Shown here: in pieces, positions 1-64,000 of the stretch
Layout of the letters: the number at the start of each line of letters is the position of its first letter
How positions within the stretch are numbered: position 1 is the stretch's first letter
From: Sminthopsis crassicaudata
Taxonomy: Eukaryota
Length of the DNA stretch: 64,000 nucleotides
Assembly (NCBI RefSeq): GCF_048593235.1
Contig: NC_133619.1
Span: 637,648,558-637,712,557, forward strand
Reading direction: 5' to 3'
Position numbers and translations under genes: made by a program
Notes under the pieces: generated by a model
Told to the model about the DNA's origin: nothing
The model's database searches: none
What the model saw: the letters and a program-made list of their open reading frames with translations, nothing else

Positions 1-22
1 TTCCCCAGGCCAGAAGACTCAC

Positions 23-3336
<3,314 letters not shown>

Positions 3337-4099
3337 CTTCTGGGTTTTTAGGTCAGACTGGAGGGAGAGGGTCTGAGTCAGGGCCAAGGGCTCCCCACCC
3401 CTCTCATTTCTCACACCAAGAGGGCCCCCAGGGGGCCAATCCTCACGCCCCCTCTGCTCCCATTACCCACAAACCCCCAGTTTCTGCCTCCAAACACACA
3501 AAGGAGCCATTGAGGACCGCCCTGCCCCCCCCATACACAACTCCTCTTCCCCCAGGCTCGAGGCGCACCCCTCCCATTCTGAGCTCTGAGTTCCAAATGC
3601 AATACAGCAGCCAGACACAGTGAGAGCAAAAATAAACACAAAGTAACCCCAATATGTGGGGGAGGGGTGTTGACAACTGGGCCAATCAGCAAAGGCTGTC
3701 CAGAAGGGGGAGGGGAGCCTTTGGGGGTCCCAAACTGGGGTTGATTAATCAAGGTGAAAAGGACCGGGGACCCTACGATAGGGGGGTTGGGTCAAGGGTG
3801 CATCCCCTCCAGGGGGGGGAGGGGCCATGCCCCCCCAGTTCCCCTTCTTCCCAGGGACCCTCCTGGGCCGGCATCCTGCCTCACACGCCCGCCCCCCTGC
3901 ACACACACACACACCAGGGCCACAGGCCGTGACAGCCGCCCCCCCACACACACACAAACTGCACACACTTGCTCTTCCTGTGGCCTTCCTCTGGCCGCTC
4001 CCCATCGCATCCTAACAGCCCCCCCTCCCGTCCTCGGGGATCCCTAGTACTCGTCTCCTCCCCACACACGCTCGCGGAGCCTCCCCTGACACACTCGCC

Positions 4100-4900
4100 C
4101 TCAGGCCTCCGACACACTAATGTTTACACTACCCCGGACGTCCTCGCGCAAGGGCCCCCGCGGGGTCTCCCTGACACACTTCTCTCCCTCCCCCGCCCTC
4201 CCCGGACACGCTCATCCTCGCGCAGTCGCCCCCGCGGGGCGCCCCGACACACTTATTTTCACACTTCGCCGAACACCTCCCCCTCCCCCCCGCCCTCCCG
4301 GGGTCGCCAGGCCCCACTCGCCCCTCACAGGCACACGCACAGCTCCTCCCGGTCCCTCCAGCCGCGGGCCTTACCCCCGGGCGGGTCAGCTTCGCCCACT
4401 CCCGGGTTGCGCGGCTTCGGCTCCGGCTCCGGCGGACGCGACGTCAGACGAAGCGGCGGCGACGGCGACGGCGGCGGCGGTGACTGGGGCGGCTTATCTC
4501 TCGAGAATTCGCGAGAACCGGAACCGCGACGGCCACCTTGGGAGAGGCAAGAAAACAACACCGACTTCCGGCCGAGGGGCGCCATCTTAGGAGAGGCACA
4601 GGAGACCGGACGTGACGCAAAGAAGGAGGCGGGGAAAGACGGAAGAGCGTGGGGGCAGGCTGGAGCCGAAGAGAAAAAGAGGACGTCTGACGTGCGAGGA
4701 GCGCACGTGGGCTCTGGAGCGAGGGGGGAGGGGTTCCTGTGACGTCACAGAAGGGCCAAACTCCGGGGGGAGCCTAAGGGCCTGGAGTGCTTCTTCGCGT
4801 TCCGCGTCCGGGATGGCGGAGCCCTCCTTTTGTGCGTCACCGCTTGCCGAGACGCTGTTTGCCTTTCCTTTCTCAAAACGCTCTTGCCCCTCGTTCCTAC
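4100..4900 (-). promoter_or_regulatory. CpG-island promoter and probable non-coding exon 1 of SUPT5H
   Basis: CpG-dense. ETS motif ACTTCCGG near 4564, YY1-like GCCATCTT at 4581, perfect CRE TGACGTCA at 4740-4747, CGCG-element-like ATTCGCGAGA at 4507-4516. Candidate exon-1 donor GGG|GTAAGG at 4375/4374 is inferred. Confidence 0.8.
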
Positions 4901-5660
4901 CTCCGGGCCAAGGAAAATGGCATCATTATTTCATCCTACATTTTACAAAAAAGGAAACTGAGGCCGAGAGTGTGACTTCGGCCAATGGGGACCTTTCCGC
5001 TCCTCGCAGCCCGTGGCTTTGGGGGTGGTTTTTTGGTTATGTTTTACATTTTTCTCTAGCCAGCATTTTTTGTCTCCCTTCCCTTGCATTGGAAAAAAAA
5101 TTGGAACACACTTTCCTACTCAAGAAGAACAAAATCTTGCAATGTCGGGGTCAAAAATGTCTGCTTTTAAAAACAGTATTTTGCTTTTCCAAGTATGTAT
5201 AAAACTAGTCTTCAACTTTGCATTTTTATAAGATTTTGAGTCCAAAGTTTTTTCTCTCCCCTCCCCCCTGCACGCAATCTGGTGTATGTTATGCATGCAT
5301 AATTATCTTAAACATTGCTACGTAGTCACGTAGTGGAAAAAAAAAAAAATCAGAACAAAGGGGTGTGTCTAGCCGACATCTAGGTGGTTCAGCCCATAAA
5401 GCTCCGAAGTCCCGAGGCCAAGAGATCCAAACTACACGCTGACACTCTACATAGAACCCGGAGCAAGTCACCTCAGCTAGATTGCCTAAAAAACCGAAAA
5501 AAGTACGTCTCCCTATGGCAAGTCCTGAATGTCCGGTCACGAGGTTGGGCAGTCTATGAGAAACTTTGTCTCTATGCTGCTGTTTATCACCATGTAAATT
5601 GATATTTCCATTTAATTCTTCATTTGTTCAATCCTTTCTCAGAAACTCTCAGTTTCGTAA

Positions 5661-5811
5661 TTTTTTTTTTTTTCTTTTTCTGAGGCTAGGGTTAAGTGAC
5701 TTGCCCAGGTTCACACAGCTAGGAAGTGTTAAGTGTCTGAGATCAAATTTGAACTCGGGTCCTCCTGAATTCAGGGCTGGTGCTCTATCCACTGCGCCAC
5801 CTAGCTGCCCC
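5661..5811 (-). mobile_element. WSINE1-like SINE with target-site duplication
   Basis: Full antisense SINE with poly-T tail; flanks AGTTTCGTAATTT (5651-5663) and AGTTTCGTCATTT (5813-5825). Confidence 0.92.
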
Positions 5812-5959
5812 TAGTTTCGTCATTTCTTATGGCTTACGTTGCCAATCTGCTGAGGATGGGCAAAGTTAAACTTCTTAATTAGAAATTTGGAGCATTTATT
5901 TTTCCAAAAAAAATTTTTTTTAATAACCTGGATTTTTTTTTTCCCCTTGAAAATTGAGT

Positions 5960-6330
5960 TTCACATCCTTTAACCACTTCTCTATGGGAGAATAGCTCTT
6001 GCTCTCATCGATTTAAATTAATTCCTTGTATATCTTGGAAATGACATCAGATCAATTTTATGCAAAGATTTTTCCCCAAATAACTTTCCCTTATAACCTT
6101 CACTGGATTGGTTTTGTTTGTGCAAAAATTATTTCATTTTATGTAATTAAATTTCCCTTTTTATCTTATTTTGTTTCATCTCTTTATCTTCATTTTAAAA
6201 TTTTTTCTATCCACATTTGATCATAAAACTCTTTCCCCAGATCTGAAAGCAAATTTTTTCCTTGCTCTCCCAATTTGTTTATAATGTGACATTTTCTATT
6301 TAACATATGAATCCATTTAGTGTTTGTTTA
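5960..6330 (-). mobile_element. Degenerate L1 ORF2 3' fragment
   Basis: AT-rich sequence resembling antisense L1 ORF2 from memory; boundaries approximate. Confidence 0.6.
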
Positions 6331-6438
6331 CTTTGATACATAGTGTGAATTGTGAGTCTAACTAAGTCTAGTTTCTGGCAAACTTCCAGTTTTGCCAGTA
6401 TCTTTTCCCAAATTTTAAGTCTATAATTATTATCCCAA

Positions 6439-6655
6439 TGTTGTTCAGTGGTATCCAACTCTTCATGATCCCATTTGGGAATTTTCTTGGCAAGGACACT
6501 GGCATGGTTTGCCATTTCTTTTTCCTGCTCATTTTACAGATGAGAAAACTGAGGCAAACAAGGTAAAGTGAGTTGCCCAACATCATATAGCTAATCAGTA
6601 TCTGAGGCTGGGTTTGAACTCAGGAAGATGAAATTACCTGACTCTGGGCTGAAAT
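6439..6655 (-). mobile_element. Mar1-type SINE (RTE-like tail plus MIR core)
   Basis: TGTTGTTCAGT...CCCATTTGGG...TTTTCTTGGCAA...TTTGCCATTT...ATTTTACAGATGAGAAAACTGAGGC. Confidence 0.85.
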
Positions 6656-6659
6656 TTCT

Positions 6660-7130
6660 AAAAAATATCAAGTAAGAGGGTTGATAATAGACTTTATCCC
6701 TGATCTTACTAGAAAAGCCTCAAGTTTATTTTCATCACATATAATATTAACTCTTGGGGACAGCAAGATGCTATTTACCATATTAAAGATGAATACATTT
6801 ATTCCTATATTTTTTAGTATTTTTAACAGAAATGGGTGTTGTATTTTGTCAAAAGCTCTTCTTTTCTGCATCTATTGCTATAGTAGTATGATTTGTTTTT
6901 TCTTATTCTTCATATGGTCTGTTATTTTAAGTTTTCCTACTAGTGAAGAAATACTGTACTTACAGTAGAAACACAACAGAATGTCTATCCTTTCTAATAT
7001 GACATTGAAGCCTCTGTCAATGTTTTCTTCCAAATTTTGCATCTATATTCATTAGGAAGTCGCCTATAATTAACTTTCTCTGTTTTGACTCTCCCTGATT
7101 TAGGCATCAAGACCACACACACTTGTCTAG
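6660..7130 (-). mobile_element. L1 ORF2 reverse-transcriptase fragment
   Basis: ORF 6668-6871 translates to AFDKIQHPFLLKILKNIGIN...NIICDENKLEAFLVRSG, the L1 RT motif. Confidence 0.9.
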
Positions 7131-7199
7131 TAGAAGGCATTTGTTTAGTATCTCATATTTTCCCATACTATTAATATTATAAATATATTTTGAATTTTT

Positions 7200-8460
7200 T
7201 GAATCAATCAGTAAATATTTATTAAGCAACTATTAGTCTCAGGTACCAAGCTTGATGTTAAAACATAGGGGATAACAAAAAAGGCCAATCAGTCCTTGGC
7301 CTTGGGGAGCTTATCAATAATGGAGATATATGCAAAATAAGGTATATACACGATAAATAGGAAATTAAAATTAACTGAAGGAAGGTACTGGAGCATAGGA
7401 GATGTTAGGGAAGGCTTTCCTTTTTTATTATTATTAAAGCTTTTTATTTACAAAACATATGCATAGGTAATTTTTCAACATCAATCCTTGCAAAACCTTT
7501 TGTCCAATTTTTCCCCTCCTTCCTCCCCATCCCCTCCAATACATGCTAAAGATGTTAAATATATGTTAAATCCAATATATTTTTACATATTTAAACAGTT
7601 ATCTTGCTACAAAAGAAAAATCAAATCAGAAAGGAAAAAAATGAGAAAAAACAAAATGCAAATGAACAACAACAGAAAGAGTAAGAATGTTATGTTGGGA
7701 TCCACACAAGGTTCCCACTATCCTCTCTCTGGGTGTAGCTGGCTCTCTTCTTCATCATTGAATAATTGGAATTGATTTGGTTCATCTCATTGTTGAAAAG
7801 ATCCGCGTCTATCAGAATTGATCATGGTATAGTCTTGTTGTTGCCGTGTATAATGATCTCCCAGTTCTACTCACTTCACTCAGCATCAGTTCTGTCTTTC
7901 CAGGCCTCTCTGAAATCATCCTGGTGGTCATTTTTAAGGGAGGGCTTTCTATAGAAGGTGGGATTTTAGTTGGGACTTAAGGGAAACCAGGAGGTCAGTA
8001 GGCAGGTAGATCACCTGGTATTCCAGACCTGGATTGGAATTGGGGGTCAGGGTACATAGCTAGAAAGAATGCCTAGAGTCTGCAAATGAAGTCTTGTTTT
8101 GTTTTGTTTTTTCCCTTGAGTGTCATTGGATTGAGATCCAATGTGGGGGGAGGGGGGGAGTTGAGAGTAAAGTCTAAGAAGTCTGTAAAGGCAGGAGGGA
8201 TCAGATTATGAGAGGCTTTGAAGGCCAAATAGTTTGTATTTGATACTAGAAGCAAAAGGGAGCCCCAGGAGTTTATTGAGTGGGGGTGATGGCTTAATCA
8301 GGCCTGTGCTTTAGGAAAATCACTGGTGGCTGAATGAGTAGATTGGAGTGGGGAGAGACACCCGTCCCCCAAGTAGCAATGGCAATAATCCAGGTGTGAG
8401 TTAAAGAGGGTCAGCACTAGGGGAGTGGCAGTGTCAGAAGAGAACTTGACAGGCCACAGC
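7200..8460 (-). mobile_element. Old L2 element interrupted by the L1 at 7421-7936
   Basis: L2-like 3' end (AATCAATCAGTAAATATTTATTAAGC) at about 7200; L2-like body resumes after 7950. Confidence 0.7.
7421..7936 (-). mobile_element. 5'-truncated marsupial L1 3' end with TSD
   Basis: Starts TTTTTTATTATTATTAAAGCTTTTTATTT and follows the marsupial L1 3'UTR pattern; flanks AGGGAAGGCTTTCC (7407-7420) and AGGGAGGGCTTTCT (7937-7950). Confidence 0.88.
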
Positions 8461-8469
8461 TTCCATGGG

Positions 8470-9200
8470 AGGAGAGGGGAATGAAGTCTGTTTAATTTGT
8501 TTTTCCAAGATTATTTACATCATTTATATTCTCTACTTATTCTGTTAGTCTGAGCACTTTATATTTTTGTAATTATCCATATCAATTCAATTGTCAGTTT
8601 TCTTGACATATATTGGGGCAAAATACTTCCAAATAATTTCCTTTCTTTTTTACAAGTACTTTCCTTTATCATTTTAGTTACTGGAAATTTGATTTTCCAA
8701 TTAAAAATTTCGATGAGGTTTTTATTCCAGTGACTTTAACTTGAGTGCTGATTTTAGTAATTCAATGGGGTTTTGCTGTCAATTTTATTCTCTTTGATCT
8801 CTGGAATTTTTATTTTGGAGCTAAATTGGGCTCATTAAATTCGGTGATTTTCTAAGATTTGTTTTACTTGCATGCCCATTTATTCAACTGTCCTTCCTTT
8901 TGTTGATCTGTGTTTAGAAAGATATATTTTCCCCACAGGGCAGCTTTATCTGTATCCTAGCAACATTGATATATTGTCCCAGAGTGGTAATGAAATGATA
9001 AATCATTTCCACGGTTTGCTCTTTAACTCACAAATTCTTTGGTTCCCAATTGATTTTTAATTCATTTGCCCTAATTTACTGAAGAAAATTTGTCATTGTG
9101 TTATTAACTTTGCGTGAGAGCATGAGTCAAAGTACCACCTTCATCCTGCACAGAGCCATAAATAAATTGATCATTGATGAATTGAGTCACTTTGTCAAAG
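8470..9200 (-). mobile_element. Highly decayed L1 ORF2 fragment
   Basis: Minus-strand translation fragments resemble L1 ORF2 (LKINW...), with many stops. Confidence 0.5.
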
Positions 9201-10169
9201 CCCTTCCCAGAAGCTCTAATCCTACGTGGGGAAATGGAGGTGAAAAGGGAAGAAATGATGAGGAGGTTGGGCCTTCCTTGAGTGATAGTGATGTGAAACT
9301 TCCTAACTTATCCTCAGGTCAGTTCTCCCAGACTGTCTCAGGGCATAGAATGAGAGGCAGAAACTGTTAATCAGGATTCAGTCTTCATTCTCTCAGTCAT
9401 ATGAAGCAGAAATACTTGATTAAATCATGGTCTCAGAGGCTGTCATGCATTGTATGAGAAGTTAGGTCTTCACAAATATTGTCAAAACAGGATGGAGGGT
9501 GAAGTATCTGGTGGAGAGATCTCCAAATGATCACCAGGCGAGTCTGTGAACTGGCTAAGCAACAGTTCCTGACAAAAGGGCCTGGGCCTACACAGACTAG
9601 GGTGAATACAGGGTGCGTAAAGGTGCAAATCCGGCCAAGGGTAATTTTGTAATCTGGGCCTTGAAGGGTGGCTTGCTGGCTCCTACATTCAATGTGTCTC
9701 CCTGGGAGAGTCACCCTAAAGGAGTGCTCCCGCATGAGCTTGCAGCTGGGGAAGTGGTGGGCTTACTCCCCGACCCAAAGGGCCTTTTTGAGACCATCTA
9801 GTCAGTGTCTTTCAGATAAAACAAAAGGAACTTCGTTTTTTTCAGAGTATCTTTGGGACAAACTCAACATCTCAATACACATCTGTTACTTCCGGATCCT
9901 GCTCCCCCTGAGCTATAAAGCTATAAAACAAATTGCTCATTGAGTATGGCTGCCTTTCCCATTTGTTCTTGCTTGAGCCCATGAAGCTATTTCACATAAA
10001 AGTAGTAAATCTTTGTAACCCGTGATGGACGCTTATGACATAATTCCTTGTGTAGATTGAATCTTTACGCTCTCCCAAATATACTTCATGTTATCGCTTC
10101 TGGTCTTTTTTTTTACCCCTTCGGTGCCATTCACAGCTTGACCGTGCTCATCAGTACCCAAAGCAGAAA

Positions 10170-10400
10170 CCCAAGCCATCTTCCGGGGTTCAAATCTGGC
10201 CCTGGCACTAAATAGTTGTGTGACCAGGGCAAGCCACTTCAGTTTTCACATCTGTAAAAAGAGCTCTCCACCCAGTCCCACCCAGTCTTAGTAGTGTCAG
10301 TTCCCAAAACTCAGGGACAATGTTTTTTTTCCTATCTGCATTCCCAGGGCTTAGTACTTAGAGTGAGGCACTTAGTAGGTGCTTAATACATATTTATTCA
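10170..10400 (+). mobile_element. MIR / L2 3'-end remnants
   Basis: TTCAAATCTGGC...GTGTGACCAGGGCAAG...CATCTGTAAAA followed by CACTTAGTAGGTGCTTAATA. Confidence 0.65.
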
Positions 10401-11962
10401 TGGAATGACAAGGTTAGAAAGTGTAATGATTCTAAGAGCAATTAGATGGAATCACCATCCATCTGGGTAGAGACCCGGACTCTGGACAGGGACTCCACCT
10501 TTGGAACCTGGTACTGGGGAGGATGGCATGACCTTTCCAGGCTACCTTCAGGGGCATCTGGCAAAAGTACTAGGACATGACAGTGACTAGCTACTTATGT
10601 GAACTGGTTGTCTCCTCCCTGTCGGGCAAGGATTGATCAAGGTAAACATCCACAGTGGGTTCTAGAAGGGCGGCCCTTGGGGCTCCTTTATGTCCCAGCA
10701 CAGGGCTTGGCACTTCAGACAGGGGCAAGGGCAGGTGACCCTTCCTCCACCTCCTTCCTTACTGCTCATTGCTATCCTAGGGCCCCTTGATCTGGCCTCT
10801 CCAAAGTATCAGAGACAGCCCCTAAAACTGGGTGGCCCCATCAGTCTTGCTCCTCTCTCCACCACACATGTAAGGCAGAGTCCCATCCTCCCCACCCCCA
10901 AAAGTCTTGGGCAATAATTCCAGGATCCTGGTGACTTTTGTCCCCTGTGAACAGTGTTTTGAAACTGGTCAATTTGGAAGAATAATAATAACTAGGAGGA
11001 AAAATAATTGCTTTGCGGTCATTTAAACTGTGGAATCAGGGGGGGGGGCGTCCAGACAACTTGTGTGGGCCTCAGAAATGCTTTATAAGATCCCCTAAAT
11101 GTGATTGAACCGTTCCTCTTTCCACGTGTCTATGTTTGCTGGGTCAGTCACAGTTAGGCCCGGCCTCCAACCAGAGTCCAGGAGGCAGGACGGGAGGAAC
11201 CACCCATGGGTGGTAACCTTAGCCAAGGCCCGGGAGAAGGCAGCCCCTCAAGGACGGTCACAGGAGGACTTGCCCAGGGTCCCTCAGCTGATCCCAGAAG
11301 CTCAGCCTTCTTTCCACTCCAACACGATGGCTTTGAAGGACGAGGGGGTGGGATGTGGACAGGGAGAGTGAAGTTAGCGGGGGTCATTCTAGGAGGAGGG
11401 AAGCTGAGGCCGGGAACCCTGGCACCCTCTTTGGGGAGGTAAGAGGTGCTCGGGGCTGGAGCGAAGAGATGGGACCAGAAAGGATCGAGGGCAAAGGAGG
11501 GTCTCGGGAGTTAACAGGTGATCACTCCTTATGAACACTTAAGTGCCAACTCAGTGCCTCACCAAGCGCTGGGGGCTTGTGAAGAGCGGGCAGAAAGGGG
11601 CACTGGGGAATCCTAGACCGAAGGTGGAAGGAAAGGGCGATGGCAGTCACAGACAGGGCCGGGCTCTGACCTCAAGCCCACTCCTCCTTCTCCCATGGGA
11701 AGGAGCCCCTGGCACCTGAGCTCCTACTCAGGCCCTCCCTGTAGGGATGGGTCTTCCCTAGTTCCTCCCCACCCTCAGGCCTACTGGCATTCCAGATGTA
11801 GAAGTGGTAAGGGGGGCTTCTAGAGCCCAAAGGCAAGGGCGGAGGTAAAAATTCGGTGTCAAGACTGGATTAAGGGAGCCCTTTCCTCCCCACCCTCCTT
11901 CCCTGAGGGATACCTGGGGCCTCTCCTGGGATCTGGAGGGCGGGTACCTTGGCCATCGCCCC

Positions 11963-12911
11963 TCACCCAGCCTGATGGGCTCCAGCACAGGCAGCCTGCA
12001 GTAACTCCAGAAGTTTGGCCAAGAATTGGGGGACAGGCCTCTCAGGGTGTCCTTCGCAGATGGGGCAGGGCCCCGAGACAGCTCCCCCCCTGACTCCCCA
12101 CAGGTGGGGCCCCAGGGCTTTCAAGGAGCGCTGCAGCCGGCTCACGATCCTCCCTGTCAGCGGAGCCTCCTCGTAGCCAATCACAGACAGCTCCAGGACA
12201 AAGCAGTGCAGACTCTCCATGGGGCACACCTACAGAGACCGCATTTCCATCCTGCCCTGGGGCTCCCCGGGCACAGAACTGGACCCAGTCCCAGCCCCTG
12301 GCATTCCCCGGCTTGACGTGCCATTGCGGGCCCACTGCCTCCGTCCTGCCCTGCGGGAGCCCTGGCAGAGATGCCCTAAACTCCATCCCTGGAAGAACGG
12401 AGGCTAATGGAGACTAACCACACCCCCCAAGGGGTCCTGCCAGGGCGCGAGCAGCGGCTCCTCAAAATGCGCCCCCAAGACCCAAACCGCCAACTTGAGG
12501 CACGCCCCCTCCCCAGAGGGAAATCCAAGGGGAGCGGCTGGGGGGGCACTTGCCTCAGGTCCGGGCCGGCAGGTTTGCCCCTGACTTTCTCCTCCCCTCC
12601 AAACAGCAAAGAGAAGCACGGCCCCCTCGGGACCGGCTGGTAAGGAGAGTGTACTCACAGAGAGGCTGTCCGGAGTATAAAGGGTCCCATCATTTCCACT
12701 GCCCTGGGATTGGAGGGGCAAGAGCTGGCCACCGGAATGCCCAGGCTTCTTTGCCAACGTGCCCTGCCGACCCGTGCCCACCACCCCACCCCCCCAGCCT
12801 GCCACTCACTAGGGCCTCCATGAGAGCTACAAGTCCCTCGAAGGGCTCCCAAGGGCAGCTGGGGCCCCCCGCGGAGTGGGTCAACACAAGCAAGGCCCAG
12901 AAGAGCCACAT
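11963..12911 (-). CDS. IL15L: Interleukin-15-like cytokine (IL-15L), intact 137-aa ORF in three coding exons
   Basis: Exons 12911-12810 (102 nt, CTA|GTGAGT), 12703-12659 (45 nt, CCCAG| and TCT|GTGAGT) and 12229-11963 (267 nt, CTGTAG|, ends TGA); both introns phase 0. Protein: MWLFWALLVLTHSAGGPSCPWEPFEGLVALMEALGSGNDGTLYTPDSLSVCPMESLHCFVLELSVIGYEEAPLTGRIVSRLQRSLKALGPHLWGVRGGAVSGPCPICEGHPERPVPQFLAKLLELLQAACAGAHQAG. It has a signal peptide and IL-15 motifs DxTLYT, CFxLELxVI, CxxCE and FL...Q. Position between SUPT5H and RPS16 matches the recalled IL15L locus. Confidence 0.93.
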
Positions 12912-13979
12912 GGGCGGCGGCGGTGAGGGGAGGGCCGCTGGGACCCATCTCCCTGGCCTGCGGAGCGGAGACTCAGGCGCCTGCAGGAGACAGATGGTGG
13001 GAGGGGCAGGGGTTAGAGTGCAGGGGGGAAGGGCAGCGTTCTGAGTGCTGTGCACAGAAACCCCAGAACCCAAACTTTGGGGAGGCTCCCAGTGCCCTCC
13101 CAGCCTGGGGGTGGGGGAGGGGGCCCAGCCCCCCCCCATGCAGGCTGCCCCATGTTGGCACTGACTTAGGCAGCGGGGAGCACTTCCTCCCCAGCGGGAG
13201 CACTTGCCTGCCTCAGTTTCCTCCTTTCACGGAGGGGGGGGTCCTACTCGTGCAGTGCTTTGCAAACCTTCCCGCGGGCCGACTCTCTGGATCTGGGGCC
13301 TCTGTCAGGAGCGGGTCTCCCGAGGCAGGAGCGGGGCCCGCGCGGGCCCCTTTCTCTCCCCTCCCCCCATCACTCACTCATCCTTCATCTAGGGGGATCC
13401 TCTGCTCGGCTTCAGCTAGGAGTGACCCGAGGGAGCTTTCTGGCTGGACTGGGAGGCGGCCCCTTCCCCTCCGGCCGGGCAGCCAGAGAAGGTAAAGTGC
13501 CAGAGGTCTTCGGGGTGTCGGGACACATGGACACGCCCCCTCCTACCTTTGACCTCCCCGGGGAGAAGGGGAAGCTGGGGAAACTGAGGTGGCTCAAAGG
13601 AAGAGGGGCCCCTCCCCCAACTGAGCAACAGGGATGGGAAGGGCTGGCTTCCGGGGGGGGGCTGGGGGCTTGCGGAGAGTTTGGGGAGAAGGGTCTGGGG
13701 TGGACCCGAGGATCTCCACAAGAGAGGAGATGAAGGAAGAAGGAGAAGCTTAAAGTGGAGAGGGTCCGGAGGGGGAGGGGCCTGGGAGGGTTGGAGGGGG
13801 TCTCGGGAGGAGAATCTGGAGGCAGAACTCTTGGGGTTGGGGGCGGGTCGGAGGTCGGGGGGGGGTAAAGGAATCTTCACGGGGGAAGTTGGGGAGAGGA
13901 AAGAGAGACAGGCAGGAGTCTGGAGAGAGATGGGAGTCTGGGAGGAAGGGCCAGGATTGGAAAGGTAGGGGGCGGGCTC

Positions 13980-14329
13980 AAGAGGTGACCATGTAAATGA
14001 CAGGAGACTCAGCCAATAAGGACCGACATCACTTCCTGCGGCTGGGTTATTGGTCTCTCCCTCGTACAGAAAGGCTCTGCTCCGCCCCTACCGTAAAGTG
14101 CCACCGTCGTACTTCCAAGGTCCAGCCCTCTTTCTCCGCCGAGCGGCTTTACAGAGCGTCTGCGCCTGCGCAAACTCTGGAAAACAGCCCTCGCATCGCC
14201 GCCCGTTCCTTTCGTGCTTCGGCGCCGCGCGGGTGAGGAGCTCACGTCTTCGGCTTCTGTCGCCGCCGCCGCCGCCGCCGCCTCCGCCACCTCCATCTCT
14301 GCTCTGCGCCCGCGTCGCCAATCAACAGC
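13980..14329. promoter_or_regulatory. RPS16 CpG promoter and 5'UTR, probably bidirectional
   Basis: CCAAT at 14013, ATTGG at 14049, ETS ACTTCC at 14031 and 14111, NRF1-like TGCGCCTGCGCA at 14161-14172. TOP-like TTCCTTTC at 14206-14213 is followed by GGCGCCGCGCGGGTGAGG, as in recalled human RPS16 5'UTR. Confidence 0.8.
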
Positions 14330-17492
<3,163 letters not shown>

Positions 17493-17522
17493 GGCAACTG
17501 CTACCATTGTGGGGTTTTTTGC

Positions 17523-17528
17523 AATAAA
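17523..17528 (+). terminator. RPS16 polyadenylation signal AATAAA
   Basis: 30 nt after the stop codon. Confidence 0.85.
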
Positions 17529-18206
17529 TTTGGTATAAACCTTTTGAGGTTTAAGAAGTTTGAATGTGGATGGGATCTCTGTTCTAAGAGGACAGTACTA
17601 GAGCTGAACCCTGGATCTCTGACCCTACCCATGTGGAGGCTCCAATCTGAAGTAGCAGTTGTTTTCCATAGTCACCTTCTACATGTGGGTTTGAGTCCTT
17701 TCCCTTAGGCCTTAAAAGCCAAAGGTCCAGGTCCTTGCCCTCAGGAAGCCATCACTTAGGAAATTGCTTGTTCAGTCCTATTTATCACATCTTCCTCTCT
17801 TGATTCTGTTGACTCCCAGGGAGTCAGGGACAAGGGGCAGGATTAGTCAGGAGAGATGGGAAATGATGCAGAAATGGACAATTCCGTTCCATATAGAAGG
17901 ATGGAATGATCCTGGAAGGCCTTGCAGGGCAAGGTTAGAAGACGGGATTGGTGATGGGCCTGAGGGTCCTTCAGGAAAGATCAGGGCTCCGGCACTGGCT
18001 GCAGGCCACATCTGGCACTGACCCAAGAAAAATGAGGATACACTTGCCCTCTGGAAACAGGACAGGAGTGGAGACCACTAATGGCTTTTGGATGAAGCCT
18101 CTTGAGATTGTCAGAGTGCAGGGTCTGAAGGGTGTCAGTTAAGCCAGGGCCTGGCCTGGCTTGGGTAGGTTATGTGATAGGCCTGGGAAGACAATCCCTT
18201 GAGGAT

Positions 18207-18209
<3 letters not shown>

Positions 18210-18252
<43 letters not shown>
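18210..18252. repeat. Poly-T homopolymer (about 43 nt)
   Basis: Directly visible. Confidence 0.9.
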
Positions 18253-18257
<5 letters not shown>

Positions 18258-20127
18258 AGGAGAATCAACCCTCCCAGGGCTAGAAATTTGAATGGGAGAG
18301 CAAAGGATGGAGCCAAAGATCTTGTGGGGGCAGGTGGCCCTGGACAAGTAGCCTCAGACATTTCCTCTTTAGAATAAGTGGGACCAGCTGACATCCCTTC
18401 CACCTCTGAAGTTTGGGTCCTAAAAGCTCCAGGGAGAGAGCTCTGAGAGCATTTGCCTTCTTGCTTGGCTGAGGGTCCAGCCCCTCAGCACCATCACCCT
18501 CCGATGTGTTCACTTACCAAGTCCTAGCTCTGAAATGTCTGGACTTCATTGCCACAGCCATTATTTGGATTTGGGCTATTGGGTTTGGGAAGAATTGTTA
18601 TTTAGCCGATCCAGAACAGGGACAGGAGCCAGATTGCAGAGGGGGCGGAAATGACAAATGAGCACTTTCCTACCCAGAAATGAAAGAGGTTTTATGAGAG
18701 AACAGAAACTGGAAGAGTTCAGGCACCTGATGTGCCTTAAATGACTTGAACTAGATTTCCCAGGGAGCCGGCTTGTGGGTAGGAATCCTCCAAGGGAAGC
18801 CCCTATTTTCTCACTTGCCACACCTTTCCTCAGATAGAGGTCTTGGCCTCTGACCAGGTTCCTTCCAACCTCAAACTAGACATCTGGGCCTCCCTGTGGC
18901 TCTGAGTTTTAGAGGGATGTCTTGCCTCTTCCCTCACCAGGAACAGCTGGGATGCATCTGGGGCTGAATGACTGCCTGTATGCCCCACCCTCTTCCCCCT
19001 AAGGGGAGGAGGAAGATGCAAAACAGAATTCCCCCCCTCCTACTTGCCTTAGTTGAAGGGGGGGAGTGGAATGCTGGGAATGCTCCTGACTGGGAGCGTT
19101 GGCTGGGAATTTTCCTTCCTTCCCTTGGATGGCATCCTGGAAAGCCGGGGGCGGGAGAAGCATGGCCTGGGAATAGCCCTTATACGGTCGGTCCCTAGGC
19201 CAAGCCTTCCCTCCCCCCTAGCTGCAGAGGGAGCCCATCACCCACAGAGCACCGTGGGTGGGAGCTTCTAATCCTGCAGCTGGGCTGGCTGGAGAGTCCA
19301 GAGAAGGCCCAGATTGTCCACGTCCCCGCCTGTGGGTTTGAGGTAGGCAGGACCTGCAGGCGGAGAAGCCCTAAGACAAGCTCAGGATTGCCCATCCTGG
19401 GTCAGATGTACCAGTCAGTGCCAGGGCTCAGCCCACTTGACCCAGCCTGAAGCAGAGGGACTGGCAAAGTGGCTTGGACTCCAGGGTCAGAGTAGGGACT
19501 GCTGAGCAGCACTCCACCCTTAGGCCTGGGAAGCTGGGGGTCCCGGAGCACAGGGGCCAGGGCCCTGGCTGAAGTTCCCCTGAGTACTTCTCAGAAAGCT
19601 GCTGCCCATGGGCGGCTCGCTCCCTGTTTCTCATTTCATCCACACCACCGGGTGAAATAGGTCCATTTTACAGATAGGAAACTGGCAAGTGACGAGACTT
19701 GGGGGTCAGGTAGCTAACAAGTGTCAGGGGCGCTACTTGAAATCTAGCTACATACACTCTAGAAGGAAAGGAAGGCCATTCAAGGGGGACATTCTGGACT
19801 GAAAGAATCAAATCTCCCTGAGCTCTGGAAGCCTGTTTGATGAAGCAACAGGAGTGCTTGTTTTGAAGTCAGAGCCCCTGGCTTTGCTCCTCTGGATTCC
19901 GAAGGCTCCAAGGCACTGATCTTCAAAGATAGGGAGAACACTCCAGCTCCTGAATTGCTCATAGGCTTTAAACCTACAAGGTCTCTGGCCCACGTCCAGC
20001 TCTTCCCACTAGACCAGGTTTCAGGCTCCCAGGAGGCTTGTGTCTGCCCTGGGACCAGAAGCTTCCCCAAAGCACATGGGGGGGGGGGGCCATATCCAGC
20101 CACTAAGAATGAAAGAGCTTAAATCCA

Positions 20128-20133
20128 TTTATT
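20128..20133 (-). terminator. Probable PLEKHG2 polyadenylation signal AATAAA
   Basis: TTTATT on plus strand, about 470 nt past the stop. Confidence 0.7.
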
Positions 20134-20601
20134 GGGGGGGTGGGGATCTTGTGTTCTGGAAAGGAAGTGAGGGGCTGGGGTCAGTGCTGGGATAAAGAGG
20201 GGGCTTGGGAGTTAGGGAGCACTCCCCCTTCAAGGTTAGGTGAAATACGGGGCATTTCCTTACCCAGATCCCCAAGCCCCCATGCCCTTCGGAGAATCCC
20301 CTTCCCGCAGAGTTTTGGGGGAGGCGGTGGGGTGGACAGTATTTGGATGGAGCTGTACAATAGAAAACGCCCCCATGTGCAAACATAGAAAATAACATTA
20401 ATTATTAATTACATTAAAGGCAGCCCCCTGTGGGTTTTCAAAGCACTTGATGGGCCCAGCAGACCTCTGTATGGACACATGGGGAGGGTCCAGGAACCCG
20501 AGGCACCGAGTCCGCTCCAGAGCGGGCCCCGAATGTTCAGATCCTCACAGGCCCTTTGATATCTTCAAGTCTTTTTTGGAGAGCCCCGAACCTGCCTCAG
20601 C

Positions 20602-23600
20602 TCACGTTCTAGGGGTGCCCTCAGCAGCACCCTGCACCCGCCGCTGGCCTGGGAGATCCAGGGAGGCCAGCAGAGGGGCGTGATTCAGGCGGACCTGGGC
20701 CTTAGTCGGACCCAGCCTCCCCCCTCCCCCCACTCGGATGCTGACAGTGGTAGAGTAGCTGGGCCGAGCCACAGGGGGTGGTGATGGGGCTCGGGAAGAG
20801 GGGGCCGAGGCCCAGGGCCCCCGGGCTGTGGAAGGCCTCCAGGCCGCAGGAGTCTCCCCTTCTGGGATCCCCGCCCCTCTCCTTGCCAGACTCTGGCTGA
20901 TACAAGAAGCGGCCAGATACCTGGACAAGGCGGCTGCACTTGACCCTAAGAGCTGGCGTCCCTGAGGAGGTAGGCTTGGGGCCAGGGGAGGGGGCAGGGC
21001 TTCGGGGGCTGGCTGAACAGCCTCTGGAACAGGAGGGTTCCAGGCTTCCTCCTCGGGGGCCTCGGCCTCTAGGAGTCCATCGGCCTCGGTGGGGTGATGC
21101 TTTCCAACGGGGGGAGGCTCAGGCCTCTGAGTGGCCAAAGGGGCGGGAGCATGGGATCGCAGCGCAGGGACCAGAGCCACAGAAGCCTGAGCGCAGGCCA
21201 TGGGTAAGTTCGCCTCCCGGACTAGAATGTGACCAAAAGCAGGGAGAGGCCCTGGAGGGAGAGAGCCAGAGCAAGAGTCACCTTCCCCGTTTCCTCCACC
21301 TCCCTCTGCCCACCTTGGCCTTGGCTTGCGCTCCCACCCAAGGCTCCTTGGTCCCCAGGGGGCTTACCGGGCTGAAGTTCCTCTTCCTCCTCTGGGGGGA
21401 CCAGGAGCTGGCGGGAATGCACCAGGCCCCGGGCTCTCCTCCGGGAGCCGGCGCCAGCCGCCTGGTTCCCGGCCCTCTGGAGTCTCTCAATGCGGTCACT
21501 GTACATCCGGGCTAACTCGCGCACCCGAGTAGCCACTCTCTCCGAGCCAGCGGCTCCCCCGGGGCCGTCCCCATTCCTGCTCCCTTCGCCACCCACCAGG
21601 AGCTGGGACAGGGAGCCTACTTGGCAGCTTGCCCTGAAATCGGACTCTTCCAGGATGAGCAAGGGCTCCAGAAGGGTGCCCTGGGAGCCCCTCGCCTCCA
21701 GGGCCTGCCAAGCTCTCCGGATCTCTGAGCACGAGTGGAACTCGGCAGTCTCTAAACTCTCAGGCTTGGTGGGAGAGCTGGGAGATGGCTGTCCTTCGGA
21801 CTCTTCGGCCTCCTCCTCCTCCTCCTCCTCCTCCTCTTCCTCCTCTTCCTCTGTCCAAGAGGACTGGCTCTCCTGTCTGGACTGGGCTCCATCGTCCACT
21901 TTTTCCAACGAGACTGCCATCGCTGACGAAGCAGCCTCCAAATCCTCCTCTTGAGCCGAGGCCTTGGCGCAGGGCTCCCCTTGTTCCGAGGGGGGCTCAG
22001 GGATCCTGGGACTGGGCTCACAGCTGGGAATTGGGGGAGTGTCTGGAAGCCCGGGAGTGTCAGAAACTGCTACAGTTCCGGGGATTTCAGAGCTGCCACA
22101 AACGTCCGTGTCGTCCAGCCTCTCAAGGACGTGGAGTGGGGACGACTGTTGGTCTTTCGGCCTTTTCCCCTCCTCTTCTTCAGAGGACTCCCCGCTTAAT
22201 GGGGCTGGGGTCTCAGGGCCAACGTTCCCAGTCTGATTTGGAGACGCGGGCTCCTCCCGGAATCTGGGAGCTTCAGGAACTTCCACAGGAGAAAGCTGGA
22301 GGAAGGAGAGGAAAAAGATCAGGGCCGGGCAGCTGATCTTTGGACGGAATGGGTCCCGAATCCGGGTCGTCTCTGACACCACCAGCCCCGGCAAGGACCC
22401 AGGGGCTGCCATGGGCTCACCCCGGGTTCCTGGAGACCTCTCTGCGTCAACAGCTCCATGATCTCCTCGGTGATCGAGAGCCCTGGGGGGCCCAGGGTGG
22501 GGGGAGCTGGCTCCTCTACGTCTTCAGGGGCTCCTGAGGCCAGGGCCGGCTCTGGGGTCGGGGCCTTGCAGAGGGACTGCGACATCGGGAACAACTCCCC
22601 CTCGCTGCCGGCGTGCTACAGGGGTGAACAGTGAGACCACGGGGCCACAGCCAGGGCCCAGCCCCCCACCCCCCAGAGTCGGGAGACTGCGTCCCTGGAA
22701 CAGCTGCTTCTCTTACCTTGAGCCTGGATCCAGCTGGAGGGGAGCGAGAAGAGAACAAAAAGGTTAGGAAGCTCCTGGATGACTGCTCAGGCCCAAACCC
22801 AGCCCCCCTAGAAGTAGGGACAAGGGACAGACACAATCACACTCACACATAATCACACACAGACACAAAAACACAATCACACATAGACACACACTCACAA
22901 TCACACACGGACACATAGGAACCAGCCCCAGAGGAGGCCCCGGGTGGGGGACACTGACCGATCTTCGAAAACATGAGGTGACATTCCTTTGCTGGCTCTG
23001 TGGGGGTGGGTGGGGTGAGATAAGTGACTGGGGGCTAGCTGCGCCCCCACAGTCCCTATCCCCGCCCAACCCCGCTTGTCCGGGCCCCCCACTTACCGGA
23101 CTGCCTCCGGCCTCTGCGGCCCGGGGAGGCCCCCGCGGGGCTGGTCAGAGACGGGGAGGGGTCTGTGGAGAAGAAGGAGCTGCTAGTCTTCTACCTTCTC
23201 CTTACTGCTCTCCCCTCCCCCCCTTAATTAGGTCCCAGCGGAGGAACGGGCCCATTGGAGGACGGGGGGCCAGGGCCTCGGGTCCGGGGGAGACCAGGGT
23301 GGGGCCAAGTGCTGCTGGGGGAAGGCTGGTGGGGCGAGCCGCCCAAGTGCTCTCTACCTGTTTTCCTTCGTCCGCTGAAGTTTCGGCCTTCGGGGAGGCG
23401 GGGGGATCCGAGCGGGGGAGTCAGAGGCTCACAGCTAGGCTGGCCTTCTGGGGCACCTGCAGAGGCAGCTGGGAGTCAGGGCCTCATCGTATCCCACACA
23501 GGTCTCCTTTATCCCCTCCTCACCCTCCTCCTCCGGGGGGATTGGGGAGAGTCAAGTTTCTCACTCACAGTGGAAAGTGTTTTCCAAGAGGACTTGCTTT

Positions 23601-26600
23601 GCCTGAAAGAGACCGAGAGAAGTGGCTGCAAGGGGGGCTCCCCGGGGTCTCCGGGCAGAGCCAGGGGCTGGCTGGGCTGGGGACCGTCTCACCTTAGCAG
23701 GGATGGACGCCGGGTGGTTTTCCACTATTAAGCGCTGCAGGTAATGGAGCCACAGGCGTTTCTCCTCATGGTTCTTGGCCTGGGGTGTGAAGTTAAAGGG
23801 AAGAGAGACAGATAAGGGCTGGGGCTCTGGGAGGAGCCGGGCCCAGCACCCGGCCCTGAGGTTTCTGGTTACCTGCAGCAGGTGCTGGTGCTTCGGGATG
23901 GTCACATCTGCCACCTTAAAGCTCAGAGGATCTTTGGGACTCTCGCTCACCGACAGGTTACAGCACTGGAGGGTTAGGGGAAGGGTGATGGAAGGAAGCC
24001 TGGCTCCCAGAGCTAGCCTCCAGGCCCCCAGCCCCCCAAGTGTCTAATCCCTTCTCTTGTCCTAAAGCTCTTAGCTTCCCACCCCTGAGAATGGCTCACC
24101 TCCTTCCAGCCTCCTAACCCAAAGATGTCTGGGTCTCTGGGCTCCCCACCCTTCAGGGCCTCAGCTCCAGCCTGCTGGGACACCCTTCCTCCCTAGTCCC
24201 CGCATCCCCCACCAGCCCGGGGAAGCCCCAGACTCACAAAGATGTGCCCCTTGTAATTATAGCCGGGCCCTCGTCTTTTGGCCACCAGGAGCATTCGAGA
24301 GAAGAGGAACAGGAGGCGCTGGCCCCCTCGAAGCCGGGGGCCGCCTCCGCCTCGGAACACGCCCTCCAGGACCAGCTCCCCAAAGGCACTCAGCTCCGGG
24401 CCCCCCCAGCCTCCCAACCGCCGCTGCACTTCCTGCAGTACATGGAGACACACACGGGCATGCACTGAGAGGCGGTCCACCAGGAACAGCAGCGGCCGTC
24501 GGAGGCGGCTCTGGCCTCAGGTCCCTGGGGTGTGCACCCTGCCCGGCCCCCCAACCCCCAGGCCCACCTGCAGACGGGCCGCGTGCTCCTGTTTCCTCTT
24601 CATGTCATTGATGTACCAAGCCACAGCTGTCATGGACACAATGGCGTCTTCCACCACCTCTCGGCCCCCGGGCCCTTGCTCGGGCCCGGCTCCCTCCGGC
24701 CAGTGTTTGCCCAGCTCCTGAGGTCATAGGGGGAGGGGGAGGAAGGAAGGAAATGAGCTGCAGAAGCTCTCCTCAGCCCCCATCTGCTCGCTTGTCTCCC
24801 TCTGCTTCAGTCTCTACGTGTCCCTGGCTCTGGACTCCTGGTTCCAGGCTTCTCCAGCGACTCCAGTTCCAAGGCTAGCCCGCCAGTCTGCCAAGGTTTG
24901 GGGTTTCCCTTCCCTAACCCCGGTCATGGGCCCTGTCCACGGGGGTCTTATAGAATGAAATCTCTCTGATCAGACCACCCTCCAATGGCCGCCCCCCACC
25001 CTTCACTTGGGTTCTCTCCCCAACCCCTGCTCCCCGGAGCTGCCCGATTCTCCCCTCGTGACAGGGGGCCCCTCAGCCCCTCGCCATCCCCGGTCCCAAG
25101 TTTGCACCTGCAGCAAGAGGTGATACTTCAAGATTCGCTGGACGGGTTTGAGGAGGAAGCTCTGCAGGGGCAGCGAATGACGAAGCTGGGCCTGGCGCTC
25201 CTGGAGCCACTGGGCCACAGGAGGGGAGAGGGAAAGGTCCCGAAGTAAGGCCATGGAGCTGGGAAGGGGCAGAAGTCAGAGGAGTTACAAAGGGAGATGG
25301 GGGTCTGGGGGGATGACTGGGGAGTCTTTTGGGGGACTAGATCATGGGGGAGGCTGGCTTTTCAACAGCAACAATTACGTGTCATGCAGGGTCAGGGAAG
25401 GAAAAATCCCGGCAGTTGGAGATGAAGGAGGCCCAGAAGGAGCCGGAGGGGGAGGGAGAATGGGCGTACCTTGGGTAGTTCATACAGTAGAGGGTATAGA
25501 TGTCAAACTCTTCGCTCTGTGGGCAATGAGTGTGTCAGCAGGGCACCCAGATGTCTGGCTGCCCTTCCCCCCCCAAGGGCTCCGGGCCCCCAGCAGCGCC
25601 CTGACTCTAGTGAGGGGATCCCTGGCACTTGGCCGACACTCACCCTTTGCACAAAGCAATCTGCGATGCCATGGGCGCTGCTGCTGCTCTCCAGGTCTTC
25701 CAAGAGTTCACTGTAGGGCAGGGGGCAGGGACAGGAAAGGGCCAGTCACAACAGGAACCTCCATGTTGGGACACAAGATCCTCATCTTGAAGAGAGGCCC
25801 CCTTAGCCTTCTCTCCTTAAGTCCAGGAGACCTCAGTACCCCCATATTCAGTGTATATCCAGGCCTCAGATCCCACCCTGGCAGGCTGCATCAAGGGTCA
25901 ATGATACCACTCCCCCAGATCCCGGGCCCGGAAATTCAGTTTTCAGAGCTGATGAAGATTCCGGGGAAGGGGGGGCTATGGGAAGGCCATCTATAAGGGC
26001 CCTGATTGAGCTCCCCTTTCCCCCCCAGCATGGTGGCTCGAGTGTAGAATAAAACTAGAAAGATTTGCGTTCAAATCCTGCCTCAGACATTTAGCAGCTG
26101 GGAGATCCCAAGCCAACCAGTGACTGTCTGGGAGCCAGTTTTCTCATCTGCGAAATGCAGCAGGATTTGGGATCTAGTGTGGGATCTGGCTTCGCGGCAC
26201 CGCTACGTGGGGAGAGGGAGAACGGACTACAGAGTGGCTAAGGGGAGGAGAGGATGCCCCACAATTCCAAGCCAACCGGGTCCCTTCTGACCTGCTAAAC
26301 TCGTAGATATCTTCGATGTTGGAGAAGAGGGTCCCGAGATGTTCTGGATTCAGCCCGGGGGGGCCATTGGCCACCAGACAGCCCAGGTAATCCTGCGGGG
26401 AAGATACTCAGGTCTCCCAAGCCCTCGTCCCCAAGCTCAGCCTGCGAGCGGGGGCAGGAACTGGAGGCGATGGAAAGCAGGGGGTTGGGGGGCATGGGAC
26501 TGAGAGGTCCTGGGAGAGCTAAATCAGAAGAGATTTCTGGGGGACGCGGATGGGCACTAGATTTGGGGAGGCTGAGGAAGGGCCTCCTCACCTCCACAAT

Positions 26601-27057
26601 GCTCCTCAGGTCCCTCACGTAAGCCCGCTCGGTCTCCACGATTTCCCGGACCACACGCTCCAGGTGTGAGGGCTTCTTGGTCCCTTGCCCTGGCTCCCCT
26701 CGAGGCCCCACGGGAGTCAGGTGCAGACGAATGGGGGGGCCCGGTGGGGGCTCCAAGGTCGGCACAGGACAGGCCTGGCTGGAGCTGGGGCCTGGGCTGG
26801 GGCCTGCATGAGGCTCCCCCTCAGAGCCCACAGTACTCAGGGATGTAGAGCTCCCAGATCCTCGGGGGGAGGCCATGGGCAGGGCCGGGGGAAGTCCTGT
26901 GGGAAGGAGAGACCAGGCGAGGCTCAGCAGCAGGGTCCCCTCGGCCCCTCCCGTCCCAGCCGGAGCACAAACACCTTCAGTCACCTCGATGGCTACACCC
27001 GGGGCTGGGGGTCGGGCTGGGTTTGCTGAGGCTCAGGCGGTGGGCTCCCTCAGGCAT
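20602..27057 (-). CDS. PLEKHG2: Pleckstrin homology and RhoGEF domain protein G2 (DH-PH RhoGEF), about 1098 aa
   Basis: Coding exons 27057-26985 (donor inferred), 26896-26592, 26392-26292, 25710-25644, 25516-25470, 25258-25108, 24717-24568, 24432-24238, 23965-23873, 23779-23693, 23602-23569, 23456-23358, 23162-23097, 22997-22959, 22733-22717, 22615-22421, 22295-21368, 21251-20602 total 3297 nt and are phase-compatible. DH motifs [19 protein letters not shown] and [22 protein letters not shown]; C-terminal [18 protein letters not shown]. Confidence 0.95.
26030..26160 (+). mobile_element. MIR remnant
   Basis: GTTCAAATCCTGCCTCAGACATTTAGCAGCTG...CAGTTTTCTCATCTGCGAAATG. Confidence 0.7.
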
Positions 27058-27799
27058 GACTGGCAGATCTCAAAGCACCGTCCTGGGGGCAGCAGAAGGA
27101 GAGAGGCCGCTGGCGTGTGGGGAAAGTCAGGGGCAGTGGCAGGGACGGTTGGAAACCCCCACGGGCTTGGGGACCCACACACACTCGCCTCCCAGCCAGG
27201 GGCTCCCCCAGAGCCAGGACTGGCCGGCCTTGGCGAGGGAGAAATCTGTCCGGCGGAAGGAGGGGACTGGAGAGACCAAGAGAAGCAGAGTCTGAGGGAA
27301 AGAGGGAGCGCCAGAGATGGAAAAACAAAGGGAAAATGTGACTGAGAGACAGCGAAAGACTCCTGTTTTCTGGCTTGTGGCCCCTTGAAGAAGAGGGATA
27401 TGAGAAGAGAAGGGAGAGAGAAAAAAGAGGAAAAGAGAAAGAGAAAGATAGAGTGAAGGAAAAAGAAAGGGAAAATGAAAGAGACAGAGACAGCAAAAGA
27501 TTTGTTTTCTGTCTTGCTGTCCCTTGAAGGAGAAGGGAAGGGAGAGAGAGAAGAGAGCAAAAGAGAAAGAAGCGGGAGGAGGGAGGCGAAGTGGGTCTGA
27601 GGGGAGGGGCTGGGAAAGGTTGCGGGGGCGTGAGCCTCCGAGGGTCCCCAGGGGAAAGGAGAAGGAGGCTGGGAGGCCGGATGCCAGGGTCCCAGCTGAG
27701 CCTTCCCCCTCCCACCCTCGCTGTTTCTGCCTGCCCGCCGCTGCCTCGGTGTCCCCTCCTGTCTACTTCTGGACTGTGAGAAGTGACCCATCTCCCGGG

Positions 27800-29200
27800 G
27801 CTAAAGTTGGCCCGCCCCAGCAGTGCGTTACCTCGGGGCGGGGAGCGCAGTCACCCCCGGGCCGATGAGCCCACCATTCCTCCCAAGGCCCGGCTGAGGG
27901 ACTTCCTGCGTCCGCCCCTGCGAGCCCCGGGACCAGCCGAGGGAGCCGGCGCGCCGGGAGCCGGATCTGGAGGGAGAGGGGCGCGTCCGGGCTCCGGCTC
28001 CGCACAAAGGTCCCCTCGGGCGCGCAACGGCGCTGCGGGGTCTGAATCGCAGCAGCATTGAGAGTCTAGTCCCCACGCCCACCCAAGGGACGCAGGGATC
28101 GGGGCGACTCCCGAGCCGTCTCTCGGCTCAGGGAGGAGAGGAGGGAGGGGGCCGCGGAGGAAGGCAGCCAGAGGAAGGGGGAGCGGGGCTCTCCTGGGTC
28201 CGGCGCCGGCCCCGCCCCCTCCCCGCCCGCCCGCTCGCCCCCTGTTCATTGTTCCCGGGCCGGAGCCGCCCCTCCCCCGCTTCCCTCCGCTTCCCCTCTC
28301 AGCCTCCCCCTCCTCCTCCTCCGGCCGCCTCTCCCCTGCTGCCCCCCGGATCTCACCTCCTCCTGGGGGGCTGGCGAGGCCCAGACCCCGGGACCCCTGC
28401 GGGGCCGGAGCTTGCAGCAGCCGGCAGCGCGTGTCCCGCTCCGGGAGTGTCCGCAAGTGGAGTTGGAGCGGGGCCGGCCGAGGGGGCCGGCGCGTCCGTC
28501 CCGCAGCAGCCGAGGGGCCCGGCGGGGCCGACTCTGGCCGGAGGTCCGAGCAGGCTCCGGTGGCAGCCCAGGGTCGGGCCGGGCGGCCAGCGGTCGGTCT
28601 GTCCGTCTGTCTGTCTGCCTCCTCGGGTCCGTCAGTCCCTGGGCGCGGGGCCGGGCCGGGCCGGGGGGCGGCGGCGGCGCCACATCTGGGGAGGGGGGCC
28701 GGCTCCAGCTGTGGGCCGGGAGGAGGGGACTAGGCGGGCGGGCGGGCAGGCAGGCAGGGGGCCTGGCTCCTCCCCTCCATCCCCGCCCCCTCCCGCCCAG
28801 ACATCCTGTTCCCGCCAGCGGGGGACTGGGGAGAGGGTGGGGTTAAACGGAGCCGGACCGCCGGCGGGGAACGTGCCTTATGAATATTCACGAGGGAAGC
28901 CCTCGCCCACTTCCCCGGCCCGGCCGAGTCCCGCCGGGAGGGGGCCCACCGGTCCGGCACACCCTCCCCCTTTCTTGGGCTGTGGGGAGCCCCAGACCGG
29001 CCTCTGGCTCCCTCTCTCTTCACACCTGGAAGTTTCCCTTTTAAAACCCTGGGTCCGGGCCGGGAGCGTGGGAACAGGAGGAGGAGGGGCCTGGGGCTCC
29101 CGGAGCGGTCCGGCCCGAGCTCCTGCTGCGTGCGCTTTCCCTCCGGAGCGCCTCTGACTGGTCTCTTTGTGGCTCCCTGGTGTCTGTCTCCCTTCGCTGT
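27800..29200 (-). promoter_or_regulatory. CpG island: PLEKHG2 promoter and non-coding exon 1
   Basis: Very GC/CpG-rich; candidate donor GAG|GTGAGA at 28357/28356; exon-2 acceptor CCCCAG| at 27082. Confidence 0.75.
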
Positions 29201-29742
29201 CAGCCTCTACAAAGCTCTCTTCCCATGAACGCTTGCGGCACTTTAAGTGACTAGGCCACGATCACGCCTCCGGCACTCAGGTCGGCCTGAGCTCCGGGCT
29301 TCTAAGTTTCAGAGCCGAGGACGATTGTGCCAGAGATGACGGCTCGGAACCAAGATCAGCTCTGGAGAATTACGCCGGTTTTAACCTTTGACTTCCCAAT
29401 TCTCCCACTTCAGAGATCAACCGCGTCCTCCGGGCGTGCTTTTCTTTCACCGCCATCAGCCGGGACTGACTTTGTAACCCTAAAACCGGATGGAGGGCAA
29501 TGGCCCGACGGAAGGGTCCCACTTGCGACCCTTTCCCATAAGGCCAAACTTTGTCCCTTCCTATTTGTCCCGGATGTACTCGTGGGTGCCGGGTTGGTGC
29601 TCGCTAGTCTCGCGATTAGAGTGTAAGCTTCTCGGGGACAGGGATTTTTTTCCCTCTTCATAATCAGAATAGATCAGGGACCGGCCTATATTAATAGACT
29701 ATTAAGAAGTCTATTCGTATAGAGTTGTTTCCCCCCCCCCCC

Positions 29743-29861
29743 AGGTAGTTGGGGTTAAGTGACTTGCCCAGGGTCACACAGCTAGGAAGTGTGAAGTGTC
29801 TGAGACCAGATTTGAACTCGGGTCCTCTTGACTTCAGGGCACTGTGCCATCGATCTGCCCC
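29743..29861 (-). mobile_element. WSINE1-like SINE
   Basis: GGGGTTAAGTGACTTGCCCAGGGTCACACAGCTAGGAAG...TTTGAACTCGGGTCC, same family as 2922 and 5661. Confidence 0.88.
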
Positions 29862-30874
29862 GTTTGGACTAATTAACCCCGCCGTGGTGGTCACTGGTTC
29901 CACAAAGATCTGACCCCATAAAACACTCCATTCGTGAGGGGAAGGGTGAGGCTGTGGGGGAATAAAGGTCAACAGATAAGGAAGGACGAAGTAATTTTGG
30001 AGATAAGGCTGGAACCATCCCGAGGCCAGCCAGGGTCTCTCCCTTACTGCCCCGTGGGCCGGAAAGGGAAACTTCTGGTTTCACCAGGAATTTACAAAGA
30101 GCCTCCGGCATTAGCTCCGTCCGTCCCACTGGCGGCCGGTAACTGAACGCTCAGCACCCGGCTAAGGGGTACTGTGGGAGGCTGCAAAGAACAAAGCATA
30201 TAGGTGCCAACCCTCCCGGAGCCGGCATTGAGGGGCGGAGCTATGTCTGGGCGAGAATGACTCACTTATTCAGAAAGAACGCTAATCGGAAGGGGGAGGG
30301 GGGCCTAAGTCTCGTGCGTTTCGTTTTCTTCAGATTCGGAGGTCAGAACCCCAAAGGGTACCCGGGACAGCCACGTGGCGGTTGCTCAACCCGGGGAATG
30401 TGAAATGACAGCCTAGATAAGAAGGGAGAGTGTTCCCAAGCGCTCCTATCTAGGTGGGGTCTGGGAGCAACCTGCCCTCAAGCAACCCTAACTCCCATTT
30501 ACTAGTTAACCCGCGGAAAAGGCGTTAGAGCACTCACTCAGCCTCCTAAACCCCGAAATCCCAGGACCAATCTTTTCTCCCGAACCCCACCCCTGGTTTG
30601 TTGTCAGCCAATGGAGACAGGGCACCGAAGAGTGTTTTTCTCACTGGCCACCAGGGGGCAGGGGCGTTCTGTAATATGTGCAAGGCGAAAGTGGGGTGGG
30701 TATGCGCATGCGTCTCCGGAGCACCTACGCGCGATGGTGAAATGTCCCGTGAAGAATCTAAGGGACGTCACGGGCGGTGTCACGCAGGCGCAAGAAACGA
30801 GAGACGAAGAGAACACCGGATAAGGGTCACGTGGCTAAGCCTGAAGGGGCCCGCTCCGCGGAAGCGCGGCCGAA

Positions 30875-30967
30875 GCTCCAGTGGCGCAATCGGTTAGCGC
30901 GCGGTACTTATACAGCAGTGCGGCCGTAGCGATGCCGAGGTTGTGAGTTCGATCCTCACCTGGAGCA
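30875..30967 (+). tRNA. tRNA-Ile(UAU) with a 19-nt intron
   Basis: GCTCCAG acceptor stem pairs with CTGGAGC-A; anticodon TAT at 30909-30911; intron 30913-30931; B-box GTTCGATCC; matches recalled human tRNA-Ile-TAT exons. Confidence 0.97.
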
Positions 30968-30971
30968 CAGA

Positions 30972-30983
30972 TTTTTTTTTTTT
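30972..30983 (+). terminator. Pol III terminator (T12)
   Basis: T-run 4 nt after the tRNA discriminator base. Confidence 0.9.
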
Positions 30984-32588
30984 CTTTTCACTTTAATATT
31001 TTAAAATTAAAAGACTCGTGTGCCCGCCAGGTTCCGGGAATCGAGGCTGGGGGCGCGCGAGTCGGACGCAGGGCAGGCCTCGGTTCCCGGCCCATCCCCG
31101 CCCCTTCCTTTCGGTCCCGGGAGCTCCGCCTCCCGCTGTGACATTTCGCCTCTCACTGCTTCTTCTGCCTCTGTGATGGTCTGTCCCGGGTCTCTGCTCC
31201 CGCCTCCCCCCGCCCCCCCCCCCGTCTCTGCACCCCTCCCCCTTGGTCAGTGTCCCTCAGTTCCGTCTCATCCGATCTCCTTCTAGATCCCAGAGTTTCT
31301 AGGACTCCCTCCATCCTTGCCCTCCTTCCCAGAAGAAGAGACCGAAGGTCACCGGAGGCCCAGAGAAGGGTCGGGGCTCCAGCCTCCGAGTCGTGCTGAC
31401 GCCGAGACCCCGCCCCCGGGGAGGCCTCCTGGCCTTACATGGGCATTAGAGGTCCAGGCGGCCCCGGGACGGAGCACCCCCTCCCCCCCCCCCCGCCTTG
31501 TGAGGGCGGAGTCTCCGGGGCACACGCGCGCACAAACACACGCACCCACCGCGTCACTGACACGTCGCCTCCCTCCCAGCCAGGGCTGGGGCACATTCCG
31601 TCTCCGCCCCCTCCTCCTTCCCCAGCGGCCCGCGAGACGGAAACTTCCCGTCCCCACCCACGGCCGCAGAGACCCGCAGCCCTTTACTTGGGGCAGCTCG
31701 TTTGTCCCGAGTGGGTGGCGTGGTAGACTGGGAGCCTCTTGAGGCCATGGTCTATCTTGGCCTTTCAGGACCGTGCACGCAGTAGGCGCTTAATGTCTGC
31801 CGAGTGACGTGGAAAGGCGAGAACAACTTTAAGAAACAAGGAAGTGGAAGCAGAGATTGGCAGGGAAGGACGAGTTACAGGAAAGAGAAGAAGCCTTTAT
31901 TAAGAGCCTACTGAGTACCGGGCGCCGGGCTAATCGCTTTACAAACCTCTCACTGGATTGTGGAGGCTCCGGAATCACCCCGGGGGGAGGGAGGCCGAGA
32001 CACGGATTCCCCAGAGGCAGTGAGAGGAGGGAAAACTTCGGGAGGCTGGGGATTTCTAGGATAAGGCTCGGAGGGAGGGCAAGGCAGAGACCCGGAGGAG
32101 ACAGACATTCCTCCGGCCCCGCCCCCACCCCCACCCTCCCAAGGTTGAGAAGAAAGCGAGCTCGTAGTCGCCGATTCGGAAGGCCGAGGACACTCCAGAT
32201 AAGGGGGGGCGGGAGGGGGAGAGACGACACAGGAAGTGTGGAGAGCAGGCCAGAGAAAGGGAGAAGGGTTGAGGAGTGTGGAGGGGCCCAGCCCGGCCGC
32301 CCCAGCACCACCCACTTTGAAAGCCGGCCGGCGGAGTAACCCGTTCGGAGCTTCAGGAAACCCGAGCGCAGTCCTTCCCGGTGACCTCACCCGAGCCGCC
32401 TCCTCAGGTGAAGGGGGAGCGCCCTCCCCTCCCCGGTGAGTTCACCTGGACCCGCCCTACCCCGGAGCCAGGGGAGTCAGGAACCAGCTAGACCGGCCGC
32501 CGAGGTCCCGGGATAGCCCTCCCCGCCCTGCACCCCAGGAGACAGACACCAACACGCCCGAGAGTCCTCTTTTGTGTATTGTATTAGT

Positions 32589-32594
32589 TTTAAT
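32589..32594 (-). terminator. Probable ZFP36 polyadenylation signal ATTAAA
   Basis: TTTAAT on plus strand at the end of the AU-rich 3'UTR. Confidence 0.6.
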
Positions 32595-32744
32595 TAAAAA
32601 AAAAAAAACTCCACCAAAGACAAAAATAGAGATTTCTTTTTTGTTTAGCTAACAATATATATATATTTATAATATATTTCAAATATATATTATAGTGGCA
32701 GCAATCTCCCAATATTAACCAAAAGGGAGAAGGGACGACTGCAT

Positions 32745-32797
32745 ATATAAATACTATAAAACCCGTCGGAATAAATAACGTCGTCACCATAAATAAA
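32745..32797 (-). promoter_or_regulatory. AU-rich elements in the ZFP36 3'UTR
   Basis: mRNA reads UUUAUUUAU (32797-32789), UUAUUUAUU (32778-32770) and AUUUA (32752-32748). Confidence 0.9.
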
Positions 32798-33254
32798 GGG
32801 GCCCCGAGGGGAGGCTGGGAAACTTGGATTTGGTCTGGTTAGGTGGGGGGTTTGAGCACCAGGATTGGGGAGAGCCCCATCCAGGGGAGACTTGGGGAAG
32901 CCTGTTCACAGCATGAAGAAAAGGGGGGGAGAATTTTATCCGGACCTCCCCCCCATAACAGGGTGTCTCAAAGACAGTACAATTTTAACCTAATAATGCT
33001 TCCAACTGCATTAAGACTTTTGGGACACGCTGTACATATATAGGTCGTTTCAGTATGCTACATTTGAAAAAAGAACCACCCCCAGAACACCTTTTTGAGG
33101 GTTTTGCTCTCCATGGGGACCTGCCCCGGGGAGTCTAGACATTGGCTTAATGCTCTGGGGGCTAAGCAGGTGAGAGCGCCCCACGTCTGGGCACGACTGG
33201 CAAGGGGGAGGAAGATTCCTGAAGCCCGTCTCTAAGCTTGGAGGCACAGGGTGT

Positions 33255-34953
33255 TCAGTCGGACACGGAGAGCCGATTGAAGATGGGGAGGCGCCGGGGG
33301 GTCACCGGGGTCAGGAGCTGAGCGCTGGAGGGGGCGAAGGCGCCCCCCACTGACACCTCGAACACCGGGGAATCCGAGCCCCCCAGGCTGCTTCCCCCAC
33401 TGCTGGCCTGGTCGTCGGGCTCCGAGCCCAGGGAGTGAGCGGAAGGGCTTCGGGCCAGCCCCAGCCCTAGCCCCAGCCCCAGGCCCAGGCCATCCCTGGT
33501 GGGCCCCCATGAGCCCGCGGTCTGGCGGCAGGAGGGGCAGCAGACTTCTCCCGCCGTGGCTCCCCGGGGCACCGGGCCGGGGGCGGCCGAGAAGGCCGAG
33601 GGGGAGAACGGGACCTCGCCGGGGGCGGCGGCCAGTGGGGGCGGAGAAGAAGGAGGGGAGAAGAAACCCGAGGGGGAGGACAGGTCCGGCAGCCCCGGGG
33701 GGCTCAGGGTGGGGGAGCCCCGGCGCCGGGCGGACGGCATTCCGGAGAAGCTGAGGCTCTGCCGGAGCAGGGGAGGGTGCGCCGACCCCGCCGCCAGGAC
33801 GTCGTACGGGGCGTGGATGAAATGGCAGCGGGCGCCGTACGGACAAGCGCCCAGGAGCAAGAACTTGCGGCACAGCTCCGTCTTGTACTTGGGGTGGCGG
33901 CTGGCGGGCCGCAGCTCCGCGGGCCCGTGGGCGAACTGGCACTTGGAGCCGTAGCGGCACTTGCCGCTCTCCGAGAAGGTCCGGCACAGCTCCGTCTTGT
34001 ATCTGGACGAGGAGGCCGCCCCGCCCGGGGAGCCGCAGCCGGGAGCGCCTTCCGAGGGCGCGGCGCCGGCGGCCGGCGCGGCCCTGGGCGGCAGGGGCTC
34101 AAAGCCCGGCGGCGGGGGGACCCAGGCGCGGCTCTCCACCAGGCTGGTAGAGCGGCCGGGGAGCCGAGGGGCCAAGGGCGCCGAGGCCCGCGGCGGGGAG
34201 GGCGACTCCAGGTCTGCGAGGCTGGGACTCCAGGGGCTCCGGGAGCCCCAGCCCAGCTCGGGCTCCAGCTCCCCACGCGCCGCCAGCGCCAGGTCCGGAC
34301 TCAGCGACAGGAGCCTCTGTGGGAGAAGGGCGAGGACAGGCTCAGGGACCGAGCGACCGTCGAACCCAAGGTCGCCGCGCCGAGCCCACCCAGCTCCACT
34401 TCGGAGCCCGACAAAGTTCCGTCCTGGCTCGGGAGGGCTCCCCCAAACCCAGCCCCACCCCAAAATGGGGGGGCTGCGGGCCCGGACCCAGGCGAGCTTT
34501 GCCCCCACAGGACTCCACCCAGGCAGCTACGAAAGTGGAATCCTAAGTTTCTCTCAACACCTCAACTTAAAGAACCCCGGCTCTTAGCCCCGACACCCCC
34601 CACGCGCGCGCACGCACACGCACTGACACTGACACGCACTCACACCTCCGCTGAGGAAGCAGCCCCCCGCCAAAGCTTGGACTCCCGTCCCGAGGGGCGT
34701 TCTCTGACCCGGGGGCCCCCAGTTTCCTAGCCACCAACTTAAGTGACCCAAGAAGGGCACGCGGACCCCAGCGCCCGGACTCCCGCCCCAGAAAAGAAAA
34801 GGGCAGAAGCTGGCCGTGACCGCCGCCGCCACGAGACCGCAGGCGGAGGCGGCCGGTGCCAGAGGTCGTAGCCCTAGAGAGGGAAGGAGGGAGGCAAAGA
34901 AAGGTGGGGCACGGAGCGGGGCGGCTCACCTCGTACAGGGTACACAGATCCAT
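33255..34953 (-). CDS. ZFP36: Tristetraprolin (tandem CCCH zinc finger), 361 aa
   Basis: Exon 34953-34930 ([11 protein letters not shown]|GTGAGC) plus exon 34316-33255. Motifs [33 protein letters not shown]...[23 protein letters not shown] and C-terminal [12 protein letters not shown]. Confidence 0.98.
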
Positions 34954-36623
34954 GCCCGCGGACTTGGGCTTCCCGCCTGCGGCGGCGCTTGCGTCCATCC
35001 GTAGGTGCTTTGGCCGTGAGCGTATCCAGGACTGTGGGGAGGGTGGCCGGCGCGCTCTTCTTGAAGGGACGGGTTTGGGGGCGGGGCCTCCCGGTGCCGC
35101 CCAGAACCCACCATCAGGGGAGCTCCAGGAGCTAGAGAGAACTGGGGGGAGAGGGAGGCGGGGAACCGGGAAAGGGCGGGGCCGAGGGAGGACTCGGGGG
35201 AGGGGCGATTCCCGGACTGAGAGCCCCGGGCGGGGCGGGGGAGGCCCAGCACCTTAGTCTGGGCGAAAAGCTGGCCCTAACAGGTCCCTCCCAGTTACTG
35301 CCTAGTAACCCATAGGGCTGAAAACCTGAAGGGAACTCGCTCGGCTTCCAACCTTTTTTTTTTTTTTTTTTTTTCCCCAGGAGGGGAACCTGAGACCCAG
35401 AAAGGGCCAAACTCCCTCTTTTATCTGAGGGGTGAGCTAAAGGTCAGAAGTGGAAACCCCCGTTAGAGTGTTGGAGCCAGAACCAAAAGACTGAGATACT
35501 AAGTCCTGAAAGTCAAACCCGAGCCCAGCGGGAGACACCCAAAGAGAGCGCCCCAAAGCCAGTTTATCATCTAACCCCAGCCAGGAGAGAGAGCCGGGAG
35601 ACAGGCTTAACTTTTCCAAAAAGAAAAGGAAACTGAGGTCAGGGATCTGGGCAGTGTCAGGACTGAAGCCCAGAGTTCTCGGGGTAAGCTCCACCTTTCT
35701 GAGGGAGTTTTTTGGGGAGCTCGCCTCTCCAGTGGGGAACTGTCCGATTCTAAGCCTGTGCTGGGGTCTGTCTTTGATCTGAACTTTTCACCTAACAGAA
35801 ATCTTTCATTTTCCCAGATGAAGACTTTTCCTCCAACAGAACGGAGACTTGGGTTAGGCTGGAGACCTGGGAGCTTATGGGAAGCTTCTCTGGGGAAGAG
35901 GGGTTGGCCAGGAGGGACCTTCCCAGGAGCTGGGACCTCCCCAAGTCTCCCTGGGTCCCGTGAGCCTGTGGTCTTTAAGTTTCACCTGCCAGTCGAGTGG
36001 CTGGCTCTCACGCTCCACAGTGACTCACCCACCGCAGGGTGTGTTATGTGTGGGGGCCCTTCCTGGAATCAGGTGACGTAAGGGCAGGGAGGGGGGCCTG
36101 GTCTATGTTGGGGTTCCTCTCTCTTTGTAAACAGAGCTGAGGGACCCAGTTCCTCAGGGTGCTCTTTAGATCTGAGCCTCGATTCCATCTCAAAAAGCAG
36201 GTGACACTGACTCAAAGACAAGGCCACTGCCCCCTGACAGGCAAGATGGAATGGCCCGCCCCCACTCCCTTCACCCAGAGGTTCCCCAAGGTCCTGAAGG
36301 AAGCTCCTTTGCCAAGCCCCTTCCCCACTTCCCAGTCAGCCTCGAGCAGGATTGGTTTGTCTTGCTCTTGGGATCGGAGCTTGTGGGTACATTCCAGCAT
36401 CCTGACTCATTCTAGCTATGCTCTGAGCTCCCCATGCTCCACCCCCTAACCCAGAGCCTTTCCTCACCGTGCCTCAGCACTAGGACGCCTGGGTCTAGGC
36501 CCAGCTTTACGGAGGCAAGGTGCAGAGGGCCGGTCTGTGACTCCCACTGAATTTGTCTCAATCAAAGATCACACCTGGCTGCTGTGCTCAGGGATCCAGG
36601 CTCTCTTTGCCCTCCTGCATAAA

Positions 36624-36624
<1 letters not shown>

Positions 36625-36660
<36 letters not shown>

Positions 36661-36726
36661 CATACATATATATAATATATGTATGTATATACACACACAC
36701 ACACATGTAAATTTATATATATATAT
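36625..36726. repeat. (TG)n/(TA)n/(CA)n compound microsatellite
   Basis: Directly visible. Confidence 0.95.
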
Positions 36727-37698
36727 GGATATTTAATTTCAAGGCTTCTGGCAGCTTGGTTTGGAGTATGAGTAAACATACAAAGACCTGGATTGAAATT
36801 GTACCTCACACACTTATTAGCCGGATGACCTCAAGCTAATCCAACAGCCTTCCTAGTCTGTTTCCTTTTCTGAAAGTCAAACGAATTCCCTTCAGGTTTT
36901 CAGTCCTATGGGTTAGGATGGCACCAGAGCGGGGCCATGCCAAGCTCCCCTCCTGCTCTAAAGCTATGTTCTGAGAAGCCCGTTCCGCCATCCGGCCCGA
37001 CTTCTTGGGGTCCCAAGTTTTCAGCCTGGCATCTGCAGCCTTAGGCTCAGATTTCTCCCGCCTCAGGAATCCTTCTATTTCTAGTGCTAGCACCAAGACC
37101 TGCACAGAGTGGACATTTTACAGTTTCCTCCTTCTGAGGCCCATAGAAAGGGTTTCACTCTCCTTCCAAATTTGGGTCCCCTCCTCCGACGCTAGCCCAA
37201 CCTGCGGAACTCCTGAAATTCTAAAGCCTCCCAAGTTTCTAAGATTTCAGGGTCTTCTCCCCTTCTCCCCAACCCCTTGACAGTTACAGGTGCCAGATCC
37301 CCAGCCTCTGACCCCTCGGGTATCCTTCTTACCCATCAGCCACTACCTAGCCTTTAGGGCCAGATCAGATCTCATTTTCCGGGATCTCCCAGAATCCCTC
37401 CGTGGAATCCTTGGTGGGGGGGCCTCCCCATACTCAAAGCCAGCCCTTGGGTTCCCTCGTAGGAATTTACATACAGTAAGCACTTAATAAATTATTGAAT
37501 TGGGGACAGCATCACCTCCTTTGGAGGATCTAGGATTAAGCGCTTTTTGTCCTTTCCCTTAGCACACGGCATATGCTTGTTCTGGGTTGGACTTAGCTCA
37601 CGTTCTCTTCAGCAACACTGGCTTCCTCTGGCCCGTGAACACTCCAGGTAGCCTCCGGTCCCTGGCCCAGGAAGTGAGGTGCCTGGAGATGTTAAGAG

Positions 37699-39091
37699 GG
37701 AAAGTCCCGATTTGGGAAGTCTGGCTCTAGGAGCTGATGGGAATCCCCTCTGGAATGAGGTTGGGGAAAGGGTGGGACTGGGGGCCAGGGCCCTGGGATG
37801 GGGGAGGGGTTGGGGAGGGGGCGGAAATTGTCGGATCTAAAAATATCATCAAGTTTCCGGCCCAGAAGGTGGGCAGAGTTTCCAGAACAACAAGGGAGAG
37901 GGAGGCCAGGACCGGAAACCGCCAAGGCCTGAGAGAATGAGAGATTGAGAAAGAGACAGACCGACAGGCAGAGACGGGAGAGAAGAGAGAGACGGAGAGA
38001 GGAGAGGGAAGGAGACAGAGGAAGGTTGAGAGGGAGGGGGTGACTGCAGCCCTCAAGTGTCAGACAGCTCACACACACAGGCCACAGGCCGGGCCAGAGC
38101 GTGTGTCTGTGCCTCACTGTACCTTTCGGGTGAGATGGGCTGAACTGGGAGGAGGGGGGAGGGGTTGCTCAGTTACACAGAGGGGGGTCCTCGGGGCGTC
38201 TGCCTTTGAGGGCCTCTGGTGGGGCCCAGTGACACCTCGCCTCATGACCGCATGTGCCCCCCCCCACAGGCGGGGGGAGAGGACACTTTGTCCTAAGCTG
38301 CGTGTCCTCCCTCCCCCTGGCTAAGGGGCCAGAGGAATTTCCCAGGCCTGGCAGAAGGGCAGGGACCCTCCCGTAGGGGCGGCCACAGCTGGCTCCCAGA
38401 TGTTCCCGGAGAAGCTGGGTCAGGACACCCCCCTCCCCAGCAGTGGGCACAGTTGCAGGACACTGCTCCGCCCTTCTCACTTCTCCTTTGGGGCTAAAAA
38501 TACTCCCGACCCCGGCGCCCGGGCCCCACCCCCCTTGCACAATCAGCGGGTGACGCAGGCAGGCCTAGGAGGGGCCTGAGACTCCCCCCAGCCCCCAAGG
38601 CCGCTGGTGAAGGCCAGCGTGGGGAGAAATCTGGGGAAGAGGAAGAGTAACTCCGTGATCCCTGCCTACCCGGCTCGGGCCCCAGCCCTCACTTCCCAGT
38701 CCTGGTTCCCTTTCCCCAAAGCAGGCACTGAGGCTTCCCCTAAACTGGGAGCTCGGGGCGGCTGACTAGGAATTAGCGTCACAGCCCCCCCCCCCCAGGG
38801 ACTTCTCCAAACCCCCCCTGCCCCAGGCTGGGCCATCCTTCCTCTTTTCAGGCTCCTGGGGTCAGAGGCCCTAAAGGGGATCTCAAGAGGTCAACCAGAC
38901 CCGGCCCTCAGTGAGAGGAAGGTGGCGTCTGGCCCAGGGCCCCCAAACCCAGGCTTCGTAGCGCCTGCACTCCGGCTCCCCGGAGGAGCCCCCCGGGATC
39001 CAGCCCGAGGTGGAGGCGCGGGCGCTGGGGGGCGCTGGAGCTGTGATTATATAACTGGGGGATTTCCTCCTCCTGGGAGCCGGGTGAGTCA
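37699..39091. promoter_or_regulatory. Cluster of NF-kB sites plus AP-1 upstream of ZFP36
   Basis: GGAAAGTCCC 37699-37708, GGGAATCCCC 37739-37748, GGAATTTCCC 38334-38343, GGGGATTTCC 39058-39067, TGAGTCA 39085-39091. The motifs are seen directly; function is inferred. Confidence 0.6.
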
Positions 39092-39848
39092 GGAGCTGTG
39101 TCAGCAGAGCTGGCCTGGCCAGGACCCAAGCTCCCGCCCCTCCCCCTCCTCTTCCTTCCCCTGTCGGGGACCCAGGCTTTCACCCCAGAGCTCTTCACTC
39201 CTCCATGTCCCAAGTTTCCTGGTGAAAGGAGACAGAAGGGGCGGGGGCAGGGCGGAGGTCCGGGGCCTCCTGCAGAGACAGAGCGCCCCGGCCAGAGGCC
39301 GGCGGGCGGTCACAGGGCCCCAGCCAGGGGCAGTCCCCGGCAAAGGCAGGAAGGAGAGCGAGGTCCAGTTAGAGAGAGCGCCGGCAGAGCGGCCGGCCAG
39401 AATCCCGCGGCCCGGGAAGAGAGAGAGCCCCAAAGAGAGTCCCAGCACAGAGATCCAGGGGAAATGACTCGGTTCCGGGAAGAGGGACGGGAAGGGGGGG
39501 AGGGGAGAACGAGTCGGGCGTAACTGACAAGGGTTCCAGGCTCTCTCCTCCCTCCCACCTTTTTGCCCCTGGGAGGAGGCGCAGGCGCAGATGCAGACGC
39601 CAGATGGGCGGGGCCACCCAACAGATGGTCGTCCTCTGGCGCCCCCTGCTGCAAGAAGCGGGGCTGCCCTTCTCCCAGACCCGGGCGGGTCACCCCTTTC
39701 CCTGCCCCCGGTCCTGAAGGTCCAACCCCAGAGAGGAGAAAGAGCCTTGACTCAGGAACTTTTAATAAAAAAAAAAAAAAAAAATCTAACCCCATCCTTT
39801 AAATCTCCCCCCTCCCCCCCTCCCCGGCTCGCCGTGGGTTTCCCGGGG

Positions 39849-42594
39849 TCAGAGGCCTCCCGGGGCCGGCAGCTTGCCCGTGACCTTGTTGGAGCACTCC
39901 AGCAAGGCGTTGTGGATGTCCTTAGCACAGCCGATCTGGGCTTTGATCATGCTCAAGTACTGCGGGTAGGGCAGGCTCTCGGCCTGCACCGCGTCCGGTT
40001 TCGTGGCCGTGGGCACCAGCGTCGGGGAGTGCTTGGCGCTGTCGTAGCTCTGGGACAAACACTCATAGGCCAGGCGCTGGGGGGAGGGGACACAGGGACA
40101 GAGAAAGAGATGGGGGAGGGCAAAGAGAGGAAAGGGGAGGGGGAGAGAGGCACAGAAGGGGGGAGAGGAGGGGCAAAGAAGGAGCAGAGGGGGAGGGAGA
40201 AAGACAAGGAGAGTGAAAGGGCAAAGAAAGAGAACAGGGGGAAGGAGAGGAGGAGACACAGGAGGAGAGAAGGGGGGAGGGGGAGAGACAAAGTCTTGTC
40301 AGTCAAGTAAACTTATCATACCTCCCCTCAAAGAGCCCTTCTGTTCCCAAAGAAAGGCAGCCCCAGGAATCTTGCATCCCAATAGAAGGCGGCTAGAACT
40401 AGTGCTAGAACTGCCCAAAAAGGTGAGAACAGGGAAATTCAGCCAGCTTTTCAGGAGTAGGCCTCTAAGCAGCTACCCCGGTGGGAAGCCAGGCCTAGCC
40501 CTTGGTCCCCAAAGAGCCTCAGGCTGGGCCAATATCCTTCAGCGGTAGCTCACTCATGTCCAGCTCTCCCAGACCCCCTTTGGGCTTTCATAGCAGAGAT
40601 ACTGGAGGGGCTTGCCATTTCCTTCCTCAGCTCATTTTACAGAGGAGGAAACTGAGGCAGATGGAGGAAGTGACCAGTGACCCTTGCCTCCCTCACCATC
40701 TCAGTATTTACATCTAGGAACTGGTGACTGAAAAGATGGGCCAAGGCCTGGCTCCCCCTCGTCGTCCCTAGAACTCCTCAGGAGTCTGTGCTGGGGTTTG
40801 ATTTTCCAGCTGCTTTTGGCACAGGACCTGACAGTGAGAACGCTTAGTAAATATTAGAACAAAACCTTTCAGGTGAATGGCCTGAAGTCCTGTTTTCTAA
40901 GAGCAAAGAGGGAAGGAAGATGAAAAATTTGAAAAGAAAAGCTGTTTCTGGAAACAGAGCCAAAGGGAGGCAAGTTCCCAGGCTTGGAGAGGAACTCAGA
41001 GTTGGCTAGGAATGACCGGACAAGCAGAGTTAGGACAAAATGGTCTGAGTCTTAAAGACGAAGTGGGGACCTGAGAGCTGAAGGGGGAGTCACTGATTCT
41101 ACCTCTTTAACTTTACAAGTGGTAAAACCCAGGGAGAGAGGCCAAGGGATTTACACCAGGTCAAACGACTCGCTAGGGGGCGCCGCAATAAAGAGTGGAA
41201 GATTCAAATCCAGCCACAAGACACTTCATAGTCAGGTGATCCTGTCTGTCTCAGTTTCCTCATCTGTAAAATGAACTAGAAAAGGAAATAGCCTTTGCCA
41301 AGAAAGTCCCAACAAGGGGTCAAGTGACAAATGACTGAACAGCCTGCTGCTTGCTGGCCATTGGAGGCTCCCCCCACTGACCATGCTGGCAGGATGACCT
41401 GCCTCAGATTCACCCCTGTGTCTGTGTGTCCCTGGGGTAGCCAATTCCAGTCACCCAGCATTGATTAAGCTCTTACTATGAACCTGACACTGGAAAAAGG
41501 AGGCAAAGAGAGCAGGCCCAAGGGGAAGGGCAAACTTTAAAGGAGATCAGGAAAGATTCTCCTAAAGGAAAAGGGATTTTATCTGTGAGGGAGGGCGGTT
41601 TGGCAGCCAAAGAAATGCCTGGAGCCTGGAAGTGGAGCATCTGACAGAGGAGCAGCAAGGAGGCCGGTGCAGCTCGATCACCGAGTTTGTGTTCGAGTGT
41701 AAGGACAGCAGAAGGGTTGAAGGGGGGCCGGTAAAAAAGAGCTTTAAAAGCCAAGCCGAGGCAGAGCTTATTAATCCTGGAGGTTACAGAAAAGAGGGGT
41801 GATTTAGGAAGACCGTTTCTGTAGCTGAGTGGAGAGGGGAGAGACAGGCAGACCCCCCACCGGTCACCGCAAAAGCCCAAGAATGAAGCCATGATGAACT
41901 ACAGCGGTGTCACTGGAGACAAGGGGGCTGCTGGCCAGATGCCGGGGAAGCTGAAGTGACAGGTCTTGGCAAGTGTTTGGATGGGGGGATTGAGAGCAAG
42001 GGAGCAGTGCTCATGGAGGATCCTTTTCTTTTGAGTCTGGGAGAATGGCAGGGTCTGGACGGTAACGGGGGCGCATGGAAAGTGGGACAAGATGACTGTT
42101 TGGCTTTGGATGTGGTGAATGTTTAAGCTGTTCAGTAGAGGTGGCAGCCCCTGGTGATGGGAAGGGAAGTCGCGGGAAACAAATAGAGCAGAGAATCATT
42201 ATGAAAGTGGCTAATTGAAGACTTTCCATTCTCTAAGTCTCTTATGCTGCAGAGAAAATGCTGTCACTGACAGGAGGACTTCTCCACACCAGCATAGCAA
42301 AGGCCAACTTAAAACTGGCGAAGCCCTGAATGGGGGTGCTGCGGCCCCTGAGGCGCCCTTTGTGCCGCCTCATCCTTCAATGGCCCTGGCAGTCTTCTCC
42401 TCCAGAGTCCACTCCACCTCAACCCAAGCCTGGACTCGTTCCCCAGTGACACGCCTCAGTCCTGGTTCTCTGGGGCAGTGGATTTGGAAATGCCCTGGAT
42501 TCAAAACCCAGCCTCGTCATTTACTGCATGTTATATGGAGCAAACATAGGCTTTCTCCCAGCCTCAATTTTCGCCTCTGCAAAACGGGGCTGCA

Positions 42595-42626
<32 letters not shown>

Positions 42627-43753
42627 CTCTGGAGCTCCTTGGAAAACTAAGATCTCATCATCCTGGCTTTGGCGGGCCTGATCTCATCCTCCCTTCCAAT
42701 CCTGAATCACTCCGCTGGCCCGGGCCTCGGAAGCCCACTACAAAGGGTCTTGGTCTTAGAGAGCAGCCCCTTTCGTACCCTCGGGCTTGGGGGCCCCCCT
42801 GGGGGCCTTTGACCCCAGGGAAGGGGACTACCTCCAGCCTCCTCTTACCAGGCAGAGCTCCAGCTGGTCACAGAGGGCATAGAACTCCTCCAGGCTCTTG
42901 TCGAAGCGCTGCAGCCCGCCTTCGCTGCTCTTCCTGGGATGGAACAGAGAAAGTGGCTCAGAGAGGGAAGCCCGGGCTTCCAGGGATCTCCCAGAGGCGC
43001 CTCGGGGCCCTGAGCAAGGGAGGGCTACTCACTGTCCGTTGTCGATGTTGGTATTCTGCACCAGGTTCTGGGCGGCCACCTTCATCAGGTTCTGGGATGG
43101 AATGAAAAAGGCGGGGTCACGTCCGGAAAACCACGCCCAAGGCGGGCCCAACTCTCCCTCCCCGCCAATGGCAGGTCAAACTCTGACCTTCAAGCACCGC
43201 CTCTTTTCTAACTATCGAGCCAATCCTCGACCCCATCATCAGCCTAGCTCCACCTTCACAACACACGGCCGACGGGCTCCCACCGACTCTTCACTACCTC
43301 CCCCAGTCCGCATGCGCACACTCCAGCGCTCTCCTGGTCCCGCCTTCTCCCGTGTTCAGGGTCAATCCCAGGGTTAGCGTCCTCAAACACACAGACTAGG
43401 CTCTTTATCGAATCACGCCCCCTCAGAAGCCCACCCACCAATTGCCATCCCCGCCTAGTGCCGGATCGGGGCTGTGGGCCAATCACCTGGAGGCTCTCTT
43501 TGAGCTGCGGAATCAGCAGCTTGTAACGCTGTACCGGGTCGAAATCTTGTTGTTGCTGCTGCAGGAGGCTGTTCTGTGCGGCCTGAATTTGTGAGGCTGC
43601 TACAAGCTGTGCAGAGGAAGGCTGTTGCTGCTGCGGCGCCTGAGGCTGCTGAGCCCCCGGAACAGAGGCACCAGCGGATCCCGGGCCGGACACGCCGGCC
43701 GTAGGTGGTGGCGGAGGCTGCGGGGCCCCCTGCGCTGGTGGCGGTGCCGCCAT
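39849..43753 (-). CDS. MED29: Mediator subunit 29, 212 aa
   Basis: Exons 43753-43487, 43091-43033, 42933-42849, 40076-39849 total 639 nt; FDPVQRYKLLIPQLKESLQNLMKVAAQNL...FDKSLEEFYALCDQLELCLRLAYECLSQ...YPQYLSMIKAQI. Confidence 0.98.
40540..40680 (-). mobile_element. Mar1-type SINE remnant
   Basis: GATACTGGAG...TTGCCATTTCCTTCCTCAGCTCATTTTACAGAGGAGGAAACTGAGGC. Confidence 0.7.
41232..41345 (+). mobile_element. Mar1-type SINE remnant (sense)
   Basis: CTCAGTTTCCTCATCTGTAAAATG...TTTGCCAAGAAAGTCCCAA...ATGACTGAAC. Confidence 0.65.
42596..42626. repeat. G31 homopolymer at the end of a MIR remnant
   Basis: Directly visible. Confidence 0.85.
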
Positions 43754-44215
43754 CTTTTCTTCCTTATATGCGCCGCCGCCAGTTGGTCACAGCCTCAATC
43801 ACTCAAGGCGACCGCGGATATGCGTCACTTTTAGGCCTAGCCTTAGCGAACCGATCAATCCCAAACTCCGAGGTTGCATTGGGACCGCCTCTTCCCTCGT
43901 CATCATTCCCGTCTGTGCACGTCCGCCCAATCACGAAACTCTCCTTCCTCAAAAACCCGCCTCCTTCCACTGTGGCCAATCCGTCCCGATTAAAAAAAAA
44001 AAAAAAAAAAAAAAAGACCTAATCCGAACTACGTTTCCCAGAAAGCATTTTATAGGCGGTAGATAGTTTGGCCCTGGAGTCCCGCGGGGTCCTCGCTGCC
44101 GCCGCCGACTGGGAGGCCGGGAGGCGGAGCGGCTCACAGGGTTGCCTGGAGAGCCGCCTGCGTGGCTCGCGGGCCGGGGCTGGCCCTTTCGTGACTAGCA
44201 GTCTTCGTCGTCGTC
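43754..44215. promoter_or_regulatory. Bidirectional MED29/PAF1 promoter
   Basis: Divergent ATGs are separated by 462 nt. CCAAT boxes near 43928 and 43976, A-tract 43992-44014, YY1 motif GCCGCCATCTT over the MED29 start, CRE TGACGTCA 44401-44408 in PAF1 intron 1. Confidence 0.85.
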
Positions 44216-47581
<3,366 letters not shown>

Positions 47582-47683
47582 GGCCGCCAAGCAGGCCCGG
47601 AGGGGCTGGGCCTCTCCAGCTCAGGCACCATTCTCAGGACAAACAGAAAATACCTATTCTTTTTTTTTTAAACTTTTGCTGTC

Positions 47684-47689
47684 AATAAA
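47684..47689 (+). terminator. PAF1 polyadenylation signal AATAAA
   Basis: About 100 nt after the stop codon. Confidence 0.85.
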
Positions 47690-49536
47690 AGCGATGTGTT
47701 TACAAGTTGAAAGCCAGGAATCCCATTTGTTCCCTTTATCCCAACACACTTCTCCCTTTCTCCCACAAAGGATGCTGGGATGGCCATCCCCATCCCTTCC
47801 CTCTTTGCAGACAGAGGGGAAAGGGGACTCACCCCCACCACATACACACATTCCCCCACTCCACACTATGGGGCCCTATCCCAAGAAGAAGGCGGCCAAA
47901 GATCGGGTCAGAGTAATTTTGGGTTTTCATTAAATGTATTATAACAAAGGTCAGAATTTTTTTTTTCCAAAATAAGCCCGGACCATTAAACAAGTGAAAC
48001 TCCAACAAATGTGTTTTCTCCAACAGAGAGAAAAACTGTGTACAGTTACTCAAAGCTGCTTCTGCCAGTGGGGCTGGGGAAAGATGGGGGTGCTGAAACC
48101 ATGGAGGGCCCGGGAGGGAGGGGAGAGAGGGGACGGGGGACTGGGTCCTGCCCGTCGGGGTGGGGGCCGCCTGCGTCCCACACTCTGGTGTCAGGCTGGA
48201 GGGTGGCGAGAGGATGGTTTTCTCCTCTCTGGGGGTCCCCACCCCCTTCCAATAGGGAGGTCCTCGCTGCTAGACTGAGCCGGCTCATGCCTAACAGTTT
48301 GATGGGATGGGACCCGGCTGGGGAGGGGGCAGGGGGGGTAACCTAGAGTGGACAGGAACCCCTACCCCACAAAACACCATTCTGCTGATTCCAAATCGTG
48401 GTGTCCCCTGTCCCCCCCTTGGGGTGAGGATCCCCAGGAGACGGGGGACAGGCAAAGGCACAGCAATATGGAGGGGATGGGGGAGAGGGGCTTGCATAGG
48501 TTGATGAGTGCAAGAGGTACATAAATAAACCCGAGCCCCTCCCCACCCCTCCCCCCAGCCAGGGTGTGGGGAGGCCCCCCTGGAGATGAGGCCCCTGGGA
48601 TTCCCTGCCCCCTCCCTCCCTGGGCAAAAAAGGAGGGCAGGAAGGGGGAAGGGACCAGGAGCCGAGAAGGGGAAGCGGAGCCAGGGGCACCAGACTGGTG
48701 GCTGTTGGGAAGGGAGGGGCCAGGAGGTCTGGGGTGGGGGGGATTTTTGGTTTTTTTTTTTTTCCAACATTTTGTTTCTTTAATAACATACGTAATGGTT
48801 ACCAGCCATAGTCATAACAAAAGTTATTCATAAAATGTATCTAAAAATAACATTTTTTTTCCTTTTCTGTGTGAAAAGCTTGAGAGAGTCCCAGCAGGAA
48901 GGGGGGAGGGTGGGAAAGGCTTCTGTACCAAGAAGAGGCCCACCTTGGGGCGGGGGAGGAGAGGGCCGGGGCTCCGCCGGCTCTCCTCCGGCGCCCCCGC
49001 TCTCTCCCCCCCCAAGGGGCCGGGGGTGGGACTCTAGGCTATGATGTAGTGTTCCACTTCAGTGAGGTCACGACAGAGCAGGGAGAGGGTTAGAAGAAAA
49101 CAAAAAAACTTAAAGAGAAGCCCTTCCACTGCCCACCCCCAGTCTCTCACCTGCTTTGGGTGGGGCTACAGAAGGGGTGTGTGTGAAGGGAGGGGGCATT
49201 AAGGCAACAGACTTTCTGACCCCACTGGCCGCTCCCCCACCTATTTGCCCTGCCCTACCTCCCCCCCGGGGGCCTCCAGGAGCTAGGCAGGGGGTAGAGG
49301 GGAGTCTGGGGGGCAGGGTGGAAGGAGGATGGGGGCAAGAAGGCGCTGCCTTCTGCCCTGGTTCCATCCCCCAAACCCTCAGCCTCCCCTGTCGCCCTCC
49401 CTCCACACATCATGGCTCAGAGAGACCCGATGAAGAGATTAAAAATGAGAGGAAGGGAGAGTGTGATTGAAAGAGAGACAGAGAAACCGCTAAGAACTAT
49501 ATAAATATATGTCTTAAATAGGCCTAAGAAATTAAT

Positions 49537-49781
49537 NNNNNNNNNNNNNNNNNNNNNNNNNNNNNNNNNNNNNNNNNNNNNNNNNNNNNNNNNNNNNNNN
49601 NNNNNNNNNNNNNNNNNNNNNNNNNNNNNNNNNNNNNNNNNNNNNNNNNNNNNNNNNNNNNNNNNNNNNNNNNNNNNNNNNNNNNNNNNNNNNNNNNNNN
49701 NNNNNNNNNNNNNNNNNNNNNNNNNNNNNNNNNNNNNNNNNNNNNNNNNNNNNNNNNNNNNNNNNNNNNNNNNNNNNNNNN
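49537..49781. other. Assembly gap (245 N) in the SAMD4B 3'UTR
   Basis: Run of N. Confidence 1.
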
Positions 49782-50289
49782 CTTGGGGGAAGGTGTGTGT
49801 GTCTGTGAGAAAGGGGGAGAATGATGGAAGAAAACAAGACTTTTGTCTCCTCCCACAAAGTGTTGACCAGAGCAGGCAGATCTGTGCTCTGTCACCCCCC
49901 ACTGCTCTCAGGCAGGCCCCCCCCAAGGGGGGTGGGGGGAATCTGGTGAGCTCCTTTGGAGTCAGTTTCCCTGGGGAGGGGTGGCCATCGTCCGGAACGG
50001 ACGCAGGGGAAAGAGGAGGTGCCCAGGGCAATTGCCCTGGCTCCCCTCCCTACCATGCCCTGGCCCTCAGCAGAGATCCCCCTCTATACCCTGCGTCATA
50101 GCAACGTGGGCTTCCGGGGGAGGGGGGCGAATGGTGTATATCAATATTAAACCAGAGTTAAAGGGATAATAAAGTAGAAAAATATTAGAACATATAACTG
50201 AGCCAACACCACCCCTCTGTCACTGAGGGGATAGGCGGCCCCTCTCCCCATCCCAAGGGGACGACGTGTCCGCTGGGCTCTCAGTCACA

Positions 50290-50323
50290 TCAGATCGTGG
50301 AGGTTTTGTCTGTCCCATCTGCC

Positions 50324-50360
<37 letters not shown>

Positions 50361-53300
50361 GAGGGAAGTCAGGAGCTGAAGCGGAGATGCGGGCCTCCCG
50401 CCCTCCCAGCCTCCCTGGGACTTGGGCCTCCTGCCCAGGGGGCTGCCACCAGGGGAAGATCCAGGGAATATTCTGGAGAAAGGGGAAGAGCTCTCACCAC
50501 CCAAGGCGTGCTCCGTCATGCTGAGGCAGAGAGACTCCAGCGTGGGGTTGACTCCAGCACATCTACGTACATACATGATGATACAGGACATTTGCACATA
50601 TTTCCATGAATCATCATGTTGGGAGAGAAAAATCAGAAGGGAAAACCCCAGAGAGAAAAAGGAACAGAAGAAAGAAAACGATGAAAATAGTACACGGCGA
50701 TCCACATTCAGTCTCCATCTGAATCCATCTCTCTCTGGATGCAGCTGGCATTTTCCAAGAAAGTTTCTCAGGGATTGCCTTGGATCACGGAATTGCTGAG
50801 AAGAGCTAAACCCACCCCAGCTGACCATGTACAATGCTCCCTTCTCTCAGCACCAGTTCACGTCAGTCTTTCCACCTTTTTCTAAAATCATCCTGTGGAT
50901 CGTTTCTTATGGAACAGTAATATTCCGTAACATTCACATACCATTACTTTAAAAAAGGGGCGCCACAAGCATTTTTGCACATGTGGGTCCTTTTCTCTCC
51001 TTGATCTCTTTGGGATATAGGCCCCAGCAGAGACACTGCAGCATCAAAGAGCATGCACAGTGTGGTAGCCCTTTGGGCATAGTACCCTATTGCTCTCCAG
51101 AATACCTGGATCTGTTCACAACTCCACCAACAATGCATCAGTGTCCCCATTTTCCCACATCCCCTCCGACATTCGTCATTGTCCTTTCCTGTCGTCTTAG
51201 CCAATCAGACAGGTGTGTATGGTATCTCAGAGTTGTCTTAACTTGCATTTCTCTAGAGCACCTTCTTTTCATATGAACATAGATAACCAGCACTGTGCAT
51301 TTCACAAGCATAATCCAAAGCCAACCACCATTTATTTATATTTATTTTCATTTATTATTCATATTTATTATTATAAAATATATAATATACTGATTATTAA
51401 TATATTATTATAATATATATTTAGCTGTATGCTAGGTGCTGTGCTCAGCTCTGCAGACACAAAAAGAGGGAAAAGGCAGTCCCTAATTGCATGAGGTCAA
51501 ACTTGTGTGCTGGGAAATTCAAGTTACTTTTCCTCTCCATTCAGGCTTGTGAATATCCCTGTATTTTATGAGCAATGGACTGGCATTTAACTCCATGAAC
51601 ATCACTTATAAGCTTAGGAGACTCCACCTGACTATATAATTTCTAGATCTTTTGTTTATTCAGGCGGCCGAGTGGTTCAAGGGTTAGAGCACCAGAGCTG
51701 GAATGAGTGCTTTCACTTCTGACTGCTTTAATCCACTGAGGAAGAAACTGGTAAATCATTCTACTGCCTGAATCAAGAGAAATTCACGGCCAGTAGTGGC
51801 TTAGGTGAAAACGTCCACGGAGTCACAAAGAGTGGAAACCATGGAACACCAACAGGATCATCCCAGCACTGCTCCGAGTCTCCAAGTCTTAACTGAGACC
51901 TCACAGTCTACTCTAACCAGAGAAGTGGCCTTTTCTTTCCCCTCTTTCTTTTCTGTTTCAAAAACCAATCAATTATTATGACAAACAGCCCGCACCTCCC
52001 TAATTCCAGATGAAACATTAAAAAAAGATGTCTCTCAGCAAGTGAAACTCTGCTAACGGCTTTTGATGACATCCCATTTACTTTCCTTTTGTCCACATAT
52101 CTACTTGTCCTTTAAATGTAGTCACAGAATCTCAGGTCAAAAAGGGACCTCTGAGGTCACGAAATCCACACCTCAATCTACAGCAATGACATGCGAGTTT
52201 TAACCTGACATGCAGAAGCAAAGATGAACTTGAAAAGATTAAGGCACAATGAAAACATGAGATCTCAAAATGCCATGAGGCAAAGAGAAAACAAGAAAAA
52301 GAGGAAGGAAAGAGGCAGAGAAGAAAAGAACAGGGAGAGGAATCAATCCCTGAACTTGAGAAGAAGCGCGCCAGAGCCCAGGCCCACGAAGAGAGAGGCT
52401 CACCTGGTGGGAACATGAGGAGAGCCTGGGGGGAGGAATGCACAGGGAGGGAGTGGGTGCGCTGCACGGAGCTCCGGCTCTGGCTGGGCATGCTGTTACT
52501 GCCTCCAGGGTTGGCAAACCACAGGTTCTGTAGGTGAGATATTGGGCGCAGAGAGACGGGTGAAAAGGGTGGGGAGGACCTCCCTCTCTGGAGCACTCCC
52601 CACCTGACGCAAAGGGGATACCTCCCTGAACTCCCGCCCTGACCTAGCCATACCTGTCGTCCTTGTCCCCCGAGACTAGGGCTGGTGAGGGCATGCCGAG
52701 GTGAGACGCCCCCAATGCCCGCAGGGCTCAGGATACCCATTCGGCTAGGCGGCAGGGCCCGAGGGGGCATCTGGAATTGGCGCTGGGCCCGTCGGGTCAC
52801 TCCCATCCCCACAGAACCAGCTATGGGGAGCGAGTTGGAGCCAAAAGCCCAGCTGCCAAAACAGAAGGGCGAGGAGGTAAGGGGGGATGACCATCCCTCC
52901 TTGTCCTGCTTCCCACCCTGAAGAGGGCCGTGTGGCCCACCGTTTGGGAGGCTCAGCAGGAAGGGGCTGCGATTGAATGCACCCCCAGCCAAGGCCACAA
53001 GTTAAAAGTACAGCTGGGAGCTCTTGGCCACCCGCAGCAGTCTATGTTGGCAGTCATCAGTGCTCTCGTGCAAGGGGCACGCTGGGAGCTGGGCCGGGGC
53101 TGCCCCTGCTCGTCTCTTACCCCTTCTGCTGCTGCCGGTAGTTCTGCATCTCTAGGGCAGCTTTTCTGGGAAAGGTTCGGAGCAGCTTGAGGACCTGCTG
53201 CTTCCAGGACAGCAGGCGTTTCTTCTGTGTCTCGGTGAAAGCCTGGGGGGAAGGGAGCAGGTGAGCGGGCTGGCCAGGAGCTGGGGAGGAGCCCCAGGGG

Positions 53301-56300
53301 GACGCTGGGAAGCCTCACCTCATGTGTCAGGCACTTTTCGATGAGCTGGAGGTAACTGGTAATGTTTTCCTCATCTGGCCGGGACACCAGCAGCTGGGTG
53401 CACACTGCTCAGAGAAGGAGGAAGGGGAAGAACTGAGCGGGGGCCCTGTCTGCACTGGGGTTCAAGGGGAGCGCACTCCAGGAGACTCATGCTGGCACAT
53501 GGCTCTGCAGCAGGACGGCAGGGGAGCGGGCCAGAGACATTTACTCCGGGAGGAAGCTCCAGCCATGCTCCAGGCTCTGGGCAACTCTCAGTTCCTGGAG
53601 CATTCATCCCCGCCCCTCCGTGGCCCCTAAGACAGAAACTCCTGGCCTCGTGTCTGAGAGCCCCCACCTCAGGACTCTACTTGCTCTCCATTCAATAGCA
53701 CAAGGTGATCCAATCACCTCCACCCTAAGTGGTCACTACCAAAGCAAAGAGGAAGTGAGCCCCTGACCTCAGGGAGCTCCCCATGTACCGGGGAAGACGA
53801 GCCCAGACAAACAAAGCAGAGGGCACAGGGGAAGTACTGAAAGTACAAAGGACCCTGTGCGGGAAGGGGCTGATCTAGCCCTGCCCCTGAAGCATCCTTG
53901 GCCCTGCTCTAGATTCAGTAACCTGAGTCAAGGGGGCAGGCAGCAGGGCCCCAGTTTTCATCTCTGTTCCCTCACTCCTGGCCTCAGGCCCTGTGCTTGG
54001 GAAGGCTGATGGCTTAGGTGGTATCCAGGAAGGCATTCTCACCTTTGCCCATCACTCGGGTAAACTGGCTAGGGAGGTCTCCATCGGCGACGGGGGCTGT
54101 GGCCGGCTCGCTGCCGTCACTGGGGGCGGGGGCCGGCTGGGGGGGATAGCTTTCTGCTGGGGAATCCTTGGTCTCCGGGGTTTTCTCCGGGCCGGGGCGA
54201 GCTGGGGGGGGCTCGGCGCCCAGCGGCGGCTCCCCCCTTCCCCCCTCCTTGGCTGCAGCCACCACAGCTGCCTGCAGGATGCTGTAGGCCTTGATAGGTG
54301 TAACGATGATCTGCTGGAGCTCCTGTAATGCATTCCTCAGGTTCCCACCTTCCAGGACATCCTGATGATGGGTAGAAAGAGCGTCAGAAGACACATGAGA
54401 GCCCGGGGCGAGACAGAAAGAAATCCAAGGATCCCTGGGTCGCAGGGGGCATACGAGGGCCTCCTCTTCCTTGCCTGTCTAAAACCTGTGACTCTGAGCC
54501 CACTCTTCCTTTCTCTCCCCCACAGACGTAGCCTGACCCGGACCGCTAGGGGCTTAATAACATCTCAGGTGGGCGGTCTCTCGGGTGCTCCCTGCAGGGC
54601 TCTTGGGCTCCTAGGGTCCTGAACTTTAAAGCCAAAAGTGCTGAGTCTGACGATCTAAGTACCCAACCTGGCTTGGCCTTCAGGTGCCCCGCCCCCACTC
54701 CGAGTCGTCACCTTCTCCAGGGACTTGAGGACACTCTGCCTCTCACGCAGCTTCTGAATGCTCAGGGCAATCTTGTGACGGGCACCTTTGGTCACGTTCT
54801 GTGTAGGGAGAAGGAAGTCTCAGAGGAACCCAGAGAGGGCCTCCCAGGCTCCAGCAGAGCCAGAGTTGAGGAGGAGGGTCTGGAATGGGCCGGGTTCCCC
54901 TGAAATGCCTTCAGATGTCCTGCCAGAGGCCGGACCGAGGCCCAGGGCCTTCAGGGTAGCATAGGAGAGGCCACTTCGGGATCCCTCTGGCGCTGGCAGA
55001 AAAAAGTGGGGGCTCACCTGAGATTCCAGATGCTGCTCTGTCAGGGTCATCATCTCCTCGTAGCTCATCTGGGAGAAGAGGGCTGCGTACTTATGTAAGC
55101 GAAGACTCTTGAGCCACAATGGCACATCTGTGGAGGGAAGACGAGGGGTCCCATCTCCTGTGGGTGGTCCCTTTGCGCCAGCTGACCCCCTACGTCAAGA
55201 AGACCCTCCCTGCTTTGCTTTATGACGGCCCTCGTCCTCCCCTCAAATTCACCCCTTTGTTTTTATCTTTGCATACACAGAGGGAAGCACGTGGCTGGCT
55301 CCCCAATCAAGTGCGGGCAGGCGCTGTTTTAGCTTTGTCTGTGTACCCCCAGAGCTGAGGATGGAGCCTGGGACCCAGGAAGGACATCCTAAGTGACTGA
55401 AGATGAGGTTCTTTGCCACTACATGCTTTGCTTTGGGAGTCTGCAGGGTAGGAGAGGCAGGGCTAGGAGAGCCTATCTCTGAGCGAGGTCTCCCCCACCC
55501 CCATCCCCAATATACAGGGGCCCAGTCTTTCCGAAGGCCACGTCCTCTGAAGAGCCCAGTCTCTGCTTCCATGAGCAGGCTGGCATTTCCCCGGCTTTCT
55601 CTAAGAATTCCATGGCTCTGGCTATCCTGCCTGCCAAGGGGCCAGGCCGGCTAAAGGAAGGCGGCCTACTCCATTTCCTTTTCCTGGAACCAGCAAGGGT
55701 AGAGTGCTTCCCATCCCAGACTCCCCAGCTCACCTTTCATACCACTACCGTCCTCCTGAAAAGTGTTCCGGCTGGAGCCCTGCTCCTCCGTCTGCTCGCT
55801 GCCTGAGGAAGCCACACTGCTCTGGGGTGAGAGGGGCGCGTGGTCGGGTGGGGCAAAGGCGGCTCTTGCCCCCAGTTCCTCTGGGTTCAGCCATTCACCA
55901 GGGCCCTGTGGGCTCGTGGGGATGAGCGACATGGACCGCTTCAGCGGGCTTGGGTGGATTTGGCAGGGGAGGCCTAGGGAAGAAGTGCAGGGGGGAGAAG
56001 AAGGGGGTCAGCCTCCTAGAGCTTGGGTGCCGGGAAGCCCAGCCACCATCACAGGCAATTACCCTACAGGGCTAGCAGTGCTATTCCAGTTCAGTCCTCT
56101 CCCATCCATCATCACCTTTGACCTTCACAGGAGCCTGCGAGTTGCAGGTTGGCCAAGTATTATTATACCCTTCTCCCAAACAAGGAAACTGAGACACAGA
56201 AAGTTGACTTGCCTAAGATAGAGGGAAGATTGAACCCCACATCTTCTAACTCCCAGCTCAGCAGAGCTCCCAGAAGCCATGTGCAGGCAGACCTAATCCC

Positions 56301-58063
56301 CAAGAGCCCCTGGGGTTGCTCAGCTCTGGGGGCCAGGGGCACTGCGAGGCCTGGCTCTGAATACTCTCACACAGAGGACTGTGCTCAAGCATCTCTGCAG
56401 ATGGAAGCACTAACCTGATGCTAACTCAGAGGCCTGAGTAGTCGCTAGACACCTGCTGCTGGCTTTTCACTTTATGAATAAAATTCTAACCTTGCCTCCT
56501 TTTTCCAGGCCCTTTCATCTCATCCTTTGTATCTTCCTTCTCTGCAGGAGAACCCTGAAGTCCAGGCTCCCCTATTCCCGGCTTCTGCCCCCTCAGGCAT
56601 AATGAGTTCTCAAAGAGGAAGATGCTAGACAGATCCCAGGCCAGGGGAGGGCAAGGTTTCCAGGATCTTGAATGGAGCGGAATGGGAACATGGGAGAAGA
56701 TGCTTGACACTGGCAGGGAAAACTCTCTTCAGAACCAAGTCGTGACACCCTTCAGCCCCATCTTCCACCTGCCTGTGGTGTTCAGTCTCCTCTGCCCCCA
56801 TGAACACGGACCCCTCCCCATCTCCCTCCCCAGATCCCAGGACCATTTAGGGGTGGGGAGGACAAAGAAAGGAAGGCCAGAGCAGTGAGGCCGGATGGAA
56901 GGGAGAGATGGGAGTGAACATTCTGTCCCTACACAAGACCTAAGAGTGACCACAGAATAAAAAGAATACGAATCCTCTCACTGAGAGCTTTAAACTTTTC
57001 ATCAAACTCCTGTCTGTTTCCCACCTCCAGTTTATCCCGCACATCTGACAGGATAATTTTCCTTAAATACTGCTTTTACTACATTACTCCTCTGCTCAAG
57101 AAACCATGGAAGATTCTAATTTCCTGCTGCATCAAGACAAACTTGCTCCTCCTAACCATTAAAGCCTGGCCCTCAATCTACCTAATGCAGCCTTCTGTTC
57201 CCCAAGGAAGCCCTCTACTCATTTTTGCCTCCACCTCCTCTCTCCATCAAGCCTTCCCCTCTCCTTCCCACTGCACCCATTCCTCCAATCCTTCCAGGAA
57301 GTCTTCTCAGACTGCTCCTAGGCACGCCCCCGGCCCTTAACAAGACCAGGTGACCCGCACGGCCACCACTGTGTGCCTGCAGGCAAAGCACTGCTCCCCA
57401 GTTTCTCATTTGGAAGGTAAAAGACAGGCCTCAAGATCTCTACAACTCCATCTCCTGCTACCAGTCTGGGATGCCTTTGTTCCAGTGTTCTAGGTCTGGG
57501 AGCTGGCGCTGCATCTGAAGGGCTCCCTACCAAGTTCGGGCTCAGGCCCTGGACCCACAGCTGCTAAGGGATGGCCATGGGCCGGGCCTCACCTGCATTT
57601 GCGTTGCTCCCAATACTGTTGATGGTGGATGGCACCGCACCAGAAGGGTGGAAGGGCACATGTCCGTTTTCTCGCGGCGGCTTGTCCTGCCAGCCCGGCC
57701 CGAGCTCGCCAGGGCCAGCCTCCCCGGGGCCACCCCACTCATCTGAGCCCTGGCGGGAGTGGTAGGCCGTCTCCGCGCGGGTCCGGAAGCCCCCAGCCAG
57801 CCGTTCCTCGAGGTGGCTGAGCCAGAGAGCTAGCGAGTTTCGGTCCTCCAGCGTGGTGGCCGGGTGGATGAGGGCGTAGGACAGCAACTGCCGACTCTCC
57901 TCAATGAAGGCGTTGTTCTCTATGGAATAGGCCAGCACCTTCTGCAGCAGCTTCATGTACTCGGACTTGGCCTCTGTGTTGCCGGGCTGGAGCAGGGGCA
58001 GATGGGACAACAAGAGGGAGACTACCTTCTCTTTGGACTCTTGCTGCCATTGGTTGATGATGG
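50290..58063 (-). CDS. SAMD4B: Smaug homolog 2, 5'-incomplete in this window
   Basis: Exons 58063-57593, 55973-55734, 55127-55018, 54798-54712, 54361-54043, 53404-53319, 53242-53121, 52852-52654, 52527-52404, about 50551-50498 (5' end disrupted), 50318-50290. SAM domain [43 protein letters not shown]; ends DGTDKTSTI*. Confidence 0.96.
50323..50360. repeat. (TG)n(AG)n microsatellite forming the pyrimidine tract of the last SAMD4B acceptor
   Basis: Minus strand reads (CT)n(CA)n CGGCAG|. Confidence 0.9.
50563..51255 (-). mobile_element. L1 ORF2 C-terminus plus 3'UTR fragment
   Basis: ORF 50944-51204 translates to [23 protein letters not shown]; 3'UTR resembles the copy at 7421-7936; no poly(A) tail. 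Confidence 0.88.
51660..51860 (+). mobile_element. SINE with RTE-like tail (WALLSI/RTESINE-like)
   Basis: tRNA-like head and GAGGAAGAAACTGGTAAATCATTC...GTCCACGGAGTCACAAAGAGT tail. Confidence 0.6.
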
Positions 58064-61000
58064 CTGAGGAGAAAAGGCAAACAGAGGAGTAGGTGAAGGG
58101 CTCATGGTGAAGGATCCTGGGAAAGGCGATGGGAAGTCTGCTAACTTCTGGATTCTGGCTCCATCTCCGAGCCTCTCATCCCCACAGCCTGAGCTGGGCT
58201 TCTCCTCCCCACAAAATCCTATCCTCCCACAGCCCCCTCCTCTAACCCTTCTACACTAGGCTAGGCCTCCCCCTCCCAGCCACAGGACTCTTACTACTAG
58301 ATCACTGCTTTCCCATCCCACCTCCTCAATCTGAAGAGGAGAGCAGGGCACAGAAGCAGCTTCTCTGACTCCAAATCCACCCCTGCATCTTCCCTGCATC
58401 CCTGGGCTTGCCTTCCTCTCCCGATTCACCTGGCAGAGGGTCCTCCTCAGACAGCTGTGGGGTGCCCTTCTCTTTGCTCTGTCATGGACGCCACGGTCAG
58501 TCCCGACCACACATTCTCAAGCCCGGGATCCCAGGCTTCTTTCCCACTGCCCCCCATTGGAAGCCCCAGAGGAGGCAGCTCAGCATTTCCTAAAGCACTG
58601 ATCTAGGAGCTCTTTCCCTCCGCATATCTCACCTCTGCCAGAAGTTTTCTCCAATCATCCTTGTCCACAGTGACCCCAACCTTCTCTGAGCAACTGAAAC
58701 AAGCAGCTCTTATCCAGAGTCCAGCCTCCCCACTTCTCCATAGTGTGACCCATCTCCTCACTTGGAGAGTGAGCTCCTTAGGGAAAGAGGGCTACAGATC
58801 TCAGGCTTCCTTTCAGTTTTTTTGTCATTTCCTTTTAGCCAAACTTAGCAAATAGAGTCCCCCTCAGAAAAGGGGACAAATGCCATTTCACTGGCAACAT
58901 CATTGGTATTTTTCAGAAAGCAGAGACGAGAGCCCGGAAAACTGTCGATCTGGGCCTGCAACTCTCAAGGGCTCCAGGCACATCTACAGCACTTCCCAAG
59001 CAGCTGTACTCTGGTACTAATTCAGAAATACTGCAAACCAAGGAGGGCCAGGGGAATGTACCTGCCGCCCTGACCTCCTAGACACAGAGTTAAGTGTCTC
59101 TGAGCAGAACCATAACCCTGCCTTTCCCCCGTACCGTTCCCCACCCTCCCCAAGTTAACAACTGTCTTCCATTCACAAAGAAACAGGCCGACCCAAGAGG
59201 CGCATCAAATTTGCACGCTGAGTGTGCAAGCACAGAAAGGGAATGGGATCTCGCCAATTACAACAGGAGGCCAGCATCTGAAGCAGCAAAGTGCCCCGGC
59301 CTCTGGGAATCCCAAATAGTCCCATATCCTGCTGGTCTTCCCAATGAGGCTCCAAACCCCCCACCCCCACAGTAAATTCTCAAAAGGAGCTTTCCCCCCC
59401 CAACTTGCTTCTTGCCTTGCCTCCCCATTCCCCATTCCTGTCCTCTCCCTCCTTCCTGCCCATCAGCCATGGACAGCATCCACTGCCTGGACCTCACATG
59501 ACCCCAAAAACACTCCACGTTGGCCTCGGGCCTGCAATCTCTCAAAGGGGAACAAATGGCCTGGGACATCCCCAAATACCACAAGCTTTCCTCAATCCCA
59601 GCTTCGGGGTCATTCAGAAATAGAGCTGAATTCTTCCTGAACTCCCAGATTCTTCAGCTATCTCTTGGGGATAGCTAATACAGGGCAGATAACAGATTTA
59701 GAGCTTAGAAGGGACCTCAGAGGTAATCGGAGAGCCTGGCGCTATATATTGAGCAGCAGCAAGGTCTTCCTGGACTGAGCCCCACTCCACAGTCACCCAA
59801 AAAGCTCCTTACTCGGGACCCCATCTGGTCTCCTAGTGCTGAGGCAGAGGAAGTTCAATGACTTGCCTGGGGTTACATGGCCAGGGAGGGAGAGAGGGAA
59901 TGGAAGGAAGCTCCAATCTCCCAGAACCTCTACCCCCTCCCTGGATTAATGAGGTGCTTTTATTTGGCCTAAGCCTACTTAACCCTTGACCCAATTGTGA
60001 AGTGGAGGCAAAGCCTAATTTTAGCACCTGGGATTCCAACAATTGATCAGACAAAACGAGTGTGCCAAGTCCACAGCATGGGCTCACACTGAGAGGCCTT
60101 CCCACCCGAACTCTCCTGAAGCCCAGCTCTTTCTGCTCAACCTCTTGTCTTCCCAAAAGCTTCAACCTTTCAGCTTGTCAATCTCCCTCCCCCCCAAGCT
60201 TGTGGACACAAACCTCTGAGAAAATGACAAGCCCCTGGACACAGGAGCTGGGCAAAGATGCCCCCTGGTTTAGGATAAAGGGAAGAAGGCTTTGTTTCCC
60301 TCCCAATCTCTGTCCTGAGCTCCTCACCCTTCCTCCCACTTCAGTCCTTATACCTGATCTTGAGACTCGGTCAAACCATACTCCCTCATGGAATCCTGGG
60401 AGGGGCCATCCCCAAGCCTCTCTGCCTCCCTCCCTCCCCGAAACAGCAAGATGGTGGAGGAACTCCTCCAAGGAACTTGAATGGGGGGGGGCCCTCGAGA
60501 AGCCACCCCCATTGAGACGATGGATAATGGGTGGGAATTGTTCTTTCGGGGTCACCTATAACAAAACTAGGCATTCAGCAGGCTGTCCACAATAGTGGGG
60601 GCTTACCTAGGAGGGTAATGCATTCTGGGACCTCACCCCTTATTCTGGGAGAACCCTCACCCATCCAAAAAGCAGGGTGGGAGACCTTGTGGGGAACATA
60701 ACATACCTGGTCCCTTCCCCATCCGAGAATGATGAGCCAACTTGGATCTCGCTCACAAATGTGTTATTTTGGGGGTCCTCTAAAGGCAGACGACTCCAGG
60801 GGTACAGAGGGAGGAGGGGAGAATGGAGCACCATGTTCCGTCTCCATCTTTCATGAAGCCACAAGTACTGATGAGGAAGGGGGTGGAGGCAGGGTTTGGA
60901 CAGGGAGAAGGGCTGCTCCTGGCAGGGGTGGCGAGTGGGCAGGCCCCATATGGAGGTGGCAACAGCAAGAAGAGGGCCAACTAGAGCTAAGTAGGGCACG

Positions 61001-62169
61001 ACCCTGAGGCTTGGCAGCTTTCGGGGGCCAAATATATCTTTGAGGCTCTGATGAAGCCAAACCCATTTTTATATCCCTTACTGTTGCAATCATGCTGGGC
61101 AGCTGCCAGAGGGGCTGAGGTTTGGCTGAGAACAACTGCCCATTCCCCATGCTCCAGCCATTGCTGTCTGGGGGAGAAGGGGGAGGAGTGAGGGGAAATA
61201 GGACAAGAGGGAGGCTCACATTTTTGTATAATGAAGTGGACTGAAGGAACTCATGAAAGAACAGCATTGCTGGGCTCACTCTGACGGGAAAAGGAGAAAG
61301 ATGAGGTTTCCCTAAGCTCCACCCCAGGGTGTATGGTGTATGTGGGGGTGATGATCTGGCCGGGGATCAGGTGCCTGATCTAGTGACTCACTGTCCCTTT
61401 CCTGACCTCAGTTTCCCCACCCAGACTGAGCTAGAGTGAAGCAGAACAGCAAGGCAGAAAGGAAGGTAAATAGAACAATCCTAAGCTAGAGGTAGATTTG
61501 TTTGTTTGTTTGTTTTCAGAGAGGGACTGGGGAAGGGAGGGCAGGGAGAGGACAGTCTCTGATTCACAGAACTCAATACAGGCAGGAGGCATACTGGGAG
61601 TGTTGCTCAGGGAACTTTAGGGGCAAGAAATGGAGTCCAGTTCATCTCTCCCCAGGCTCCTCCCCCATCCCGGAGCCAGAGACAACCCCGTCCAAGTCTG
61701 CCTGGCTCTGACCTTCCAAGGAGGCCTAAATTTATGTCATTTGCTCACAGCTGGATCATAGCTAGGAAGACAGAATGGGAGTAGAGAAGGAAAAGGAAAA
61801 GGGATGAAGCTACTAACTCCCAGATCCTCAGACCATCTGTATCTTCCCACTTCTTGATATCGAGATACCTCCATGAAGATGCTATGAAACCAGCTCTCAT
61901 TCCCAGGGCAAAATAGGAAGTTGGCCAAAGTTTCCTCAGATTCTCAAGGGAAAGGGAGACGACCCTCTGCCAATTGCCCTGGACCCCAGAGCAAGGTGCA
62001 GTCTCTCAAGCTGCCTTAGTGGGAATCCTTCTTTCTAGGTACAAACTCTCACACAGATAGATCACCAAATGGACTCAGTCTGAGGCCCATGAACACCTTT
62101 TTTTTTTTTTTTTTTAAATACTGGATAACTGTTACCTTTGAAATCTTAGGGATTTTATATTATGCTTAA

Positions 62170-62410
62170 AGGTAGCAGTGAACCAGAGCTATGGGCTTGA
62201 AGTCAAGATTTGGGTACAAATGCAGCCCCAGACATTTAGCCGTGTGACGCTGGCTAAGTTGATTCACCTCTGCCTGCCTCAGTTTCCTCTTTTATAAGTG
62301 GGACTATTAAATGCTCCTACCTCTTAGGACTGTTGTCAGAATCAAATGAAATAATATTTGTAAAACTCTTAGCACTGTTCTCAGCATATGGTAGGTGCTA
62401 ATAAAAGCTT
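62170..62410 (+). mobile_element. MIR element
   Basis: CCTCAGTTTCCTC...GTTGTCAGAATCAAATGAAATAATATTTGTAAA...TAGGTGCTAATAAA. Confidence 0.75.
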
Positions 62411-63224
62411 ATTCCTTCCGCTTTCCTTCCATTCTGATGATAATGGATCCACGGGTTTCACTTAACTGCCAAAGGGGACGTCTTGACACAGAGCAAAGGT
62501 TGGACAGGAACGTTCTTCATTCCCGAGTTGATCACATAACACCCCCACTTTGTTCCTATGAAGGAAGCACCCTGGATTCTACCCAACAGTGCCCTCCGCC
62601 TGTGCCAGGGGAATGCCAGAGCACTATAGCAACAGCTCCAGTTTTAGGGTATAAACTTGGAGGGTCTGGGAATCCTCTGATGGAGGAAGAACACCCATAG
62701 GCTCTGTGTACAAAAAGACAAACTCCATTCTGACCACCTTCATGAAATCCTGGGCAGGTCCTCATGGACTTCACCAACATATTCCCCAGCACCACAACGA
62801 AAGGAACATGGGGTTCTTGTGTTTAGCCTAAGGACCCCTGTGTCCAGAGCAAGGACACAGTCTCATTTACTTCCTGAGGTTGACATTCTAGGCCCTTCAA
62901 CAATCTAACTACCTTCTCAGACTTGCACCCTTTTCTCTATGGGTGACTTATATGCAGGCCTGGACTGCCCTGTCTTAGATGACAGCCATCCCAGTCTCTT
63001 CCTTTCTCTTTCTCCTTCTGGACTAGCCCACCCCCCGAGGCCCTCTCTGCTCTTTACTGCACTGGGCTGAACATGCTCGAGGCCTTTGACTTAACTAAAC
63101 AGGCCAGCTGATCTGCTACCTTTTTTTGAAGGAGTCCTGACTTCCCAATAAGATATTCTTTTGGTTATCCCTTTGCAGCCATAGGCATTTGGCTAAGTTA
63201 GAAGATGCCCCGGACGGAGGTTTC

Positions 63225-63430
63225 GTGGTTGTTCAGTCTCTTCCGACGCTTCTCTGCAGCCCCATTCCGGTTTTCTCAGCAGATACTGGAAGGGTTGGCC
63301 ATTTCCTTCTCCAGCACATTTTACAGATGAGGCAATGACTTGCCCAGGCTCACCCAGCTAATAAGTCTGAAGCTGTGTTAGAACTCAGTGAGATGAGTCT
63401 TCCTTCCTCCATGCCCAGTGTTCTGTATTC
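63225..63430 (-). mobile_element. Mar1-type SINE
   Basis: GTTGTTCAGTC...GATACTGGAAGGGTTGGCCATTTCCTTCTCCAGCACATTTTACAGATGAGG. Confidence 0.8.
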
Positions 63431-64000
63431 GGCTCCAGAGGGGAAGCAGACAGTGACTGAGCCCTCTAAGGCTCACAAAGGGCTTCATACCCAATATCCC
63501 TTCTAATACCCCCAAACCCCCAGGGACAGAGACTTTTCATGACTCCTCATTGTCCCCATTTTATCACTGATGTGAAAAGAGAGGATGAATGAGTTGCTAA
63601 CACAGCAGGGCAGAATTTTCTCTCAGAGCACTCTCCTTGCCTCCAGACCTGGCCCTTGAGTTAGCTGGGCAGGGCTGGATGACATCCCTCCACATTTCAG
63701 CTAGAAGCTGATCTGACTGGGACTTTCTGTCCGCTTTCCTTTTCCATAACCACAGATTAAAAAGCCCAAATACTCCAGCATCCAGAGCCCAGCAATGAGG
63801 GGGCTGGGGTGGGGTGGATCCAAGGGGAAACAGGGAGAGGGAAGACTGAAGAGAGCTAGGAGCCCCTTTCTGGGGCCAAATATTTGCAAGGTGGCAAGAG
63901 AAAGGATGATTCAATTTCGGGACTGAGGTCAGGATGACCAGGTATTGTTACCAGCCACTTCCTCGGGTAAAGTTCTTCCCCCTCAGCCCCTATTGCCTTC

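What the first reader, a model, noticed from the sequence alone, without database searches (positions are those of the whole stretch)
11963..12911. Hidden intact interleukin-15-like (IL-15L) cytokine gene between SUPT5H and RPS16
Seen: three minus-strand exons (12911-12810, 12703-12659, 12229-11963) with canonical splice sites and phase-0 introns join into a stop-free 137-aa ORF with a hydrophobic signal peptide. It matches human IL-15 motifs: DGTLYT vs DATLYT, HCFVLELSVIGYE vs KCFLLELQVISLE, CPICE vs CKECE, QFLAKLLELLQ vs EFLQSFVHIVQ. Known (recalled from Dijkstra et al. 2014, Immunogenetics): IL-15L is the third IL-2/IL-15 family member, lies at this locus, is intact in some mammals such as cattle, and is incapacitated in human and mouse. 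Inferred: this marsupial keeps a probably functional copy that annotation pipelines could miss, because it is short, GC-rich and has no human ortholog. I cannot tell whether this species' copy has been reported.
Basis: partly seen in the sequence, partly recalled or inferred. Interest (0 to 1): 0.95.

Follow-up and report, generated by a model that had tools for sequence, protein, structure and literature searches.

The report
Dunnart IL-15-like cytokine gene, already annotated
This is a real, intact and transcribed interleukin-15-like (IL-15L) cytokine gene in a dasyurid marsupial, but it is ordinary: the exact protein is already a (nameless) RefSeq model and intact IL-15L in marsupials was published in 2013.

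Summary
Three minus-strand exons (12911-12810, 12703-12659, 12229-11963) with GT/AG borders join into a 137-aa ORF. It is the IL-15L ortholog. It passes Pfam IL15's gathering score and is 61% identical to the rabbit protein its source names "interleukin 15-like precursor", against about 25% to human IL-15. It carries every IL-15L motif of Dijkstra et al., including the extra N/C-terminal cysteine pair and the fused exon 3/4. It lies between SUPT5H and RPS16. Its model is a confident four-helix bundle whose nine best PDB matches are all IL-15. Its gene tree follows the species tree. RNA contigs show the exon 2-3 junction and a 5'UTR intron. dN/dS against Tasmanian devil and bilby is 0.30-0.48.

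It is not hidden. The product is identical to RefSeq XP_074162930.1 ("uncharacterized protein LOC141564392", Sminthopsis crassicaudata). Bilby and tammar wallaby orthologs are already named "interleukin-15-like". Dijkstra et al. (2013) reported intact IL-15L in marsupials. What remains is a name for an unnamed locus. The likely mechanism, an IL-15Ralpha-dependent cytokine, is inferred from cattle and trout work. No function of IL-15L has been shown in any mammal.

The parts
12810..12911 (-). IL-15L coding exon 1: start codon, hydrophobic leader, C19 and helix A (34 codons)
   Evidence: GT donor follows. Poor Kozak context CCGCCCATGT.
12659..12703 (-). IL-15L coding exon 2 (15 codons, GSGNDGTLYTPDSLS): A-B loop with the LxTP motif and Y43
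   Evidence: AG acceptor and GT donor. RNA joint 12229>12659. Skipped in a second RNA form (joint 12229>12810).
11963..12229 (-). IL-15L coding exon '3/4' (88 codons plus TGA): helices B, C and D, four family cysteines and C130
   Evidence: A single exon where the family consensus has two, as Dijkstra et al. describe for tetrapod IL-15L.
12912..12980 (-). 5'UTR part of the first coding exon, with an out-of-frame uATG at -37
   Evidence: RNA joint 12980>13378 in X5 and X13. uATG analysis.
12981..13377 (-). 5'UTR intron. When retained, an in-frame ATG at 13139 gives the 213-aa isoform X1.
   Evidence: CT..AC on + = GT..AG on -..
13378..13865 (-). Upstream non-coding exon (5' end not determined) carrying three more uATGs
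   Evidence: Contigs X5 #16 and X13 #6..
11300..11962 (-). 3'UTR, covered at exon-like depth. It holds an optional intron 11331-11913. The nearest AATAAA on this strand is at about 10393-10398.
   Evidence: Depth table and joint 11914>11330 in X5 and X6. PolyA-signal scan.
14330..14377 (+). Neighbour: RPS16 coding exon 1 ([16 protein letters not shown]), head-to-head with IL-15L inside a CpG island
   Evidence: Loose end at 14377 running into RPS16 exon 2 sequence.
15664..17489 (+). Neighbour: remaining RPS16 coding exons
   Evidence: Pfam Ribosomal_S9 E = 6.7e-11 and 9.3e-6.
2380..3462 (-). Neighbour: first coding exons of SUPT5H ([14 protein letters not shown]... and the acidic stretch ...[19 protein letters not shown]), downstream of IL-15L on the same strand
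   Evidence: Recognised from established knowledge of SPT5's N-terminus. Pfam found no family in the acidic exon.

Best explanation
The locus is the dasyurid marsupial ortholog of interleukin-15-like (IL-15L), the third member of the IL-2/IL-15 family. The species is almost certainly the fat-tailed dunnart, Sminthopsis crassicaudata. The gene is intact, transcribed, spliced and under purifying selection. Shown here: a 137-aa precursor with a hydrophobic leader, a predicted short-chain four-helix bundle, three cysteine pairs, no N-glycosylation sequon, and conservation of the residues that in IL-15 contact IL-15Ralpha (Y43, E62, V65, E69) and gamma-c (Q127). Inferred from work on bovine and trout IL-15L: the protein is made at low level from an mRNA with a uAUG-laden 5'UTR and a weak start context. 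It needs IL-15Ralpha as a chaperone and presenting chain to leave the cell. It would then signal as an IL-15L/IL-15Ralpha complex through a gamma-c-containing receptor to STAT5. Which beta-type chain it uses and which cells respond are unknown for any mammal.
For: Gene structure and ORF. Product identical to RefSeq XP_074162930.1. Pfam IL15 30.8 bits against a cut-off of 28.5. 61% identity to rabbit 'interleukin 15-like precursor' against 25 bits and about 25% to human IL-15. A profile of the marsupial proteins retrieves IL-15L of eutherians, platypus, turtles, squamates, gar, bowfin, teleosts and a shark ahead of any IL-15-type protein. The gene tree matches the species tree inside an amniote IL-15L clade with 99/98 support. 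AlphaFold2 model pLDDT 82.5, pTM 0.77, helices 22-34, 52-69, 72-92 and 115-136 plus two short strands. The nine best PDB matches are all IL-15, target TM 0.67-0.76, and the 16 best Swiss-Prot models are all IL-15. All motif residues of Dijkstra et al. are present and conserved. Synteny SUPT5H / IL-15L / RPS16 is repeated in devil and bilby for the RPS16 side. Spliced RNA contigs come from several studies. dN/dS is 0.30, 0.39 and 0.48, with Fisher p = 1.8e-5, 6.9e-5 and 5e-3. Variants seen in RNA contigs cause no stop or frameshift. Binding of bovine IL-15L to IL-15Ralpha and trout IL-15L function: PMC3894449 and PMC7658486.
Against: There is no protein-level evidence. The start codon context is poor and four uATGs precede it. 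Introns are covered in the RNA contigs, and an exon-2-skipped form had the higher contig depth in the one run that showed both (9.6 against 4.5). The exon 1-exon 2 joint was not listed. By my alignment register the positions matching IL-15's IL-2Rbeta hot spots D8 and N65 are G26 and S84, so IL-15-like signalling through IL-2Rbeta is not assured. Yamaguchi et al. could detect IL-15L function only in trout, not cattle. dN/dS of 0.3-0.5 is only moderate constraint, weaker than the roughly 0.19 (ds/dn 5.3) reported for eutherian IL-15L.
Confidence: 0.92

Rival explanations
1. A transcribed but effectively non-coding or decaying IL-15L locus. Transcription would be a by-product of the adjacent RPS16 CpG-island promoter, translation would be blocked by uORFs and a weak start, and the open frame would be a remnant not yet hit by mutations.
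For: Head-to-head layout with RPS16 exon 1 and a CpG island at 14000-14600. Four uATGs and a poor Kozak context. Intron coverage and a prominent exon-2-skipped form. IL-15L was lost repeatedly in eutherians. No mammalian function has been found.
Against: dN/dS is significantly below 1 in all three marsupial pairs. All six cysteines and all receptor-contact motifs are conserved from shark and bony fish to marsupials. The ORF is intact in dunnart, devil and bilby and in the platypus protein model. uAUG-rich 5'UTRs are a known trait of functional IL-15 and IL-15L. Coding variants in the RNA contigs include no disabling change.
Confidence: 0.06
2. It is IL-15 proper or another gamma-c cytokine (IL-2, IL-21) rather than IL-15L.
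For: The Pfam family hit is 'IL15', and the closest solved structures are IL-15. No IL-15L structure turned up in the PDB searches.
Against: About 25% identity to IL-15 against 61% to rabbit IL-15L. The locus is SUPT5H/RPS16, the IL-15L locus. It has the IL-15L-specific extra cysteine pair C19/C130 and the fused exon 3/4. An IL-15-type protein with the long leader falls outside the clade.
Confidence: 0.01
3. A chance open reading frame in GC-rich DNA.
For: The region is GC-rich (CDS 63% GC, GC3 71%), which favours long stop-free stretches. Many overlapping spurious ORFs are seen nearby.
Against: Homologs at E down to 1e-83, spliced transcripts, a confident fold and conserved synteny.
Confidence: 0.005

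Closest known systems
Mammalian and reptilian IL-15L as defined by Dijkstra et al. 2013/2014 (Immunogenetics 66:93; PMC3894449), e.g. rabbit NP_001288189 and cattle NP_001288142
   Same: Same locus next to SUPT5H. Same three coding exons with a fused exon 3/4. 61% identity to the rabbit protein. Same six cysteines, LYTP motif, F, E, E, E and Q positions. No N-glycosylation sequon, as in the bovine protein. uAUG-rich 5'UTR and weak start context.
   Different: Marsupial-specific details only. There are three or four extra residues in the C-D loop (WGVRGGAVSG against W-VTGQG). The dunnart has a leader region 3-5 residues shorter than in devil, bilby and opossum. It has 'EPFEGL' in helix A where eutherians have 'EPFYFL'.
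Marsupial IL-15L records already public: Sminthopsis crassicaudata XP_074162930.1 (uncharacterized LOC141564392), Sarcophilus harrisii A0A7N4P9I0, Macrotis lagotis and Notamacropus eugenii 'interleukin-15-like', and the opossum, wallaby and devil sequences in Fig. S2 of PMC3894449
   Same: The first is identical to the window's product. Devil is 82% and bilby 76% identical, with the same exon structure and the same head-to-head RPS16 neighbour.
   Different: Nothing for the first, other than its lack of a name. The opossum and wombat UniProt models miss the true exon 2.
Interleukin-15 (human and mouse; PDB 2Z3Q, 2PSM, 4GS7)
   Same: Same fold (TM 0.67-0.76). Two shared disulfide pairs. Shared IL-15Ralpha contact residues (Y26, E46, V49, E53 = Y43, E62, V65, E69) and the gamma-c glutamine (Q108 = Q127).
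   Different: About 25% identity, a different chromosome locus and no long IL-15-type leader. It has an extra N/C-terminal cysteine pair and has lost one intron. The equivalents of the IL-2Rbeta contacts D8 and N65 are not conserved (G26, S84, by my alignment register).
Teleost IL-15L (trout IL-15La/b; Yamaguchi et al. 2020, PMC7658486)
   Same: Ortholog by synteny and profile similarity. Shares the IL-15Ralpha-binding motifs.
   Different: 25-31% identity. Most fish sequences lack the C-terminal extra cysteine. Function (pSTAT5 in double-negative thymocytes, induction of IL-4/13) has been shown only in trout.

Membership tests
IL-15L (Dijkstra et al. 2013) | Gene lies at the PLEKHG2-SUPT5H locus | tested here: met
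   SUPT5H first coding exons at about 2380-3462 (-), downstream on the same strand. RPS16 at 14330-17489 (+) on the other side. PLEKHG2 itself was not looked for. Criterion.
IL-15L (Dijkstra et al. 2013) | Tetrapod form has lost the intron between family exons 3 and 4 (single 'exon 3/4') | tested here: met
   Helices B to D are encoded by one 267-bp exon, 12229-11963. Same in devil and bilby.
IL-15L (Dijkstra et al. 2013) | Leader peptide plus four alpha-helices A-D of a short-chain helical cytokine | tested here: met
   AlphaFold2: helix 2-13 (low-confidence leader), then helices 22-34, 52-69, 72-92 and 115-136, and strands 41-43 and 112-114. pLDDT 82.5. Best PDB matches are IL-15. The signal-peptide cleavage site was not predicted with a dedicated tool.
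IL-15L (Dijkstra et al. 2013) | Two family cysteine pairs, LxTP motif, F44, D/E89, Q108 | tested here: met
   C51/C104 and C58/C107 align with IL-15 C35/C85 and C42/C88. L42-Y43-T44-P45, F59, E108 and Q127 are present and conserved. Disulfide bonding itself is not testable here.
IL-15L (Dijkstra et al. 2013) | [quoted passage not shown] | tested here: met
   C19 and C130 are present. Both are invariant in all 19 mammalian and reptilian sequences compared.
IL-15L (Dijkstra et al. 2013) | IL-15Ralpha key residues Y28, E47, D/E54 | tested here: met
   Y43, E62 and E69 align with IL-15 Y26, E46 and E53.
IL-15L (Dijkstra et al. 2013) | Physical binding to IL-15Ralpha and dependence on it for surface display and secretion | not testable with these tools
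   Shown only for bovine and trout proteins.
IL-15L (Dijkstra et al. 2013) | Closer to named IL-15L than to IL-15, IL-2 or IL-21 | tested here: met
   61% identity to rabbit IL-15L. 37% over 93 residues to an IL-15-type protein. About 25% to human IL-15. Tree. Only two putative IL-15-type sequences and no IL-2 were in the tree.
Pfam PF02372 (IL15) | Whole-protein score at or above the gathering cut-off of 28.5 bits | tested here: met
   30.8 bits, E = 3.6e-7, residues 39-127 on profile positions 38-124 of 128. Exon 3 alone scores 22.5 bits.
Interleukin-15 proper | Orthology to IL-15: IL-15 locus, long leader, separate exons 3 and 4, high identity to IL-15 | tested here: not met
   The locus is SUPT5H/RPS16. 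The leader is short. Exon 3/4 is fused. Identity is about 25%.

The most novel reading that the evidence does not exclude
Marsupial IL-15L may not act like IL-15. By my alignment register, the positions matching IL-15's IL-2Rbeta contacts (D8, N65) are G26 and S84. A prominent transcript skips exon 2 and so removes the loop carrying Y43. If real at the protein level, the full-length form could pair IL-15Ralpha with a receptor other than IL-2Rbeta, and the short form could be a regulatory or decoy product. The fat-tailed dunnart is bred in laboratories (my own knowledge, not checked here), so this locus could serve to find the still unknown mammalian function of IL-15L.
Probability: 0.1. Interest if true: 0.5.

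Novelty: already known. Interest (0 to 1): 0.12.

Why it matters
It matters little as a discovery. IL-15L in marsupials has been in the literature since 2013, and this exact protein is in RefSeq. Two small practical points remain. First, LOC141564392 could be renamed IL15L, and several ortholog records are misnamed or mis-modelled: wombat 'Interleukin-23 subunit alpha', Prolemur 'Interleukin-13', and opossum and wombat models lacking exon 2. Second, no function of IL-15L is known in any mammal, and an intact, expressed and constrained copy in a small marsupial offers one place to test it.

Tried and rejected

Pfam on exon 3 alone fell below the cut-off (22.5 bits). The full-length protein was needed to pass.

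The look-up of encoding contigs found no record for the wallaby (P0010) or wombat (P0007) proteins. dN/dS therefore rests on three species only.

My first greedy exon finder misplaced the exon 2/3 border by one GTG codon. This was corrected.

Pfam found no family in the acidic SUPT5H exon. That neighbour is identified from its recognisable N-terminal sequence only.

I ran no further search on collecting IL-15 and IL-2 sequences for a fuller family tree. Synteny, identity and motifs already settle orthology.

The chance-ORF and IL-15-proper readings were considered and rejected (see rival explanations).

The exon 1-exon 2 RNA joint could not be shown. Read laying is capped at one call and works on assembler contigs here.

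Full report
**Observation.** On the minus strand, 12911-12810, 12703-12659 and 12229-11963 translate to 34, 15 and 88 residues without internal stops and end in TGA. GT follows exons 1 and 2, AG precedes exons 2 and 3, and both introns are phase 0. The joined coding sequence is 414 nt, 63% GC with GC3 of 71%.

**Not hidden.** A database search with exon 3 returned a 137-aa NCBI protein, [quoted passage not shown]. A script showed that the window's spliced product is identical to it. It carries three RefSeq accessions (XP_074162930/31/32). A 213-aa isoform X1 starts at an in-frame ATG at 13139 inside the unspliced 5' region. The window therefore comes from the fat-tailed dunnart or something indistinguishable from it at this locus. 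The annotation pipeline found the gene and only failed to name it.

**Prior art.**
- Dijkstra et al. (Immunogenetics 2013/14, PMC3894449) placed IL-15L between PLEKHG2 and SUPT5H in reptiles and mammals.
- They noted that tetrapods fused exons 3 and 4.
- Their Fig. S2 shows opossum and tammar wallaby sequences and lists a Tasmanian devil accession.
- Yamaguchi et al. 2020 (PMC7658486) list a bandicoot IL-15L transcript.
- A profile search found bilby and tammar wallaby proteins already named "interleukin-15-like", pig and rabbit "interleukin 15-like", and devil, wombat, opossum and platypus entries.
- In the held literature I found no mention of IL-15L in a dunnart. A 2026 review of marsupial immunity lists only IL6 for that species.

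**Identity.**
- The full-length protein scores 30.8 bits on Pfam IL15, above the gathering cut-off of 28.5.
- It is 61% identical to the rabbit protein named "interleukin 15-like precursor". Against human IL-15 it scores 25 bits at about 25% identity.
- A profile of three marsupial proteins, scored against 1.8 billion representatives, gave 53 hits. Those whose names I looked up are IL-15L of turtles, squamates, gar, bowfin, paddlefish, teleosts and a shark. One chimaera entry is labelled IL-15. A protein with an IL-15-type long leader appears only at E = 6e-4.
- A maximum-likelihood tree gives (platypus, ((bilby, (window, devil)), eutherians)) inside an amniote clade with 99/98 support. The IL-15-type protein falls outside.
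- Synteny agrees. SUPT5H lies downstream on the same strand. RPS16 lies head-to-head upstream, as in devil and bilby.

**Motifs.** Dijkstra's criteria are. All of them are present and conserved:
- the two family cysteine pairs, C51/C104 and C58/C107;
- the IL-15L-specific pair, C19/C130;
- L42-Y43-T44-P45, F59, E62, E69, E108 and Q127.

There is no N-glycosylation sequon, as in bovine IL-15L.

**Fold.** AlphaFold2 on a 33-sequence alignment gave pLDDT 82.5 and pTM 0.77. The model has a low-confidence leader helix, helices 22-34, 52-69, 72-92 and 115-136, and two short strands in the crossover loops. The nine best Foldseek PDB matches are all IL-15 (probability 1.0, target TM 0.67-0.76), followed at a distance by IL-4, IL-21, IL-9 and IL-2. 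The 16 best Swiss-Prot models are all IL-15. A sequence profile hits IL-15 chains at 6e-16 and IL-21 at 1e-10.

**Expression.** Assembler contigs of four RNA runs from four studies were laid on 11300-15300. Each joint below has GT..AG ends on the minus strand.

| Joint | Reading | Runs |
|---|---|---|
| 12229>12659 | exon 3 to exon 2 | X5 |
| 12229>12810 | exon 2 skipped | X5 |
| 12980>13378 | 5'UTR intron | X5, X13 |
| 11914>11330 | 49 nt past the stop codon | X5, X6 |

- The exon 1-exon 2 joint was not listed.
- Introns are also covered, so unspliced RNA or DNA is present.
- These are contigs, so depths are only indicative.
- The exon-2-skipped form also exists as a devil annotation (P0002).
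- The supported 5'UTR has four uATGs and the start context is weak. Both are published traits of IL-15L and IL-15.
- Coding variants in the contigs are H134Y, H57R, A14T and two silent changes. None is disabling.

**Selection.** I extracted the devil and bilby coding sequences, which have the same three exons and splice signals. Nei-Gojobori dN/dS is 0.30 (dunnart-devil), 0.39 (devil-bilby) and 0.48 (dunnart-bilby). Fisher p values for an excess of synonymous change are 1.8e-5, 6.9e-5 and 5e-3. This is real but moderate constraint, weaker than the ds/dn of 5.3 reported for eutherians.

**Mechanism.** Shown here: the gene is intact, spliced and constrained, and it encodes an IL-15-fold protein with the IL-15Ralpha and gamma-c contact residues. 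Inferred from bovine and trout experiments: secretion and surface display depend on IL-15Ralpha, and signalling leads to STAT5. One caveat applies. By my alignment register the equivalents of IL-15 D8 and N65, the IL-2Rbeta contacts, are G26 and S84. In addition, Yamaguchi et al. could detect IL-15L function only in trout, not cattle.

**Verdict.** The claim of a hidden gene is wrong. Novelty is minimal: a name for an unnamed RefSeq locus.

Noticed in passing
window 13378-14600: The IL-15L upstream non-coding exon (13378 to at least 13865, minus strand) and RPS16 exon 1 (ATG about 14330, donor after 14377, plus strand) are head-to-head within a few hundred bases. A CpG island lies between them (CpG o/e 0.9-1.3 at 14000-14400). 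This is probably a shared bidirectional promoter, which could explain the broad low-level and partly unspliced IL-15L transcription. Devil (L001) and bilby (L002) have the same layout.
   Followed up: partly
window 11330-11914 (minus strand): An RNA joint 11914>11330 with GT..AG ends lies 49 nt downstream of the stop codon, in two runs from different studies. It is either an optional 3'UTR intron or the start of read-through towards SUPT5H. A human IL-15L-pseudogene/SUPT5H hybrid cDNA is described in PMC3894449.
   Followed up: no
window 12229/12810 joint; Sarcophilus P0002: An exon-2-skipping transcript removes GSGNDGTLYTPDSLS, including Y43 of the IL-15Ralpha-binding motif. In run X5 its contig depth (9.6) exceeded that of the exon-2-containing joint (4.5). 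The same 125-aa isoform is annotated in Tasmanian devil. The A-B crossover loop would be very short, so a folded cytokine seems unlikely.
   Followed up: partly
window 12912-13865 (minus strand): There are four upstream ATGs in the RNA-supported 5'UTR. Two of their uORFs run past the main ATG out of frame. The main ATG sits in the context CCGCCCATGT (C at -3, T at +4). Retention of the 5'UTR intron exposes an in-frame ATG at 13139, which gives the annotated 213-aa isoform X1 with a proline-rich, non-leader N-terminus.
   Followed up: partly
ortholog records P0004, P0007, P0034: Some public records of IL-15L orthologs are misnamed or mis-modelled. Wombat A0A4X2M8I3 is called 'Interleukin-23 subunit alpha' and Prolemur A0A8C9AQ22 'Interleukin-13'. 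The opossum (A0A5F8HBX9) and wombat models replace the true exon 2 with a short unrelated stretch.
   Followed up: no
window 12978-13206: A joint seen in one run (X5) has non-canonical ends (GC..TT on the plus strand, 6 ambiguous letters). It may be an alternative 5'UTR splice or an assembly artefact. It remains unexplained.
   Followed up: no
   Followed up: no
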